Shown in pieces: positions 1 to 64,000 of a stretch of DNA of 64,000 nt. The notes beneath the pieces were generated by a model that searched no databases, was not told where the DNA came from, and was given only the letters and a program-made list of their open reading frames with translations. The translations under genes were made by a program, and so were the position numbers. This DNA is from Cyanobacteria bacterium P01_A01_bin.123. GTDB lineage: Bacteria; Cyanobacteriota; Cyanobacteriia; Phormidesmidales; Phormidesmidaceae. The stretch covers positions 32,001-96,000 of the forward strand of contig JBCBZT010000021.1 of NCBI GenBank assembly GCA_039815185.1, read 5' to 3'. How positions within the stretch are numbered: position 1 is the stretch's first letter; every line of letters begins with the position of its first letter.

Positions 1-1
1 T

Positions 2-1411
2 GAACCGACGGCTGCATCCCTAGCCTATGGCCTCGATAAAAAGAGCAACGAAACCATTTTGGTCTTCGACCTTGGGGGGGGTACCTTCGACGTCTCTGTG
101 CTGGAAGTGGGCGATGGCGTATTTGAAGTACTCTCCACCTCTGGAGACACTCACCTGGGTGGTGACGACTTCGATAAGAAAATCGTAGATTATCTGGCCC
201 AAGAGTTCCAAAAACAAGAGGGCATGGATCTGCGCAAAGATAAGCAGGCCCTCCAGCGCCTCACCGAAGCCGCTGAGAAAGCTAAAATCGAGCTCTCCAG
301 CGCCACCCAAGCTGAAATCAACCTGCCCTTCATCACTGCGACTCAAGACGGCCCTAAGCACTTAGACACGGTTCTCACCCGCGCTAAGTTTGAAGAGCTG
401 GCTGATGACTTGATTGAGCGTTGTCGCATTCCGGTGGAAAACGCGGTTAAAGACGCCAAAATTGACAAGAGTGCCATCGACGAAGTGGTGCTAGTTGGGG
501 GATCAACCCGGATTCCCGCAGTGCAAGAGCTGGTGAAACGCGTCTTGGGCAAAGATCCCAATCAAAGCGTTAACCCCGATGAAGTGGTTGCAGTCGGTGC
601 CGCGATTCAGGCTGGCGTTCTGGCTGGGGAAGTTAAAGACATCTTGCTGCTCGACGTCACACCGTTGTCCCTGGGTGTAGAAACCTTAGGGGGTGTGATG
701 ACTAAGCTAATTCCTCGCAACACCACGGTACCCACCAAGAAGTCTGAGGTGTTCTCAACTGCCGTGGATAGCCAAACTAATGTAGAAATTCACGTGCTCC
801 AGGGTGAGCGGGAAATGTCCAATGACAACAAGAGTCTGGGGACTTTCCGACTCGACGGCATTCCCCCAGCTCCTCGTGGTGTGCCCCAAATTGAAGTGAT
901 CTTTGATATCGACGCCAACGGGATTTTGAACGTGACGGCGAAAGACAAGGGCACTGGCAAGGAGCAATCCATCAGCATTACTGGTGCCTCTACGCTCTCT
1001 GATACCGAAGTCGAGCGCATGGTTAAAGACGCTGAGAGCAACGCTGAAGTGGATAAAGCACGGCGCGAAAATATCGATCTGAAGAACCAAGCCGATTCCC
1101 TCTGCTACCAAGCTGAAAAGCAAATGGGCGAAATTGGGGATAAGGTTTCTGACGACGAGAAATCTAAAGTTGAAAGCCAGGTGAAAGATCTGCGAGAAGC
1201 CCTCAACAGCGAAGACTTCGAAAAGATCAAGAGCCTCACCACCGAGCTGCAACAGACCCTGTATACCATTAGCAGCAACATCTACCAGCAGGCAGGGGGT
1301 GAACCTGGAGCTGAAGGTGCTGCACCCGGGGCTGACCCGACCACGGATGCAGCAGCCAGCGAAGGTGGCGAAGATGTGATTGATGCAGAATTCTCTGAAC
1401 CTGAGAAGTAG
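2..1411 (+). CDS. dnaK: Chaperone DnaK (Hsp70), 5'-truncated by the window edge
   Basis: Frame is open from base 2 ([14 protein letters not shown]...). Motifs [48 protein letters not shown] and C-terminal DVIDAEF. Confidence 0.98.
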
Positions 1412-1421
1412 ATCTAATTTG

Positions 1422-1455
1422 CATCGGAGCGTTTCGTTTAGAGGACGCTCCGATG
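1422..1455 (+). other. Stem-loop 3' of dnaK
   Basis: CATCGGAGCGTTT ... GGACGCTCCGATG inverted repeat about 10 nt after the stop. Confidence 0.6.
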
Positions 1456-1512
1456 TCACTGCTTTGGAATGCTTCTATGGGTTTGAGATAACACCTTGCT
1501 CCGGCGAGCAAG

Positions 1513-1542
1513 AGGCGGATGGCGATTGCTGTCCGCTTTTTT
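1513..1542 (+). terminator. Rho-independent terminator after dnaK
   Basis: Hairpin AGGCGGATGGC-GATT-GCTGTCCGCTT followed by a T run. Confidence 0.7.
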
Positions 1543-1644
1543 GCGTTTTCCGACAGATTGCTAAGTTTGGTGATCGAGTTTGGTTCAGTAGGGGGCCTCT
1601 CCGTTAAAACGAGATCAGAGGTTGGGCTGTAGTATCAAACGCCT

Positions 1645-2586
1645 ATGTCTGATTTCGCATTGGCTTCCACAGAATCGCTGAGGGCAGACACCATGGGGAC
1701 TGCCCCAAAGGGTGCTGTTGAAACCTTGCGAGACCAGATGCAAATTGCTTTGGCGATCGCCGATGGAACCCGCCTGCGATCGCTGCTCACCGAGAGCAGA
1801 CCCAGTGTGGTTGAATCTCACCAAATTGGTACAGTGTCGGCCAATATCGGTGTGCCCATAGAAGGCAGCAGCGATGTCACCCTAGATGGGGTCGTACACT
1901 ACGAGCTCATTCACTGTGTACTAGCCCAACATGCGCCTCCAGTTGGCGTTGGATCCTATGGCGATAGGCCACCAGCGTCAGCCTTTGATCACCGCGCTTA
2001 CGCCCAGATTACCCAGTTCCAATCTGAGTTAAAAAATTTGGCTCAGAACGTGCCTCTTTCTCAAGCGATCGCGCTGCTGACCCACGCCGGATTCGACTCG
2101 CAGCAAATCTCGACCATTCTGCATTTGCCTCACCAAGGGTGGTACAAATCCTGGTGGTACGGTTCAGACGACCAGGGCAGGTTTAATCGCCCCTTTCAGC
2201 GTTGGTTTAGGTCACGGCACTTTGCAGACGGTACGTTCAGCTTGCAATACCGAGACTTTTACCCCCAGGAAGCCCCACCCTGCTTTAAGAGTGAAATTCG
2301 GATGCTGCCAGTGGTGATTCAGGCGGCTAGCCTTAACTTTCGCGAAACGCTGCGACTGGTGAATCAAGCCCGCAATGCCTTTCACAGTGAAGGGGCAATT
2401 TTAATTTGCGATCGCTTGTCGGATTTAGAGTTGCAGGGCTACCTCTGCCAGGGCGTTAGCATCTATGGCGCACACGAATTGTTGTCCCCTAGCGTTGTCA
2501 ATTGCGCTGAGTGTATCCAACACACTTGTCCCCTCCAGGGCGAGGCAGATTCCCCTGTAGAAAAGTGTAAGCAGTTTGTGGTCTAG
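1645..2586 (+). CDS. Hypothetical protein with C-terminal Cys cluster
   Basis: 313-aa ORF with HIP1 sites. Ends CAECIQHTCPLQGEADSPVEKCKQF. Confidence 0.75.
   Translation: MSDFALASTESLRADTMGTAPKGAVETLRDQMQIALAIADGTRLRSLLTESRPSVVESHQIGTVSANIGVPIEGSSDVTLDGVVHYELIHCVLAQHAPPVGVGSYGDRPPASAFDHRAYAQITQFQSELKNLAQNVPLSQAIALLTHAGFDSQQISTILHLPHQGWYKSWWYGSDDQGRFNRPFQRWFRSRHFADGTFSLQYRDFYPQEAPPCFKSEIRMLPVVIQAASLNFRETLRLVNQARNAFHSEGAILICDRLSDLELQGYLCQGVSIYGAHELLSPSVVNCAECIQHTCPLQGEADSPVEKCKQFVV
1753..1760. repeat. HIP1 octamer GCGATCGC (one example; dozens of copies across the window)
   Basis: GCGATCGC recurs throughout, for example 1753, 14190-14203 (overlapping pair), 27001, 30483 and 43609. It is a cyanobacterial genome hallmark. 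Confidence 0.95.
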
Positions 2587-2715
2587 CTGCCAGCAAGTGC
2601 TGTCAATTTTGCCAAAAGCCAGCATAGTAGAGGAGTCGGATGTGCGCCTCAGACTGAGTCATCGCACGCTTCTATTGTCTTCTCAGGCTACCCTTGACAA
2701 TCCATCGCCTCATCC

Positions 2716-4056
2716 ATGAAGTTCCCTCTCATTAAATTTTTCAAACGTCCCCTGCCGTGGCTGATCGGCGGTATTCTGATTGGCCTGGTGGCGATCGCGG
2801 CCATTATTCCCCTAACCCTGCGTAATCGATTTTCAGCCTATGACGTCAACGACTACACCGTTGAAGCGACAGAAGCGGCCCTGAAGGTGCGGGTCACCGC
2901 TAGCGGCACGGTGCAGCCCATCCAAACCGTTAACCTTAGCCCCAAAAACGCCGGGATTGTCGTAGAACTCTATGTGGAACAGGGGGATGCCGTCGTTCAG
3001 GGACAGATTATTGCCCGCATGGACAATGATGATCTGCAGGCCGAGCTACAGCAGGGTAGGGCGAGTCTGGCTGAGGCTCAAGCCCAGCTGCAAGATGTGC
3101 AAGATGGCAACCGTCCTGAAGAAATCGCTCAGGCTGCTGCAGCTGTTGATGCGGCGGCGGCTCAACTCCGCGATGCTGAAGCCCGCTTAGCCTTGGCCGA
3201 TCAACGGCTTGCACGCAATCAAGATATGGCCTTACGGGGTGCTATTTCAGAAAACGAACTCGATGGATTTGTCAATGAGAGCCGCAGTGCTATAGCTGGG
3301 GTCGATCAGGCAGAATCGCGTCTGCTTGAAGCTCAAGAAAGACTGGCCGATCTGCGATCGCAACCCGAAGATACTGAGATCGCTGCTGCTGCCGCTCGCG
3401 TGGATCAAGCTCAGGCCCAAATCGACGCGATCCAAGTCCGGATTGAAGACACCATTATTCGAGCCCCTTTCTCTGGCATTGTCACTCAAAAGTTTGCCAC
3501 CCTTGGCGCTTTTGTAACCCCAACAACCACTGCGTCTGAAGCGACTTCGGCGACATCCACCGCGATTGTAGCGCTGGCTGACGGCTTAGAAGTGGTGGCC
3601 GAAGTCCCCGAAGCCGATATTGATCAAATCCAACCGGGTCAGGCGGTCGAAATCCAAGCGGATGCCTTCCCCGATGACACCTTTAATGGCAAAGTGCATC
3701 TCATCGCTCCTGAAGCGATCGAACAGCAAAACGTCACCCTGTTTCAAGTCCGTATTGATCTAACTACAGGTACAGACAAGCTCTTATCTAACATGAATGT
3801 TGACGTCGCCTTTATCGGTGATGCTATCGAAGCTGCTATCGTCATCCCCACCGTCGCCATCATTACTCAAAACGGTCAACCCGGTGTGATTGTCCCCGGT
3901 GAGCAAAACCGCATCAGCTTCCGTCCGGTGACCCTCGGATCCCAAGCTGGAGACGAAATTCAGATCATCGAAGGCGTCACCTTAGGCGATCGCGTTTTTA
4001 TCGATCTCCCGCCAGGGCAGCGATTAGAGAATTTAACATTTGGTCAGGAGGAGTAG
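2716..4056 (+). CDS. Efflux RND/ABC transporter periplasmic adaptor (HlyD/MFP family)
   Basis: N-terminal TM helix, lipoyl half-motifs (GIVVELYVEQGDAV; IRAPFSGIV), long helical hairpin and VVAEVPEADI. Confidence 0.9.
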   Translation: MKFPLIKFFKRPLPWLIGGILIGLVAIAAIIPLTLRNRFSAYDVNDYTVEATEAALKVRVTASGTVQPIQTVNLSPKNAGIVVELYVEQGDAVVQGQIIARMDNDDLQAELQQGRASLAEAQAQLQDVQDGNRPEEIAQAAAAVDAAAAQLRDAEARLALADQRLARNQDMALRGAISENELDGFVNESRSAIAGVDQAESRLLEAQERLADLRSQPEDTEIAAAAARVDQAQAQIDAIQVRIEDTIIRAPFSGIVTQKFATLGAFVTPTTTASEATSATSTAIVALADGLEVVAEVPEADIDQIQPGQAVEIQADAFPDDTFNGKVHLIAPEAIEQQNVTLFQVRIDLTTGTDKLLSNMNVDVAFIGDAIEAAIVIPTVAIITQNGQPGVIVPGEQNRISFRPVTLGSQAGDEIQIIEGVTLGDRVFIDLPPGQRLENLTFGQEE

Positions 4057-4116
4057 GCCGTTGACCTCTTTCGGTTCATCATCCAAAATCCGTTTTACCC
4101 CTGACGCGCTTGCACC

Positions 4117-6585
4117 CTATCCCTGACGCGGCCTTTCCCGCTGACGCTTGCTAACCAGATTGTGTTCAGCATCAGCGATCGCCCAAGCGGTCTCTCTCAA
4201 AGATTGGAAATCGACGGAAAGCGCGGTGATTCCCCACTGAACCAGGTCTTGAATCAGCCTGGGATTACGACTGGGCATCGCACCACATAAGGTTGTGGGC
4301 ACACCCGCTTGTCTTGCCGTGCGGATGATTTGGGCGATCGCGCCCATCACTGCAGGATGGCCTTGATTAAATAAATCGGCAAAGGCCGGTTGGTCTCGAT
4401 CAATACCCAACATCAATTGAATTAAATCGTTGCTGCCAATAGCAATCCCTTGGGCACCCGCAGCCACATAATCGGATAGTAAAAATAGCACTGACGGGAC
4501 TTCTGCCATGATCCACAGCTGAAACTGTGAAGCTTGAAAGAGTCGAGCCTTTTCCACCCGCTGGCGGCAGAATTGAAACTCCTCCACAGTGCGGACAAAG
4601 GGCAGTATCAGCTGTAGGTTGGTGCATCCGGCCTGCTGAGCTGCGGCCAAAGCCTCTAGTTCCAAATCAAATAAATCCGGGTGTTGCTGGATACTAAAAG
4701 TGCCCCGAATGTCTAAGGCAGGATTAGTGGACGGGGTGGGATTGCCCTTGAGCTGTTGGAACTCATGGGGGCGCAAATCTAAAGCCCGATAGCGCACGGG
4801 GCGTGGTGAAAACTTGCGGGCAATATCAATCAATAGCTGGCTGAGGCGGTTGGTCAGTTCGGCACGATGGTCAAAGGCTGTCCCTTGGGGATGATCGCGC
4901 CGGGTTAGCCAAGCTTGTGGATGATAGCCATCTAAATGAGGCAACAGCAGCAGTTCTGCCCTAATTAAGCCAACCCCATCAATCGGAAGACGATGGATGT
5001 TTTGCGCCAAGGTCTCAATCTGACTCACCGTGACCATCAGTTGTGTCGTCAATGGCACAGGGGGAAATTGACTCGAACGGGGATCGGCAGCATGCCTGAG
5101 GCGCTTTGAGTCAGTGGCTTTAGACAATTGGGCACGATCGGCGGGATAAATCGCACCGCGATCGGCATCGAGTAAAATCGTCTTCCCGGTCACAATCACA
5201 TCCGTTGCCTGGGGCACACCCACAACGGCAGGAATCCCCAATTCTCTTGCTAAAATCGCGGCATGGGAGGTGAATCCACCCCGTTCTGCAATTAAGCCAG
5301 CACTGCCTTTGAGATAGGTAATCCAGTCGGGTTGGATCGATTTGGCAACAACAATCCGCCCGAGGGGCAAGGGAATCACTGGCAAATTGTTATCTGTGAG
5401 TACCACGGCTGGGGCAATCACGGAGCCAGGCGCCACCCCGAGGCCCTGGGCTAAAGTAACGGTAGGAATTTCAGGCTTTATGGGGATGAAGGTTTGCCGC
5501 TGCAAGCCGACAGAGTTGAGGTATCCCTGGGTTAGATAGAGCTGAGTGGGGTGAGTTCCTATTTCTGTCGCCTTGTCTAGGGCAAATAGCCATTCCACGG
5601 TAATGGGTTTACCCAAGGTCTTGGCAGCAGTCTGCAAAGCGTCCCGCAGCATTGTGAGCTGATCAGGCGTGAGCGTTGGCGTCGTCGCGGTGTGCAAGCT
5701 TGTTGGGGTGAGATAGGCTAAGTCCTGTGCCTGGGTTACAGCGTTGATCGTCGTTGCCAAGGGCTGACTGGAGTCAGCAACGCCAGCATCAGAACTATGA
5801 GCACCTTGCCAAGCCAAGGTTTGATGCCCAGCAGTATGAGCCTGGAGGGTTGAACCTTGGAATGTGTATCGCGTGGGGACAGCTTCACCTCGGGTAAGGG
5901 CCTGCCCTAGGCCCATCACAACCTTAACTTCAGTCATCTCAGAAGTGACTGTAGCCACGCCAGCCGCGATCGCCGCCGATAGGGGCTGAATCATAACGGC
6001 TAAGCGGACGTTTTGTAAGGCAACGGGCGAGCGCTGCCAATAGAGCAAACTTTTCGCACTAAAAAGCTTTGCCCAGAGTGCCTGCACCCCCTGCTGCAAG
6101 GCAGTCGGCTGTTGCCAACACACTACAGCCCCTAACAGCCCTGAGACTTGTTGTTCTAACAAGGGATTCATGTTTCCTAGAACGCTGAATGAGGGGCGCA
6201 AAATGGCGGCAGGGGTTTGGATCTGGCGGCTAATCGGCTCAAGATTAAGGGGGAAATCGGCTTGCAGAATCGCTTGCTGAATCCGCTGGGCCACCTGTTG
6301 TAGTTGCCAAGGATTAGAGACATCCAGTCTCAGTGATGAACTCGGAAAATCCCGAAACAGCGGATCAGGGTGCTTGAGCGTAGCCAAGAATTGACTCAAC
6401 TGCTCAGCCGAAATCACCCAACCCGGCAGAATTGGCAGGTTGGCAGCCATCAGTCGGTTCAAAGCTAATGCTTTGTCCCCGGCCCAAACTCGATCACGCG
6501 GGAGAAGCTGATGCAGGGAGCGAAATTGAGCCATATTGCAAGAGTCGGACACAAGGGTGATGGCGAGTGATGTATTTACTGTCAC
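4117..6585 (-). CDS. PEP-utilising enzyme family protein (PEP synthase-like architecture; start may be 6534)
   Basis: Phospho-His motif GGFTSHAAILARELGIP. C-terminal barrel motifs GVGLIRAE, IMAEVPS, IGSNDL. N-terminal PPDK_N-like domain is divergent. Confidence 0.85.
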   Translation of the reverse strand: MTVNTSLAITLVSDSCNMAQFRSLHQLLPRDRVWAGDKALALNRLMAANLPILPGWVISAEQLSQFLATLKHPDPLFRDFPSSSLRLDVSNPWQLQQVAQRIQQAILQADFPLNLEPISRQIQTPAAILRPSFSVLGNMNPLLEQQVSGLLGAVVCWQQPTALQQGVQALWAKLFSAKSLLYWQRSPVALQNVRLAVMIQPLSAAIAAGVATVTSEMTEVKVVMGLGQALTRGEAVPTRYTFQGSTLQAHTAGHQTLAWQGAHSSDAGVADSSQPLATTINAVTQAQDLAYLTPTSLHTATTPTLTPDQLTMLRDALQTAAKTLGKPITVEWLFALDKATEIGTHPTQLYLTQGYLNSVGLQRQTFIPIKPEIPTVTLAQGLGVAPGSVIAPAVVLTDNNLPVIPLPLGRIVVAKSIQPDWITYLKGSAGLIAERGGFTSHAAILARELGIPAVVGVPQATDVIVTGKTILLDADRGAIYPADRAQLSKATDSKRLRHAADPRSSQFPPVPLTTQLMVTVSQIETLAQNIHRLPIDGVGLIRAELLLLPHLDGYHPQAWLTRRDHPQGTAFDHRAELTNRLSQLLIDIARKFSPRPVRYRALDLRPHEFQQLKGNPTPSTNPALDIRGTFSIQQHPDLFDLELEALAAAQQAGCTNLQLILPFVRTVEEFQFCRQRVEKARLFQASQFQLWIMAEVPSVLFLLSDYVAAGAQGIAIGSNDLIQLMLGIDRDQPAFADLFNQGHPAVMGAIAQIIRTARQAGVPTTLCGAMPSRNPRLIQDLVQWGITALSVDFQSLRETAWAIADAEHNLVSKRQRERPRQG

Positions 6586-6855
6586 TCAATCGGTTCAAGC
6601 AGGCAATGATAAAGCTAGGAGTTGGCCAAGCTAAATCTGACAGGCCGTTAACCACTTTGATGTGAGTCAAGGGTAAGGCTTAAGGGGTAAGGGATAAAGC
6701 CATCTCCTGTCAAAATCAAGTTGGTGGAGCACTAGGCCCAAGTCAGCGCTAATCCTGCCATGTTTGAGTTAGGTAGCCAGCCCAGTTAGGTAACCACCCA
6801 ATAGTTTTGTTCTGTTCTTAACATCTATACCTATTATCTTCTCAAAGGGAATCTC

Positions 6856-7542
6856 ATGGGGTCAAAGCATTGGTCTCCGTTCAAACCAATTTTGCAGCTG
6901 TTTTTGACAGCACCCTGCCCGGGTTGCGATCGCCCAATTTCAAGGACTTTGTGTGCAACCTGTGAGCAGCAACTGCAACAGTGCGCCTTGGCTAAACCGG
7001 CAGCAACTTGGCGGGGGAGTCTGCCTCTGTTTGCTTGGGGGAGATATGAGGGAAAGCTGCGTCAGGCGATCGCGGCGTTGAAATATCACAATCATCCCCA
7101 GCTCGCTGATGATTTGGGCAATCGGATGGCCAAAAGCTGGCGCACCCAATCCTTGAGTCGAAATTTATGTTCACCACCCATCGTCGTGCCGGTGCCGCTG
7201 CATCCCGCTCGCGCTCAAGAACGAGGCTACAATCAAGCGGCGCTCTTAGCGCGGGCCTTTTGCCAACGCATCCAGTTACCCTTAGCTGAGCAGGGGCTAT
7301 CTCGATGTCGCGCAACGGAAGCCCAGTTTGGGCTATCCGCCTCAGCCCGTCAGCAAAATCTAGCCGGGGCCTTTCAACTGTGCGATCGCTGGCAACGGCA
7401 CCCCCCTCAACGACCTGTGTTACTGCTAGATGACATTTATACCACTGGATCTACTGTGCAAGCTGCGGCTCAAACCCTGAGAAGCGCAAGCATTTCAGTC
7501 ATCGGTACGGTTGTTTTGGCACGGGCCATCAAAGCCGACTGA
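6856..7542 (+). CDS. comF: ComF family protein (Zn finger plus phosphoribosyltransferase-like domain)
   Basis: CPGC...CATC, VPVPLH, ERGYNQA and LLDDIYTTGST. Confidence 0.9.
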   Translation: MGSKHWSPFKPILQLFLTAPCPGCDRPISRTLCATCEQQLQQCALAKPAATWRGSLPLFAWGRYEGKLRQAIAALKYHNHPQLADDLGNRMAKSWRTQSLSRNLCSPPIVVPVPLHPARAQERGYNQAALLARAFCQRIQLPLAEQGLSRCRATEAQFGLSASARQQNLAGAFQLCDRWQRHPPQRPVLLLDDIYTTGSTVQAAAQTLRSASISVIGTVVLARAIKAD

Positions 7543-7676
7543 GCCTCGTAACTGTCCGCCCGTAACTGTCTGTATGATGGGGAGCATGCTCCGTGTTCTA
7601 AACCTGCTTAGATAGGCAGTCTTAGATATTCAGTCACGGTTGCGGTTTATTCTTCTCGTGGAGGGGTTGCGTTGGT

Positions 7677-8951
7677 ATGAGTTCTCTTTCGCCTACTCTG
7701 ATTTTGCGTCAGTGTCGCTTGCTCGATGCCAATCTTGCTGAGCCCCCAGTCGATATTGCCATCGAGCAAGACAAAATCGTGGCGATCGCCCCCCAGCTCA
7801 CGCTCCAAGCACCATTTGAACTCAACGTTCATGAGCAGTTAGTGAGTCCTCCCTTCATTGAATCCCACATTCACCTAGACTCCGTGCTCACGGCTGGTGA
7901 ACCGCGATGGAACACCAGCGGCACCCTGTTTGAAGGGATCGACATCTGGCGCGATCGCAAGCAACAACTTACCCCAGAGGATGTCAAACAGCGGGCGATC
8001 GCAGCCCTAAAGCAGCAGGCCACCCAAGGGGTACTGTTTGTACGCAGTCATGCCGATGTGAGTGAACAAAATTTGGTTGCCTTAAAGGGGTTACTGGCAG
8101 TACGAGAAGCTGTAAAAGACTGGCTCACACTGCAGGTGGTTGCCTTTCCCCAAGACGGGGTGTACGGTGGCGCACAAAACGAGACACTCCTCGAAACCGC
8201 CTTGGAAATGGGGGCTGACGCGGTCGGGGGGATCCCCCACTATGAACTCACCCGCGAAGATGGCGTGCGCTCGGTTCACCGGATTTTTGAACTAGCCCAG
8301 AAATACGACCGCCTGATTGATATTCACTGCGATGAAATTGATGATGATCAGGCTCGATTTTTAGAGGTGGTCGTAGCCTGCGCCATTCGCAGCGGTTTGG
8401 GATCACGGGTAACCGCCAGCCATACCACCGCTTTTGGGTCTTACAACAATGCCTACGCGCTGAAGCTGATGGGATTTATCCAACGCACAGCGATTAACTT
8501 TATCGCCAACCCGCTGATCAACATTACCCTCCAGGGGCGAACCGATAGCTATCCCAAACGGCGCGGCGTGACTCGCGTCAAAGAACTTTGGCAGGTCGGT
8601 CAAAACGTTAGCCTGGGCCATGATTGTATTCAAGATCCTTGGTACAGCTTGGGCACAGGCAATATGTTGGAGGTTGCCTGGATGGCATTGCATCTTTGTC
8701 AGATGACCGGACGGGATGAAATCAATGCCTGCTATGACATGGTGACGACCCACGCAGCCCAGACGCTAAACTTATCGGATCACTATGGTATTTGCGAAGG
8801 CAAACCCGCGAATTTGATCGTGCTGGATGCCCGCGATCGCTACGATGCCCTACTGCGACGGCCCCCAGCACACTACGTCATTGCCCAGGGCAAGCTTTTG
8901 GCTCAAACAGCACCCGCCGTCAGCCAGTGGCATCTATCCGTGGGAACCTAA
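7677..8951 (+). CDS. codA: Cytosine deaminase (amidohydrolase superfamily)
   Basis: ESHIHLD, GEPRWNTSGTLFEGI, VAFPQDG, DIHCDEIDD, ASHTTA and GHDCIQDPWY. Confidence 0.92.
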   Translation: MSSLSPTLILRQCRLLDANLAEPPVDIAIEQDKIVAIAPQLTLQAPFELNVHEQLVSPPFIESHIHLDSVLTAGEPRWNTSGTLFEGIDIWRDRKQQLTPEDVKQRAIAALKQQATQGVLFVRSHADVSEQNLVALKGLLAVREAVKDWLTLQVVAFPQDGVYGGAQNETLLETALEMGADAVGGIPHYELTREDGVRSVHRIFELAQKYDRLIDIHCDEIDDDQARFLEVVVACAIRSGLGSRVTASHTTAFGSYNNAYALKLMGFIQRTAINFIANPLINITLQGRTDSYPKRRGVTRVKELWQVGQNVSLGHDCIQDPWYSLGTGNMLEVAWMALHLCQMTGRDEINACYDMVTTHAAQTLNLSDHYGICEGKPANLIVLDARDRYDALLRRPPAHYVIAQGKLLAQTAPAVSQWHLSVGT

Positions 8952-9572
8952 TCGTGGCCAACTGAATCAATAAGATTAAATACTTATGCATTAGGTTTGC
9001 CTCTACCTCTGCAAGGTTTGCATCTCAGATAGCCTTTAAAGCATTTAGCCTACGATGAATGGTATTTAAGTCATAGGCTAGGCCTGTGCCAGCCGATTAG
9101 GGATCACGGTTCCAAAACTGTTGATCGATCTAGTCGAGCACCATCAGAATCATGTATCTACTGTGTTCAAAAGGCTGAGATTTGACCCTGACAATTCGAT
9201 GATTTCACTGAACTTCGGCTTCAGAAATTCATTGAAATTATGGATACAATATGAACACAGTGAAAATTGATTGAACCAGATCAGCAGTTTTCCATAAAGA
9301 TTGCTTCATACATCCGAAATGAGCTTGCATCGTTGAGTTTTGAGGATCATCATAATTTCAGTGATTCAACTTACTCAGCTACCAGGAGTTTCTTCTATAG
9401 CTTTATGAACTGCTCATGTAAGCTGCTAGTTATCTTCAAAATACAAAGGTTAGGTAAGGTTTTTGTTAATACGTTAACGGTTTTGTAAAGAGCAGTCATT
9501 CTGATCCTATCAGCCGATAACGCAAGCAGTTTAGTCAGTGTAGGTCGACATCTACTACTTATTAAAAGAAGC

Positions 9573-11465
9573 ATGTTGAACCAAACAACATTAGGTGGTC
9601 GCTATAAACTTCTCTCCCATCTCGGGGGGGGTGGATTTGGTCAAACCTATCTGGCCGAAGATTGGCATTTGCCCGGTAATCCACGATGCGTTGTTAAACA
9701 GCTAAAGCTCCGCAAGGTTGACGGGATCTCTATGGAATCGGCTCGGCGATTGTTTGATGCTGAAGCTGAAGCGCTCTATCGACTGGGTAGCCACGATCAG
9801 ATCCCGCGGCTGATGGCTCACTTTGAAGAAAATGAGCAATTTTATCTGGTTCAGGAATTCGTTGCCGGAACGGTGCTGAGTAGTTTATTAAAACTAGGGC
9901 AACGTTGGGAAGAGTCCCAAACCTTGAATTTGATTGAAGGCTTACTCAACACCTTAAGTTTTGTTCACCAGCACCAGGTGATTCATCGCGATCTCAAACC
10001 TTCCAATTTGATCTTGCGCCACAGTGATCAACGCCTAGTGCTGATCGATTTTGGGTCTGTCAAACAGGTGAATACCCAGCCTGTAGAAACAGATGGACAA
10101 GTGAGCATTACGATTGCGATTGGTTCTATGGGCTATATGCCCAACGAGCAACTGGCTGGCCAGCCTTGCCTAAGTAGTGATATCTACGCCGTGGGCATGT
10201 TAGCGATTCAGGCATTGACTGGGATTGAACCCAAGCGGCTGCGCAAAGATCCAAAAACCAGTGAAATTCGATGGAGAGAATTTGCCAACGTCAGCGATGC
10301 CTTTGCAGAAATTATTGAGACGATGGTGCGCTATGACTTTCGCCAGCGTTATCCCTCGGCAACGGAAGCAAGCGCTGCCCTATTGCCGCTTTTAAAGTCT
10401 GCTGAAGAGACGCTCATCTTTGAGTTGGTACCCACCCATCCAGAGCAGGCCGTTGTGCCAAACTCCTCCGTCTCTATCAGTTCAAGCAACCACTGGGTCT
10501 GGCTTGAGCAGGGAGAAGAACTGCTCAGCCAAGAGCGTTATCGTGAAGCCGTGGACTGTTACAACCAAGTCATCGCGGTAGATACCCAAAATCCTATGGT
10601 GTGGTTCAAACAAGGGATTGCCCTGGAAAATCTCAAAGAGTTTGAAGCTGCGGTTTATGCCTACACTCAGGTGACTCAGTTGCAACCTGATGACTATTTA
10701 GCTTGGGCCAAAAAGGGTACTGCACTACAATATTTGGGCCAGTATGAGGCAGCTTTAGCTGCCTATGAAGAGGCATCGCACTTACACCCTGACAACTATT
10801 GGGTATGGCACGATCGGGCGCAGCTGTTAGAAAAGCTAGAGCGCTTTGAAGATGCGATCGCAGCTGAGGATCGGGCGATTCAGCTGCAGCCCAATTTCCA
10901 GATGGCTCAAACCAGTCGCAAACGGATTTTGCTGCGCTTGAAGCGGGTTGAACAACTCTATCAGCTTCAGCATTACGATGCTGCCATCGACGCTTGCAAT
11001 CACAACCTCAAAGCCAATCCCCACGATACTTCGACCTGGTTTATGCGAGGTATGGCCCTAGAAAAATTATCCCGATTACCAGAAGCGGCACTGTCCTATA
11101 ACCAGGTCACCAAGCAACAACCCGATGACCATGTTGCTTGGTTTAAGTTAGCTGAGGTGTTGGCCAAGCTCAATCGCCTCCAACAAGCCGCCATTGCCTA
11201 TGGTCAAGTGGTGCGAATTCACCCCCATAATCACTGGGCCTGGTATCAACGGGGCCAGTTGCTGGCGCAGTTGCAAAACTTCAAGGCGGCGATCGCCGCC
11301 TATAACTGTGCCCTCCAGCATAAGCCTGACCTCAAAGCCGCGATCGCGGCGCGTCAGGGCCTGCTTGATCACCTGATAGAGACGAGGTCACCCCTAAGTG
11401 CACCCGTTGCCATCGCTGCGAGCAATACTCCAGTCAACGTGTCGCTGACCTCCAAGATTGGGTAA
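9573..11465 (+). CDS. Ser/Thr protein kinase with C-terminal TPR repeats
   Basis: LGGGGFG, VVKQL, HRDLKPSN and DFG motifs, followed by multiple TPR units. Confidence 0.95.
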   Translation: MLNQTTLGGRYKLLSHLGGGGFGQTYLAEDWHLPGNPRCVVKQLKLRKVDGISMESARRLFDAEAEALYRLGSHDQIPRLMAHFEENEQFYLVQEFVAGTVLSSLLKLGQRWEESQTLNLIEGLLNTLSFVHQHQVIHRDLKPSNLILRHSDQRLVLIDFGSVKQVNTQPVETDGQVSITIAIGSMGYMPNEQLAGQPCLSSDIYAVGMLAIQALTGIEPKRLRKDPKTSEIRWREFANVSDAFAEIIETMVRYDFRQRYPSATEASAALLPLLKSAEETLIFELVPTHPEQAVVPNSSVSISSSNHWVWLEQGEELLSQERYREAVDCYNQVIAVDTQNPMVWFKQGIALENLKEFEAAVYAYTQVTQLQPDDYLAWAKKGTALQYLGQYEAALAAYEEASHLHPDNYWVWHDRAQLLEKLERFEDAIAAEDRAIQLQPNFQMAQTSRKRILLRLKRVEQLYQLQHYDAAIDACNHNLKANPHDTSTWFMRGMALEKLSRLPEAALSYNQVTKQQPDDHVAWFKLAEVLAKLNRLQQAAIAYGQVVRIHPHNHWAWYQRGQLLAQLQNFKAAIAAYNCALQHKPDLKAAIAARQGLLDHLIETRSPLSAPVAIAASNTPVNVSLTSKIG

Positions 11466-11890
11466 GCCCATCAGGTCAGTCAAGTGATTGATCAGGCTGG
11501 CTACCCAACGGTGGCCTGACTGGCACACTAGAGACCCATGTCATGATTAACCCGGTCACCCCTGAACCGAATAAAGGGTAGTTCAGGCTAGACTTATCCC
11601 TAAGCGAGCGATGGGGCACACACGATTTTCAGCTGTGGATGCAGCATTCAGAGTTTAGGGTCGGTGTGTCAGGGGAATGCTAACGCTAGGCAATCATCAG
11701 CCCCACCCATGCTTGAGCTAAAAAAGCCATCGTTTTTTGCTGGATAGCAACGCTTAAGCTCGAAGAAGGTAGAACAACTCCATACCTTCATCACTGGCTT
11801 TGACCGCTGGCCATTATTGTGGGTTAAACACAAATCTCCTAGTGAAACGGGCTTTGTAAGCCAAACCCTCTCTCCCTTTGCTTGCCCAAC

Positions 11891-14302
11891 ATGATGCCTT
11901 CCCGCTTTACTCAGCAGTTTCAGTCTGTGCCTACTTCCCCAGTCTTTGAGGAATCAATATTTCAGGCCTGTCTTGATAGCCTGACCGATCTCGTCTACAT
12001 CGTGGACATCAAAGGTGTCATCACTTATATCAATACCTATGGGGCTGAGCTTTTAGGCTATACCGTCGAGGAGGTTTTGGGCCTCCATTTTCTAGATATT
12101 GTGATGCCCAAAATGCGCTTGAGGGCAGGACAAGCGTTTGCCCGACTGATCGGTCGGGGTGAGTTGATTAATGAGTCCTTCCAGCTGTGCACTCGCTCGG
12201 GGAACGCTGTCCTAGTTCAGGTCAATAGTCGACGCTTGTTGCTCCAGGGTAAATTTGGGGGATTCACTGGGGTAGCGCGGGTGGTTAGTTCTACCCCTGA
12301 ACTTGAGCTGACAGCGAACGCTCCCATTGAGCCTGACACAGCAGATCTGTCTCCGCCAGCAGATCTAAAACCTGCCGTCTTGACTGCCAAGGATTCCGGT
12401 GACGATTTGTTCCGGGCCTATGTAGAAGCGGCAAACGATATTGTTTACACGCTAGATCTGCGGGGAAAATTTGCTTTTCTCAATGATTATGGCTTGCAAC
12501 TGTTTGGCTATCCTGAGCATGAAATTGTCGGTAAGTACTATCTCGATTTTGTCGCATCAGAATCTCGAGAAGCCACGGCAACAGCGTTTGCCAATTTACT
12601 CGATACGGGAGAACTCAGAGACTACGAATTTGTGATCGAGCAGGCCAGTGGCGATCGCGTTTTTTTAGAAGTTAATGGCCGCCTCCTGTATCGCGACGGA
12701 GAGCTGATCGGTGGCTTGGGCATCGGACGTGATATCACAGAGCGAAAACGGGTTGAGCAACAGCTCAAAATGTTTTCCAAAGCCTTAGATGCGGCTAATG
12801 ACAGCGCTATTATCACCGATTTGAGTGGTACCGTGCTTTACGCAAATCAGGCCACCCAGAGAATTTTTGGCTACAGTTTGACGAATTTGCTCGATCACAA
12901 CGTCAATCGTTTATATCCCAATCCAGCCCAATCTCCATGGCTGATTGAGCAGGCCAAACAAGGGGGTTGGAGTGGCCAAGTCATTTGCCAACGGCAAGAT
13001 GCTCAGATCCTCACGGCATTGGTTTCAGTCGGGCCTGTGTGTGACGAAGCTGGGGAACCGACCGCAGTGTCTATTATTTATCGCGACATCACCCAACTCG
13101 AAAACATCAAGGCTGAGCTGGCCTCAAAAAATTTAGAACTCCAGCGGGCAAATCAGCTGAAGTCCCAATTCTTAGCTAACATGTCCCACGAACTGCGGAC
13201 ACCCATGACGTCGATCTTGGGATTTTCGTCTCTTCTAGAACAAGAGATGTTCGGGCCGCTAAACGAGCGCCAAATGCTCTATGTGCAACAGATTTATCAA
13301 AGCGGCGAACACTTGTTGACCTTGATTAATGAGGTGCTCGATCTCTCCAAAATTGAGGCCGGCCAGATGGCGTTGGAGCTGGCTCCAGTCATTATTGATA
13401 GCTTGTGCCACAACGCCTTGACCATGGTAAGTGCCCAAATCACGACTAAGGGTCTAACGGTGCATCAGCATCTTGAGGAAAACTTGCCCCCTCTGATTGG
13501 GGATGAACTGCGACTGCGCCAGATGTTACTCAACCTGCTCTCGAATGCCATTAAGTTCTCGAATGAAGGGGCTGAGATCGGCTTAGAAGTGCGTCAGGTG
13601 GCTCACCAACTACTGCTGACGGTTTGGGATAAAGGTATTGGTATTCCTTCAGACCAACAGGGGGGGCTCTTTCAGCCGTTTCAACAACTCGATAGTTCAC
13701 TGTCTCGCCGCCATGAAGGGACGGGATTAGGGCTGGCCTTGACCCGTCGCCTCGCCACAATGCATGGGGGAGATGTGTCTTTAGAGTCAGTATCGGGGCA
13801 GGGCAGTCGGTTCACCATTTGCTTACCCCTAAGTGGCCCCAACGCCGGCCCCAAAGGGGGACCCTTGCGACCCAACCAGCCAGACTCCACTGTCAGCCCC
13901 TTGTTGGCAACCCCTCAGGGCCAAATAGAAGGCACTGTGTTAATCGTTGAAGATCATCCTGTCAACGCGATTCTGCTAGAGCATATGCTCACGTACTGGG
14001 GCTATGAAACCTTCCACGCCCTGAATGGGCAAATCGCGTTAGAGTGGCTCGAAACCCATCAGCCCACACTCATCTTGATGGATATCCACTTGCCAGAACT
14101 CGATGGTCTGGCGTTAACCCAGAAAATTCGCCAAAATCCCTCCTGGCAGGATATTCCGATCGTGGCAACGACGGCATTAGCGATGGATGGCGATCGCGAT
14201 CGCTGTTTGGACGCAGGGATGCAAGATTATCTCAGCAAACCGATCAACTCGATAGATTTGGTCTCCATCCTGGCAAAATACACTTGGCGTCGTGGCAGCT
14301 AG
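11891..14302 (+). CDS. Hybrid sensor histidine kinase (three PAS, HisKA, HATPase, receiver)
   Basis: Three PAS-like repeats, FLANMSHELRTP, NLLSNAIKF, DKGIGI, GTGLGL, and receiver LILMDIHLP. Confidence 0.95.
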   Translation: MMPSRFTQQFQSVPTSPVFEESIFQACLDSLTDLVYIVDIKGVITYINTYGAELLGYTVEEVLGLHFLDIVMPKMRLRAGQAFARLIGRGELINESFQLCTRSGNAVLVQVNSRRLLLQGKFGGFTGVARVVSSTPELELTANAPIEPDTADLSPPADLKPAVLTAKDSGDDLFRAYVEAANDIVYTLDLRGKFAFLNDYGLQLFGYPEHEIVGKYYLDFVASESREATATAFANLLDTGELRDYEFVIEQASGDRVFLEVNGRLLYRDGELIGGLGIGRDITERKRVEQQLKMFSKALDAANDSAIITDLSGTVLYANQATQRIFGYSLTNLLDHNVNRLYPNPAQSPWLIEQAKQGGWSGQVICQRQDAQILTALVSVGPVCDEAGEPTAVSIIYRDITQLENIKAELASKNLELQRANQLKSQFLANMSHELRTPMTSILGFSSLLEQEMFGPLNERQMLYVQQIYQSGEHLLTLINEVLDLSKIEAGQMALELAPVIIDSLCHNALTMVSAQITTKGLTVHQHLEENLPPLIGDELRLRQMLLNLLSNAIKFSNEGAEIGLEVRQVAHQLLLTVWDKGIGIPSDQQGGLFQPFQQLDSSLSRRHEGTGLGLALTRRLATMHGGDVSLESVSGQGSRFTICLPLSGPNAGPKGGPLRPNQPDSTVSPLLATPQGQIEGTVLIVEDHPVNAILLEHMLTYWGYETFHALNGQIALEWLETHQPTLILMDIHLPELDGLALTQKIRQNPSWQDIPIVATTALAMDGDRDRCLDAGMQDYLSKPINSIDLVSILAKYTWRRGS

Positions 14303-14411
14303 CTGATCTTGATCACATCTGGGGCTCAAGTTTTTCGCTGAGTTATAGCGCTGGTCAGATTGCTTAATGCACCGAGTATCGCCAGGATGCTTAGTTCACA
14401 TGCAATCTGGC

Positions 14412-14446
14412 TCGCGGTAGCGCACAAAGCTTTGTTGCTACCGCGA
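14412..14446. repeat. Intergenic inverted repeat / hairpin
   Basis: TCGCGGTAGC...GCTACCGCGA arms around ACAAAGCTTTGT. Confidence 0.6.
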
Positions 14447-14481
14447 TAAACCCCAAACTTTCAAATCGACTGTGGATTAAG

Positions 14482-14552
14482 AAAAAACCCCAGAAACCTT
14501 TCAAAAGAAAAGCTCCAGGGTTTTAATCAGGGTGCATCTACCACTTCACACT
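14482..14552 (-). ncRNA. Candidate small RNA divergent from cobM, ending in a Rho-independent terminator
   Basis: Minus strand reads GTGTGAAGTGGTAGATGCACCCTGATT, then hairpin AAAACCCTGGAGCTTTTC-TTTT-GAAAGGTTTCTGGGGTTTT and a T run. No minus-strand CDS feeds this terminator. Confidence 0.45.
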
Positions 14553-14669
14553 CCTGTTATGACGGCCAACCATCCGGAATTCCTTCCCGGCTTTAAGTTC
14601 TCTTTAAGGAAGCCCGCTGATCTGGGGAAGATATAAAATGCTGATGAAGTAAAATACCCTGCGATCGCC

Positions 14670-15491
14670 ATGACCCTTGCCCAATCTCACCCGGTTACCC
14701 CGGCTCAAACGCCTTTAGCTCCAGCCGTGTATATCGTCGGGGCTGGCCCAGGAGATCCTGAATTACTCACGGTCAAGGCCCAAAAGCTTCTGATGCAGGC
14801 GGATGTTGTGCTCTATGCTAATTCCCTCGTGCCGCCCCAACTGCTGACGATCATGCGACCAGAGGCTGAGCGGGTCGGCACCGCCAATATGACCCTAGAA
14901 GCAATCTTGCCGTTGATGATAGAGCGGGTCAGATCAGGGCAATCTGTAGTGCGTCTGCATTCGGGCGATCCCAGTCTCTACAGCGCCATCCATGAACAGA
15001 TTCAAGTGCTAGCGGCGGCAGATATCCCTTTTGAAGTCGTCCCTGGCATTAGCGCTTTTCAAGCTGCTGCGGCAAAGTTAGGGGCAGAACTTACCATTCC
15101 TGGGCTAGTGCAGTCGATCATTTTGACCCGCATGAGTGGGCGTACCCAAGTCCCCCCAGCCGAAGAATTGGCATCTCTAGCGGCCCATCGTGCTAGCCTC
15201 TGCCTGTATCTCAGTGCTCGTCATGTGGAAGCAGCCCAAACCCAACTGCTAGACCACTATCCCCCAGAGACGCCTGTGGCGGTTTGTTTTCGCGTTGGTT
15301 GGCCGGATGAAAAAATTCGAGTGGTGCCTTTGTCTGACATGGCTAGTGTGACCCATAATGAAGATCTAATTCGCACTACCCTATATCTGATCAGTCCAGC
15401 TTTGGCAGGTTGTCAAGGGCGATCGCGCCTCTACAACCCGGATCACCACCATCTGTTTCGCCCTAAACCGCTCCGTAGAAATGGTAGCTAG
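14670..15491 (+). CDS. cobM: Precorrin-4 C11-methyltransferase
   Basis: VGAGPGDPELLTVKA, RLHSGDPSLYSAIHEQ, VPGISAFQAAAA and SRLYNPDH. Confidence 0.93.
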   Translation: MTLAQSHPVTPAQTPLAPAVYIVGAGPGDPELLTVKAQKLLMQADVVLYANSLVPPQLLTIMRPEAERVGTANMTLEAILPLMIERVRSGQSVVRLHSGDPSLYSAIHEQIQVLAAADIPFEVVPGISAFQAAAAKLGAELTIPGLVQSIILTRMSGRTQVPPAEELASLAAHRASLCLYLSARHVEAAQTQLLDHYPPETPVAVCFRVGWPDEKIRVVPLSDMASVTHNEDLIRTTLYLISPALAGCQGRSRLYNPDHHHLFRPKPLRRNGS

Positions 15492-15621
15492 CGGCGAATA
15501 TTGCATCTTTGAATTGGGCATTCGAGGTTCAAGCACCCCGATAAGACAGACTATGACTTTCTAAGGTGCTGCCCCCATAGATCGCAAGCCCTGATCGATC
15601 TAGTTTTGCATCAGGATTGAA

Positions 15622-16425
15622 TTATTCACTGATGCTGTCCATCACCTGATCAATTTGAGGCTGGGTCGGGATGGGGCGATCAAAGTTGTTGAGCAAGCGG
15701 CTTTGTTGCCGCTGCTGTCGAATTTGACGGCGATTTAAACTGGCGATGCGATTTCTCAGGGCAGGCAAATCCGTCTCTCCTGCTCGTAGGCGCAGCCCTT
15801 GACCCCCTTCGAGTACTAGGGATTCGCTTTCTCCTGGTACTGTGAAGGTAATTGTGCCTTCCCAGGCCAAGATGTGAACTTCAGGCTCAGGCTCATCAGA
15901 AATTTCAATAAAAATAGTTGTCCCCCGCAACCCCGCAACCCCAGCAGGTGTGACGATTTCTGTAGGTACCTGTTTACCGGGTTCAACCCAAGCGATGATT
16001 TGCCCAGATGACAACTCCATGCGGTTGTCGGGTTGCAACACCAACGATGCATTGCCCCCAAGCCGAAAGGCTAGTCCGCTTGACAGGGCAACTTCTGCTA
16101 GGGCATCCGCTTCAGTACGCAGGATGTCACCAAAGATTAAGCCAGTCCCAACTTGGGCTTCGAGTTCTGTCTGAGTAGAGACGGACTTTACCCAAATGGA
16201 AGGCTGCTGAACTTGGGTAATGGTGGCATCGTTCTTGCGTTCTGCTTCGATGTTAGAAGTTGTTTCCGCAACGCTAGAAGTCGCGGCTGGTTCTGTCTGG
16301 GTGTCTGATGCAACAGTTGGGGTGCTGGTTTGACCAGAATCAGATTGCCCCTGACAGGCCGCAAGTGTGGTTGCCAAAATTAGAGCAAGGCTCATTAACG
16401 ATCGCGAAAACAAAGCGTAGTTCAT
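15622..16425 (-). CDS. FecR-domain lipoprotein
   Basis: Lipobox LAAC; FecR-like GDILRT and IVTPAGVAGLRGT. Confidence 0.8.
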   Translation of the reverse strand: MNYALFSRSLMSLALILATTLAACQGQSDSGQTSTPTVASDTQTEPAATSSVAETTSNIEAERKNDATITQVQQPSIWVKSVSTQTELEAQVGTGLIFGDILRTEADALAEVALSSGLAFRLGGNASLVLQPDNRMELSSGQIIAWVEPGKQVPTEIVTPAGVAGLRGTTIFIEISDEPEPEVHILAWEGTITFTVPGESESLVLEGGQGLRLRAGETDLPALRNRIASLNRRQIRQQRQQSRLLNNFDRPIPTQPQIDQVMDSISE

Positions 16426-16612
16426 GGTTGTTTCTCCGGTAGCAGCATCACAGTCTTCAAGTCACAACAGCATCAGCAGTTGTTGATGGCACCCGCTCTC
16501 CTTACACTTCAAATCGGAAGCTTTTGGATCCGGAGCACTGGGATGGAGCCCCAAAGAGGATAATGGAAATTACCCTCATTACCCCGATGTTAACGTTTGC
16601 AATTGCCGATTT

Positions 16613-17128
16613 ATGAATTACCTGGTAGCCGTTCTCAGCGATCGCATCAAAGCCGAAGCAGCCTACTCTGCCCTAGAGGCGGCTGATTTTGCCATGGAAA
16701 ATATCGATATCCTGGGCAAGGGCTATAAGAGTGCGGATGAATATGGTCTGATCGATCCCAATCAAGAAGCTTGGAAACAGGTGCGTCTCATGGCACTGTG
16801 GCTAATTCCTTTTGGCTTCGGTGCGGGATTTATCTTTAATCTGATCACAGGCCTGGATACCTTTCCCTGGGCAGGTACCTTGGGTAATCAAATCATTGGT
16901 GGTTGCTTAGGAGCGGCGTCTGGAGCATTGGGTAGCTTTGTCGTAGGGGGTGGGGTTGGTCTGGCAATCGGTAGCGGTGACGCGATCGCCTATCGCAACC
17001 GCCTCAATGCGGGCAAATATGTGGTGGTCGTTAAAGGGACAGACAGCATTATTGGGCAAGCCACCCGCATTATCCGTCAGTTTAGACCTGAGAATATTCA
17101 AGGCTACAGTGTGCCAGAAGCGACTTAG
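16613..17128 (+). CDS. Conserved-looking membrane protein
   Basis: Two Gly-rich hydrophobic segments and YRNRLNAGKYVVVV. Confidence 0.8.
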   Translation: MNYLVAVLSDRIKAEAAYSALEAADFAMENIDILGKGYKSADEYGLIDPNQEAWKQVRLMALWLIPFGFGAGFIFNLITGLDTFPWAGTLGNQIIGGCLGAASGALGSFVVGGGVGLAIGSGDAIAYRNRLNAGKYVVVVKGTDSIIGQATRIIRQFRPENIQGYSVPEAT

Positions 17129-17143
17129 AGGGCAGATCGAGCC

Positions 17144-17509
17144 GTGACCCAGAAAAAGCGTTTGATTATTGAAATGGGAATGGGCATAGATCAGCATGGC
17201 CAAGATCCAACCGTGGCGGCATCGCGGGCGGTACGCAATGCGATCGCGCACAATGCTCTCCCCGGTGTTTGGGAGGTGGCCGGGTTGAACCACCCCAACG
17301 AAATGATGGTGGAAGTACAAATCGCCGTACCGTTTCCTGCAAGCGTCAGACAGGATGAGGTGTTGGCGGTGCTGCCCTTCGGACAAAAAACGCTGACTTT
17401 AGAGGACGGGGGCATGATCGTTGCAGGTCGGGCGATCGCAGAACTCAACGATAAAAACGATGACATGTACATCGCGATCGCGGCAGTAACCGTCTCCATC
17501 TTGGCTTGA
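17144..17509 (+). CDS. Lin0512 family protein
   Basis: IEMGMGIDQHGQDPTVAASRAVRNAI signature. Confidence 0.85.
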   Translation: MTQKKRLIIEMGMGIDQHGQDPTVAASRAVRNAIAHNALPGVWEVAGLNHPNEMMVEVQIAVPFPASVRQDEVLAVLPFGQKTLTLEDGGMIVAGRAIAELNDKNDDMYIAIAAVTVSILA

Positions 17510-17520
17510 ATTCAGCAGCC

Positions 17521-18582
17521 TTAACGCAGTCGTGCCCCCCGATAGCGCATTTCTTGTTTCATGGCATAGCGCTTTGCAAATTGGGGCATGTCGCCTTGGT
17601 GACCCATGATAATCACAGTATCCCCCTGGGCCAAAAACAAATCGCGTCCCGGATGGATCGTGACCGAACCGTCGGCTCGCTTCAGCGCCACAATGATAAA
17701 CGTGCCCTTGCCCCGGACTTCAATGTCACCCACGGTGCCGCCCACCAGCGGTGATTCTGGGGTAATTCGTAGTTCATTCAACTGAATGTCTAACTCTGCG
17801 AGCATTTGGTTTAGATTTTCTTTGCCGTCGCTTTGAGCCAAAAAGTCTACGGCAGTGGGATGGGCGATCAGTTGAGCCATTCGCAGTGCACCAATAGAAG
17901 CGGGCAAAATGACGTGGTTAGCCCCAGCGAGACGGAGCTTTTTCTCGGTGGAAGGCATTTCTCCCCGAGCCAGCAGCATTAAATTGGCGTTCATCTCCCG
18001 TGCAGTCAGGGTAATAAATACGTTAGCGGCATCACTTGGCAAGACAGTGGCAAGTGCCCGTGCCCGATCAATCCGAACCGCTTGCAAGATAATTTCATCG
18101 GTGGCGTTGCCTTGGTACATCAAGTAGCCCCGCTCGCGGGCCATGGCAATCCGTTCTGGGTCATTGTCGATCACCACAAACGCCTGTTGTTCTTCTTTCA
18201 GTTTAGTCGCTAACATTTGGCCGATACGACCAAAGCCGCAGATAATCACGTGATTTTGGAGGTTTTCAATTTCTTGATTCATACGTTTGAAATTGAGGGC
18301 ACGGCTAATTTCCCCCTCTGTAATGAGTTGCACAAAGCCTGAGACGGTATACGCTACCGATAATGCACCCGCCACAATCACCACAATCGTGAAAATCTTC
18401 AGGGCAATACTCTCTAGGGGGTTGACCTCCCCGTAGCCCACCCCAAAAATCGTAATTACCACCATGTAGATGGCATCAAGCAGCGTCCAACCTGCCAAAA
18501 CATATCCAAACACTGCGATAATCACCGTCAGCGAGAAGAAGAAGATGCCTGTGATAATGCGTTGGGAAGAGAGACTTTTCAT
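17521..18582 (-). CDS. Two-TM potassium channel with RCK (TrkA-N/TrkA-C) domains
   Basis: Pore TIFGVGYGEV, NHVIICGFGRIG Rossmann motif and a TrkA-C region. Start taken at MKSLSS. Confidence 0.9.
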   Translation of the reverse strand: MKSLSSQRIITGIFFFSLTVIIAVFGYVLAGWTLLDAIYMVVITIFGVGYGEVNPLESIALKIFTIVVIVAGALSVAYTVSGFVQLITEGEISRALNFKRMNQEIENLQNHVIICGFGRIGQMLATKLKEEQQAFVVIDNDPERIAMARERGYLMYQGNATDEIILQAVRIDRARALATVLPSDAANVFITLTAREMNANLMLLARGEMPSTEKKLRLAGANHVILPASIGALRMAQLIAHPTAVDFLAQSDGKENLNQMLAELDIQLNELRITPESPLVGGTVGDIEVRGKGTFIIVALKRADGSVTIHPGRDLFLAQGDTVIIMGHQGDMPQFAKRYAMKQEMRYRGARLR

Positions 18583-18724
18583 CGGCGATCGCGATCCGAC
18601 TCGCGCCACGAGGTGGAGTAACTCGCTGCTCCATGAGACCTGCATAAATATAGGGTATGAACGCTCCCAAACTTGTCTCCATTCATACTACGGACAAAGA
18701 AAATAAATCACTATTGTCGAGAAC

Positions 18725-18914
18725 AATTGAGGTTGATGTGATGTTGCCCATTGGGCTGTTGAGCTGTTAGTAATGAGGCTGGATAAAACTGACGCTTTGT
18801 GCCATATAGTTTCGTTTTATCTTGATCAGCCAGATCGGAATTACGACAGCGCTGACCACTGATCGACACTTTGAATCAGTAGGGCTGTTGCGTTTGCTGT
18901 GTCCAGAAATCTAA
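18725..18914 (+). pseudogene. Decayed PIN-domain (VapC-like) toxin fragment
   Basis: AVELLVMRLDKTDALCHIVSF (from 18755), then after a +1 frameshift GITTALTTDRHFESVGLLRLL (18837-18899). This matches the C-terminal PIN pattern. No start codon or N-terminus is present. Confidence 0.7.
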
Positions 18915-19007
18915 GCTGTTGGGTGCGGACGTAATCGTGAAAAATGCGTTAGATTACATAAAGTCGGAATGACTACGGATAAATATAAGTCGACACAACA
19001 TAATTCT

Positions 19008-21101
19008 ATGAGTTCAACTGCGACCCTCAACCAAAATCCTTTGCTGATCGGGGAAGGGCTGCCCCCCTTCGACGCCATTCAGCCCGAGCATGTAGTGTCC
19101 GGCATAACTCAACTGATCGAACAGCTTGATCAGTCTTTGAGTGCACTGGAGTCTAACGTGACACCGACCTGGGCTGATTTGGTTGACCCACTGACCCAAA
19201 TTGAGGAGCGGCTGCGGTGGAGTTGGGGCATTGTCGGCCATTTGATGGGTGTCAAAAACAGTGCTGAATTACGCCAAGCCTATGAAACCGTGCAGCCGCC
19301 CCTGGTGCAGTTTTCTAACCGAATGGGGCAAAGCAAACCCATTTATGAGGCGTTTAAGCAAATTCGCCAGAACCCCGATTGGCAGACTTTAGATCCAGCC
19401 CAGCAGCGGATTGTCGAGTCTGCTATTCGTGATGCTGAACTGTCTGGTGTCGGTCTCGAAGGGGCTGCCAAAGAGCAGTTCAACAAAATTCAGCAAGAAC
19501 TGGCGGAACTGTCAACTAAATTTTCTAACCATGTGTTGGATGCGACTAAGGCATTTAGTTTGACCCTCCGCGATCGCGACGAAGTAGACGGCCTCCCCCC
19601 CAGTCTATTAGCCCTGACAGCCCAAGCTGCCCGAGAAGCAGGAGAAGAGACTGCCACGGCTGAAGCTGGCCCTTGGCGGATCACCCTCGACTTCCCGAGC
19701 TATGTGCCCTTTATGCAGCACAGTCGCCGTCGGGATCTCAGAGAGCAACTCTATCGTGCTTTTATCACCCGGGCGGCGTCTGGAGAGCTAGACAATAATC
19801 CAATGATTGAACGCACCCTAGAACTCCGCCATCAGCAAGCCAACCTGCTGGGCTACGAGACATATGCAGACCTTAGCGTGGCCCGCAAAATGGCCCCGTC
19901 AGTCGCAGCGGTGGAACAACTGATGGAAGAACTGCGGAGTGCAAGCTATGAAGCATCTCAGCAAGAATTAGCCGATCTAAAAGCTTTTGCCCAATCGAAG
20001 GGTAATCCAGAAGCTGATGACCTCAAGCATTGGGATATAGCCTTTTGGTCAGAGCGGATGCGCGAGGAAAAATATGGCCTCAACGACGAAGAACTGCGGC
20101 CCTATTTCCCATTGCCTCAAGTGCTCGATGGGTTGTTCACGTTGGCCAGTCGCCTGTTTGGCGTGAAGATTGTAGCTGCCGATGGGGAAGCTCCCGTATG
20201 GCATGCCGATGTACGCTATTTCCAGGTACAAGATGAGACGGGTGCTGCGATCGCCCATTTTTACCTCGACCCTTACAGCCGTCCAGCAGAAAAACGGGGC
20301 GGTGCTTGGATGGATGAATGCTTGAACCGGGGCAAGCTAGTCGACGGCATTCGTTTACCGGTGGCCTATCTGGTGTGCAATCAGTCTCCCCCAGTGGATG
20401 GCAAACCTAGCTTAATGACCTTCCGGGAAGTTGAAACCCTGTTCCACGAGTTTGGCCACGGATTGCACCACATGCTAACGCGGGTAGACTATCCCGGTGC
20501 TGCCGGGATCAACAACGTCGAATGGGACGCAGTCGAACTCCCTAGTCAGTTTATGGAGAACTGGTGCTACCATCGGGCGACGCTACTGACACTGGCACGG
20601 CACTACGAAACAGGCGACCCCTTACCTGAAGAGATTTACCAAAAGATTCTCAAGGCCCGCAACTTTATGACCGGCAGCGCTATTTTGCGCCAGGTCAATT
20701 TTGGCTGGCTGGATATCGAATTGCACCATCGCTATCAATCTGGGGGTAATGAGTCAATCTGGGACGTGCGCGATCGCCTAGCCGAAAAAACCACCGTGCT
20801 CAAACCCCTACCTGAAGACGCTTTCCTCTGTGCCTTTGGTCATATTTTTGCGGGGGGCTATGCAGCGGGTTACTACAGCTATTTCTGGGCTGAGGTACTC
20901 AGTGCTGACGCCTTTGCCGCCTTTGAAGAAGCGGGTCTCGAAGATGAAACCGCTTTGGTCGAAACCGGGCACCGTTTCCGTGAAACCGTGCTGGCTCTAG
21001 GCGGTAGCCGCCACCCAATGGAGGTCTTCAAATCCTTCCGGGGAAGAGAGCCGAGTACCGCTGCCCTATTACGTCATCGGGGGTTGGCAACGGCAGCTTA
21101 A
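19008..21101 (+). CDS. prlC: Oligopeptidase A (M3 family)
   Basis: NPLL...GLPPF, KRGGAWM, HEFGHGLH, DAVELPSQ and GYAAGYYSY. Confidence 0.95.
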   Translation: MSSTATLNQNPLLIGEGLPPFDAIQPEHVVSGITQLIEQLDQSLSALESNVTPTWADLVDPLTQIEERLRWSWGIVGHLMGVKNSAELRQAYETVQPPLVQFSNRMGQSKPIYEAFKQIRQNPDWQTLDPAQQRIVESAIRDAELSGVGLEGAAKEQFNKIQQELAELSTKFSNHVLDATKAFSLTLRDRDEVDGLPPSLLALTAQAAREAGEETATAEAGPWRITLDFPSYVPFMQHSRRRDLREQLYRAFITRAASGELDNNPMIERTLELRHQQANLLGYETYADLSVARKMAPSVAAVEQLMEELRSASYEASQQELADLKAFAQSKGNPEADDLKHWDIAFWSERMREEKYGLNDEELRPYFPLPQVLDGLFTLASRLFGVKIVAADGEAPVWHADVRYFQVQDETGAAIAHFYLDPYSRPAEKRGGAWMDECLNRGKLVDGIRLPVAYLVCNQSPPVDGKPSLMTFREVETLFHEFGHGLHHMLTRVDYPGAAGINNVEWDAVELPSQFMENWCYHRATLLTLARHYETGDPLPEEIYQKILKARNFMTGSAILRQVNFGWLDIELHHRYQSGGNESIWDVRDRLAEKTTVLKPLPEDAFLCAFGHIFAGGYAAGYYSYFWAEVLSADAFAAFEEAGLEDETALVETGHRFRETVLALGGSRHPMEVFKSFRGREPSTAALLRHRGLATAA

Positions 21102-21241
21102 CTGAGTAAGTCGATCAGGGTGTTCAACAGTAGGGGGGTGTGTTTAGCCAGCAATCATTGATGATGGCAATGGATGGTCGTCAAAATGCACCCCTAAACT
21201 ATTGTCAAAAACCGATGGCCCGTGGTGGGGAAGCTGAAGCA

Positions 21242-21988
21242 ATGAGTTGGGTAAGTGCAGGTTACTTACTCATTAGGCCTGCGCCTCGCCCCCAGTGGCC
21301 TGATGCGGCAGGAAGCGTTCAGGCTGCTCTGTTACCCCAGCCTATGCTCAGCGCCAGCAATTGCCTCTGTTCACAGTTTCCAGGCACCTATGCCATTGAC
21401 TGGTGTGGAGATACCGAGGCAGAAAGGGAACGGGCATTTGACGCGATCGCCCTCGATTCTAACTCCCGTGCCATGGCTCGAACCTGGGCAACGGAACAGT
21501 TTGGTCAGGTTTACGGCTGGCCAGGAGTATTTTATGACTTGGAAAACGCGATCGCAGCCAAACAAAAATTCTTCCCCAACGACTCGAATCTGCGTCTGAT
21601 TGCCCTAGGGTTACCCGCTGAATTTCGCGAAACCTTTATCGCCGCAGCAACCCCGGCACCCCCCCCAGCAGGATTCGCCCCAGCGGGCAAATCTGGGTAT
21701 TTAGAAACCTTAGAGCGCAATCATCCTGTGCTCAAGGGCGGCGTTGTGTTGGGCTACGAATTGCTCAATATTGATGTGGGCCAGGTGGGGTGTTCTTGGT
21801 TGTGCAATGGGTTGGAGCGACACTGTGCTAAGACGCTGGGGATTACCCCAAACTGCCATGGATTAATTGACACGCTGCCCCTAGCTCAAGCCTGTCTCAC
21901 TGAAATCACAAAACCAGCGGTCGGGGCTGAACCAGGTCTCTGGCTACCCTTCGCGCTGGTTCGGTTTTCAGCAGCAACGGTTGTTTGA
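21242..21988 (+). CDS. Hypothetical protein (start uncertain, 21140-21242)
   Basis: Long ORF with motif-like segments LSASNCL, LGYELL, CSWLCNGL and AEPGLWLPF. Confidence 0.7.
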   Translation: MSWVSAGYLLIRPAPRPQWPDAAGSVQAALLPQPMLSASNCLCSQFPGTYAIDWCGDTEAERERAFDAIALDSNSRAMARTWATEQFGQVYGWPGVFYDLENAIAAKQKFFPNDSNLRLIALGLPAEFRETFIAAATPAPPPAGFAPAGKSGYLETLERNHPVLKGGVVLGYELLNIDVGQVGCSWLCNGLERHCAKTLGITPNCHGLIDTLPLAQACLTEITKPAVGAEPGLWLPFALVRFSAATVV

Positions 21989-21993
21989 GAACC

Positions 21994-22635
21994 CTACTTC
22001 AGCAGTTGAATGTTGGAGAACAAGAACTCATTGGTTTCAGGGGTGTCACCGTCGGTTTTGATCAGGCGACGGTTAAGAATAAAGTAGTCCCCGACTTTTT
22101 CATACTCATCTTCAAAAGTGCTGTGGCCGCCCTTTTGTTCGCCTGTCTTGGGGTCGTGATAGACGGAGTCGTAGCGGTGGGAGAGATAGCCTGCTCCAGT
22201 ATCATGGCTGCTTTCGGTGTGGATGGTGACCACGATACCGTGGATGTGCCGATGCACCATTGAAACTTCGTTGTTGCGAAGCTTGTAGCGATCGCCTTCA
22301 GCCTTGCCGCCCATTAAAATTTCCACTTCACCAGACTCGTCGGTTTTCCCATAGGTGAAGATGTTGCTGCCATGGGTGCTTTCAAAGCTGCGACGAACGC
22401 GATGAATAGACACTTCAAACAGTTGACCGTGAATCGCTTTCGTTGCGTCTTCATCATCGATGCCAGAGACCTCTGGCTTCATGTCTGCACTCACTTTGGC
22501 AGTGCCCGTAAAGGTTTCGCCATTGTGCTTGTAGGTGACCTCAGCGGTATAGCCTGGAAAGCTTTTGTCCCAGGTGTAGCGATTTTCGTAGGCGGCACGG
22601 AACAGTTCTTGAGCGGAAACTTGCGCTTGTACCAT
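21994..22635 (-). CDS. DUF3386 family protein
   Basis: ELFRAAYENRYTWD and IHRVRRSFE signature. Confidence 0.85.
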   Translation of the reverse strand: MVQAQVSAQELFRAAYENRYTWDKSFPGYTAEVTYKHNGETFTGTAKVSADMKPEVSGIDDEDATKAIHGQLFEVSIHRVRRSFESTHGSNIFTYGKTDESGEVEILMGGKAEGDRYKLRNNEVSMVHRHIHGIVVTIHTESSHDTGAGYLSHRYDSVYHDPKTGEQKGGHSTFEDEYEKVGDYFILNRRLIKTDGDTPETNEFLFSNIQLLK

Positions 22636-22699
22636 CGATTTTCCTTGGTGTGTTGCGAATGTCTTTGTTTATGGTAGCGGGGAATGAGACAGACTCCCT

Positions 22700-22731
22700 T
22701 TCAATGACACTCTGGTTCAATGACACTCTGG
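22700..22731. repeat. Exact 16-bp tandem duplication TTCAATGACACTCTGG
   Basis: Copies at 22700-22715 and 22716-22731; the second overlaps the LysR stop codon. Confidence 0.9.
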
Positions 22732-23598
22732 ATCGCTATTGAGCTGTTTCACCATATCGAGGAAGACATTCACCGCAGGCGATCGCGGGGTATTGGCCAA
22801 TGTAGCGACGGCAATTGCTCGCTGGAGCGGAACGGGCAGCGATCGCACCTGTACCCCATCCGGAATCGGCAGGGCTGCCAATCGAGGTAAGATGGCTGAG
22901 CCTAAGCCCTGGGCCACCATGCTGACAATGGTGGAATCTTCCTTGACTTCATGGGCAACGCGCAGGGTTTGACCCCAATCGTCCCAGTGATTACGGACTG
23001 CCGTTGTACATTCAGCATAATTAAACAAAATAAAGCCGTGGGCAGAGAGTTCTTCCCAAGATAAAGATTGGGGTGTTTTTCCATTGACATCGGTCAATAA
23101 CACAACGTATTCGTCCCGGGCAATTTCCCAAGTGTCAAATTCATCGGAGCGCGGTAAGGGCACTAGCCCGACATCAACCTGTCCCTCTCGTAAAGCCTGC
23201 TCAACCCCGGCTGGATCCGCTTCGGTGATCAAGACTTCGACCCGTGGAAACCGTTTGCAAAATTGTGCAATCAGGGGAGGCAAGAGATGAGTGGCAGCAC
23301 TGCGAAAGGCAGCAATTCGTAACCGTCCGCCATACAGACCTTTTTCGAGATTGACCTCATATTCAATATTTTCTCTCAGGGCTAAAATTTCCGTAGCATG
23401 GGTCATGATCCGTTCGCCGACGCGGGTTAATCTGGCCCCAAATCTGCCCCGGGTTAACAGTGGCACCCCGAGCTCAGCTTCTAACGATGCGATCGCTCGA
23501 CTGACGGCTGACTGCGAAATATCCAGAGCCAAGGCAGCCTCTGAGAAACTTTTATGCTCGGCAACTGCTGCCAAGATTTCGAGCTGATAGATGTTCAT
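22717..23598 (-). CDS. LysR family transcriptional regulator
   Basis: HTH SFSEAALALDISQSAVSRAIASLEAELG, LTRVGE and MVAQGLG. Confidence 0.95.
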   Translation of the reverse strand: MNIYQLEILAAVAEHKSFSEAALALDISQSAVSRAIASLEAELGVPLLTRGRFGARLTRVGERIMTHATEILALRENIEYEVNLEKGLYGGRLRIAAFRSAATHLLPPLIAQFCKRFPRVEVLITEADPAGVEQALREGQVDVGLVPLPRSDEFDTWEIARDEYVVLLTDVNGKTPQSLSWEELSAHGFILFNYAECTTAVRNHWDDWGQTLRVAHEVKEDSTIVSMVAQGLGSAILPRLAALPIPDGVQVRSLPVPLQRAIAVATLANTPRSPAVNVFLDMVKQLNSDPECH

Positions 23599-23717
23599 GG
23601 AGCACATCTATTCGGTTACTGCATGGATATGAATCGGTCTCGTTTTTGATTAACCAAAACGGGAAAGTTAGGTTAGCTAGCAAGTTGTTCGTCCGGTCCA
23701 CAGAGATTCACAATGCC

Positions 23718-24206
23718 ATGTTTGAACTCTTGAGCTTCGAAAAGTTTAGAGACACCCCCAGTGTGCGATTTTTCGACATTACCATCACTGATTCTAATGC
23801 CCGTGATTTAGTCTTTCACGATGGGCCAGCTACAAGTCCCAATAATAATAGTTCGGGTTGTTGGCAATTTTACTTACATCCCAAACAAGAAGACAATCTT
23901 TTAGCACTCCAAGGGGGACGAACTTTCTATCTAGTCAATTTTGACTGGGCGCATCCCTTTCATGTGATCCGTCTAGAAGCCAACCGCGATATCCTGCGCA
24001 TTCCTCCCGGGACGTTCCATCGCTCGGTCTCTGATCCGAAAGGTTCTCTAGTCATCAACCAGGCTGTACGCCACGAAACTGCTACCCTCGAACACGAGTT
24101 TCGCGTCTACGATTCAGCGGAAATTCCGCGCCTTCATGCTTTGTTGGCTTCAGGGCTAACCCCCAAATATCATCGTTTTGAAGACTTTTCGCTTAAAGCA
24201 GCATAG
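23718..24206 (+). CDS. Cupin-like protein divergent from the LysR gene
   Basis: Cupin-type metal motifs FYLHPKQED and LRIPPGTFHRS. Start at MFELLSF. Confidence 0.75.
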   Translation: MFELLSFEKFRDTPSVRFFDITITDSNARDLVFHDGPATSPNNNSSGCWQFYLHPKQEDNLLALQGGRTFYLVNFDWAHPFHVIRLEANRDILRIPPGTFHRSVSDPKGSLVINQAVRHETATLEHEFRVYDSAEIPRLHALLASGLTPKYHRFEDFSLKAA

Positions 24207-24237
24207 ACCTATCAACTAATAACCCATGCTCGACAAT

Positions 24238-24279
24238 AGCGGTTTGAAGCCAATGGTCAGGCTTCAAACCGCTGTTTTT
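24238..24279 (+). terminator. Rho-independent terminator
   Basis: 14-bp stem AGCGGTTTGAAGCC / GGCTTCAAACCGCT followed by GTTTTT. Confidence 0.85.
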
Positions 24280-24371
24280 GGATAGGAGAATGGGTATCGG
24301 TTCAGACCTGGAGTTTTGCCTATAGAAAAACTCGATATCCTGAGCTGGACTAGTTATGAACCAGTCTTTCC

Positions 24372-25358
24372 TTAGCCACCTTCACAGGTGCAAGTGCCTA
24401 ATTCTTGGCAATTCACCTGAATGTCTGAGGATGCCCCTTGAAACGCTTCAATCCTCTGTTGCAGAGCAGTTCGTTCAGTTGAATTGAGCTGTACCTGATC
24501 CAAAATTTGAGTTAGTTCTGCCACGATCGCACTCTGCTCTGGCCCACTGCAATTGGCGCTCACCAGGATATCCCGCAAGATTGCGTGGCGCATGACCTGT
24601 AATTGCTGGGTAAAGGTGGTCAGGTACGATTGCAAAATGTATTGCTCGTGCTGTTGCTGATACTGATCAATTTGGAGCAGCAGTTCTAGATGCTTGCCTT
24701 CCCCGAGGAGGCTATACCCCCCGTAGTCCCAGGTGCGTTGAAAGAACGTGGGCCATCCCCACAGTTGCCCCTCAAGCGCATAGGGATAGTCATAGTAAGC
24801 TTGAACCAACTTGAAGAAATCATCATCGGCGTTGGTCTCAGTTCTAGCTGCGATCGCCAGGAAGTCTTCTACATTGGCAACAAAAGCAGGCGAAGTGCAT
24901 TCTGCAATACAGCTTGGGTCTAAGCCCCAAATGTCTAAATCGGATTCCCTAAACTGCTGGAGTTTTTCATCTGTCCATGAGTCTTGGTATTGACTATCGA
25001 TCAGCAGTTCTTCGGCGAGTTGGAGTGCTTGACGATAGAGTGACTCTACATCCCCATCGTCTGGGGTTGGGTTGTTGTGAATCGAGATCGCATTTGATTG
25101 ATAAAAATTGGCATGCTCAACTTGCCAAGGCAAGAAAAAAGCGTTTAGCGTTACTTGTGAAAGGTCTTCGGGGGGCTGTTCCGCTTGGGCAACGACTAAT
25201 GGATTCTGAGGACGGCTGTTTTGTCCTTGAAGGGCGTTTTGGCTTTGAGAATTGCTTGTCACCGCAGCCGTTGCTGTTAAATTGGTGTCGGCACTGACCG
25301 CAGATAGCAGCGGCATCAGCCCAACAATTGACAAAAACGCAGCGGAGAAAACTTTCAT
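24372..25358 (-). CDS. Secreted hypothetical protein
   Basis: Signal-peptide-like MKVFSAAFLSIVGLMPLLSAVSA and Cys-rich tail CQELGTCTCEGG. Confidence 0.7.
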   Translation of the reverse strand: MKVFSAAFLSIVGLMPLLSAVSADTNLTATAAVTSNSQSQNALQGQNSRPQNPLVVAQAEQPPEDLSQVTLNAFFLPWQVEHANFYQSNAISIHNNPTPDDGDVESLYRQALQLAEELLIDSQYQDSWTDEKLQQFRESDLDIWGLDPSCIAECTSPAFVANVEDFLAIAARTETNADDDFFKLVQAYYDYPYALEGQLWGWPTFFQRTWDYGGYSLLGEGKHLELLLQIDQYQQQHEQYILQSYLTTFTQQLQVMRHAILRDILVSANCSGPEQSAIVAELTQILDQVQLNSTERTALQQRIEAFQGASSDIQVNCQELGTCTCEGG

Positions 25359-25567
25359 TGGCTCTAACCTAAACGGGACGGCTTTTTTTTCTACAGACTG
25401 CCCCGCCTTGATTCCCAATCTCCCTATCCTTTCTTTGCAATCCTCATACAACAGAGAGCTGTTTACACCATGTTCAAAAAAGTCAGCACCCTTGAATGGA
25501 TTTTTTGGGCCGTCTTTCTAGGCTCCTCTGCTGCCATGATTCTGCAAGCCTATATTCTTCAATAGAA

Positions 25568-25625
25568 ACCGGGTTTCTGGTTGGGCAGTCAAATCGAGTG
25601 GAATACCTGATCCAAGAAACCCGGT
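25568..25625. repeat. 11-bp inverted repeat just past the 3' end of the guanidine operon
   Basis: ACCGGGTTTCT (25568-25578) and AGAAACCCGGT (25615-25625). Confidence 0.6.
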
Positions 25626-25638
25626 CGCGCAAAGCTGC

Positions 25639-26646
25639 TTATCGGTTAAGCAGGTCTGCGATCGCAGCGTCAATAAATGCCGTGTCCACTGGATTTCGCC
25701 CTGGCCCACCGCTACAGTGTCCCCAATCGGTTGGCATGATCCGTAATTCTGCATTGGGCATGCGTTTGACTTCAATTTCACTGTCTGCTGGGGTGAAATA
25801 TAAGTCCGTCGCCGCTGGCATCACAATCGCCTTGGCCTGAATCGAGGCTAAGGCTTGATAAAAATCTTTGGCATAGATGGGATTATCGCTGACGTCGGCA
25901 TGTTGCCAAGACCACAGCATGGCGAGCAAATCGTTGGCATCCCAGGTGGTGTGGTCGTCTTCCCAGAATTTCAGCAGCTCCTCGATCGTGTCAAACCCCA
26001 ACTTTTGATAGAGCTTTTCACGAAAGAAGGTCTGAGAATAAGCCCACCCGGCATAGATGCGGCCAAAGGCTTTGAGTCCGGCGGTTGGCGGTTCGCTGTA
26101 GTTGCCCCCGTTCCAGACCGGATCCGTTTGCAGAGCCGCTTTCACCCCGTCGAGAAAAATCCAGTTGTGTGCGGCACATTTAGCTGCGCCACAGTAAGGC
26201 AAAATCCGCTCCACCTGTTGGGGATAGATTGCGCCCCAGTGAAATGCCTGCATTGCCCCCATTGACCAGCCTGTGACCAAAGCCAGGGTTTCGATGCCGA
26301 ATTTTTCGGTAATCAGTCGATGCTGACAGACCACGTTGTCGTAGAGGGTAATGTTAGGAAAGTTGCTGCCGTTGTAGGGGGCTGGTGTATTGCTGGGGGA
26401 AGATGACACCCCGTTGCCAAACATATTCACCACCAGGATGAAGTATCGGGTGGGATCTAGGGGATGATCGGGGCCGATGGTGGGGACGTAGCTGGCGTGG
26501 GTACCTGTGTAGTAAGTCAGCACCAAAATGGCGTTAGTTTTGGTGGCGTTGAGGCTGCCGTGGGTTTGGTACGCGAGTTTAGCATCAGGCAGGATTTTGC
26601 CTGACTGGAGAGTAATGTTGCCGAGGTCAAAGATGTCGTAGTCCAT
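25639..26646 (-). CDS. Alpha/beta hydrolase, homoserine O-acetyltransferase (MetX)-like subfamily
   Basis: LAYQTHGSLN, nucleophile elbow GWSMG, TDLYF (Asp) and WGHC (His). Starts 14 bp after the ABC ATPase stop. Confidence 0.85.
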   Translation of the reverse strand: MDYDIFDLGNITLQSGKILPDAKLAYQTHGSLNATKTNAILVLTYYTGTHASYVPTIGPDHPLDPTRYFILVVNMFGNGVSSSPSNTPAPYNGSNFPNITLYDNVVCQHRLITEKFGIETLALVTGWSMGAMQAFHWGAIYPQQVERILPYCGAAKCAAHNWIFLDGVKAALQTDPVWNGGNYSEPPTAGLKAFGRIYAGWAYSQTFFREKLYQKLGFDTIEELLKFWEDDHTTWDANDLLAMLWSWQHADVSDNPIYAKDFYQALASIQAKAIVMPAATDLYFTPADSEIEVKRMPNAELRIMPTDWGHCSGGPGRNPVDTAFIDAAIADLLNR

Positions 26647-26660
26647 CGTGTCCTACCGGG

Positions 26661-27434
26661 CTAGTGCACAATTGCTGCTTCTGATTGGTCTCTCAGCAAG
26701 TCCATAATTTCTTCGCGATAGCTTTGAAAGACGCGATCGCGGCGAATCAGATAGGTGCGATCGCTGGGCAAATCTACCAGCACTTCTTGCTGAATCGTAC
26801 CAGGATGGGCGGTCAACACGTAAATCCGCTGGGCCAGGAACACCGCTTCATCCACATCATGGGTAATCATCAAGACGCTGATGCCTGTTCGCTTCCATAG
26901 ATCCAGCATAAACTGCTGCATGGTTTCTTTCGTTTGCACATCCAGTGCGCCAAAGGGTTCATCCATCAGCAAAATCTTGGGTTGGGAGGCTAATGCACGG
27001 GCGATCGCGACCCGCTGCTTCATCCCCCCAGAAAGTTCTTTCGGTAACGCCCGCGAAAATTTTGTCAGGCCCACCACATCTAAAAAGTAAGACGCTTGTT
27101 CTCGCCGTTCCTTTGCCCCTATGCCCTGAAGCTTGAGGCCAAATTCTACATTCTTTTGCACTGTCATCCAGGGGTAGAGGGTGTAGGCCTGAAACACCAT
27201 GCCCCGATCGGCCCCTGGCCCGACAACTCGCTCACCATCTACCATAATCTCGCCGCCTGTCGGCATATCTAGCCCTGCCACTAGCCGTAGCAGCGTTGAT
27301 TTGCCTGACCCCGATGCCCCTACCGCACAAACAAATTCTCCTGTTTCCACGTGCATATTAATGTCCCGGAGGGCAACGATCGCACCTTGGCGGGTGGGGA
27401 ATTGTTTATGGAGGTTGTTGATTTCGAGGTGCAT
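26661..27434 (-). CDS. ABC transporter ATP-binding subunit (NitT/TauT type; guanidine uptake)
   Basis: [17 protein letters not shown] and LLMDEPFGALD; operon context. Confidence 0.93.
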   Translation of the reverse strand: MHLEINNLHKQFPTRQGAIVALRDINMHVETGEFVCAVGASGSGKSTLLRLVAGLDMPTGGEIMVDGERVVGPGADRGMVFQAYTLYPWMTVQKNVEFGLKLQGIGAKERREQASYFLDVVGLTKFSRALPKELSGGMKQRVAIARALASQPKILLMDEPFGALDVQTKETMQQFMLDLWKRTGISVLMITHDVDEAVFLAQRIYVLTAHPGTIQQEVLVDLPSDRTYLIRRDRVFQSYREEIMDLLRDQSEAAIVH

Positions 27435-27566
27435 AGGATGATTTTAATAGAGCAGAGAGAAGTGAGTTACATAAGAGGAACAGAGGAATAACATAATTAG
27501 GGAGATGACGTGCGAACTTTGTATACCGCGTAATTAGGTGATAGATAGGCACTGCACCGACGAAAT

Positions 27567-29120
27567 TCAAGTGGGTAGTGATACTGTGTAACGAGCATGC
27601 TGCTCCGCTAATCCCAGTACTAACTGACCGTCATGCTCAACTTGAGAAGATCCAACCCAATGAAGATACTGATCTAAAGTCCCAAGTTCCTTTGCAACAG
27701 CCTTCAGAGAGAGTCGTCTCAGCACATCTATTGTTACTGGCCTTTTCTCATCCCAGAAAATCATAGAACTTAAGAACTCAATTGAAGGCCTTGATGTAAC
27801 CAATTCAAAAATATATTTAGCTTCCTTCTCAGTATCAAAAGACAAGAAATTTACGGTGTCGTCAAAAACGACTGCTTTCTCATCTAATGGGCCAACGATA
27901 CAGAAGTTCAATTTCTTGTAAAGTCCTGATATTGCTATTTTCCATTTCTTAAAAGTGTAAGAGCCAATGCCAAAAATTGAATATGGCGGCTTGTTCTTAT
28001 AAATTGAACTTTTTCTGTTCTTTAGATATTCATCATGTTCTAATAAATATTGCCATGTTTTCGGAAAATTTTCTTTGATAACACTCGTATCTTCAGCAAT
28101 TGATTTCTGCGTAATCAGGACAAGTTTACGATAAGACGTAACTCTATTATTGCCGATATCGGAACTTTTGAGGAGAGGGAATAGACACTCTTCCTCTAAA
28201 GAATACTTTTCTCCAAAACCATTGCAGAAAAGAGAACTGTCAATCTGTTCAAGCACCATGACTTTGGAACAATCATGTTTGACACCAGAACGCCATAAAT
28301 ATCTTAGATCTTGACCTGCCAGATGTTTCCATTGCTTATATAAAATTGTATTGCTTAGAAGCCATCCATCCCTTTCTCCAATGATATAAGATGGCTTTCC
28401 TGACTCTAAGCTTTCGTATACTTCACAGTCATAATTTCCATCGTCAGTGGAGAGTACAAAAAGGCATGCTTCCACTGATGCTCCAAAATAAGCCTTTGTG
28501 TCTATTAAATAGACATAGCCTGCGAATCTATGTCCCGAATCCTTTCTGACTTGACGCATGACTTTACGAGCGACTGAGTATTTGCATAAAACTGCTATAG
28601 TTCCTTCTCTCTTTGATAACCACTCTGCATGTTTCAATAGCATCCATTCTGAAATGTCGAAATTCCCTGATCCAGTAATTGCATCAATGCCTCGTCTATT
28701 TTGGAAATTGGATTTTGAAGGAATGTTTTTGCTATTGAGAGAACTCAATTCGCTACTCGTAACCCAAGGTGGATTGCCAATTATCAAAATATAGCCTGTA
28801 TGCTCTGAAATAATAGATTGCCAATCAGTAGTAAAAAAATCAGATTCTCTGAGTGTTACAGTGGCTGAGTTTGGATATCCAGAAATAGATGATTTAGCAT
28901 CCAAGATGTATTCGTTATTTATGTCTAAGCCTATGATCCTTGAGTTCTTAAACTCAGCAAGAGCAGCTCGAATAAATGCTCCTTTCCCACAACTTGGCTC
29001 TATAATAATCTGTGGCTTTATTTTGTGATTGAGCTTTAAAGTCGAAACTACTTTTCGGGCAAGATTTTCAGGGGTTTGAAAATCACCAAATTGCCACTTT
29101 AGCAATGATTTCTTTGCCAT
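27567..29120 (-). CDS. Type II amino-methyltransferase (likely N6-adenine; resembles the NspV type)
   Basis: FGDFQTP, IIEPSCGKGAF (SAM-binding) and IIGNPPWV (catalytic). The DNA is AT-rich. Confidence 0.85.
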   Translation of the reverse strand: MAKKSLLKWQFGDFQTPENLARKVVSTLKLNHKIKPQIIIEPSCGKGAFIRAALAEFKNSRIIGLDINNEYILDAKSSISGYPNSATVTLRESDFFTTDWQSIISEHTGYILIIGNPPWVTSSELSSLNSKNIPSKSNFQNRRGIDAITGSGNFDISEWMLLKHAEWLSKREGTIAVLCKYSVARKVMRQVRKDSGHRFAGYVYLIDTKAYFGASVEACLFVLSTDDGNYDCEVYESLESGKPSYIIGERDGWLLSNTILYKQWKHLAGQDLRYLWRSGVKHDCSKVMVLEQIDSSLFCNGFGEKYSLEEECLFPLLKSSDIGNNRVTSYRKLVLITQKSIAEDTSVIKENFPKTWQYLLEHDEYLKNRKSSIYKNKPPYSIFGIGSYTFKKWKIAISGLYKKLNFCIVGPLDEKAVVFDDTVNFLSFDTEKEAKYIFELVTSRPSIEFLSSMIFWDEKRPVTIDVLRRLSLKAVAKELGTLDQYLHWVGSSQVEHDGQLVLGLAEQHARYTVSLPT

Positions 29121-29774
29121 TTATCGAACTCTTAGTATTCCTGAAGTTTTTCCGGTCTTATCAATAACGCGGCGATATTGAAGCCTCCACTGAAGAGCAT
29201 TTGACATTGTTAAGTAGCCTTGATTTGGACGCGACTCTAAAATCCTATCAGCCAGTTGATTCGCACCGATTTCATCAACAGGAAGATGTCTTTCTAATAT
29301 GAAGGCAACAATATCATCTTTATTTGCATCTCGATCTAAGATCTCCCGTAGTCCTGTGGTAGTTTGAAAGTCAGCAGTTCTAGTTTTGTCTACAAAAACA
29401 GTGTGTTTGATATCTAACCTTCCAGTTCTATTTTCAGAGTCGTCATATTTTTCATAAACAAATACTAGAAGATGATATCCTAATCCAAAAACTTTCTGGG
29501 CTGCTGATTTAAATGGGCAAGAAGATTGGGGCTGTTTGATACTTGTCACTTTCATGTCAACTTCGAGACCAGGGAAATCAATACCTGACGCGGAATTACC
29601 TGGTTGATAGTCATAACTTTCGGATAAATATGCCGTAAACTTATGCTCAAGATAAGTGCCGATTGCTTTACCGTCTGTTATGCCATAAAGCGTAGGTTCG
29701 TTATATGCAGTTTCGACTTCAGCAAACTTGGCTGCCTCAATGCGCAAGTATTCGGCTGTCAATTCTCGCTTCAT
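29121..29774 (-). CDS. Type II restriction endonuclease (PD-(D/E)XK; resembles the NspV type)
   Basis: GIDFPGLEVDMKVTS catalytic-type motif. Its stop codon directly abuts the methyltransferase ATG. Confidence 0.75.
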   Translation of the reverse strand: MKRELTAEYLRIEAAKFAEVETAYNEPTLYGITDGKAIGTYLEHKFTAYLSESYDYQPGNSASGIDFPGLEVDMKVTSIKQPQSSCPFKSAAQKVFGLGYHLLVFVYEKYDDSENRTGRLDIKHTVFVDKTRTADFQTTTGLREILDRDANKDDIVAFILERHLPVDEIGANQLADRILESRPNQGYLTMSNALQWRLQYRRVIDKTGKTSGILRVR

Positions 29775-29880
29775 ACTGATTTTAATGATGGCTCACTCTA
29801 AATAGTACACTGCTCCTCTTGTTTGAAGTTGATATCTTCTTGGCTCAAGTTTCTTTAGAGATGTCAGGTATAAGAGCTTA

Positions 29881-29902
29881 TATATTCAGGCACCTGAATA
29901 TA
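29881..29902. promoter_or_regulatory. Perfect inverted repeat in the R-M leader, possible operator
   Basis: TATATTCAGG-CA-CCTGAATATA. Confidence 0.45.
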
Positions 29903-30000
29903 GAGTGAGAGTTACTGATTGACTGAGATTAAGGTAGGTGTGTCTCAGATGGACAGATGTAAGGAGTAGTTTTAACCCCTCATACTTCTCCCTTACGATC

Positions 30001-30843
30001 TCAATCAACTGCCCATCTGCAAGTCTCTTTCAGCAGATATTTCAACGACAGATCCATGATGAAGCCAATCACGCCGAGCACAATCAGGCAGGCGAAGATT
30101 GTGTCGGTTTGGAAGAATTTTTGAGCGAGTAAGATGCGTCTACCGAGGCCAGTTTCGGCTGCGACCAGTTCGGCGACAACCACCAGATTCCAAGAAGAAG
30201 CCATATTGATCCGAAAGGCATCGATGATGTTGGGCAACACATAAGGCGTAATCACCTGAAACATCACCTGTCGCCGTTGTCCCCCCAGGGTATAGGTCGT
30301 CTCTAACAGGTCTTTAGGCACAAACTTAACGGCATCCATAATCATCAGCGTGTTATAGAACACAGTGCCGATGAAAATTAGCGCAATTTTTGGGGCTTCA
30401 TCGAGACCCAGATAGATAATCAACAGGGGAGTAAAGGCAGGCGCTGGCATATAGCGAACGATGCCGATAATCGGTTCAAATAGCGATCGCAGACTGGCAA
30501 ACGCACCCATGGCAATGCCAATCGGCACTGAAACCAGCCCAGCCAACAAGAAGCCTGCGGCCACCCGCAAAAAGCTGGCGATAGTGTCATCGAGCAGAAA
30601 GCCATCGTTCCAAAGCTTGCCCAAAGCTTGAGCGACCTGTACTGGAGAAGGTAAAAACTTGTCTTCTACCCAGCCCAGACTGGCAATGAGCCACCAAGCC
30701 ATGAAGGGGATTGCCACGGATAAAATCACGAGAATAGTGCTCAGCGATCGCGGCACATCTTCCCCAATCCGCCAAAACACAGTGGGTTTGAGGCTGGGAG
30801 ATTTTTGAGCTGAGGTTTGAACTGAATTAGAAACAGTAGTCAC
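30001..30843 (-). CDS. ABC transporter permease (guanidine uptake)
   Basis: FLPSP, RYMPAPAF, EAA-like LLETTYTLGG, VVAELVAA..GLG and multiple TM helices. Confidence 0.92.
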   Translation of the reverse strand: MTTVSNSVQTSAQKSPSLKPTVFWRIGEDVPRSLSTILVILSVAIPFMAWWLIASLGWVEDKFLPSPVQVAQALGKLWNDGFLLDDTIASFLRVAAGFLLAGLVSVPIGIAMGAFASLRSLFEPIIGIVRYMPAPAFTPLLIIYLGLDEAPKIALIFIGTVFYNTLMIMDAVKFVPKDLLETTYTLGGQRRQVMFQVITPYVLPNIIDAFRINMASSWNLVVVAELVAAETGLGRRILLAQKFFQTDTIFACLIVLGVIGFIMDLSLKYLLKETCRWAVD

Positions 30844-30990
30844 GGTTCAGACTCCGTTAATTCGTCTTTTGTACTTTGCCTTTCGCCCCCCCTTCAAGCT
30901 AATGCGTATACATGAAAAAGGTAGGGATGATTCTTTAGCCAAAAAATATTCAGAGAAGGCGACTGTCAAAGTTGCTAAAGGTTTTTGGAG

Positions 30991-31016
30991 GCCCCCAAAG
31001 TTTCGGGTTTGGGGGC
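30991..31016. other. Stem-loop between the substrate-binding protein and permease genes
   Basis: GCCCCCAAA / TTTGGGGGC stem. Confidence 0.55.
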
Positions 31017-31054
31017 TTTGAGTCTTGTCAATGCCGACGCAACCGTGTTGATGC

Positions 31055-32116
31055 CTACTGCGCCTCGGCGTAAGCCTGAACAAACTGATCATCGAGCACT
31101 GCTTCTAGATCGGGGGCTTCGGGGATGAAGCCGACGCTTACCATGAAATCAGCCATTTGTTCGGCAGCGTAGGGCATAGACGTCATATCTTCCCCCGCTT
31201 GGAAGGCTTCTAGATTTTCCTCTAGGGTGAAGAACCGCGTTCCTTCTAAGTAAAGCCCAAACTCATCGGCGCTGACGCTGGCCCGTGCCGCCATAATTTC
31301 ATTGGCCCGTTCGGTGTTTTCTTCCATAAAGGCCAGAATGTCAAACCAGGTGTTGATAAGAGCCTGCACTTGCTCGGGCTGTTCATCCCGGAGGGTATGA
31401 CTCACCACCAGCAAATCGGGAATTGCCCCTGGATATTCCGCAGAACTAACCAGCTCCTTGCTGCCCTCACGGCTTAAGGCCGTTTCCCAGAAAGGCACCC
31501 AACCTGCGAAGGCATCGACCTGCTCGGCGGCGAAGGCGGTTGCCGCAGCCCCGGTCTCTAAGTTTTTGATCTCAACATCATCGCGGCTTAGCCCTGCATC
31601 TTCTAGCGCTAGACTCAGCAAAAAGTCCCCGACGACGCCTTCTTCTAGGGCAATGGACTTACCGGCAAGATCTTCGACGCTGTTGATATCTCCGGTGACG
31701 ATGATTTTGTCATTGCCTGCGGAGTTGTCGTTGACCAACACTGCGACTTCTCCATTGACGGCTGCATCTGCAAAGGAAATAGTGTCATTGAGGGTTTGGC
31801 AATTGGCATCCAGTTGTCCTGAGGCCAGCGCTTCCATCGAGGCTAAATACCCATCAAACCAAATCAGTTCAACGTTGGCCCCATTTTTTTCAAACAGACC
31901 TTCTTCCTCTGCGATCGCCCAAGGCCACCAGCCCGCCCAACTGCTGTAGCCCATTTTGATCGCTTCTCCGTCACTGGCCACTACTTCAGTCTCTAGGGCA
32001 GAAGCTGCCTCATCAGGACTGGGGGTCTCTGTTGCTGGCTCACTTCCACACCCAACCGCGATCAGCAGGGTACATACAAAAGAAAGTAAAATTGGTAAAA
32101 ACGAACGACGTCTCAT
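31055..32116 (-). CDS. ABC transporter substrate-binding lipoprotein (guanidine)
   Basis: Lipobox AVGC; GYSSWAGWWPW, CQTLNDT and NDNSAGNDK; lies in the gdmH operon. Confidence 0.9.
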   Translation of the reverse strand: MRRRSFLPILLSFVCTLLIAVGCGSEPATETPSPDEAASALETEVVASDGEAIKMGYSSWAGWWPWAIAEEEGLFEKNGANVELIWFDGYLASMEALASGQLDANCQTLNDTISFADAAVNGEVAVLVNDNSAGNDKIIVTGDINSVEDLAGKSIALEEGVVGDFLLSLALEDAGLSRDDVEIKNLETGAAATAFAAEQVDAFAGWVPFWETALSREGSKELVSSAEYPGAIPDLLVVSHTLRDEQPEQVQALINTWFDILAFMEENTERANEIMAARASVSADEFGLYLEGTRFFTLEENLEAFQAGEDMTSMPYAAEQMADFMVSVGFIPEAPDLEAVLDDQFVQAYAEAQ

Positions 32117-32138
32117 TAACTTCTCCTATTAACTAACT

Positions 32139-32822
32139 CTAATTCTCAACTGGCACCCTCACCTGCGATCGCACCCAATCAAACCACGTATCCAATCCCT
32201 GCCCTGTCTTAGCCGATACGGGAATCACCGTCACTTGGGGGTTCACCTGACGGATGTTGGCTTCGATTTTGGTGATGTCTACATCGACATAGGGGGCTAG
32301 GTCAGTTTTGGTGATCAGCAGCACATCAGCTTCCCGAAACATGACGGGATACTTCAGCGGTTTGTCTTCCCCTTCGGTGACGCTGAGTAGCGCAACTTTG
32401 GCATGTTCGCCCACTTCAAATTCGGCAGGGCAGACTAAGTTACCCACGTTTTCAACCAGCACCAGCTCAAGGGCTGCTGGCTTGTGATTGTGCTTCAGTT
32501 GGTGGATGCCACCCGCGACCATCTTGGCGTCAAGGTGGCAGGCGCGTCCGGTGTTGATGGCGATTACGGGAACACCGTATTGCCGCAGGCGATCGGCATC
32601 CAGTTCTGTGGTCATGTCGCCTTCAATCACAGCGATTTTGAACTCTCGGCTGAGGGTTGCCAGGGTTTTTTCTAACAGTGCCGTTTTACCTGCGCCAGGG
32701 CTACTCATCAGGTTGAAGCAGGTGATCTGCCACTCGTCAAAGTGCGCCCGGTTATGATCGGCTCCGTCTTGGTTTGCGTGGAGTAGGTTAATGCCGAGGG
32801 CGGCGTCAAAGGTTTGATGCAT
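32139..32822 (-). CDS. hypB: HypB-type Ni-insertion GTPase (GhaB, guanidine hydrolase accessory protein)
   Basis: [29 protein letters not shown] and [19 protein letters not shown] precedes MHQTF. Confidence 0.93.
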
Positions 32823-32841
32823 CTTTAATTTCTCTCCTTCT

Positions 32842-34203
32842 CTAAAAGAACTTGAGGTAGCGTTTGATCTCCCAATCTGAAACATGGGTGTGGTACTCTT
32901 CCCACTCCTGCCGTTTGAAATCGGTGTAGGTTTGGTGCATCAGCGGCCCCATGACTGTTTTCGCTAGGGGATCGGCTTCAAAGGCGTCGATCGCCTCTGA
33001 TAAGGTGCGGGGCAATAGATCAATCCCCATGGTCTCTAATTCATCAAGGGAATACTGATACATATTTTCAGTGTGGGGTTCACCGGGATCGAGCCCTTCG
33101 CGAATGCCTTCTAACCCAGCCGCTAAAATCAGCGCCGCCCCGAGATAAAGATTCGTGGAAATGTCGGCAGCACGGCACTCGACTCGGCCCCCAGCTAGGG
33201 GAATACGGAGCATGTTGGTGCGGTTGTTGTTGCCGTAGCAGATGTATACCGGAGCCCAAGTGAAGCCAGACATGCTGCCCTGGCGCACCAGTCGCTTATA
33301 GCTGTTGACCGTAGGACAGGTCACGGCGACGACTGCTTTAGCATGGCGGAGAACCCCTGCAATAAACTGATAACCGAGTTTTGAGAGCTTGCAACCGTGC
33401 GGATCGTCGGGGTCTTCAAATAGGTTTTTGCCGCTGTCCATATCCGCTAAGGACATGTTGTAGTGTGCCCCGCTACCCGTTTTATCCCCGGCAATTTTTG
33501 GCATAAAGGAGGCGAAGTACCCCTGCTGCCGTGCCAATTCCTTCACCATCAATCGAAAGAAGGTGAGCCGATCAGCCATAGTTAGGGCGTTGGTGTAGGT
33601 GAAGTCCGTTTCAAACTGGCCCTGGGCGTCTTCATGATCGAAGGAATACACATCCCAGCCCAGGTCATTCATGGCGCTGACGATGCTGTCTAGAATCTTG
33701 TAGTTGTCCAGTAGGGTAGGGATATCGTAAGCGGCTTTGGGCAAAATGTCGCGATCGCTGATCGGCCCATAGCTGCCATCCGGATGGTCTTTAAGAATAA
33801 AAAACTCAGTCTCGATACCCAGGTTGAAGGTGTAACCCATCTCTGCGGCTTGGGCCAACACTTGCTTCAAGATTGTGCGGCAGCAGGCGTCAAACGGTTG
33901 TCCCGACAGATATAAATCACTGGCAAACCAAGCCACTTCTGAATTCCACGGCAAAATTGTCACAGTGTCGGGATCGGGCATCGCCGCCACTTCTTCATCG
34001 CTGACCTCTTGGGGTATGCCATCAAGGGCTGCCCCCGTAAACAGTTCTGACCCTGCCATCATCTGCCCCAGATGGGCAAGCGGAACCATTTTGGCTTTGC
34101 ACATGCCGTGAATATCGACATAGCTGGCCAGGGCATACTTGACGCCTTTAGCCTCTAAGGAAGCTTTGAGTGAAGCAATTTCAGGGGAGAGGGATGGGCT
34201 CAT
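32842..34203 (-). CDS. Glutamine synthetase-like gamma-glutamyl ligase (GlnT / GmaS type)
   Basis: [21 protein letters not shown]...[21 protein letters not shown] and VECRAAD. The flap reads SGFTWAP rather than GYEAP. Confidence 0.88.
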
Positions 34204-34204
34204 G

Positions 34205-34272
34205 GCGTTGGGGAGAGGGGGATGGGGAGAGAGGGAGAGGGAGAGGGGGAGAAGGGGGGATGGGGAGAAGGG
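34205..34272. repeat. Polypurine/polypyrimidine low-complexity tract
   Basis: GGGGAGAGGGGATGGGGAGAGAGGGAGAGGGAGAGGGGGAG... between hypA and the ligase gene. Confidence 0.8.
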
Positions 34273-34662
34273 TTAGGGGACAAGGGCGGCTTGGTGAGGG
34301 GTGTTGGCTCCAGTGGGGGTGTATTCTATGCGATCGATCTTGAGTTCTCGACCGGAACGGATGTCGTCCATGGGGGCTTGGCAGGTGGGGCAGGCGTATT
34401 GCAGGCCAATTACTGGGCGATAGTCTTGCTGGCAAGCATGGCAAAAGGCGATTAGCGGTGTTTCGGCGATCGCCAGTTCTGCCCCTTCGAGAAACGTGCC
34501 TTGGGTTTGCACGTCAAAGGCAAATTGCAGGCTCACGGGTTCTACACAGGTGAACTGCCCGACGACCAAGTGGATTTTGGCAATCTGGGGCCGCTCGGGT
34601 TGAGACTCCCACCAGTCGCGCACGGTGATGATCAAGGCTTTGGTCATGTCAGTTTCGTGCAT
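34273..34662 (-). CDS. hypA: HypA-type Ni metallochaperone (GhaA)
   Basis: MHE N-terminus, CHAC and CPTC Zn sites, and SGREL. Confidence 0.93.
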   Translation of the reverse strand: MHETDMTKALIITVRDWWESQPERPQIAKIHLVVGQFTCVEPVSLQFAFDVQTQGTFLEGAELAIAETPLIAFCHACQQDYRPVIGLQYACPTCQAPMDDIRSGRELKIDRIEYTPTGANTPHQAALVP

Positions 34663-34670
34663 GGCTGGCG

Positions 34671-35867
34671 TTACTCCCAGGGTGAATCAACGGTCATGTC
34701 GGCTTCTTCGTTGATGTAGGCGGGGGGCTGCGATCGCGGCAGTTGACCCGAAAGCACCAAATGGGCCATCGTGTCGCAAATCACGCGGGTGGCCATCAGC
34801 GCCGTCATATCGCTGACATCATAGGGGGGCGACACTTCTACGACTTCGATGCCGCACACGGGCACTGCCTGCACAATCCGCTTGAGTAAGTACAAGGCTT
34901 CGCGAGGCATCAGCCCACCGGGTTCTGGCCAACCTGTGCCGGGGACAAAGCCAGCGTCAATGCAGTCGATATCAAAGCTGATCCACACACAATCAGTGCC
35001 GTCGGTAGCTTTAGCGATAGCAAAGTCGGCGGCGGCATCCAGGCCCATTTCAGTAATGTCGGTGACGGTGAGAATGTTGGTGGCCCGTTCGCGGCACACT
35101 TTCACCCCTTGACGCGGCACCTGCCAACCGCCAATACCAAGCTGCACCAGGTTTTTAGCCGGGGCATTGGCCATGTTGGTAGCGTGGAACCAAGGGCAAG
35201 TGTGCATCCGTTCATCCAGATCAGTTTCCTGGGTATCCACATGGCGATCAAAGTGGATGATACCCACTTTCTTATCCCCCAGGTGGCGGCAAATGCCCCG
35301 CACCGTGGGGAAACCAATGGAGTGGTCACCGCCCAGCACGATCGGAAAAGCACCCGAACTAAAAATGTGGGCAATGCCCTTAGAGATTTGGTCAAACGAC
35401 TTTTCGTTGTTGGCCGGAATGGTGAAGATATCTCCCACATCACATAGGGTGATTTGTTCGCGCAAGTCCACCCCCAATTCAAAGTTGTAGGGCGTGTAGA
35501 GCGCTGAGATGCGGCGAATCCCTTGGGGGCCAAAACGAGTCCCTGGTCGATAGGTGGTGCCTGAGTCGTGGGGTACGCCCACGATGGCCACATCGTATTC
35601 GCCGACCTTGTGCACGTCTTCAACATAGGGGGCTTTCAAAAAAGTATTGATGCCCGCATAGTGGGGCAATTCTCCGCGCGAGAAGGTGGAAATGCTGCGA
35701 TCGCGGATACTCTCAGCCGCTTCTAGACCGAACGCTAACCCTTGAGAAACTTCCTGTTGCCAACCCGTCATCGGCAGCTGGTTTTCTTTGGCGAGGGCAC
35801 GATTGGCTTCAGTTGAGTCGGGCCTGTCCGAATCAGAAGGCGTTGGTGTGTTTGGCATATCTGTCAT
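34671..35867 (-). CDS. gdmH: Ni-dependent guanidine hydrolase (ureohydrolase family)
   Basis: TFSRGELPHYAGINTF, GGDHS, HFDRHVD, ERMHTCPW and SFDIDCIDAGFVPGTGWPEPGG. Preceded by a guanidine-I riboswitch and followed by hypA/hypB. GGAGG RBS at 35881-35885. Confidence 0.93.
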   Translation of the reverse strand: MTDMPNTPTPSDSDRPDSTEANRALAKENQLPMTGWQQEVSQGLAFGLEAAESIRDRSISTFSRGELPHYAGINTFLKAPYVEDVHKVGEYDVAIVGVPHDSGTTYRPGTRFGPQGIRRISALYTPYNFELGVDLREQITLCDVGDIFTIPANNEKSFDQISKGIAHIFSSGAFPIVLGGDHSIGFPTVRGICRHLGDKKVGIIHFDRHVDTQETDLDERMHTCPWFHATNMANAPAKNLVQLGIGGWQVPRQGVKVCRERATNILTVTDITEMGLDAAADFAIAKATDGTDCVWISFDIDCIDAGFVPGTGWPEPGGLMPREALYLLKRIVQAVPVCGIEVVEVSPPYDVSDMTALMATRVICDTMAHLVLSGQLPRSQPPAYINEEADMTVDSPWE

Positions 35868-35925
35868 AGCTGATGCGAATCCTCCAATCTTGACGAGCAG
35901 GCAAAACATAAGTGGGCGGATAATT

Positions 35926-35982
35926 ATAAAAGCCCGGGAGAGTGTGGGCGCAGTGCGCTCCCATGCTCTCCCGGGCTTTTAT
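35926..35982 (-). terminator. Riboswitch expression platform (terminator overlapping aptamer P3)
   Basis: ATAAAAGCCCGGGAGAG...CTCTCCCGGGCTTTTAT long stem; its 5' arm is the aptamer's 3' end. Confidence 0.85.
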
Positions 35983-36122
35983 CCCGCCGTGTAACCAGTA
36001 TTTGAAGAATACTACCTTGCCGCTGGGGGTGGTGAAGTAACCTTCCACTGGCTGCTTCTCTTGGACCAGACATTTAGGCGACGAAACGTCTTTTCTACCT
36101 AAATCGGAACCCTAGAAGCCAA
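35968..36122 (-). ncRNA. Guanidine-I riboswitch (ykkC-yxkD motif)
   Basis: Minus strand: GCTTCTAGGGTTCCG...CTGGTCCAAGAGAAGC...ACACGGCGGGATAAAAGCCCGGGAG, upstream of gdmH. Confidence 0.95.
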
Positions 36123-36306
36123 TAACCCAAATTCGGCCTCGAACCGGTAACTTTCCCTGATCAGGGTTCCATAGTTCTACGGCCAAACCGAGTTAAATTC
36201 AATTGTGATTTAGGTCATGGCCAAACACTCATCGATTATGCATTGCTGCCCGACGCTGCACCATGCCCATGCCTTCAATAGATATCAAGGGGGTAGACCA
36301 CAAGGG

Positions 36307-36320
36307 GTATCAGAAACTAC
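36307..36320. promoter_or_regulatory. NtcA-type binding site
   Basis: GTA-TCAGAAAC-TAC is an exact GTA-N8-TAC between the riboswitch and the divergent gene. Confidence 0.65.
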
Positions 36321-36391
36321 GCAATCGAACTAAAAGCGCAGGTTGACACAAAACTTCATTACAATCGTAAGTATGAGTGTGTAATCAACCC

Positions 36392-36811
36392 ATGACCACG
36401 ACCCCGTCTGACCCCGTTAGCCAAATCCAGTATTCACCCGCAACCCTGGCCCGTGCTCGTCGTGCCATTGGCTGTGCCCCTTTTCGATTGAAACTGCTAA
36501 CCGACATGCGATCAGAGAGTGTGGCTATCAGCGCGATCGCTGATGCAAAGGGCATTCACAACGGTTATACCCAACGACCGTTATCAGAACTCGCGGCTGA
36601 AAATGAGCTGCTGTGGCTGATTGAAGTGGGGCTACTGCGGCGGGAAGTCGATGGTCAGGGATTAACCGATAGCTTCCGCCTCACCCCCCTCGGGCGGCAG
36701 GTCGTCACTCAGTTGACAGGAACAGGATTTCCGGATTCTCGTCCCCCAGTAAGGGATCAAATATATAATTCGTTGAGCCGTTGGTTGCGTTGGCCAGGAT
36801 GGTTGCAGTAA
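36392..36811 (+). CDS. Conserved cyanobacterial winged-helix-like protein (Npun_F0494 family)
   Basis: LLWLIEVGLLRREVDGQGLTDSFRLTPLGRQ. Confidence 0.8.
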   Translation: MTTTPSDPVSQIQYSPATLARARRAIGCAPFRLKLLTDMRSESVAISAIADAKGIHNGYTQRPLSELAAENELLWLIEVGLLRREVDGQGLTDSFRLTPLGRQVVTQLTGTGFPDSRPPVRDQIYNSLSRWLRWPGWLQ

Positions 36812-36959
36812 GTCACGGCAACACCTGGGACTGCATCATCAGGCTCAACCCAGTTCGCGGCAAACCCGCTAAGTTTGCGGCCTAAAAAATAATCCCTTTG
36901 AACTTGACTTTAGATTTCTCCCTTGTATACCTCAGTCAGCCCCATTAGGAGGACGATTA

Positions 36960-38447
36960 ATGAAGGCAATTATGGTGGTAGGAACCACGTCCCATGCGGG
37001 TAAATCCCTTTTGGTGACTGCCCTTTGCCGAGTCTTCAGTCGTCGCGGCTGGCGAGTGGCCCCCTTCAAAGGGCAAAATATGGCGCTGAATGCTTATGTC
37101 ACCGCGACTGGTGCTGAAATTGGGTATGCTCAAGCGCTGCAAGCCTGGGCTGCTGGGGTGCCTCCCCAAGTGGAAATGAACCCGATTTTGCTCAAACCCC
37201 AGGGAGACATGACATCCCAGGTGGTGTTGAAAGGACGCGCTATTGGCCGGACTAATGCGGCTGAGTATTACGACAAATTCTTTGATGTGGGTTGGCAAGC
37301 GATTCAAGACGCGCTATCCCGGCTGGGTCAAGACTTTGACCTAGTGGTGTGTGAGGGAGCAGGTAGTCCCGCAGAAATCAACCTCAAACATCGTGACCTG
37401 ACCAACATGCGTGTTGCCCAACATCTTGATGCGCCTACGATTTTGATTGCAGATATTGATCGCGGTGGTGTCTTTGCCCATATTATCGGCACTTTAGAAC
37501 TCCTCGATCCTGATGAACGAGCCTTAATCAAGGGCATCGTGATTAACAAGTTTCGAGGGCAGCGAGAGCTGCTGCAATCAGGCATTGATTGGCTAGAAGA
37601 GCGTACTGGGATTCCGGTATTGGGGGTACTCCCCTGGATGGATCAGGTCTTCCCTGCCGAAGATTCACTGTCACTGATGTCCCGTGAACCTGATCGGGGC
37701 AGTGGTGAGGTAACGGTCGCTGTGATTCGCTTGCCGCGCATTTCTAACTTTACGGATTTTGACCCGCTCGAAGCTGAACCTTCGGTGCGAGTCAAATATG
37801 TCAGCTCTCGAGAGGGGCTAGGCTATCCTGATGCGATCATTTTGCCCGGCTCCAAAACTGCGATCGCGGATCTAATTGCCCTCCAGCGTTCAGGCTTGGC
37901 CGAAGAAATTCAAAACTACGCTGCTGCGGGTGGAACCGTGATGGGGATTTGTGGTGGCTTTCAGATCATGGGTGACCTGCTTGCCGATCCGGAGGGGATT
38001 GAAGGTCATGAGGGGCGTTTCAAAGGATTGGGGCTCTTGCCCCTACGGACAGTGATCACGACCCAAAAAGTTGCCCGTCAGCGCAACGCGACGTCGCAAT
38101 ATCCTCAAGAAGGGCTCCCCATTGTGGGCTATGAAATTCATCAAGGCCGCACTCAGTTATCTTCTACAAAAGATGATCCTGACGCGCCGAATTATCATTC
38201 TCTTTTTGACGATCGCAGCTTAGGGGTTGTCGATGAGTCGATGTCTATTTGGGGCACCTATCTGCACGGCATTTTTGATAATGGGGCTTGGCGTCGCGCT
38301 TGGCTCAATCATTTGCGTCAGCAACGGGGTCTTGGGTCTTTACCCACGGGTGTGCCGAACTATCGAGAGCAGCGAGAAGCCATCCTGAGTGAGCTTGCCG
38401 ATACGGTTGAAAAGCATCTCAACCTTGATGCTATTTTGCCAAGCTGA
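36960..38447 (+). CDS. cobQ: Cobyric acid synthase
   Basis: GTTSHAGKS, PFKGQNM, EGAGSPAEINL, ISNFTDF, GICGGFQ and GTYLHG. Confidence 0.96.
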   Translation: MKAIMVVGTTSHAGKSLLVTALCRVFSRRGWRVAPFKGQNMALNAYVTATGAEIGYAQALQAWAAGVPPQVEMNPILLKPQGDMTSQVVLKGRAIGRTNAAEYYDKFFDVGWQAIQDALSRLGQDFDLVVCEGAGSPAEINLKHRDLTNMRVAQHLDAPTILIADIDRGGVFAHIIGTLELLDPDERALIKGIVINKFRGQRELLQSGIDWLEERTGIPVLGVLPWMDQVFPAEDSLSLMSREPDRGSGEVTVAVIRLPRISNFTDFDPLEAEPSVRVKYVSSREGLGYPDAIILPGSKTAIADLIALQRSGLAEEIQNYAAAGGTVMGICGGFQIMGDLLADPEGIEGHEGRFKGLGLLPLRTVITTQKVARQRNATSQYPQEGLPIVGYEIHQGRTQLSSTKDDPDAPNYHSLFDDRSLGVVDESMSIWGTYLHGIFDNGAWRRAWLNHLRQQRGLGSLPTGVPNYREQREAILSELADTVEKHLNLDAILPS

Positions 38448-38680
38448 ACGGAGTCAAATTTGGCATTGGTAGTGGTTCCTTGCAACCGATACAGAACATC
38501 AGTGGGAGGCCCAAACCTACTGGCCGATTCATCCGCAAGATCGAGACTTTCCACCCCCGGTTCCCACCTATACCTCGCGCTATCTGGGGGCAGTGGCTGT
38601 GCTTTGGACGCTGAATTACCTCCATGAGGCTCAAGCTATTTCCCTCAGCCTTGATCCGGCAGCGTTAATGCTTTTCAGGT

Positions 38681-38983
38681 TCAAATGAGTGCGTTGAGCC
38701 GTTGAACGATAGGGTTTGAAATTTGGGATTGGATATGGCGATACGTTTGTACAATTTCGCTGACAACCCGATCTTCTACCTCAGCTGCCTGCTCACGAGA
38801 AGCATAGGATCGATAAAGCTCAGGATTCGTATCTGCATTGAATAGTGTTTCAGTGATGTCCTTAAACAGGATTTCATCTATCGGTGTTCCGATGTCAACC
38901 CATGCCGCCGCATCTTGGAGCCTCAATATTGCCTTGTGGCGAATGAACATGCGAACCGGATAATCGCCGTTGCGCGGCTTCAT
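38681..38983 (-). CDS. Small hypothetical protein, paralog of 40973..41278
   Basis: The C-terminal 68 aa align without gaps to the 40973..41278 product (24 identities by manual count). Confidence 0.75.
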   Translation of the reverse strand: MKPRNGDYPVRMFIRHKAILRLQDAAAWVDIGTPIDEILFKDITETLFNADTNPELYRSYASREQAAEVEDRVVSEIVQTYRHIQSQISNPIVQRLNALI

Positions 38984-39087
38984 AACGTGCCTTTGAATTC
39001 TTAAGAAAATATTAAAGCATTCATCTTAATCCTTGCAAACCGTGCAAATCTGATTCGCTAGCGACTGCCCAAGCTGCGATCAGTGAA

Positions 39088-39105
39088 ATTACCCAGGGGG
39101 GTAAT
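39088..39105. promoter_or_regulatory. Palindromic putative transcription-factor site in a divergent promoter
   Basis: ATTACCC-AGGG-GGGTAAT. Confidence 0.5.
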
Positions 39106-39240
39106 GCTGACTCAGAGTTGGGGTTGCCATTATGGGAACGTAGCAAGCCAAAAAGCCCATATCAAAGAGTTAAAGGCTTATGTGTGAGGGCTTTTAGGGC
39201 TTGCCGCACAGACCAAATACGAGAAAAGGATAATTGACTT

Positions 39241-39771
39241 ATGAACCCTGCAATTCCTGTAAGCGGCGCTCAAGCTGACTCTCTGCAATCTAGCAGTGAG
39301 CTGTACACCAAGAACATCTTGGGTCCCTCTTGGTTTGAGTTGTATGACCTGCGCGCTGAAGGCAGTGCTGGCAATCCCCTACCTCCAGTGCAAGTGGGGC
39401 CTGCTCAGTCTCCTTATGTGATCGCTTCTAACGAAGAGTTCACCATGAGTGTGAAAGTTCGCTTCAACCAGTCTCCGCTCACCGCTTTGCTAATGTGCCT
39501 CGGCACCGAAGTGAAGATTAACTTCCACTACGAAGGTTTCGGTGGCAACGCAGTTGAAATCGATCTCTCCGAGACGATCACGACTGAGAAGGACAAGTAC
39601 GAATACATCGTCAGTATCACCACTACCCCTGATGCTGCGGGTCTAAATGCCGGCCTGTTTGAATTGGCTGCAACCGCTCAAGTTGGCCCTGGCCAGAACG
39701 AGTGCGCTCAGCACGTCTTCGGCTACGGCTACATCCAAGAGTTCTTGCTTCAGGTTTACCAAGCTATCTAA
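39241..39771 (+). CDS. Hypothetical beta-rich protein, probably highly expressed
   Basis: 176 aa with an AAGGA RBS, marked preference for TTC/TAC/AAC/ATC codons, and alternating beta-strand patterns. Confidence 0.85.
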   Translation: MNPAIPVSGAQADSLQSSSELYTKNILGPSWFELYDLRAEGSAGNPLPPVQVGPAQSPYVIASNEEFTMSVKVRFNQSPLTALLMCLGTEVKINFHYEGFGGNAVEIDLSETITTEKDKYEYIVSITTTPDAAGLNAGLFELAATAQVGPGQNECAQHVFGYGYIQEFLLQVYQAI

Positions 39772-39790
39772 GCCTAAATAAACCTGTCGT

Positions 39791-39867
39791 CGGTGGCCCT
39801 CCTTAGGGCCGCCGTCAAGTAGCTAACGATTGGTTGCTGGCAGGCTTCGACCTGCCAGCTTATTCTC
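39791..39867 (+). terminator. Two tandem hairpins between 39771 and 39878
   Basis: CGGTGGCCCT-CCTT-AGGGCCGCCG and GCTGGCAGG-CTTCGA-CCTGCCAGC-TTATTCT. Confidence 0.65.
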
Positions 39868-39877
39868 TAGAGGTGTC

Positions 39878-40894
39878 ATGATGGCTCACGCAGACGCATA
39901 CCCGTTCCACCCAGCGAATCCAAACCAGGAACTTAAGGTGATTCGAGGTATTGGCCCAGCTAAACAACGATGGCTTAATGCCTTGGGCGTTGATACAGTT
40001 GCAGACCTAGCCCGTTGTCAGCCCCAAACGTTGATCGAACAACTCACCGCGCGCAATCATCGCACCTCTCTAGAAGACGTGAAAGCTTGGATTAATCGGG
40101 CACAAGCCCTTGAGTCTGCCACAGGATCGACTCAAAGGCCTGCCGCCAACTCAACTGCGCCGAGTATTGCCAACGCAATGCCTGACATGGACGGTGCCCA
40201 AACTGGAGTACGCCCCAAAACCCTGCCTCTCTTAAAAAACGATTCTCCGGTTGAAAATGGGCGATCGCTGGCGACATTTCAAGTCGAATTGGTAGCTCAT
40301 CAAGCTGATGAGGAAGAAATTCTGGAAACGCGTGTTTACCACGGGAAAAGTGATGACGCTGAGACTTGGGAGGGGTTAGCCGATGAAGCGTTACAACAAT
40401 GGATGATCGCGCACGTCAACGCACCGAAAGACCCTACGGATATCCCTCCAGTACCAACGGACGATAAACTCTTGGCCACTGTCAAGCTGCCACAACTCTC
40501 ATTGCACCAGGATATCTCGTCTCACCCATCAATGATAGTCGTTGAACCTCGTTATCCTTTTTTGTCGAGCGCGATCGCGTCTGGTCAACCCTTTAACTTG
40601 CAGTTGGCGTTTCAACTGACTGATTTAGAACACTTAGAGCACCCTGACTTACCCACAGAATCGATTCAATATCGTATTCAGGTCAAGGCATCTCATCTAG
40701 AAACCCAACAAACCACAATGCTGACGGATCAAAAAGCCAGCCTGGTTTATGACACGCCAGAAGCAACTTACTTAAACTCACCTGCATTAGTCTTGCCTGC
40801 TCCTGGCATTTACCGACTCAAGGTAAGTGTCACTGTCCTAAATCTGCCGTCAACCCCCGGACGGTTTATTCTGCCTTTGGTTCAAGCCGCATAA
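39878..40894 (+). CDS. Helix-hairpin-helix (DUF4332-like) protein with C-terminal beta domain
   Basis: LKVIRGIGPAKQRWLNALGVDTVADLA...WINRAQ HhH motif; AGAGGT RBS before ATG 39878. Confidence 0.8.
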   Translation: MMAHADAYPFHPANPNQELKVIRGIGPAKQRWLNALGVDTVADLARCQPQTLIEQLTARNHRTSLEDVKAWINRAQALESATGSTQRPAANSTAPSIANAMPDMDGAQTGVRPKTLPLLKNDSPVENGRSLATFQVELVAHQADEEEILETRVYHGKSDDAETWEGLADEALQQWMIAHVNAPKDPTDIPPVPTDDKLLATVKLPQLSLHQDISSHPSMIVVEPRYPFLSSAIASGQPFNLQLAFQLTDLEHLEHPDLPTESIQYRIQVKASHLETQQTTMLTDQKASLVYDTPEATYLNSPALVLPAPGIYRLKVSVTVLNLPSTPGRFILPLVQAA

Positions 40895-40972
40895 GTTCAG
40901 TCTTTTAACGTTTGAGTCAATTCCAAAGACTCGGTATAATCTGCTGAATCGTTGCTTTCTTAAGGAAAGATT

Positions 40973-41278
40973 ATGAAGTCGATCAGCGCTATGCCGATGA
41001 AAGCTGTTGTGTGCTGCAGGGTCAAGCAGGCTTTGCTTAAAGATTTTGAGCCTGATATTCAAAGCTGGCCAGCCCCTTTTGATGATCAATTGATCAAAGA
41101 ACTCACGACAACGCTGTATCAATCAGACGACTACCGTAACCGCTATGCAACCTGCACTTCAAAGGCAGCAGCGGCAGCGATCGCAGCAGATATGGTCACT
41201 GATATTGCCGCTACCTATCGGGAGATCGAAGCCCGCAAGCAGAATGAGCAGATCCAGCAACTCAATGACTTGATTTAG
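40973..41278 (+). CDS. Small hypothetical protein, paralog of 38681..38983
   Basis: Shared pattern P.D..L.K..T.TL, TYR.I and Q.LN.LI*. Confidence 0.75.
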   Translation: MKSISAMPMKAVVCCRVKQALLKDFEPDIQSWPAPFDDQLIKELTTTLYQSDDYRNRYATCTSKAAAAAIAADMVTDIAATYREIEARKQNEQIQQLNDLI

Positions 41279-41406
41279 TCATCAGAGATCCCAATTATTC
41301 GGTTTTAGTTGCCGGATTATCCGATTTTTTGAGCAGTCCATGCCAGGATGCTGCTATGGGTGTTGAATACGCCCTAATTTAGGTTGGCCTGATTTCTGGG
41401 GATGCT

Positions 41407-42672
41407 ATGGTTGCGCTACTTTCACCTTTAATCATTGACCACAACCGTCTGGATGAGCGGATTCAGCGGCTGGCTAAAATTGGTCGCCAACCCAATGGCA
41501 GCATTCGTCGGTTGGCCTTCACGCCAGAAATTGTGCGGGCGCGATATTTGGTGCAGCAGTGGATGGTGGAAGCCGGTATGGGTGTCCATGTTGATGCGGC
41601 AGGCAACTTGATTGGACGTTACGAGGGCACCGATCCGACTGCGCCAGCTTTAGCCACCGGGTCGCACATTGATACTGTCCCTTCGGGCGGCAAATTTGAC
41701 GGGGTATTGGGGGTGCTCGCAGGGATTGAGGCGGTGCAAATGCTGCGGCAAACTCAGCAGCGCCTCACCCACCCGCTTGAAGTGATTATTTTCACCGATG
41801 AAGAAAATACGATGATTGGCGCGCAGGCGATCGCGGGTACGGCCTATACCCAAGATCCAGAACGCTATCGATCCAAAGCGGGAGAATCGATCCAAGACTG
41901 TTTAGAGTTAATCGGCGGTAATTGGGATGAGTTGGCAACTGCCCAGCGATCGCGGGCTGATATGGCTGCTTTTATTGAACTGCATGTAGAGCAGGGAGCG
42001 GTCTTAGAGCACTACCAAAAAGAAATTGGCGTGGTGCAGGGCGTTGTCGGCATGCAGCGCAAAATCATTACCATCACCGGGCAGGCTAACCATGCGGGCA
42101 CGACGCCCATGGACATGCGTCAAGATGCCCTGGTGACCGCCGCTGAAATTGTGTTGGCAGTGCGCGATCTGGCCCATGATTTTCCCAAGAGTCAACCCGT
42201 CGCGACGGTGGGTCATTTAGATGTTCTCCCTAATGCCGTCAATATTGTGCCCGGTCGGGTCGAGTTGTCAGTAGACATGCGGGATTTGTCTGAAGCCTGC
42301 CTGCATGAGATGGTGAGTCGTTTGGAAGCAAAAATCGATGCGATCGCTGCCAAAAATCGCACGCCTGTCCAGATCAATCCTGTGCTTTGTGTTGAACCCA
42401 CCCTTGCTGCCCCTCAAATTCAGACCACGATTGAAGGCATCTGCCAAAGGTTAAATCTAAGCTACTGTTCGCTACCGAGTCGTGCCGGACACGATGCCCT
42501 GGAGATGGGACGGATTACGGATATGGGGATGATTTTTGTGCCGAGTCAGCACGGTATCAGCCACTCTGAAGCAGAGTATACGTCGCCGGAGCAATGTACG
42601 GCTGGGGCTAATGTTTTGCTACAAACGTTTTTGGAATTGGACAAGCTGTATGCGGCCAATCTTAGGTTTTAG
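41407..42672 (+). CDS. Zn-dependent amidohydrolase, M20 family (allantoate amidohydrolase / N-carbamoyl-amino acid hydrolase type)
   Basis: GSHIDTVPSGGKFDG, DEE, ELHVEQG, NHAGTTPM, AGHDA and GISH. Confidence 0.9.
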   Translation: MVALLSPLIIDHNRLDERIQRLAKIGRQPNGSIRRLAFTPEIVRARYLVQQWMVEAGMGVHVDAAGNLIGRYEGTDPTAPALATGSHIDTVPSGGKFDGVLGVLAGIEAVQMLRQTQQRLTHPLEVIIFTDEENTMIGAQAIAGTAYTQDPERYRSKAGESIQDCLELIGGNWDELATAQRSRADMAAFIELHVEQGAVLEHYQKEIGVVQGVVGMQRKIITITGQANHAGTTPMDMRQDALVTAAEIVLAVRDLAHDFPKSQPVATVGHLDVLPNAVNIVPGRVELSVDMRDLSEACLHEMVSRLEAKIDAIAAKNRTPVQINPVLCVEPTLAAPQIQTTIEGICQRLNLSYCSLPSRAGHDALEMGRITDMGMIFVPSQHGISHSEAEYTSPEQCTAGANVLLQTFLELDKLYAANLRF

Positions 42673-42760
42673 CCTCCGGCGTCAGCTCAGTCGAATACTA
42701 AACTAGAAGTAGGCACACTTCCCTAATAACCCTGCCTTTGCCGCTCCCAGTAGAGCCCCC

Positions 42761-43600
42761 ATGGCCTTCATCAACCCCAAAACTGACTTTGCCTTCAAGA
42801 AGATCTTTGGCTCCCCCCAAAGTCAGCCCGTGTTGATTAGTTTTCTCAATGGCCTGCTTTACGACGGCACAGACACCGTTCAATCCTTAGATATCCTCAA
42901 TCCCTATCAGGCTCCCCGCATCCGGGGCATGAAAGATACCTATCTCGATGTCAAAGCGCTGCTCAATGACGGCACCAGCGTGATTATCGAAATGCAGGTG
43001 TTGAATGTCGAAGGCTTTGAAAAGCGGATTCTCTACAACGCCGCTAAGACCTATTCCACTCAGCTGGGTAGTGGCGATGACTACACCCTGCTCAATCCAG
43101 TGATTGCCTTGACCATCACTGATTTTGTCATGTTTGAGGAGCTTGAGGGCTATCGTTCTTGCTTTGTGCTCAAGGAAAAGGATTTTTTAATTGACTACTC
43201 CAGCTATGACCTAGAACTGGTATTTGTGGAGCTACCTAAGTTTGAACAGTCGCTGGGACAACTCAGAAGCCTGATGGAGCGGTGGTTGTTTTTCCTCAAA
43301 AATGCTAAACAACTGCAAGCAATTCCCGATGAGATGAACGATGTCCCGGCCCTGCGACAAGCCTTTGAGTTTGCCAATCAGGCAAATCTGTCACCGGAGG
43401 AGTTGGAGGATTTAGAACATCAGGAGATATTTATCCATGACCAGCGCAATGCGATTAAGCGGGCCTTAAATCAAGGGTTGGAGCAAGGGCGAGAAGAAGG
43501 GATTCGGCAGGTTGCTAAACAGATGAAGGCTGCTGGTATGGCGATCGCTCAAATTGCCCAAATCACGGATTTATCTGCTGAGGACATTGAGGAGCTGTGA
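42761..43600 (+). CDS. Rpn family PD-(D/E)XK nuclease / putative transposase
   Basis: NPKTDFAFKKIFG, LDVKA, IIEMQV, VELPKF and C-terminal QGLEQGREEG...IAQITDLS. Confidence 0.9.
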   Translation: MAFINPKTDFAFKKIFGSPQSQPVLISFLNGLLYDGTDTVQSLDILNPYQAPRIRGMKDTYLDVKALLNDGTSVIIEMQVLNVEGFEKRILYNAAKTYSTQLGSGDDYTLLNPVIALTITDFVMFEELEGYRSCFVLKEKDFLIDYSSYDLELVFVELPKFEQSLGQLRSLMERWLFFLKNAKQLQAIPDEMNDVPALRQAFEFANQANLSPEELEDLEHQEIFIHDQRNAIKRALNQGLEQGREEGIRQVAKQMKAAGMAIAQIAQITDLSAEDIEEL

Positions 43601-43606
43601 TTCGAT

Positions 43607-43663
43607 CTGCGATCGCGTCCTTTAATACAAGCCAATAAACCTGCGATCGCGTCCTTCCATACA
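43607..43663. repeat. Two 23-bp HIP1-containing direct repeats
   Basis: CTGCGATCGCGTCCTTTAATACA (43607-43629) and CTGCGATCGCGTCCTTCCATACA (43641-43663). Confidence 0.8.
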
Positions 43664-43701
43664 GAATCTCGCCCTCTTGCCACCAACCTCATCAATCTGA
43701 A

Positions 43702-43890
43702 TTAACCAGCCTGTTTACCACGCATCCATCGATAACCGACAAACACTAAAGCTGCTGACACTACAATTGCGGGCAAAGGATTCCTCCCTTGGGTTTCAGG
43801 CAATCTCTCAATGAAAAGGTTGTAGAAAATCCAACCTGCGAGACCTAGCCCCAATAGGAATATGATCAAACCCAGAATACGCCTAACCAT
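43702..43890 (-). CDS. Small two-TM membrane protein
   Basis: 62 aa with two hydrophobic helices and an AGGAG RBS. Confidence 0.7.
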   Translation of the reverse strand: MVRRILGLIIFLLGLGLAGWIFYNLFIERLPETQGRNPLPAIVVSAALVFVGYRWMRGKQAG

Positions 43891-43992
43891 TTTCTCCTAG
43901 AAGTAGAAGGGTTGCTCCAACTTTATCCTAAGTTCTTGTACGGATTGGGGCGATTGAGTTGGCAGGAGATTAGCGCCATGTTTGGAATCAGT

Positions 43993-44307
43993 TCAAGCCT
44001 CTAGTAAATTTTTCAAGCGCTTTAGCACACGCAGCACAGCATACAAGTCATTGCTGCGGTTAAGCAGTGAAAACAAGTGAGATGTTGTATATTGAGGGGT
44101 CTGATAAGATGCAAGCTTAAGAAATAAAAACTCGCTGCCGTTTAGAATAAGACCAAAAGTTGGCTTCTCCGAATCTGGAGTTGCCAGCATATAAGCCAAA
44201 GCCTGGGGAATTGCCTTAGTGATTGAAAACTCCGAATTCTTAGCTTCAATGACTGTGACCCACAATTGCCGTTGAATCACCACCACATGAATAGCACCTT
44301 GAATCAC
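43993..44307 (-). pseudogene. 5'-truncated HsdR-N-like (restriction endonuclease fold) gene
   Basis: IQGAIHVVVI...VIEAK...AIPQALAYM...FGLILNGSEFLF. The N-terminal half is missing and the usual G.ID acidic residue is replaced by His. Confidence 0.65.
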
Positions 44308-44377
44308 ATTTGACGTGTCTAGCTGCGATCGTTTGCGTCATGTTTGAATCTGAAGCAGACTAATGTGTTTATTTTAC

Positions 44378-45301
44378 TCAACCCGTAACTTCAGAAATTG
44401 AAGAGGCTCTGCAAGTTGATTTCAGTGTTTCTAGAAACGTAAATGTGGCGGGTAAATGCAGAGCGTCTTTCAAAACTGCACAGCCATTAATGCGCTCTAA
44501 GGGCACGGGTAACGGAAAAACCTGAAAATCGCTCACAAAAGACTCAATTTCATAGCCGTGCATCACAGTCCCTCCCAATCCCTGCCTCACCATGCCCAAA
44601 ATCGTTGACGCTTCACGCACTTCGTATGATGCAATTTGAATCGAGTGTTGGTGATGGTCAAAATGCTGGATGATCATCCGGTCACAGCAGTCTTTCTCTG
44701 GGGAAAGAATCATGGGATATTGGGCGATTTCTTCCCAACTGAGATGAGTCCCTGCGTGACTTGAATCAGGTGGAAGAATTACCAAAAACTCATCCCGAAA
44801 CAGTTCCCAAGTTTCTAATTCTGGTGAAGAAGGTAAATGGAGCAACCCAATGTCAGCTTGTTTGGTTTGTAGTACTTGTTCAACCTCATCCTGACAGGTA
44901 CATTCCACCAGAGACACTGTGATGGACGGAAACTGCTGGCTAAATTGGGCGATCGCTTGGGGTAAAAAAGACGTGGCTAAACTTCTAAATGTCGCCACCC
45001 GCACACTGCCACCGGCAAGCCCACGCACCAAATCAGCTTCTTGTGTCGCCTGATCCAAAGCTGCCAGAATCGTCCGCGCTTGAATTAGAATGCGTTTGCC
45101 CACAGGCGTTAGCTGAGCGCCATGTCGTCCTCGGAAGAAAAGGCTGATACCCAGTTCTGCTTCTAAACCAGCGATCGCATGGCTAATAGATGACTGAGAC
45201 AGATCTAACTCATCCGCAGCCCGACTAAAGCTTTGATAGTCTGCTACTGCAACCAAAGCTTTGATTTGGGAGAGTTTAAGTCTGTCTGAATGACGCCCCA
45301 T
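44378..45301 (-). CDS. LysR family transcriptional regulator
   Basis: SFSRAADELDLSQSSISHAIAGLEAELG; resembles 22717..23598. Confidence 0.93.
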   Translation of the reverse strand: MGRHSDRLKLSQIKALVAVADYQSFSRAADELDLSQSSISHAIAGLEAELGISLFFRGRHGAQLTPVGKRILIQARTILAALDQATQEADLVRGLAGGSVRVATFRSLATSFLPQAIAQFSQQFPSITVSLVECTCQDEVEQVLQTKQADIGLLHLPSSPELETWELFRDEFLVILPPDSSHAGTHLSWEEIAQYPMILSPEKDCCDRMIIQHFDHHQHSIQIASYEVREASTILGMVRQGLGGTVMHGYEIESFVSDFQVFPLPVPLERINGCAVLKDALHLPATFTFLETLKSTCRASSISEVTG

Positions 45302-45396
45302 ACTGATTCATCCAGTGACAAAGGTCAAGAGCTTGTCCAATTGATATATCCCAGGCAGAATCTGGGATATATCAAAGCGTTCAGGAGGCGATCGCG

Positions 45397-45816
45397 CTAC
45401 TCCTCAATTTTGACCGAGACAATCTTATCGCCTTGGCTAATGGCGTTGACTACATCCATGTCTTCAGTTTTACCAAACACCGTGTGTACCCCGTCCAAAT
45501 GAGGCTGGGGCGCATGGCAAATAAAGAACTGACTTCCCCCCGTATCGCGCCCAGCATGGGCCATTGAGAGGGTTCCGGCCTCATGCTTATTGGGGTTGAT
45601 TTCGCACTTGATCGTGTAACCCGGGCCACCCCGTCCTGAGCCTTCGGGGCAACCGCCCTGAACCATAAAATTGGAAATCACCCGGTGAAAATTTAAACCG
45701 TCGTAAAAGCCTGACTGCGAGAGTTTGACGAAATTCTCTACGGTTTTGGGCGCATCTTGGTCAAAGAGCTCTAGATTAATCGTCCCCTTTTCCGTTTCCA
45801 TCACTGCACGAGTCAT
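45397..45816 (-). CDS. Cyclophilin-type peptidyl-prolyl isomerase
   Basis: [30 protein letters not shown] and [10 protein letters not shown]. Confidence 0.96.
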
Positions 45817-45876
45817 AGGTACTCCTGTTTCTAAATCTATCTATCCGTTCACCATTGACGCATGAAACGCCAAAGA

Positions 45877-46839
45877 TTAACGATTTTTTGGCAGTTTCTT
45901 TTTGGTCGCCTTGGTCGTCGCCACCGCTTTCGGGTAGACCTTAAATTTATCCATTGCCTGACTGGCCGCTGCAACCACCGCCATATCAGAATCACGCAGT
46001 GCCCGTTTGAGCAACGGGATCACCTGACGCGATCGCGTTTCGGCCAAAGCTTCCACTGCTGACAGCCTCACAGCGGGATCACTATCTTGACAAAGCTTGG
46101 CTAATAATGGCATCGCCTTCTTGGTTTCTGCCCGCAAGGGTTGCTTTAAGACGGCTTTGCAGGCGACAGCAATCTGTTGCCGTTTGGCACTATCGGGTTC
46201 GGTGCCCTCACGCATCATTTGAGAAAATGCAGGCAAGGTCAATGATGTTGCAGACGTTGTTACAACAGGGACTGACTGAGCTGCAGAAACAACCGGAACC
46301 TCTGAAGCAATATCGTCAGGAGTAATATCGTCAGGGTTGGCTTGAGCCGCTCCAGCTCCAGCGCTAATTGGCGAACCAGTGTCAGTACTGGGGGGAGTAG
46401 GTGTGGCGATCGCAGCGTCAACTGGTGCAGCGGTAATAACTGCATTACGATTGGAGTCAACCTGGTGTTGGAGGCTTTCAATTTCTGTCTTTAAGGTCAT
46501 GACTTCAGCATGTGAGGCAGTTACCTCAGCCTTTAAGGTCACAACTTCAGCCTTGGAAGCAGTGGCCCTAGCCTTCAAGGTGGAGACTTCATCGTGATGG
46601 GTTTTCTGCGTTTGTGCCTGGGCGTCTGCAATCCCTTGGGTTAAACGTTGGTCATAATCCTGCTGGAGCTGGCGCGTCGCGTCTTGGAGACGTTTGTTGT
46701 GTTCTTGTTCCAGTTGTTGAATGCGGGTGCGACTCCGTTGCAGTGCTTCGTTCTTTTCGACAATTTGGGACTGCGACCAGAAATAAACCAGCAGCGCCGC
46801 AAGCAGGCAGCCAACAATCAACCCAATGATAAACGCCAT
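45877..46839 (-). CDS. Membrane-anchored coiled-coil protein with C-terminal HEAT repeats
   Basis: N-terminal TM helix, heptad repeats (EVxTLKAE), and HEAT motifs DSDPAVRLSAVEALA and DSDMAVVAAA. Confidence 0.8.
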   Translation of the reverse strand: MAFIIGLIVGCLLAALLVYFWSQSQIVEKNEALQRSRTRIQQLEQEHNKRLQDATRQLQQDYDQRLTQGIADAQAQTQKTHHDEVSTLKARATASKAEVVTLKAEVTASHAEVMTLKTEIESLQHQVDSNRNAVITAAPVDAAIATPTPPSTDTGSPISAGAGAAQANPDDITPDDIASEVPVVSAAQSVPVVTTSATSLTLPAFSQMMREGTEPDSAKRQQIAVACKAVLKQPLRAETKKAMPLLAKLCQDSDPAVRLSAVEALAETRSRQVIPLLKRALRDSDMAVVAAASQAMDKFKVYPKAVATTKATKKKLPKNR

Positions 46840-47123
46840 AAGTCACCTCTAAAATCTACAACGCTCCATGGCAGATGTGTCTCAGCGCTCGATGGCAGAT
46901 AGCCTGATTGTCCGTAAGCTATGTTAATCAAGCCGAGACAACGCATTGAGCCTTGTAACGGGTACGTCAGGCTGCGCCATGACACTACAGCGTCGCCTAT
47001 TAATGGCTACCGACTTAGCGCATAATGCAGAGTGCTATCAAACACTGCGGTCTATCTAGTTTGCCAGAGTTGAGGCGAGACTGACCTTGTCAATGCCCAT
47101 AACTTCAAGCTTCGCTACATTTT

Positions 47124-47762
47124 TCAATCGACGACTTGAGACTGTTTGACCACATCCACTCGGGTTTCATATTCTGCTTCCAGTTCGGCGAGACGTAGGG
47201 CAAATTGGTCTTGGTAATGCTCAATGGTTTTAGCCAACTGTTGGTTATAGTCTTGCTTAAGCTGGGATTGCTTCGCTTGAATTTGCGCCAATTTATTGGC
47301 GTAGCGCTTTTCATAGAGTTTCTGGAGACGATGGGCAACTTCTTTGAGCCGTTGGTTGTACTCTTCCTCAAGCGCTTTAACCTCAGGAGATAATGACGCT
47401 GGAGGGTGCTCAGTTTGGGCAAGCTGATCTGAACCCGTAACTGCGATCGCAGGATTAGCTGCATCATGGTTCATCCCCAAAACAGATATGCGGGCTTCAT
47501 ATTCTTCCTGGAGCTGAGCATTACGCAGGGCAAGCTGATCTTGATAGTGCTCAATGGTTTCGGTCAGGCGGGCTTCATAGTTTTGCCGCAAACGCTTCGT
47601 TGCCGAAGCCAAATGCTGATCATGACTTTTTGAAAGTTGTTGATTTTTATATTGAGCTTGCCTGAGCAAGGCTTTTTGACGACGATTTTGCTGCTGTTGC
47701 CACCCGTAAATTAAGGCTGCTACGACCAGTCCAATGAGCAATCCAATCAGTAGCCACGCCAT
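47124..47762 (-). CDS. Membrane-anchored coiled-coil protein with internal duplication
   Basis: N-terminal TM helix; TIEHYQDQ(L/F)ALR..L..EYE.R occurs twice. Confidence 0.8.
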   Translation of the reverse strand: MAWLLIGLLIGLVVAALIYGWQQQQNRRQKALLRQAQYKNQQLSKSHDQHLASATKRLRQNYEARLTETIEHYQDQLALRNAQLQEEYEARISVLGMNHDAANPAIAVTGSDQLAQTEHPPASLSPEVKALEEEYNQRLKEVAHRLQKLYEKRYANKLAQIQAKQSQLKQDYNQQLAKTIEHYQDQFALRLAELEAEYETRVDVVKQSQVVD

Positions 47763-47836
47763 AAGCTCTATCCTCAGCCGATAATTGCCAGAATCATATC
47801 AAAGACTTTGGCAATGCGGAGAATCACGCGGCTGAT

Positions 47837-47867
47837 TGGGGGTGCATCACTAAACTATGCACCCCCA
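47837..47867. terminator. Hairpin downstream of map
   Basis: TGGGGGTGCAT / ATGCACCCCCA. Confidence 0.65.
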
Positions 47868-47896
47868 TATCACGATGCCCCAATATCACACCGAGC

Positions 47897-48691
47897 CTAG
47901 ACGGCTACTTGAGCGGGCAACAGGGTTAAAACATCTACACCATTCTCAGTGACTGCAACGGTATGCTCAAACTGAGCTGATAGCTGGCGGTCGGCAGTCA
48001 ACGCCGTCCAGGCGTCGCCCATGATCTCAACTTCATAGGTGCCTACATTGATCATCGGCTCAATGGTAAACACCATGCCTTTACGGAGTTTCTTGCCCTT
48101 ACCTCGGGTACCGTAGTGAGGAATTTGCGGTGCCGTGTGGAAAGTGCGGTGTACCCCATGACCGACAAAATCGCGCACGACTGAAAACCCTTCCCCCTCT
48201 GCATAGGCTTGTATGGCTGCGCCAATATCGCCGATCCGAGCCCCGGGTTTGACTTCACGAATCCCTCGCCACATTGCTTCTTCAGTAACTTCCACCAATT
48301 TCTTGGCGCGGGGAGACGGGTTACCGACTAAAAACGTCCGCGACGTATCCCCGTGGAATCCTTCATAGAAGGGCGTTACATCAATGTTGATAATGTCGCC
48401 ATCTTTTAAGATTTGCTCAGCATTCGGAATGCCGTGACACACCACTTCATTAACGCTGGTACAAATCGATTTTGGGAATGGGGTTTCCTTGGGGCCATAA
48501 CCCAACGGCGCACTGCGAGCCCCATGTTTCTGCGTCCATTGTTCCGCTGCGGTATCAAGTTCTAGCGTACTCACCCCTGGCTTCACCAGCGGAGTGAGAT
48601 AATCTAGCAGCTTAGAGGCCAAATGACAGGCTCGCCGCATGGTTTCGATTTCGCGCTTAGAGAGCAGGGTGATGACTTCGCTTTGTTGCAC
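47897..48691 (-). CDS. map: Methionine aminopeptidase type I
   Basis: SICTSVNEVVCHGIP, DIINIDVT, HGDTSRT, GHGV, FTIEPMIN and SAQFEHT. GTG start inferred. Confidence 0.96.
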   Translation of the reverse strand: MQQSEVITLLSKREIETMRRACHLASKLLDYLTPLVKPGVSTLELDTAAEQWTQKHGARSAPLGYGPKETPFPKSICTSVNEVVCHGIPNAEQILKDGDIINIDVTPFYEGFHGDTSRTFLVGNPSPRAKKLVEVTEEAMWRGIREVKPGARIGDIGAAIQAYAEGEGFSVVRDFVGHGVHRTFHTAPQIPHYGTRGKGKKLRKGMVFTIEPMINVGTYEVEIMGDAWTALTADRQLSAQFEHTVAVTENGVDVLTLLPAQVAV

Positions 48692-48825
48692 GGGTTCTGC
48701 TGGGTGATAAATGGTTGATCTAATTTCTAGGGTAACGTTGCCAAGCTCACTATTTTTCTGAAATTTCAAACAAAATCATTCTTAGCCCCGATCAAATCCA
48801 TTGCATACCGATCTGAAACCCTAAC

Positions 48826-48964
48826 GAGGTTGCTTTAAAGGTATCAAGGGTTACCTGAGCCGCCCCCCTGCCCCCCCATTCTGGAGGGTTCTGGAGTTCA
48901 AAGTCTCCCAGAAGTGGGATTTAGGGGGCGAATGCAGCACATTTGCGACTTTTCATACAGCCTC
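48826..48964. mobile_element. Degenerate MITE / REP-like dispersed repeat
   Basis: Imperfect terminal IRs GAGGTTGCTTTAAAGGT and (rc) GAGGCTGTATGAAAAGT (12/17 match) around a CCCCC...TTCTGG...CCCAGAA...GATTTAGGGGGC core. Confidence 0.5.
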
Positions 48965-49037
48965 TAAATAGTCTGGAAACCAGGCAACACTAATCCAAAC
49001 TCTAAACTCTAAAATTGGCACCATTCAAGGCAAACCT

Positions 49038-49961
49038 ATGGCCCTCTTTGACTTATCTCGCCTCTTAGTCATCGGTATTTCTTCACGCGCACTCTTTGAT
49101 TTGGAAGAAGAAGCCAAAGTGTATGACGAACAAGGGCTAGAGCCTTATATCCAGTATCAGCTTGAACATGAAGACAAAATTCTGCTGCCAGGTACGGCAT
49201 TCCCTTTGGTTCAGGGGCTGTTGTCGGTCAATCAGCACCAGTCTGAGCGATTGGTTGAAGTGATTATCATGTCGCGCAATAGTCCAGACACGGGGTTGCG
49301 GATTTTTAATTCTATTAAGCACTACAACCTTGATATCACCAGAGCTGCCCTCAGCGGGGGTGAACCGCTAGCCCCCTATTTAGAGGCGTTTGCGGTGGAT
49401 TTATTTTTGTCAAAATCAAAATCCGATGTGCAGGCGTCGATTGATGCTGGGGTGGCGGCAGCGCTGCTCTACGACCCGCCAAATCTCACTCCCCAGGCTG
49501 TGGATCAAGTCCGCATTGCCTTTGATGCTGATTCCGTTTTATTTTCAGAAGAATCAGAGGCGATTTATCAAAGCAAAGGACTAGAGGCGTTTTATGAAAA
49601 TGAACGCAAAAATGCCAACAAACCCCTCCAGGAAGGGCCATTTGCCAAGCTACTCAAAACCCTGAGTGTGATTCAACAGAGTTTTGATCAGGCAAATTCA
49701 CCAGTCCGCATCGCCATCGTCACGGCCCGTAGCAGTCCTGCCCACGAACGGGTGATTAATACCCTTAGAGCCTGGGGCGTGCGGGTAGACGCAGCTTTTT
49801 TTCTGGGAGGTGTGTCAAAAGATAAGGTGCTGAAAGCTTTTGGTGCTCAAATCTTCTTTGATGATCAGGAAGTGCATTTAGGCTTGGCTTCAGCCGTGGT
49901 TCCTTCCGGGCTCGTCCCCTACCGTACGGATTCGGTACTGCATCAACCCACAGATCCTTAG
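49038..49961 (+). CDS. 5'-nucleotidase (HAD-like family)
   Basis: GISSRALFDL, SRNSPDTGLR, RIAFDADSVLF, VTAR and IFFDDQ. Confidence 0.9.
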   Translation: MALFDLSRLLVIGISSRALFDLEEEAKVYDEQGLEPYIQYQLEHEDKILLPGTAFPLVQGLLSVNQHQSERLVEVIIMSRNSPDTGLRIFNSIKHYNLDITRAALSGGEPLAPYLEAFAVDLFLSKSKSDVQASIDAGVAAALLYDPPNLTPQAVDQVRIAFDADSVLFSEESEAIYQSKGLEAFYENERKNANKPLQEGPFAKLLKTLSVIQQSFDQANSPVRIAIVTARSSPAHERVINTLRAWGVRVDAAFFLGGVSKDKVLKAFGAQIFFDDQEVHLGLASAVVPSGLVPYRTDSVLHQPTDP

Positions 49962-50035
49962 GCGTCTGCCAATCTCATCTAGACAGACATAGCTTTGCCC
50001 CTTAAGTAACCTGTCGTAGTGCTCTTGAAAGATTC

Positions 50036-50902
50036 TTAGCGTCGAACGTGATGCAATCTACCATTGCGGATTTGAACTACAGGATGATTGGACATCCGCA
50101 CTAAATGTTCATCATGGGTGGTTACGATCACTGTGATGCCAATGGAGTTGAGCTTCTTCAGAATTTTGATCACCTGCATTGAGTTGTCAGAATCTAAATT
50201 GCCTGTAGGTTCATCAGCCAGCAGTAGCGGCGGTGTGCTGACCACTGCACGGGCAATGCTGACCCGTTGCTGCTCGCCCCCAGACAGCTGCTCTGGGAAA
50301 CATTGGGCTTTCCCTTGCAGGCCAACCATTTTCAGCGTTGGCCAGAGGCGACGGTTGATTTCTTTGCGGGTGAAGCCCTGAGCCCATAGGACAAAGGCCA
50401 CGTTCTCGGATACTGTCCGGCGGGGAATGAGTTTGTAGTCTTGAAAGACCACGCCAATACGTCGCCGTAGATGGGCCAAGCGATCGCCGTATAAATTGGA
50501 AACCTGAACATCGTTTACGACTACTTCCCCAGAAGTCGGACGCTCTTGGCCGTACAGCAGCTTGAGCAAGGTTGATTTCCCTGACCCAGAAGGCCCCGTT
50601 ACGAACAAGAAGTCACCCCGCTTCACCTGCAGGCTGACGTTTGTCAAAGCCTGAACGCCATTTGAATAGGTTTTGCTGATGCTGCGTAACGATACGGTGG
50701 TGGCAGCAGTGGCAGCTGCTTCTACGGACTTTGGAGCGGCGGCGTCTACGGGCTTTGGAGCGACGGCGTCTACGGGCTTTGGGGTTGAAGACGTTTCTTC
50801 AGGATGGGAGGTGACCATCTGTAAGCGATCGCGCAACAGCGTCCGAACATCGCTGGGAAGCTGGGCAAAGTTGTTGTTAGGTTGGGGGGCAACAAACGTC
50901 AT
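50036..50902 (-). CDS. ftsE: Cell division ATP-binding protein FtsE with N-terminal extension
   Basis: [32 protein letters not shown] and [10 protein letters not shown]. Confidence 0.9.
50712..50783. repeat. Three 24-bp tandem repeats within ftsE
   Basis: Encode [24 protein letters not shown]. Confidence 0.85.
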
Positions 50903-51050
50903 AGAACTACCTATGGGGCAAGACTTAAGCAAACGGAACGGTTCGGTACATCGGAAGAATTAAGTATTGTAAAGTTTTTTGTTGATGTTACTGAGGCAAC
51001 ATTCTACTCGACATTGGCGACATAACAATCTCCAATCCAAAAATCAAATA

Positions 51051-51092
51051 AATCGCAACAGGAACGCTATCGATAGCGTTCCTGTTGCGATT
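51051..51092. repeat. Perfect 42-bp palindrome with no spacer
   Basis: AATCGCAACAGGAACGCTATC|GATAGCGTTCCTGTTGCGATT. Confidence 0.95.
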
Positions 51093-51122
51093 CTAAAGCT
51101 ACATGTGGCGAGAGTGGATGAT

Positions 51123-51860
51123 CTATTCTGGCTTTTGGGGATAAGTCAGGGCTCTCCAGGCAAACTTTGGTAAAGCCAGCATGCGTCGCCAGCGCCAGGG
51201 TTCTTGATAGAGGCGATAGAGCCATTCCAGGTTGTTGTTACAAAACCAAGCGGGAGCTCGTTGTTTAACCCCGGCCCAAATATCAAAGCTGCCGCCGACC
51301 CCGACCCAAATGGAATGGGGGCAAAGGGAGCGATGTTCGGCGATCCAAAATTCTTGGCGGGGAACGCCTAAGCCAACAAAAATCAGACTCGGTTGTTGGT
51401 CGCGCAACTGCTGCTGAAAAGCAGGTTGATCTTCAGCACTGAGATAGCCATTTTGTACCCCAGTAATTGTCAGATTGGGCAATTGAGTCTGCCAGCGATC
51501 GCGGGCTGTTTCAGCCACGCCTGGTGCCCCACCATAGAAAAATACGGATTCCTGAGGCAAACAGTGCTTGAGCAAATCTGCTGCTAGCTCAATACCCGGA
51601 TAGCGATGTAGGCGTTGCCCTTTGAGGCGAAAATACAACACGACTCCAGCCCCATCGGGAATCACCAGTTCTGCCTGTTGAATCAACCGCTTCAACCCCA
51701 GATTGTGATCTGCCTGCATCGACATTTCTGCATTGAGGGTAACGACATGACTCCCCTGCCCCCGCCGGAGCCGCGCCAACAGCCAGGTCGCGTAGTCAGC
51801 TCCATAATGCACGGGCAAATTCATGACTCGGAGTTGAGCTAGCGTATCTGGCTCCATCAT
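51123..51860 (-). CDS. WecB/TagA/CpsF family glycosyltransferase
   Basis: VVTLNAE, PDGAG, VGLGVPRQE, GVGGSFD and LEWLYRLYQEPWRWRR. Confidence 0.93.
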   Translation of the reverse strand: MMEPDTLAQLRVMNLPVHYGADYATWLLARLRRGQGSHVVTLNAEMSMQADHNLGLKRLIQQAELVIPDGAGVVLYFRLKGQRLHRYPGIELAADLLKHCLPQESVFFYGGAPGVAETARDRWQTQLPNLTITGVQNGYLSAEDQPAFQQQLRDQQPSLIFVGLGVPRQEFWIAEHRSLCPHSIWVGVGGSFDIWAGVKQRAPAWFCNNNLEWLYRLYQEPWRWRRMLALPKFAWRALTYPQKPE

Positions 51861-51988
51861 GGTTCTCCTCAAATACCCCTCTGTCCTTCACAAAGGTAAC
51901 TCTGATCACTACTGAACTACTCCTGAACCCCCCTCACCGGATTCGAATCAAAGCGTCCAAGCCCCTGTCGACTCACAGTCGCCGACCA

Positions 51989-52906
51989 TCAAGGTAATTC
52001 TACCGAGGTTGGCTTAGCAATATGGGGCAGGCCCCAACCTAGCTTTTCTCGTAAGACTTTAAAGAATTCAGGGGGGTGTAACCGAATGAATTTGGCCGAA
52101 TAGCGCGATCGCTTGACAATCACCAAATCCTCTGGGGTAACGTAGCATCCTGCGTTGCCATCCACCACCATCACCAGTTGGTCGGGATTGGCCGAGGCAA
52201 TGGCAATCGGTTCTGATTCGGGAAACACCAGGCCACGAGAGGCCAGGGAATGGGGACAAATGGGAATCAACTGCATCACCGGGACCCCCGGTGTAATCAC
52301 TGGCCCCCCTGCAGACAGCGAATAGGCGGTTGATCCGGTCGGCGTTGAAATGATAATCCCATCGGCTGCAATATCCACCGGGGCATGACGACCCACCGCG
52401 ACTTCAAAATGGCACATGCTGGTCAACGGTTCCCGGTGCAGTACCATTTCGTTGAGACACAGCGCCTCCCACATCAAGCTGTCTTTGTGGAAAAGCTGCA
52501 CTGCCATCATCGCCCGTTCTTCAATCTCGTACTGGTTTTTGAGGACGGTATCAATCACTTGAGGCAGCTGATTGACATAGGCTTCAGTTAAAAAGCCCAT
52601 GTGTCCTGTGTTGATCGTGAGCAGCGGAATATCAGCCGGGGCCACCTGCCGAAATGCTGATAGCACTGTACCGTCACCCCCCAGCACCACGGCAAACGCC
52701 ATGTCGTCGTCAAAATCCTGCGGTACCAAACTATCGATCGGGGTATGACACACGGGTCGATTGGGACTGGAATAGCCCAACAGTCCACCGACCCCTGTCG
52801 CAATACAGACCTGATAACCGTGGTCGCTGAATTTCTTGATGAGGTCTTCAGCTACCTGACAAGCTACAGGCTTTATATCGTTGTAGATGATGCCAACCTT
52901 CGGCAC
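51989..52906 (-). CDS. nadK: NAD(+) kinase
   Basis: [18 protein letters not shown] and [20 protein letters not shown]. Confidence 0.95.
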
Positions 52907-53246
52907 GTACTGTTTCCGAATGAGAGTAGAAATACGAAATTCAAAAACGCCAAAACCTGCCTCGGTTACATCTACGCATAACCCATTGCTGGGAAACTAT
53001 GACGCCAAAACAGAGGTGCGCTTTTTCATTAGGCTACCGCATTTTTGAACGCCCCTTGGTTCTGGAGGGGGGCTTAATTTAGAGACAATCGCTGGCAAAT
53101 CTGTCACCAATTCACCATAGATGGGGTAGATCTGTCAGCCCAGTCCCGTTATGGTGGCTATTAAGTCCAAGCCGTTAACGGCCAAGCTGATTGGCTTTAG
53201 ATCGTTTCCAGTCCCGTTTATTGCTTGCCCTTCGCCATCGCTGTCG

Positions 53247-53510
53247 ATGCCTACTAAGCGTTTACCTGAAACCACTGCTTACGTTCGAATCACCCACCAA
53301 TCTTGGCAAAACGGTAACCTCGAGGGAGAAGTACGCGCCAACGACTACGAGTGGCACTTTAAGTGGCGCTTTCGTAAGGGTCAGCTCAAAATCGAGCCGT
53401 CCTTAGGCAGAGCTTTAATTCAAGAACCTTTGGGGCGGTTTTTAGAGCGATTTGATTACCAGCTGGAACCGGGCGGCGATTATTCCTTCACGATTCGTGC
53501 CCAGCTGTAG
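53247..53510 (+). CDS. DUF3146 family protein
   Basis: LPETTAYVRI...PSLGRALIQEPLGRFLE..DYQLEPGGDY. Confidence 0.85.
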   Translation: MPTKRLPETTAYVRITHQSWQNGNLEGEVRANDYEWHFKWRFRKGQLKIEPSLGRALIQEPLGRFLERFDYQLEPGGDYSFTIRAQL

Positions 53511-53533
53511 GGTCATCTTTCAATCTGCCGCAG

Positions 53534-53974
53534 TCAATCGAGCGCCGTCAATCGAGTCAAATACCGCTCGATTAATAGCATCGCCACAATGTCATCAATT
53601 GGGCAGGGGGGAGTTCGCATGCCCTCGGGTAGCAGCCGTAGCCATCCCTGAGGCGGGTGCAGTTGCCAGTAGCGATCGCGGGCTTCCAGGCTGCTGTATC
53701 GTTCATCTACCAAAATGACGCGGGGTGCGTTGGGCAAGGTACTGATCTGCTTTTGCCATTGTGGCGCAGTGGTTTGGTCGCCCATCACCACCATCGAAAT
53801 CGGGAACTGCTGGCATAAGCCTTGCACCTGACTCAAGACATCTCCAGCGTTGACAACGGCTCGATAGCACAGGGTACGATCGACGCCCATAATCGCTAAT
53901 CCACATTTATCTCGACCTGGATCAAACCCCAAAATGACCGGTTGACGCAACGGTTCAGCAGCAGTAAACGACAC
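53534..53974 (-). CDS. yqgF: YqgF/RuvX family RNase H-fold nuclease
   Basis: LGFDPGRDKCG, VDERYSSLEAR and DDIVA. Confidence 0.85.
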   Translation of the reverse strand: MSFTAAEPLRQPVILGFDPGRDKCGLAIMGVDRTLCYRAVVNAGDVLSQVQGLCQQFPISMVVMGDQTTAPQWQKQISTLPNAPRVILVDERYSSLEARDRYWQLHPPQGWLRLLPEGMRTPPCPIDDIVAMLLIERYLTRLTALD

Positions 53975-54312
53975 AAAACCCCACTCATAACAAAACAGCT
54001 AACAAACAGCCTCAAGCTCAATTATTGCCTGAATCAAAGTCAAGCTTGGTTAGCAATGAGACCAAGGGGGCACTGAAGACACCAGAAGACAGCAGGTAAG
54101 GGCTAGGCACGAATCCCTGGTTTAGAGTCTGAATCATGGATTCTCCAGTCTGAATACGCATGTCTCACTTTGGCCCAATTTTCTTTAGATACCGTAAGAT
54201 TTGAGGGAAATTAGCGCGATCGCCGGGATTTTTTGCTAGAAATACAGCTTAAATGTTATCTTGAATGGTACATATGTATGCACCCTTATGCCCCATGGGG
54301 CTAGGCTAGCCA

Positions 54313-57300
54313 GTGCACGTTAAAAGCGTCGAGCTGTCTCACTTCAAATCGTTCGGGGGGACAACCCGGATACCGTTGCTGTCAGGCTTTACCGTCATTT
54401 CTGGCCCCAATGGTTCCGGCAAATCGAACATTTTAGATGCGCTCTTGTTTGCCTTGGGGTTATCTAGCTCTAAGGGGATGCGGGCTGAACGTCTGCCCGA
54501 TTTGGTCAATCAAAATCAAAGCAGCCGTCGCTCCACGGTGGAAGCTAGTGTGACGGTGGTGTTTGACATTAGTGATGTCGGTGAGGCGTTACTGCGCGAA
54601 GAGGCCGATGATGCATTGCCCTTGGCCTATGGTGAAAACGGGAATGGAGCGCCGACTAACGGCAATGGCCATCAGCCTCGGGAAGATGCTAGCCAAAATG
54701 GGCATGCCAAAAATGGACATGGGTCAAATGAAAATGGCGTCGGCAACGGGAATGGCCATGGTGTCGCAACCCTAGAAAATATTGTCCCTTTGCCCAAGGA
54801 GTGGAGCGTGACCCGACGATTGCGGGTGACAGCTCAAGGTACCTACACCTCAAATTATTACATCAACGGCGAAGCCTGCACCTTGGGCGATCTCCATGAG
54901 CAACTCCAGCGGTTTCGGATCTACCCCGAAGGCTATAACGTTGTGCTACAGGGGGATGTCACTAGCATCATTTCTATGAACTCGCGTGAACGGCGAGAAA
55001 TTATTGACGAACTGGCTGGGGTCGCTGCCTTTGATCGCAAAATTGACCAGGCTAAACAAAAGTTGGATGCCGTCAAAGATCGAGAAGAGCGCTTCCGGAT
55101 TGTCGAGCGTGAACTGATTGCCCAGTTGGAAAAACTGGCCTTAGACCGTCAAAAAGCTGAGAAATACCAAAAGCTCAAGACCAAGCTCCAAGAACAAACG
55201 GTTTGGGAAATCGTATTGGCTTGGCAAGAACAGCAGAGAATCGTGCAGCGGTTAATGGCGCAAATTGCAGCGGGCGATCGCCAGACAGCTACGTTTACGG
55301 AAAACATTCAGACCCTGACTGAAACCATTCAGCAGGCTACGGCAGTCCTGGAAATCCTCAACGCAAAAGTTAAAGCCCTAGGCGAAGACGATCATCTGGC
55401 GCTCCAGGCTAAGCTAGCTACCCAAGAAGCGGAACTGCGACAGCTGCAAAGGCAAGACGGCGAGTTAACGGCAGCCAGCCGCACCCTAGCAGAACAGTTG
55501 CAAGAAACCCAGCGGGCCACTCAAACCCACACCCAAGATTTGCACCAACTCGATCAGCAACTGGCCCAGCTGCAAGGGAAAGAATTGACAGCGCTGCAAC
55601 AGGCTTACCAAGAGGCTCAGCAAACCCTAGAGCGAAGTCGGGAAGCTGCCAGTGAGATTGCCGATGCGTCTCAAAGTTGGGTGCAGGCCCAAACCCAACT
55701 ACGCCACGAGATTGAAACCCTACGTCAAACCCTCGATCCCCAGCGGGCCGAACAGGTGCGCCTGCAAGAGCGCACTGCCCAGCTTGAGCATCAAATTCAG
55801 CAGCAGGTTGAAGCCCTAGACGCGATCGCCGCAGAGATGCCTGAAACGGGCCTTGGCCCTTTTTCGGCAACGGGGTTAGAAGATGCCCAAGCGCAGGTGC
55901 AAAAACTGGCCCAAGCCGTCTCAGAGACCGAAGCCGAACTTAACACCCAGCGTCAAACCCAAACCCGGCTAATCCAAGAACAGCGAGACAAGCAGCGGCA
56001 GCTTGACAAGCTCGAAGCTCAGGTTCAAGCGATGCAAGAAAGCCAGGGAACTCAAGCCACCAAAGTACTGCTAGATCAGGGTTTACCTGGTATCTGTGGT
56101 TTGGTGGCCGAACTCGGCAAGGTTGATCCGCGCTTTCAGTTGGCCTTAGAAATTGCTGCCGGCTCTCGCCTGGGTTACCTTGTGGTCGAAGATGACCGGG
56201 TTGCTGCCAGCGGCATTCAACTGTTGAAGCAAAGGCGGGCAGGGCGAGCTACCTTTTTGCCCCTCAACGCCATCCGTCCGCCCCGGTTTAAGCCTCTGGA
56301 GGCTTGGAAGCGCCCCGGTGGTTTTGTAGACTATGCCGTTAATTTGATCGACTGCGAACCCGCTTATCAAACCGTCTTTGCCTATGTGTTCGGCAGTACT
56401 GTGGTGTTTGAAACCCTGGGTGATGCCCGTCAAAACCTGGGTCAGTTTCGCATGGTCACCCTCGATGGGGAAATTTTAGAAACCAGTGGAGCGATGACCG
56501 GGGGTAGCATGCTCAACCGTCAGGGGCGACTCCACTTTGGCACTGTGGAGGCAGGCGAATCTCAAGAAGCAATCGCCCTGCGGCAGCGCCTCCAGGAAAT
56601 CGACCAGATTTTAGACCGCTGTACCCGCACCATCGCTACCCTGACTGAAACAGCCCAGACCCAGGGCCAAGCCTTAATCGACGCCCGTCAGCACCACCGC
56701 GAACTGCAACTCCACAGCCAACAGTTTGAAACCCAACTCCAGCAACAGCTCAAACGCCAAACCCAAGCTGAACAGCAGCGCCAGCAGTATCAGCAAGAAC
56801 TTACCGCTGCTCAAACCCGTCTCCAGTCGTTGGTTCAGACGCTTCCTGCTTTAGAAACCCAACTGAGCGAGCAACAGCAGGCGCTAGCTGATTTAGAACA
56901 GTCCCAGACCCACAGTGAGTGGCAGCAAGCCCAGGTCAAGATTCGCGCCCTGGAAGCTCAAGTGAGTGAACACCAACAGGCCCTCCAAGCTGCTCGACAA
57001 AGGCTACAAACGATGCAAAGCCAGCAGCAACGACTGCAAGAGAAAATTCAGCAATCCCAAGCCCAACTCGAAACGGGACGGCAAACCCAGCAAGCCCAGA
57101 TTAATCAGCAGGCAGATTTGCATCAGCAGCAAACGGCCCTGACCCAAAAAATTACCCAAACTCAAGCCGCGATCGCAGAGTTGGATCAAACCTTAGCGGC
57201 AGAAAAAAATAACCGCGATCGCGCAGAACGGGAACTCAAACAGCACCAAGTCAACCTGCAACAGCTTGAATGGGAACAGCAAAAGCTACAAGAAACCCAG

Positions 57301-58056
57301 CAAGACCGACGGCAGCAGATGGCCGCGCTAGAAGCCCAGCTTGAAACCCAGCAGGCTGAACTCCCCGACCCGCTCCCCGAAATTCCGGAGGAGATGACCC
57401 TAGAAAAGCTGCGGCAAGCCCTGCAATCGCTAAAACGCCGCCTAGAAGCCATGGAACCTGTCAACATGCTGGCCCTAGAAGAATATCAACGCACCGAAGA
57501 ACGCTTGAGCGAACTCACCCAAAAACTCGAAACCCTAGAAGAAGAACGCACCGAACTGCTGTTGCGGATTGAAAACTTCACGACCCTACGCTGCCAAGCC
57601 TTCCGCGAAGCCTTCGACGCTGTCAATGAAAACTTCAAATCCATTTTCGCCACCCTCTCCGACGGAGATGGCCACCTGCAACTCGACGATCCCCAGGATC
57701 CATTCAACGGTGGGCTGAACTTAGTCGCCCACCCCAAGGGCAAACCTGTACGCCGCCTGGCTTCCATGTCTGGGGGAGAGAAGTCTCTCACAGCGCTGAG
57801 TTTTATCTTTGCCTTGCAACGCTATCGGCCCTCGCCCTTTTATGCCTTTGATGAAGTCGACATGTTCTTAGATGGGGCAAATGTGGAGCGATTAGCTAAG
57901 ATGATTAAGCACCAGGCCCAGCAGGCCCAGTTTATGGTTGTGAGTTTGCGACGACCCATGATTGAGTCTGCTCAGCGCACCATTGGCGTTACCCAGGCTC
58001 GGGGCGCTTATACCCAGGTATTGGGCATTGATTTGCAGGCCAGTGCCTCTGTGTAG
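54313..58056 (+). CDS. smc: Chromosome segregation protein SMC
   Basis: FKSF, GPNGSGKSN, hinge GRATFLPL, MSGGEKS and FDEVD, with long coiled coils. Confidence 0.97.
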   Translation: MHVKSVELSHFKSFGGTTRIPLLSGFTVISGPNGSGKSNILDALLFALGLSSSKGMRAERLPDLVNQNQSSRRSTVEASVTVVFDISDVGEALLREEADDALPLAYGENGNGAPTNGNGHQPREDASQNGHAKNGHGSNENGVGNGNGHGVATLENIVPLPKEWSVTRRLRVTAQGTYTSNYYINGEACTLGDLHEQLQRFRIYPEGYNVVLQGDVTSIISMNSRERREIIDELAGVAAFDRKIDQAKQKLDAVKDREERFRIVERELIAQLEKLALDRQKAEKYQKLKTKLQEQTVWEIVLAWQEQQRIVQRLMAQIAAGDRQTATFTENIQTLTETIQQATAVLEILNAKVKALGEDDHLALQAKLATQEAELRQLQRQDGELTAASRTLAEQLQETQRATQTHTQDLHQLDQQLAQLQGKELTALQQAYQEAQQTLERSREAASEIADASQSWVQAQTQLRHEIETLRQTLDPQRAEQVRLQERTAQLEHQIQQQVEALDAIAAEMPETGLGPFSATGLEDAQAQVQKLAQAVSETEAELNTQRQTQTRLIQEQRDKQRQLDKLEAQVQAMQESQGTQATKVLLDQGLPGICGLVAELGKVDPRFQLALEIAAGSRLGYLVVEDDRVAASGIQLLKQRRAGRATFLPLNAIRPPRFKPLEAWKRPGGFVDYAVNLIDCEPAYQTVFAYVFGSTVVFETLGDARQNLGQFRMVTLDGEILETSGAMTGGSMLNRQGRLHFGTVEAGESQEAIALRQRLQEIDQILDRCTRTIATLTETAQTQGQALIDARQHHRELQLHSQQFETQLQQQLKRQTQAEQQRQQYQQELTAAQTRLQSLVQTLPALETQLSEQQQALADLEQSQTHSEWQQAQVKIRALEAQVSEHQQALQAARQRLQTMQSQQQRLQEKIQQSQAQLETGRQTQQAQINQQADLHQQQTALTQKITQTQAAIAELDQTLAAEKNNRDRAERELKQHQVNLQQLEWEQQKLQETQQDRRQQMAALEAQLETQQAELPDPLPEIPEEMTLEKLRQALQSLKRRLEAMEPVNMLALEEYQRTEERLSELTQKLETLEEERTELLLRIENFTTLRCQAFREAFDAVNENFKSIFATLSDGDGHLQLDDPQDPFNGGLNLVAHPKGKPVRRLASMSGGEKSLTALSFIFALQRYRPSPFYAFDEVDMFLDGANVERLAKMIKHQAQQAQFMVVSLRRPMIESAQRTIGVTQARGAYTQVLGIDLQASASV

Positions 58057-58149
58057 TTCTGTTAAAGATCGCAAATCTCGGTAAGATATATTCTTATCTA
58101 GATTTAACTATTATTTCTTTTCGATTAACCCCGAAATCGGGATCCGAAT

Positions 58150-59115
58150 ATGACCTTCGACCAAACCACTCGTCTTCGCTCAGATTTACTTGGAACCCCG
58201 GTTATTACCCGCAATGGGGCCAAGCGCCTGGGTGTGGTGAGTCAAATGTGGGTGGATGTGGATCGCGAAGAAGTGGTGGCCTTGGGACTACGAGAAAATG
58301 TCCTCTCAGGAGTGCTCTCCAGCGATCAGCAGATTATGTTGCTGAGCAGCATCCGTGAGATTGGTGACGTCATCTTGGTAGATGACGATATGGCCATTGA
58401 AGACGATGTGAATGTAGCTGCCTACAGTAACTTGATCAGTTGCGAAGTCATCACCGAGTCGGGTGAGACCCTGGGCCGCGTCAGAGGCTTCAAGTTTGAT
58501 GTGATCACGGGCAAGATTGAATCTTTAGTGATTGCTTCTTTGGGGCTGCCGCAAATCCCTGATCAGGTTGTTAGCACCTATGAGTTACCCATTGAAGAGA
58601 TTGCTAGCCACGGCCCCGATCGCCTGATTGTATTTGAAGGTGCTGAAGAGAAACTGGTGCAGCTCTCGGTCGGCATTATGGAGCGCTTGGGCATCGGCAG
58701 TCCGCCGTGGGAGCGAGACGATGCAGACAACTACATCATGCCGGTATCGACTTCAAATCAGCTACCGTCTGGATTACAACAGCCGGTTCAAGAGCCTCTA
58801 CGCGATCGCGCCCCATCTGTCCAGCAGCCCATTCAAGAGCGTTGGAGTGATGATGACTGGGGCGAACCAGAACCTCTCCCCATCCAAGAACCGATACAGC
58901 CGCAGCGGGCTGAGCTCGCTTACCCAGAAGAGACAGACAACTGGAGTGAGGCGCCAAGTCAACCTGCCTATGCAGACTATGGCAATGATGCAGATATCGA
59001 CCCAAGTGATGACCCCTGGACGGATGATGAGGATCCAAAACCTTACCAGGCACAACCCGTCAATATTCCTCAGAAGAAGAAAGTCACAGAGTACGAGGAA
59101 GAGCTGGATTACTAG
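58150..59115 (+). CDS. PRC-barrel domain protein with acidic tail
   Basis: Two PRC-barrel repeats (GTPVITR..KRLG; EVITESGETLGRV). Confidence 0.88.
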   Translation: MTFDQTTRLRSDLLGTPVITRNGAKRLGVVSQMWVDVDREEVVALGLRENVLSGVLSSDQQIMLLSSIREIGDVILVDDDMAIEDDVNVAAYSNLISCEVITESGETLGRVRGFKFDVITGKIESLVIASLGLPQIPDQVVSTYELPIEEIASHGPDRLIVFEGAEEKLVQLSVGIMERLGIGSPPWERDDADNYIMPVSTSNQLPSGLQQPVQEPLRDRAPSVQQPIQERWSDDDWGEPEPLPIQEPIQPQRAELAYPEETDNWSEAPSQPAYADYGNDADIDPSDDPWTDDEDPKPYQAQPVNIPQKKKVTEYEEELDY

Positions 59116-59124
59116 AGACTCCAA

Positions 59125-59511
59125 ATGCTCGAATTCATTACCCTTCCAAACGAACTTCCCCCCGTTGCCCCCTATTCCCACGCGGTTCGGGCGGGAGATT
59201 TTTTGTTTGTGACTGGGCAGTTGGCAGAAGACCCCACAACTGGCGAAGTTGTCAAAGGGCCAATCGAAGCCCAAACTCGCCAGGTGATGGAAAATCTGAA
59301 GCGGGTACTGACCCATGCCGGGACTGGGTTTGACAAGGTCGTCATGGTCAGGATTTTTGTCACCGACTTTCGCTATTACGAAACCGTCAATGAAATCTAT
59401 GCATCGTATTTTGAACAGAATCGTTTGCCTGGACGCACAACCGTTGGCGTCATGGGGCTAGCAGGTTTCGGTGATGTGGAAATTGATTTGATCGTGTACT
59501 GCGGAGAATAA
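59125..59511 (+). CDS. RidA/YjgF family protein
   Basis: PYSHAV, FVTGQL, NEIYASYF, PGRTTV and VEID. Confidence 0.92.
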   Translation: MLEFITLPNELPPVAPYSHAVRAGDFLFVTGQLAEDPTTGEVVKGPIEAQTRQVMENLKRVLTHAGTGFDKVVMVRIFVTDFRYYETVNEIYASYFEQNRLPGRTTVGVMGLAGFGDVEIDLIVYCGE

Positions 59512-59566
59512 GCTTTAAGCGCCGTATCACGCCGCTTTACACCCGGAATGCGTAGTGAGGATATTG

Positions 59567-62500
59567 CTACATCTCCCGCCATGCACTGGTTGCGATCGCG
59601 GCTTTAATTTTTTGATGACAGCGATCGCGATGTTGCACTGCCACCAAATCACCAGGGAGCGCCTGTACACAAGCCTCAAATCCCTTTAAAGCAGCCCCAT
59701 ATTCCCCCAAATTGAACTGGGTCAGTGCCGTTTCAAACGTAGTTTTGAGCTGCCGCTTTTGCTCTCGAATTGCCACCGGATCAGCATCAAATATTTCAAA
59801 GATTGATACCGGCTCAGATTTGCCTTTTACACACACCCGGTCAATCAGACGGTACGCATAAACATCAGGATCTTTTAGGCGCATCAAAGTTTCATGGGAG
59901 ATTAGCAGCGGCACACCATAGTGCTTGGTCAATTTTTCAATGCGAGCGGCCAGATTAACCGTATCGCTGATCACCGTGCTATCCATGTGAGATGGGCCAC
60001 CGACGGTACCAAGCATCATCAGGCCAGAATTGATGCCAATGCCATTGCTCACTGGGGAATAGCCGTTTACCGCGCGATCGCGATTGTAAGCCTGGAGGTT
60101 TTTCAGCATGGCGATCGCGCTCCGCACGGCATCATCAGCATCCCCTGGAAACAGCGCCATAATGGCATCACCAACATACTTGTCGATGAAGCCACCATTC
60201 TCCACAATGGCGGGTTCCATGCAAGACAAATAAGTATTAATGAACTTGAAATTTGCAGCCGGGGTCATTTGCTCTGACAAGGCGGTAAAGTTGCGAATAT
60301 CGGCAAACAACACCGACATATCTTGCTGGGTCTGATCTCCCAAGCGCACATCCACGATGCTTTCTTTCTCAAGCAGCTGCAAAAATTCGTGGGGGACAAA
60401 GCGGCTGTAGGCAATGTTGAGTTGGGAGAGCCGCAGATGCGTCTTGATGCGGGCCAACAGCTCATTCTTGGCAATCGGTTTTGCCAGATAGTCGTTAGCC
60501 CCTGTTTCTAAACCTTGAATCAAATCTGTCACCTGGTTCTTTGCCGTCAGCATTAGAATTGGCAATTCGTTGGCAGAGAACCGCTCTCGCAGTTTGTGTG
60601 TCACTTCGTAGCCCGTCATGTTGGGCATCATCACATCTAACAAAATCAAGTCGGGTTGAAACCCTTGCTTAATGACGCGAAATACATCTTCACCGCTGGC
60701 AGCCTGCGCGATCGCGTAATTCTCTAGCGACAAATGATTGCGTAAGACCTGCAAATTCACAGGCTCATCATCCACAATCAAAATCTTGAACCGTCGATTG
60801 AGCTCTGCCGACTCCGCTACGACAGCCGGACTCAAGGCCCCATTTGAGTCCGGTGAACCGACAACCAACTGCTCTAAAGCGGGAAGATAAAGCGGCTCGG
60901 GCGTCGCCGGGATATCTACAGCAGCCAGTTCTGCGGGTGTGGCTAATGGCAGCGTGAAATGAAACTGTGAACCCGTGTCAACGCTAGACTCGACCCAAAT
61001 GTTGCCGCCGTGGAGTTCAACCAATTGTTTGGTAATCGTAAGCCCGAGGCCAGTGCCACCATATTGTCGTGCCACCGAACCATCCGCTTGTTCGAAGGAT
61101 TCAAAAATCCGCTCTCGCTTGTCTAACGGGATGCCCACGCCGGTATCTGAGACAGTAATGATGATTTTTTTTTCGGGCTGATCCGGCAACGGAGACGCTG
61201 TCACCGCTATCTTGCCCACCGCCGTGAACTTAACGGCATTACCAATCAGGTTATGCAGAATCTGCTGCAAGCGATTTTCGTCAGCTTGCACTAGGGGCAA
61301 CTCAGCCGGAATCTCATTCACCAATTGCAGTTGTTTATGGCCGATCAGCCCCGTACTCAAGGCCAACACCATATCTGCTAATCCTCTCAGGTGAATTGGC
61401 TTCTGTCGCAAGGTCAGGTTGTGGGCTCGCAGCGTTGAGAAATCTAGGATGTCGTTAATGAGGTTGGAGAGACGACGCCCACTGCCTACGATCAGTGCAA
61501 GGTTGTCTTGGGTGGCTTTGGACAATGATCCTGTCACGCCCCCGATTAATGACTCGGCAATGCCGATGATGCCATTCAGCGGGGTGCGCAACTCATGGGA
61601 CGTATTGGCTAAGAATTCATTCTTCAGGCGATCGAGCTGTTTGAGTTCAGCATTGGCCTGGGCGAGTTCCTGGGTGCGAGTTGCCACCGTCACTTCCAAC
61701 TCGGTGTTAAACGTTTCAAGTTGGTTCGCATAGCCTTCAAGGGCGTCCATCACCTGGTTATAACGGGTAGCAATGTGCCCCACTTCCGTAAACGGATCGA
61801 CCGGAGCCCGTAAACTAAAATCTTTGCGCTGAGAATGCTCATCCATAATTTGGAGCAATTCATAGGCGTCCGTTTTAGCCTTGTGTTCGGCGTAGTTGAG
61901 CCCTATATCTTCGGCTTCGGCCGAGACCCGCAGGGGAAACCGGGAGTTAATGCCCCATAACAGCAGATAGGCCACCCCAAAGGCCCAAACAAAACACACA
62001 CTAATACCCAGCAACTGAACCAGCAGCTGACTGAAACGATTGAGCCCAGTATGTAGCAGATCACTTTGGCCAAACAGGGCAACGGCCAACGTCCCCCAGA
62101 CGCCGCTGCCGCCGTGTACTGCGATCGCATCTACAGCATCATCGATACGGTAGTGCTCCAAAATGCGGATGGTAGTGTGAGCCACAAGACCAGCAACTGC
62201 CCCAATCAAGACCGCAGCAGAGGTACTCACAACATGGCTAGAGGCTGTAATCGCAACTAAACCGGCAATTGAACCATTGATTAAACTTTCGGGCTGGGCA
62301 ACGCCTGTGTAAAACCAGTTGATAACCGTTAGGGTGAGCATGCCAGCGACGCCAGACATGACTGTATTTACCATGATGCCAGCGATTTGGTCATTGAAGG
62401 CCAGCGTACTGCCACCGTTAAAGCCTAACCAGCCGAACCACAACAACATGGCCCCGAGTACTGACATGGGTAAGTTAGAGCCATGAATTTTATGGACTTG

Positions 62501-63064
62501 CCCATCGGGTGTGAATCGCCCTATGCGTGGCCCGATGACTAGCAGGGCAGCGAGAGCTACCCACGCTCCCACGCTGTGCACCACGGTAGCACCTGAAAAA
62601 TCCACAAATCCAAGCTGGCGCAACCAGCCAATCGCCTCCCCAGTGGCAATGCCATTCCAAGCCCAATGACCAAATATGGGATAAACAATGCCCGAGACAA
62701 GGACGGCAATAATGCCATAGGCCGCAAACTGCAATCGTTCAGCCACTGCGCCCGATACGATTGTGGTGGCAGTGCTGCAAAACATCGCCTGAAATAGGAA
62801 AAACGCTGCCACCCGAGGGGCATTGGGCTCCACTTGGAAGAGAAAGTGATCAAGTCCTAGCCAGCCCCAAAATGAGGAGCCAAACATCAGCCCAAAGCTA
62901 AAACCCCAAAAAAGAAAGCCAGAAATCCCAAAGTCGGCCAGGTTTTTGACTGCAACATTAATGCTGTTTTTCGTACGAGTCAAACCAGACTCTAAACACA
63001 TAAAGCCGGGCTGCATTAAAAAGACGAGCCCCGAACAGATTAATATCCAGCCAACATCATTCAT
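59567..63064 (-). CDS. Ammonium transporter fused to histidine kinase, receiver and class III adenylate cyclase domains
   Basis: Amt: FLMQPGF..LESG, SGAVAER, DFSG..VVH, WFGW.GFNGGS, DDAVDAIAVH. Kinase: SHELRTPL, NAVKF, GGTGLGL. Receiver: VDDE, LLDVMMP. Cyclase: FADIRNFT, DKYVGD, VNLAARIE. Confidence 0.93.
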   Translation of the reverse strand: MNDVGWILICSGLVFLMQPGFMCLESGLTRTKNSINVAVKNLADFGISGFLFWGFSFGLMFGSSFWGWLGLDHFLFQVEPNAPRVAAFFLFQAMFCSTATTIVSGAVAERLQFAAYGIIAVLVSGIVYPIFGHWAWNGIATGEAIGWLRQLGFVDFSGATVVHSVGAWVALAALLVIGPRIGRFTPDGQVHKIHGSNLPMSVLGAMLLWFGWLGFNGGSTLAFNDQIAGIMVNTVMSGVAGMLTLTVINWFYTGVAQPESLINGSIAGLVAITASSHVVSTSAAVLIGAVAGLVAHTTIRILEHYRIDDAVDAIAVHGGSGVWGTLAVALFGQSDLLHTGLNRFSQLLVQLLGISVCFVWAFGVAYLLLWGINSRFPLRVSAEAEDIGLNYAEHKAKTDAYELLQIMDEHSQRKDFSLRAPVDPFTEVGHIATRYNQVMDALEGYANQLETFNTELEVTVATRTQELAQANAELKQLDRLKNEFLANTSHELRTPLNGIIGIAESLIGGVTGSLSKATQDNLALIVGSGRRLSNLINDILDFSTLRAHNLTLRQKPIHLRGLADMVLALSTGLIGHKQLQLVNEIPAELPLVQADENRLQQILHNLIGNAVKFTAVGKIAVTASPLPDQPEKKIIITVSDTGVGIPLDKRERIFESFEQADGSVARQYGGTGLGLTITKQLVELHGGNIWVESSVDTGSQFHFTLPLATPAELAAVDIPATPEPLYLPALEQLVVGSPDSNGALSPAVVAESAELNRRFKILIVDDEPVNLQVLRNHLSLENYAIAQAASGEDVFRVIKQGFQPDLILLDVMMPNMTGYEVTHKLRERFSANELPILMLTAKNQVTDLIQGLETGANDYLAKPIAKNELLARIKTHLRLSQLNIAYSRFVPHEFLQLLEKESIVDVRLGDQTQQDMSVLFADIRNFTALSEQMTPAANFKFINTYLSCMEPAIVENGGFIDKYVGDAIMALFPGDADDAVRSAIAMLKNLQAYNRDRAVNGYSPVSNGIGINSGLMMLGTVGGPSHMDSTVISDTVNLAARIEKLTKHYGVPLLISHETLMRLKDPDVYAYRLIDRVCVKGKSEPVSIFEIFDADPVAIREQKRQLKTTFETALTQFNLGEYGAALKGFEACVQALPGDLVAVQHRDRCHQKIKAAIATSAWREM

Positions 63065-64000
63065 AAACCCGATCCCAATAATGAGTTAGAGGTGGTTTAA
63101 GGAGGGTTCCTAGCGATAAGGTTTGTGGCTAAGGCTCAAACAAAAGACACCACGTGAATTGAGTTAGGCCACTTTTATACAAACTTAAGTTCCTGATACG
63201 GTGCTTCGCATCCCTCTTCAGGAAAAACGCTTTAGCATTACATGACTTGAGGTTATTTTGATCAATGCATGATGGCTAAACCGAATTTGGAGATGACGAC
63301 ATCTGTATCACTCTTGTTATGAACTGAACCAAAATCGTTTGGAGGACAAGCGTTGTGAAGATCTAACCTGGAGGTACAGCTAAGTTTAACTATCGCTATT
63401 ATTCTCTAGATCCAGATAATTTACCAAGGGCCAAAATGCTGATTATTAGGCTATTTTAAGCTGATAAAGATAGATTTGAATCAATACTTTTAATTTGACG
63501 TAGAAATGGATATCAATCAGATTAACCCATCAAGCGCTGCCAGCAGTAATCTCAAGACGCATAGCGCTGTGATGTTAATCACGCAGAGATCTATCCTTAA
63601 TCTCTTCTTATTAAGAATAGAAAGCCTCTTGACGGTAGTCAGCAGGTCGCCAGTTATCCAGTCAGCTATAGGGGGAACAGACTCAACTCAACCTGTAGAC
63701 CTATAAATGCTGGCAACAGTTCAGAGGGTAGATTAATCGCCACAGAATTCGATGCAGTTGTGTCCCCCATTGCTATTTTCACAGAGGGATTTCACGATAG
63801 TGGGTGCCTTAAGGAACACAGCCGAAACCACAAATTTCCCAGAAGAGGTTTGTGATGCGCGAATAGTGCATGGATGGGGCCATTTCTTGGCTAGAAACAG
63901 GATGTATTTGTATGTTGCGCGTAGTGCGGACTCCTTTCCATCTAAGGATAGAAACTGCGATCGCGCTGTGTAGCTACATTTTCGTATAAAATATCACTAT

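Follow-up and report, generated by a model that had tools for sequence, protein, structure and literature searches.

A cyanobacterial gene joining an ammonium-receptor-type Amt domain to a histidine kinase, a receiver and an adenylyl cyclase: a candidate ammonium-to-cAMP chain

Introduction

Can a single polypeptide detect external ammonium and answer with cAMP? The question is raised by a gene in the window (the 64,000-nucleotide stretch of DNA that was analysed) encoding, in order, an Amt domain, a HAMP-like linker, a signalling helix, a histidine kinase, a receiver and a class III adenylyl cyclase. Accounts of cyanobacterial nitrogen sensing place it inside the cell, with 2-oxoglutarate, PII and NtcA as its components, and in Synechocystis PII binds Amt1; SbtB reads cAMP as a sign of high carbon (PMC8042125). 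A preliminary description of the gene proposed ammonium sensing with a cAMP output in one chain. The sequence supports this, above all through the ammonium-receptor (AmR) N1/N2 signature, which is incomplete in the stand-alone Amts of the genome. We consider it probable that the effect of NH4+ binding passes from His490 to Asp810 and on to cAMP synthesis within one chain; this reading draws on the order of the domains, on the signature, on catalytic residues of which none is lost and on the pattern of the linkers.

Both halves, an ammonium receptor and a kinase-receiver-cyclase cassette, are already known. The preliminary description knew of no characterised protein with all four modules, and in the literature we likewise found no study of the combination, or of an AmR-class receptor with cAMP output.

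An intact gene with relatives

The gene occupies positions 59567..63064 on the minus strand as a single intact ORF of 1165 aa with 0 internal stops. All of the motifs quoted in the preliminary description (VVH, AVH, EVGHIATRYNQ, SHELRTP, LLDVMMP, DKYVGD, STVISD and VNLAAR) are present in the translation. Five Pfam matches exceed their curated cut-offs: Ammonium_transp (6-397, E 4e-115), HisKA (481-547), HATPase_c (595-708), Response_reg (761-874) and Guanylate_cyc (911-1084).

Is the fusion real? An assembly chimera, or a recent and functionless accident, would fit the 5.99% contamination of the host assembly, the rarity of the gene and its unconserved neighbours. Against this, the same five families occur together in 50 of the 120 protein clusters listed, at about 50-82% identity (the 50 include the window's own protein, one partial protein and two with extra domains). 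An independent contig of 7139 bases, from run X6 of another study, crosses the gene: it covers 59120-63600 with 129 differences and 0 gaps, and 10 of the 12 differences listed inside the gene are synonymous. Contigs of 2.7 and 6.1 Mb also carry the four-module gene at full length. The chimera that the preliminary description had raised as a possibility is refuted by these three lines of evidence, and the chance that the fusion is an artefact or accident is close to nil.

The gene is probably monocistronic. A convergent Rid-family gene ends at 59511, and on the upstream side 938 bases separate the gene from the start of the nearest ORF of at least 90 aa, which is encoded on the other strand. 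No conserved neighbour or operon partner was found among the homologous loci compared, and the adjoining Rid-family gene is absent beside other copies of the four-module gene. There is no exact NtcA box (GTA-N8-TAC) near or upstream of the gene, and one of eight upstream regions of four-module genes has one. The preliminary description placed the chain outside the 2-oxoglutarate/PII/NtcA route; the missing box fits this, but PII might still act on the Amt domain, as it does bind Amt1 in Synechocystis (PMC8042125). Promoter and terminator scans around the gene gave counts at chance level.

The Amt domain as a likely ammonium receptor

The Amt domain (PF00909; aa 1-397; minus strand, 61874..63064) had been described as complete, with twin His, Phe gate and W/S residues. 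Pfam and an alignment to Sd-Amt1 of Shewanella denitrificans, an Amt-HAMP-diguanylate cyclase protein and the best solved relative (8qj3, 8qj4, 8qpf; PMC11152129), bear this out. The pore residues F95, W136, H163, F215, S219 and H317 are all intact; VVH and AVH hold H163 and H317, and F95/F215 and W136/S219 align with F98/F221 and W139/S225 of Sd-Amt1. To our knowledge the twin His, Phe gate and W/S residues are common to all Amts, so the discriminating evidence is the N1/N2 signature.

In the two characterised AmRs, Sd-Amt1 and Ks-Amt5, ammonium is bound and not conducted. The published signature, QX6EX15NX2DF/TX54-60TX2S/T (PMC11152129), is matched at aa 18-104, and the N1/N2 pocket comprises Q18, F21, E25, K40, N41, D44, F45, T101, S104 and Y116. 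Every pocket, switch and exit residue of Sd-Amt1 is identical in the aligned query. The switch and access residues F25, K44 and Y119 of Sd-Amt1 correspond to F21, K40 and Y116, and N269, which narrows its exit (PMC11152129), corresponds to N263. Sd-Amt1 leads the solved relatives with 406 bits (aa 6-450, linker included), ahead of Ks-Amt5 (319) and Af-Amt1 (193), and the predicted model matches 8qj3 with a TM-score of 0.93. The Amt fold with its Trp/Ser site, Phe pair and twin His is, as in AmRs, fused to a C-terminal transducer. Of 116 fused relatives, 109 have all six core N1/N2 ligands; many relatives nevertheless fall short of the strict published signature, because they have Val, Ile or Leu where it asks for F/T. 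An assimilatory Amt (cluster 1, AmtB/Af-Amt1 type) was rejected on the presence of the N1/N2 ligands and on an exit residue that is Asn and not Ser (S251 in Af-Amt1). Taken together, the sequence makes an ammonium receptor the likely identity of this domain.

What if the domain still conducts? The kinase and cyclase would then report flux, or a side effect such as a change in pH or in membrane potential, and not how far the pocket is filled. Transport could still occur, because some signature-bearing proteins (plant AMT1 and members of cluster 2) are working transporters (PMC11152129). The intact pore would suit such a role, as would the replacement of N263 in 8 of the 49 sequences covering that position. 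Nevertheless, the query itself retains N263, its nearest solved relatives are two non-conducting receptors, and the genome has three stand-alone Amts. In the two of these on contig C119, Q18 is replaced by Asn, D44 by Val and Y116 by Phe; lacking the full receptor ligands, the stand-alone proteins provide separate uptake candidates. Control through conduction is in our judgement improbable. If the domain is instead a receptor, complementation of amtB or mep mutants should be negative, since the characterised AmRs bind ammonium and do not conduct it. Methylammonium, which had been suggested as an alternative signal, is an unlikely one because AmRs discriminate against it (PMC11152129).

From the linker to the receiver

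The segment after the Amt domain (aa 398-445; minus strand, 61730..61873) had been called a HAMP-like or coiled linker. The motif EVGHIATRYNQ (427-437) is there and hhalign gives a probability of 93.7% against the HAMP profile, versus 4.1% for a neighbouring coiled-coil control; a Pfam HAMP match in the linker, on the other hand, was not obtained. It can be aligned to Sd-Amt1 up to residue 456, and the corresponding Sd-Amt1 segment was modelled as HAMP (PMC11152129). The predicted model has a helix at 399-413, a loop and a second helix at 427-507, with low confidence over 450-493; a dimer prediction for two copies of aa 392-480 scored 0.32, the mark being 0.42. The signalling helix (aa 446-480; minus strand, 61625..61729) runs into the first helix of the kinase. 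It carries the RT signature described for such helices (PMC1592074) as R463-T464; of 116 aligned proteins, 113 keep R463 and 111 keep T464.

The histidine kinase (minus strand, 60941..61624) consists of HisKA (aa 481-547), with H490 in SHELRTP, and HATPase (aa 595-708), with N609, D640 and the G boxes. The receiver (aa 761-874; minus strand, 60443..60784) has D765, D766, the phospho-acceptor D810 in LLDVMMP, T840, Y859 and K862, and is the best-conserved domain (mean identity 73%). H490, N609, D640, five box glycines and all six receiver residues are invariant (50/50 sequences). This invariance and the Pfam matches uphold the earlier assignment of both modules, and the residue set of a hybrid histidine kinase is complete (phospho-His, N/G boxes, acidic pocket, phospho-Asp, Thr and Lys).

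Kinase and receiver are joined by a flexible tether (aa 709-759; minus strand, 60788..60940) with a mean identity of 19%, pLDDT below 50 at 717-757 and an F701-to-D765 spacing that varies from 54 to 126 residues. Spacing on either side is fixed: N390-Y435 in 49/49 sequences, Y435-H490 in 48/49, K862-F889 at 27 residues in 48/49 and F889-D922 in 48/49. In other words, the Amt-kinase and receiver-cyclase distances are constant and the tether is not, as expected if the two couplings are rigid and phosphotransfer works by a swinging movement between them. In the diverged relatives P0108 and P0110 the His, the receiver Asp and Lys, and the cyclase Asp, Lys and Arg have been lost together. From the residues and the tether pattern we infer autophosphorylation and transfer to the protein's own receiver. 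Model confidence is low at the signalling helix and also at the receiver-cyclase junction.

Perhaps the phosphate matters less than the domain order suggests. Dictyostelium ACR also combines membrane, kinase, receiver and cyclase domains within a single chain, in a similar kinase-receiver-cyclase order, and its phosphorelay is not critical for control (PMC3009899). By this precedent, ammonium might be sensed here while the kinase-receiver unit mainly dimerises the cyclase, or trades phosphate with Hpt proteins or other kinases, leaving no simple internal His-to-Asp control of cAMP. The genome has fifteen Hpt matches, whose products could drain or feed the receiver, and a paralogous cassette with 54% identity might cross-phosphorylate with this one or form heterodimers with it. 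Moreover, in relatives the same front end carries AAA_35, PAS-kinase or SpoIIE outputs. However, the ACR kinase is without its His (PMC3009899), whereas here neither H490 nor D810 varies, and a tether whose length changes between relatives cannot relay mechanical force from the kinase on to the receiver. We give this scheme the same small chance as control through conduction, and prefer internal phosphotransfer.

The cyclase domain

A short helix and a cyclase transducer element precede the cyclase (minus strand, 60371..60442); the element is assigned to YSRFVP (aa 886-891), which resembles the FGRY motif (PMC5995499) and has a suitable position. The class III adenylyl cyclase domain (aa 911-1084; minus strand, 59813..60334) contains D922, DKYVGD (K962, D966), STVISD (T1030) and VNLAAR (N1037, R1041), and these residues align one-to-one with CyaB (3r5g) and photoactivated adenylyl cyclases. 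All are invariant in 50/50 sequences except T1030 (49/50). We take D922 and D966 to be the metal ligands, T1030 a specificity residue and N1037 and R1041 the transition-state residues. As the preliminary description had it, the class III adenylyl cyclase set (two metal Asp, specificity Lys plus Thr/Asp, transition-state Asn and Arg) is complete.

Which nucleotide would be made? A Glu-to-Lys change (E488K) turns Cya2 from a guanylyl into an adenylyl cyclase (PMC5995499). By alignment K962 occupies this position, and with Lys in 50/50 sequences a Cya2-type guanylyl cyclase, which has Glu at the base-specifying site, was rejected. The low Pfam score (60 bits) and a Ser for Gly in TVISD (35/50 sequences) could indicate a cGMP producer or a catalytically minor domain whose output is not cAMP. 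Set against K962 and the conservation of the catalytic residues, this is very improbable, and cAMP is the predicted product.

One residue may hint at a second input. Bicarbonate/CO2-stimulated cyclases were reportedly found by Cann et al. in 2003 to have Asp replaced by Thr at the second of the two base-specifying positions. T1030 has this character in 49 of 50 sequences, a hint of bicarbonate/CO2 stimulation.

The chain ends in a three-helix TPR-like tail (aa 1097-1158; minus strand, 59591..59776) with predicted helices at 1097-1118, 1122-1135 and 1140-1158 and a weak TPR_9 match (E 0.006, under the cut-off). The tail is common to this cyclase subfamily and is present in the cyclase paralogues on contigs C43, C49 and C113.

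Comparison with known systems

Sd-Amt1 shares not only the receptor residues but also a HAMP-type link and a second-messenger output. However, its GGDEF domain is coupled directly to the helix and makes c-di-GMP, whereas here a kinase and receiver are inserted and cAMP is predicted. Ks-Amt5 of Ca. Kuenenia stuttgartiensis (Amt-histidine kinase; 6eu6; PMC5764959) has the AmR pocket and a C-terminal HisKA/HATPase. It was described without HAMP and without a known regulator, and neither a receiver nor a cyclase is fused to it (PMC5764959), whereas here receiver and enzyme are in the chain.

For the other half the preliminary description drew a parallel with CyaC of Spirulina and Anabaena (REC-GAF-GAF-kinase-REC-adenylyl cyclase). 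The parallel holds for the kinase-receiver-cyclase order, and by analogy the cassette may work like CyaC, on whose internal phosphotransfer the last two steps proposed below are modelled. It does not extend to identity. CyaC is soluble and has an N-terminal REC and two GAF domains, absent here; a CyaC-type gene with these domains lies on contig C50 of the same genome (named CyaC by domain order only). The present cassette is 32% identical to the C50 gene, versus 54% to the paralogous cassette that stands behind a dCache-HAMP sensor in this genome, and is far from C50 in trees. That the gene is CyaC was rejected on the 32% identity, the missing REC-GAF-GAF and this separation.

RegA of Dictyostelium is a cAMP phosphodiesterase. 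In the AmtA/AmtC-DhkC-RegA system, ammonia influences cAMP via Amt proteins and a histidine kinase phosphorelay, as proposed here, but through separate proteins (PMC12711200).

Proposed mechanism and significance

By analogy with Sd-Amt1 and Ks-Amt5, the Amt domain would trimerise, and NH4+ would pass the twin His until two ions are bound in the N1/N2 pocket and not conducted. E25, K40, D44 and Y116 would rearrange upon binding, and two of the three HAMP/S-helix rods would pair and stimulate the kinase. Bound NH4+ would in this way alter autophosphorylation, and transfer from His490 to Asp810 would set the rate of cAMP synthesis. As modelled on CyaC, the tethered receiver would accept the phosphate and its last helix would push the cyclase transducer element, activating the cyclase dimer. 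The genome offers SbtB and several CRP-family regulators as candidate readers of the cAMP.

There are precedents for both ends. NH4+ modulates His phosphorylation of full-length Ks-Amt5, which drops again at high ammonium (PMC5764959). Spirulina CyaC is activated when its own kinase phosphorylates the proximal receiver, according to work cited in PMC3009899. As to sign, we lean slightly towards ammonium raising cAMP. Nitrogen starvation increases cAMP in Anabaena variabilis (PMC2633013, PMC4284465), a response that runs opposite to this default and counts against it, as does the drop in Ks-Amt5 phosphorylation at high ammonium. The protein may also add little to the bulk cAMP pool, given the dCache paralogue and the 25 frames in the genome with class III cyclase matches.

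If the mechanism is correct, an outward-looking nitrogen input is added and linked to the carbon messenger cAMP. The AmR class would also gain a complete, self-contained pathway, which matters because Ks-Amt5 lacks a known regulator. The protein bears on how a trimeric Amt drives dimeric transducers and is a candidate ammonium-to-cAMP biosensor, within the limits set by the familiarity of its halves and its rarity. A bolder idea, and a rather unlikely one, is that in benthic cyanobacteria external ammonium acts directly on cAMP, bypassing 2-oxoglutarate, and that this connection was made at least twice, using cyclase subfamilies that are only distantly related. Here the Thr-type cyclase would also respond to bicarbonate/CO2; a single polypeptide would then detect the coincidence of outside nitrogen and inorganic carbon and pass the result to SbtB and CRP-family regulators.

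Distribution and origins

The four-module gene is rare, occurring in 2 of 400 other genomes; the relatives found include a protein of a cultured strain, Lusitaniella coriacea LEGE 07157. The host is a marine cyanobacterium. Nitrogen fixation as a general purpose was rejected: nifH is found in two of the nine genomes with the gene whole or split (this one and G014), several of the nine being MAGs of unreported completeness and one, G013, being 99% complete and without nifH, versus 18 of 41 in the relatives set.

A repeated origin of the four-module form did not emerge, as a single clade was not rejected on the cassette (p-AU 0.147; 22/32 rows) or on Amt (p-AU 0.40; 35/77 rows). A single group of all cyanobacterial cyclase-output receptors was rejected on Amt (p-AU 0.002). 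Elsewhere this receptor is joined to cyclases of a second, distant subfamily (YDLWGD type, Lys/Asp specificity): the fusion is seen at seven loci of cyanobacteria and at one in Leptospiraceae (spirochaetes), and there is one split locus besides. The receptor appears to have been joined to cyclases in two separate recruitments; the case for this rests on the cyclase tree, because non-cyclase forms nest among the four-module rows.

A genuine four-module protein

The gene at 59567-63064 on the minus strand of the window is a single open frame of 1165 aa. Its product (to which all residue numbers refer) carries five Pfam families, each above cut-off: Ammonium_transp (aa 6-397), HisKA (481-547), HATPase_c (595-708), Response_reg (761-874) and Guanylate_cyc (911-1084). 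The Amt part also passes the amt model of NCBIfam, and every motif quoted in the preliminary description is present in the translation. One concern raised there, an assembly chimera, is ruled out. All five families occur in 50 of the 120 homologous protein clusters listed (the 50 include the window's own protein, one partial sequence, P0036, and two with extra domains, P0028 and P0044), and a single contig of X6, a sequencing run from a different study, spans 59120-63600 with 129 differences and no gaps. Among the differences listed, 10 of the 12 inside the gene are synonymous.

Named members of the 50 clusters are all cyanobacterial, and the closest named matches among the clusters listed (Leptolyngbya sp. 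SIO1E4, 78%) make the host a cyanobacterium too. Habitat-labelled runs that contain this DNA are marine or coral metagenomes. A full-length gene is found in 2 of 40 relatives and 2 of 400 phylum genomes (with only two candidates scored per genome), while among 79 GTDB loci it is whole in five and in two frames in one. The protein is real, conserved, rare and cyanobacterial. A Synechococcales MAG has the gene in two frames of 354 and 784 aa (L024:4658-8306), through either an assembly error or a broken gene.

Literature searches, with most subscription papers outside their scope, turned up no work on a protein in which an Amt is joined to an adenylyl cyclase. Term searches of PMC10433425, PMC2853384, PMC1183210, PMC10117731 and PMC8534201, and of the supplements of PMC11152129, showed no such fusion either; the Fig. 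7B drawing of domain organisations in PMC11152129 fell outside this check. Each half of the protein is known; it is their combination, receptor with cyclase, for which the searches gave no study.

The ammonium-receptor part

The best solved relatives of the Amt part are Sd-Amt1 (406 bits, with an alignment that runs through the linker) and Ks-Amt5 (319), well above the transporter Af-Amt1 (193), and a fold search gives the same ranking. Ammonium receptors are defined by a two-ion pocket and the signature QX6EX15NX2DF/TX54-60TX2S/T (PMC11152129), which matches aa 18-104 here. In the alignment, Sd-Amt1 residues Q22, F25, E29, K44, N45, D48, F49, T104, S107, Y119 and N269 correspond to Q18, F21, E25, K40, N41, D44, F45, T101, S104, Y116 and N263. 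The six core pocket ligands are all kept in 109 of 116 aligned relatives, a set that excludes P0002, P0036 and three proteins lacking an Amt. Two stand-alone Amts on contig C119 of the same genome differ at the Q18, D44 and Y116 positions, and a third is more divergent. Judged by sequence, the Amt part is of the receptor type and falls in the ammonium-receptor class, an assignment that is not firm because some signature-bearing proteins do transport (PMC11152129). Methylammonium had also been suggested as the sensed signal; the discrimination of ammonium receptors against it, as given in the same source, counts against this.

Enzyme domains and their couplings

Kinase H490, N609, D640 and the box glycines, receiver D765, D766, D810, T840, Y859 and K862, and cyclase D922, K962, D966, N1037 and R1041 are invariant in all 50 aligned sequences, and T1030 in 49. 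At these catalytic positions the cyclase aligns with CyaB and photoactivated adenylyl cyclases. Cann et al. in 2003 reportedly linked a Thr at the second base-specifying position to bicarbonate stimulation. CyaC is stimulated by bicarbonate (PMC4284465). Outside the 50, clusters P0108 and P0110 have an intact ammonium pocket and keep the transducer motif, but key residues of all three enzyme parts are lost together: His in the kinase, Asp and Lys in the receiver, and Asp, Lys and Arg in the cyclase. Perhaps these are decoy or partner subunits.

The linker (aa 398-445) has no Pfam match; against a HAMP profile it gives 93.7%, compared with 4.1% for the adjoining coiled coil as control. The helix that follows bears the RT signature described for signalling helices (PMC1592074), and runs on into the kinase in a predicted model, with low confidence at this point. 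Spacings were tallied in 49 sequences, P0036 being left out. From the Amt end to His490 they are constant (N390-Y435 in 49 of 49, Y435-H490 in 48), as are those between the receiver Lys and the transducer element of the cyclase and between that element and the first metal Asp (48 of 49 each), whereas the kinase-receiver tether can be as short as 54 or as long as 126 residues. In fused cyclases, both activity and sign are set by helical linkers whose length is fixed (PMC5995499). The two constant spacings and one variable tether therefore make two junctions look mechanical, and the kinase-receiver junction look like a phosphotransfer tether.

Proposed signalling

Domain order, receptor signature, catalytic residues and linker pattern make up the observed part of the mechanism. 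By analogy, NH4+ would fill the pocket and change kinase activity, as in full-length Ks-Amt5, whose phosphorylation goes up at low and down at high ammonium (PMC5764959). Phosphate would then pass to D810 and switch on the cyclase, as reported for Spirulina CyaC, which is activated by phosphate transfer to its receiver (cited in PMC3009899). A chain from ammonium pocket through kinase and D810 to cAMP is, on these precedents, probable. Dictyostelium ACR shows that a comparable domain order need not run by phosphorelay, but ACR is without the phospho-His (PMC3009899). The Dictyostelium ammonium/cAMP pathway is a further comparison (PMC12711200). As to the sign, the balance tips slightly towards ammonium raising cAMP, and no further because Anabaena variabilis shows a rise in cAMP when starved of nitrogen (PMC2633013, PMC4284465).

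Possible cAMP readers in the same genome are a PII-like gene that follows an sbtA gene, and a group of about ten frames that match both a cNMP-binding and a Crp helix-turn-helix family; NtcA should be one of these. In Synechocystis, PII binds Amt1 (PMC8042125). With 25 frames matching class III cyclases and 24 cNMP-binding matches, the cAMP system of this genome is unusually rich. Since there are 25 such cyclase frames and 15 Hpt matches, the signal of the four-module protein may be local or branched.

Origin of the modules

The receptor module is common to many outputs: PAS-kinase, SpoIIE, GGDEF-EAL, AAA_35 or a HAMP tail alone. A second ammonium receptor of the same genome, an Amt-PAS-histidine kinase of 882 aa (contig C118, L080:4303-6951), abuts a DUF389 gene and has an exact NtcA-like box 520 bases upstream. 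Synechocystis-type receptors of 541-546 aa (L026:5965-7605 and L028:1325-2950) have only the HAMP tail and no enzyme; presumably this form is Synechocystis Amt3 (sll0537). The first of them directly follows an Ion_trans_2/TrkA potassium-channel gene. Cluster P0068 and many of P0076-P0116 are Amt-kinase-receiver proteins ending in AAA_35, not a cyclase, those named being Pleurocapsa or Xenococcaceae.

On contig C49 of the same genome (L081:4036-7494), a dCache-HAMP sensor is followed by the same kinase-receiver-cyclase cassette, 54% identical over its length, whereas the CyaC-type gene on contig C50 is only 32% identical. The cassette is CyaC-like yet distinct from CyaC. Elsewhere this receptor is joined to a second cyclase subfamily, of YDLWGD type and with the Lys and Asp of adenylyl-type enzymes (L031, L034, L037, L038, L040, L042, L048, L039 and L044). 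This fusion runs via PAS domains at seven cyanobacterial loci (Trichodesmium, Laspinema, Phormidium, Oscillatoria), is in two frames in Dapis and is direct in a Leptospiraceae MAG. In the cyclase tree the two cyclase groups lie far apart (supports 99 and 100), which indicates at least two separate fusions of ammonium receptors with adenylyl-type cyclases. For the four-module form, tree tests did not reject a single origin. At L006:5989-11046 three genes encode an Amt-GAF-like-kinase, a stand-alone receiver and a receiver-cyclase that shares its subfamily with the four-module cyclase.

Neighbourhood

No conserved neighbours of the four-module gene were found among the homologous loci compared, which suits a self-contained signalling chain. 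An exact NtcA box is absent upstream of the window copy and present in one of eight four-module upstream regions. A tie to nitrogen fixation was rejected: nifH was found in 2 of 9 genomes that carry the gene, compared with 18 of 41 relatives; the window's own genome has nifH. Convergent with the four-module gene, after smc-like and PRC-barrel genes, lies a Rid-family (PF01042) gene (59125-59511, plus strand), which was not found adjoining other copies. Elsewhere in the window, GC falls to 38% at 28001-30000, against about 51% in the remainder.
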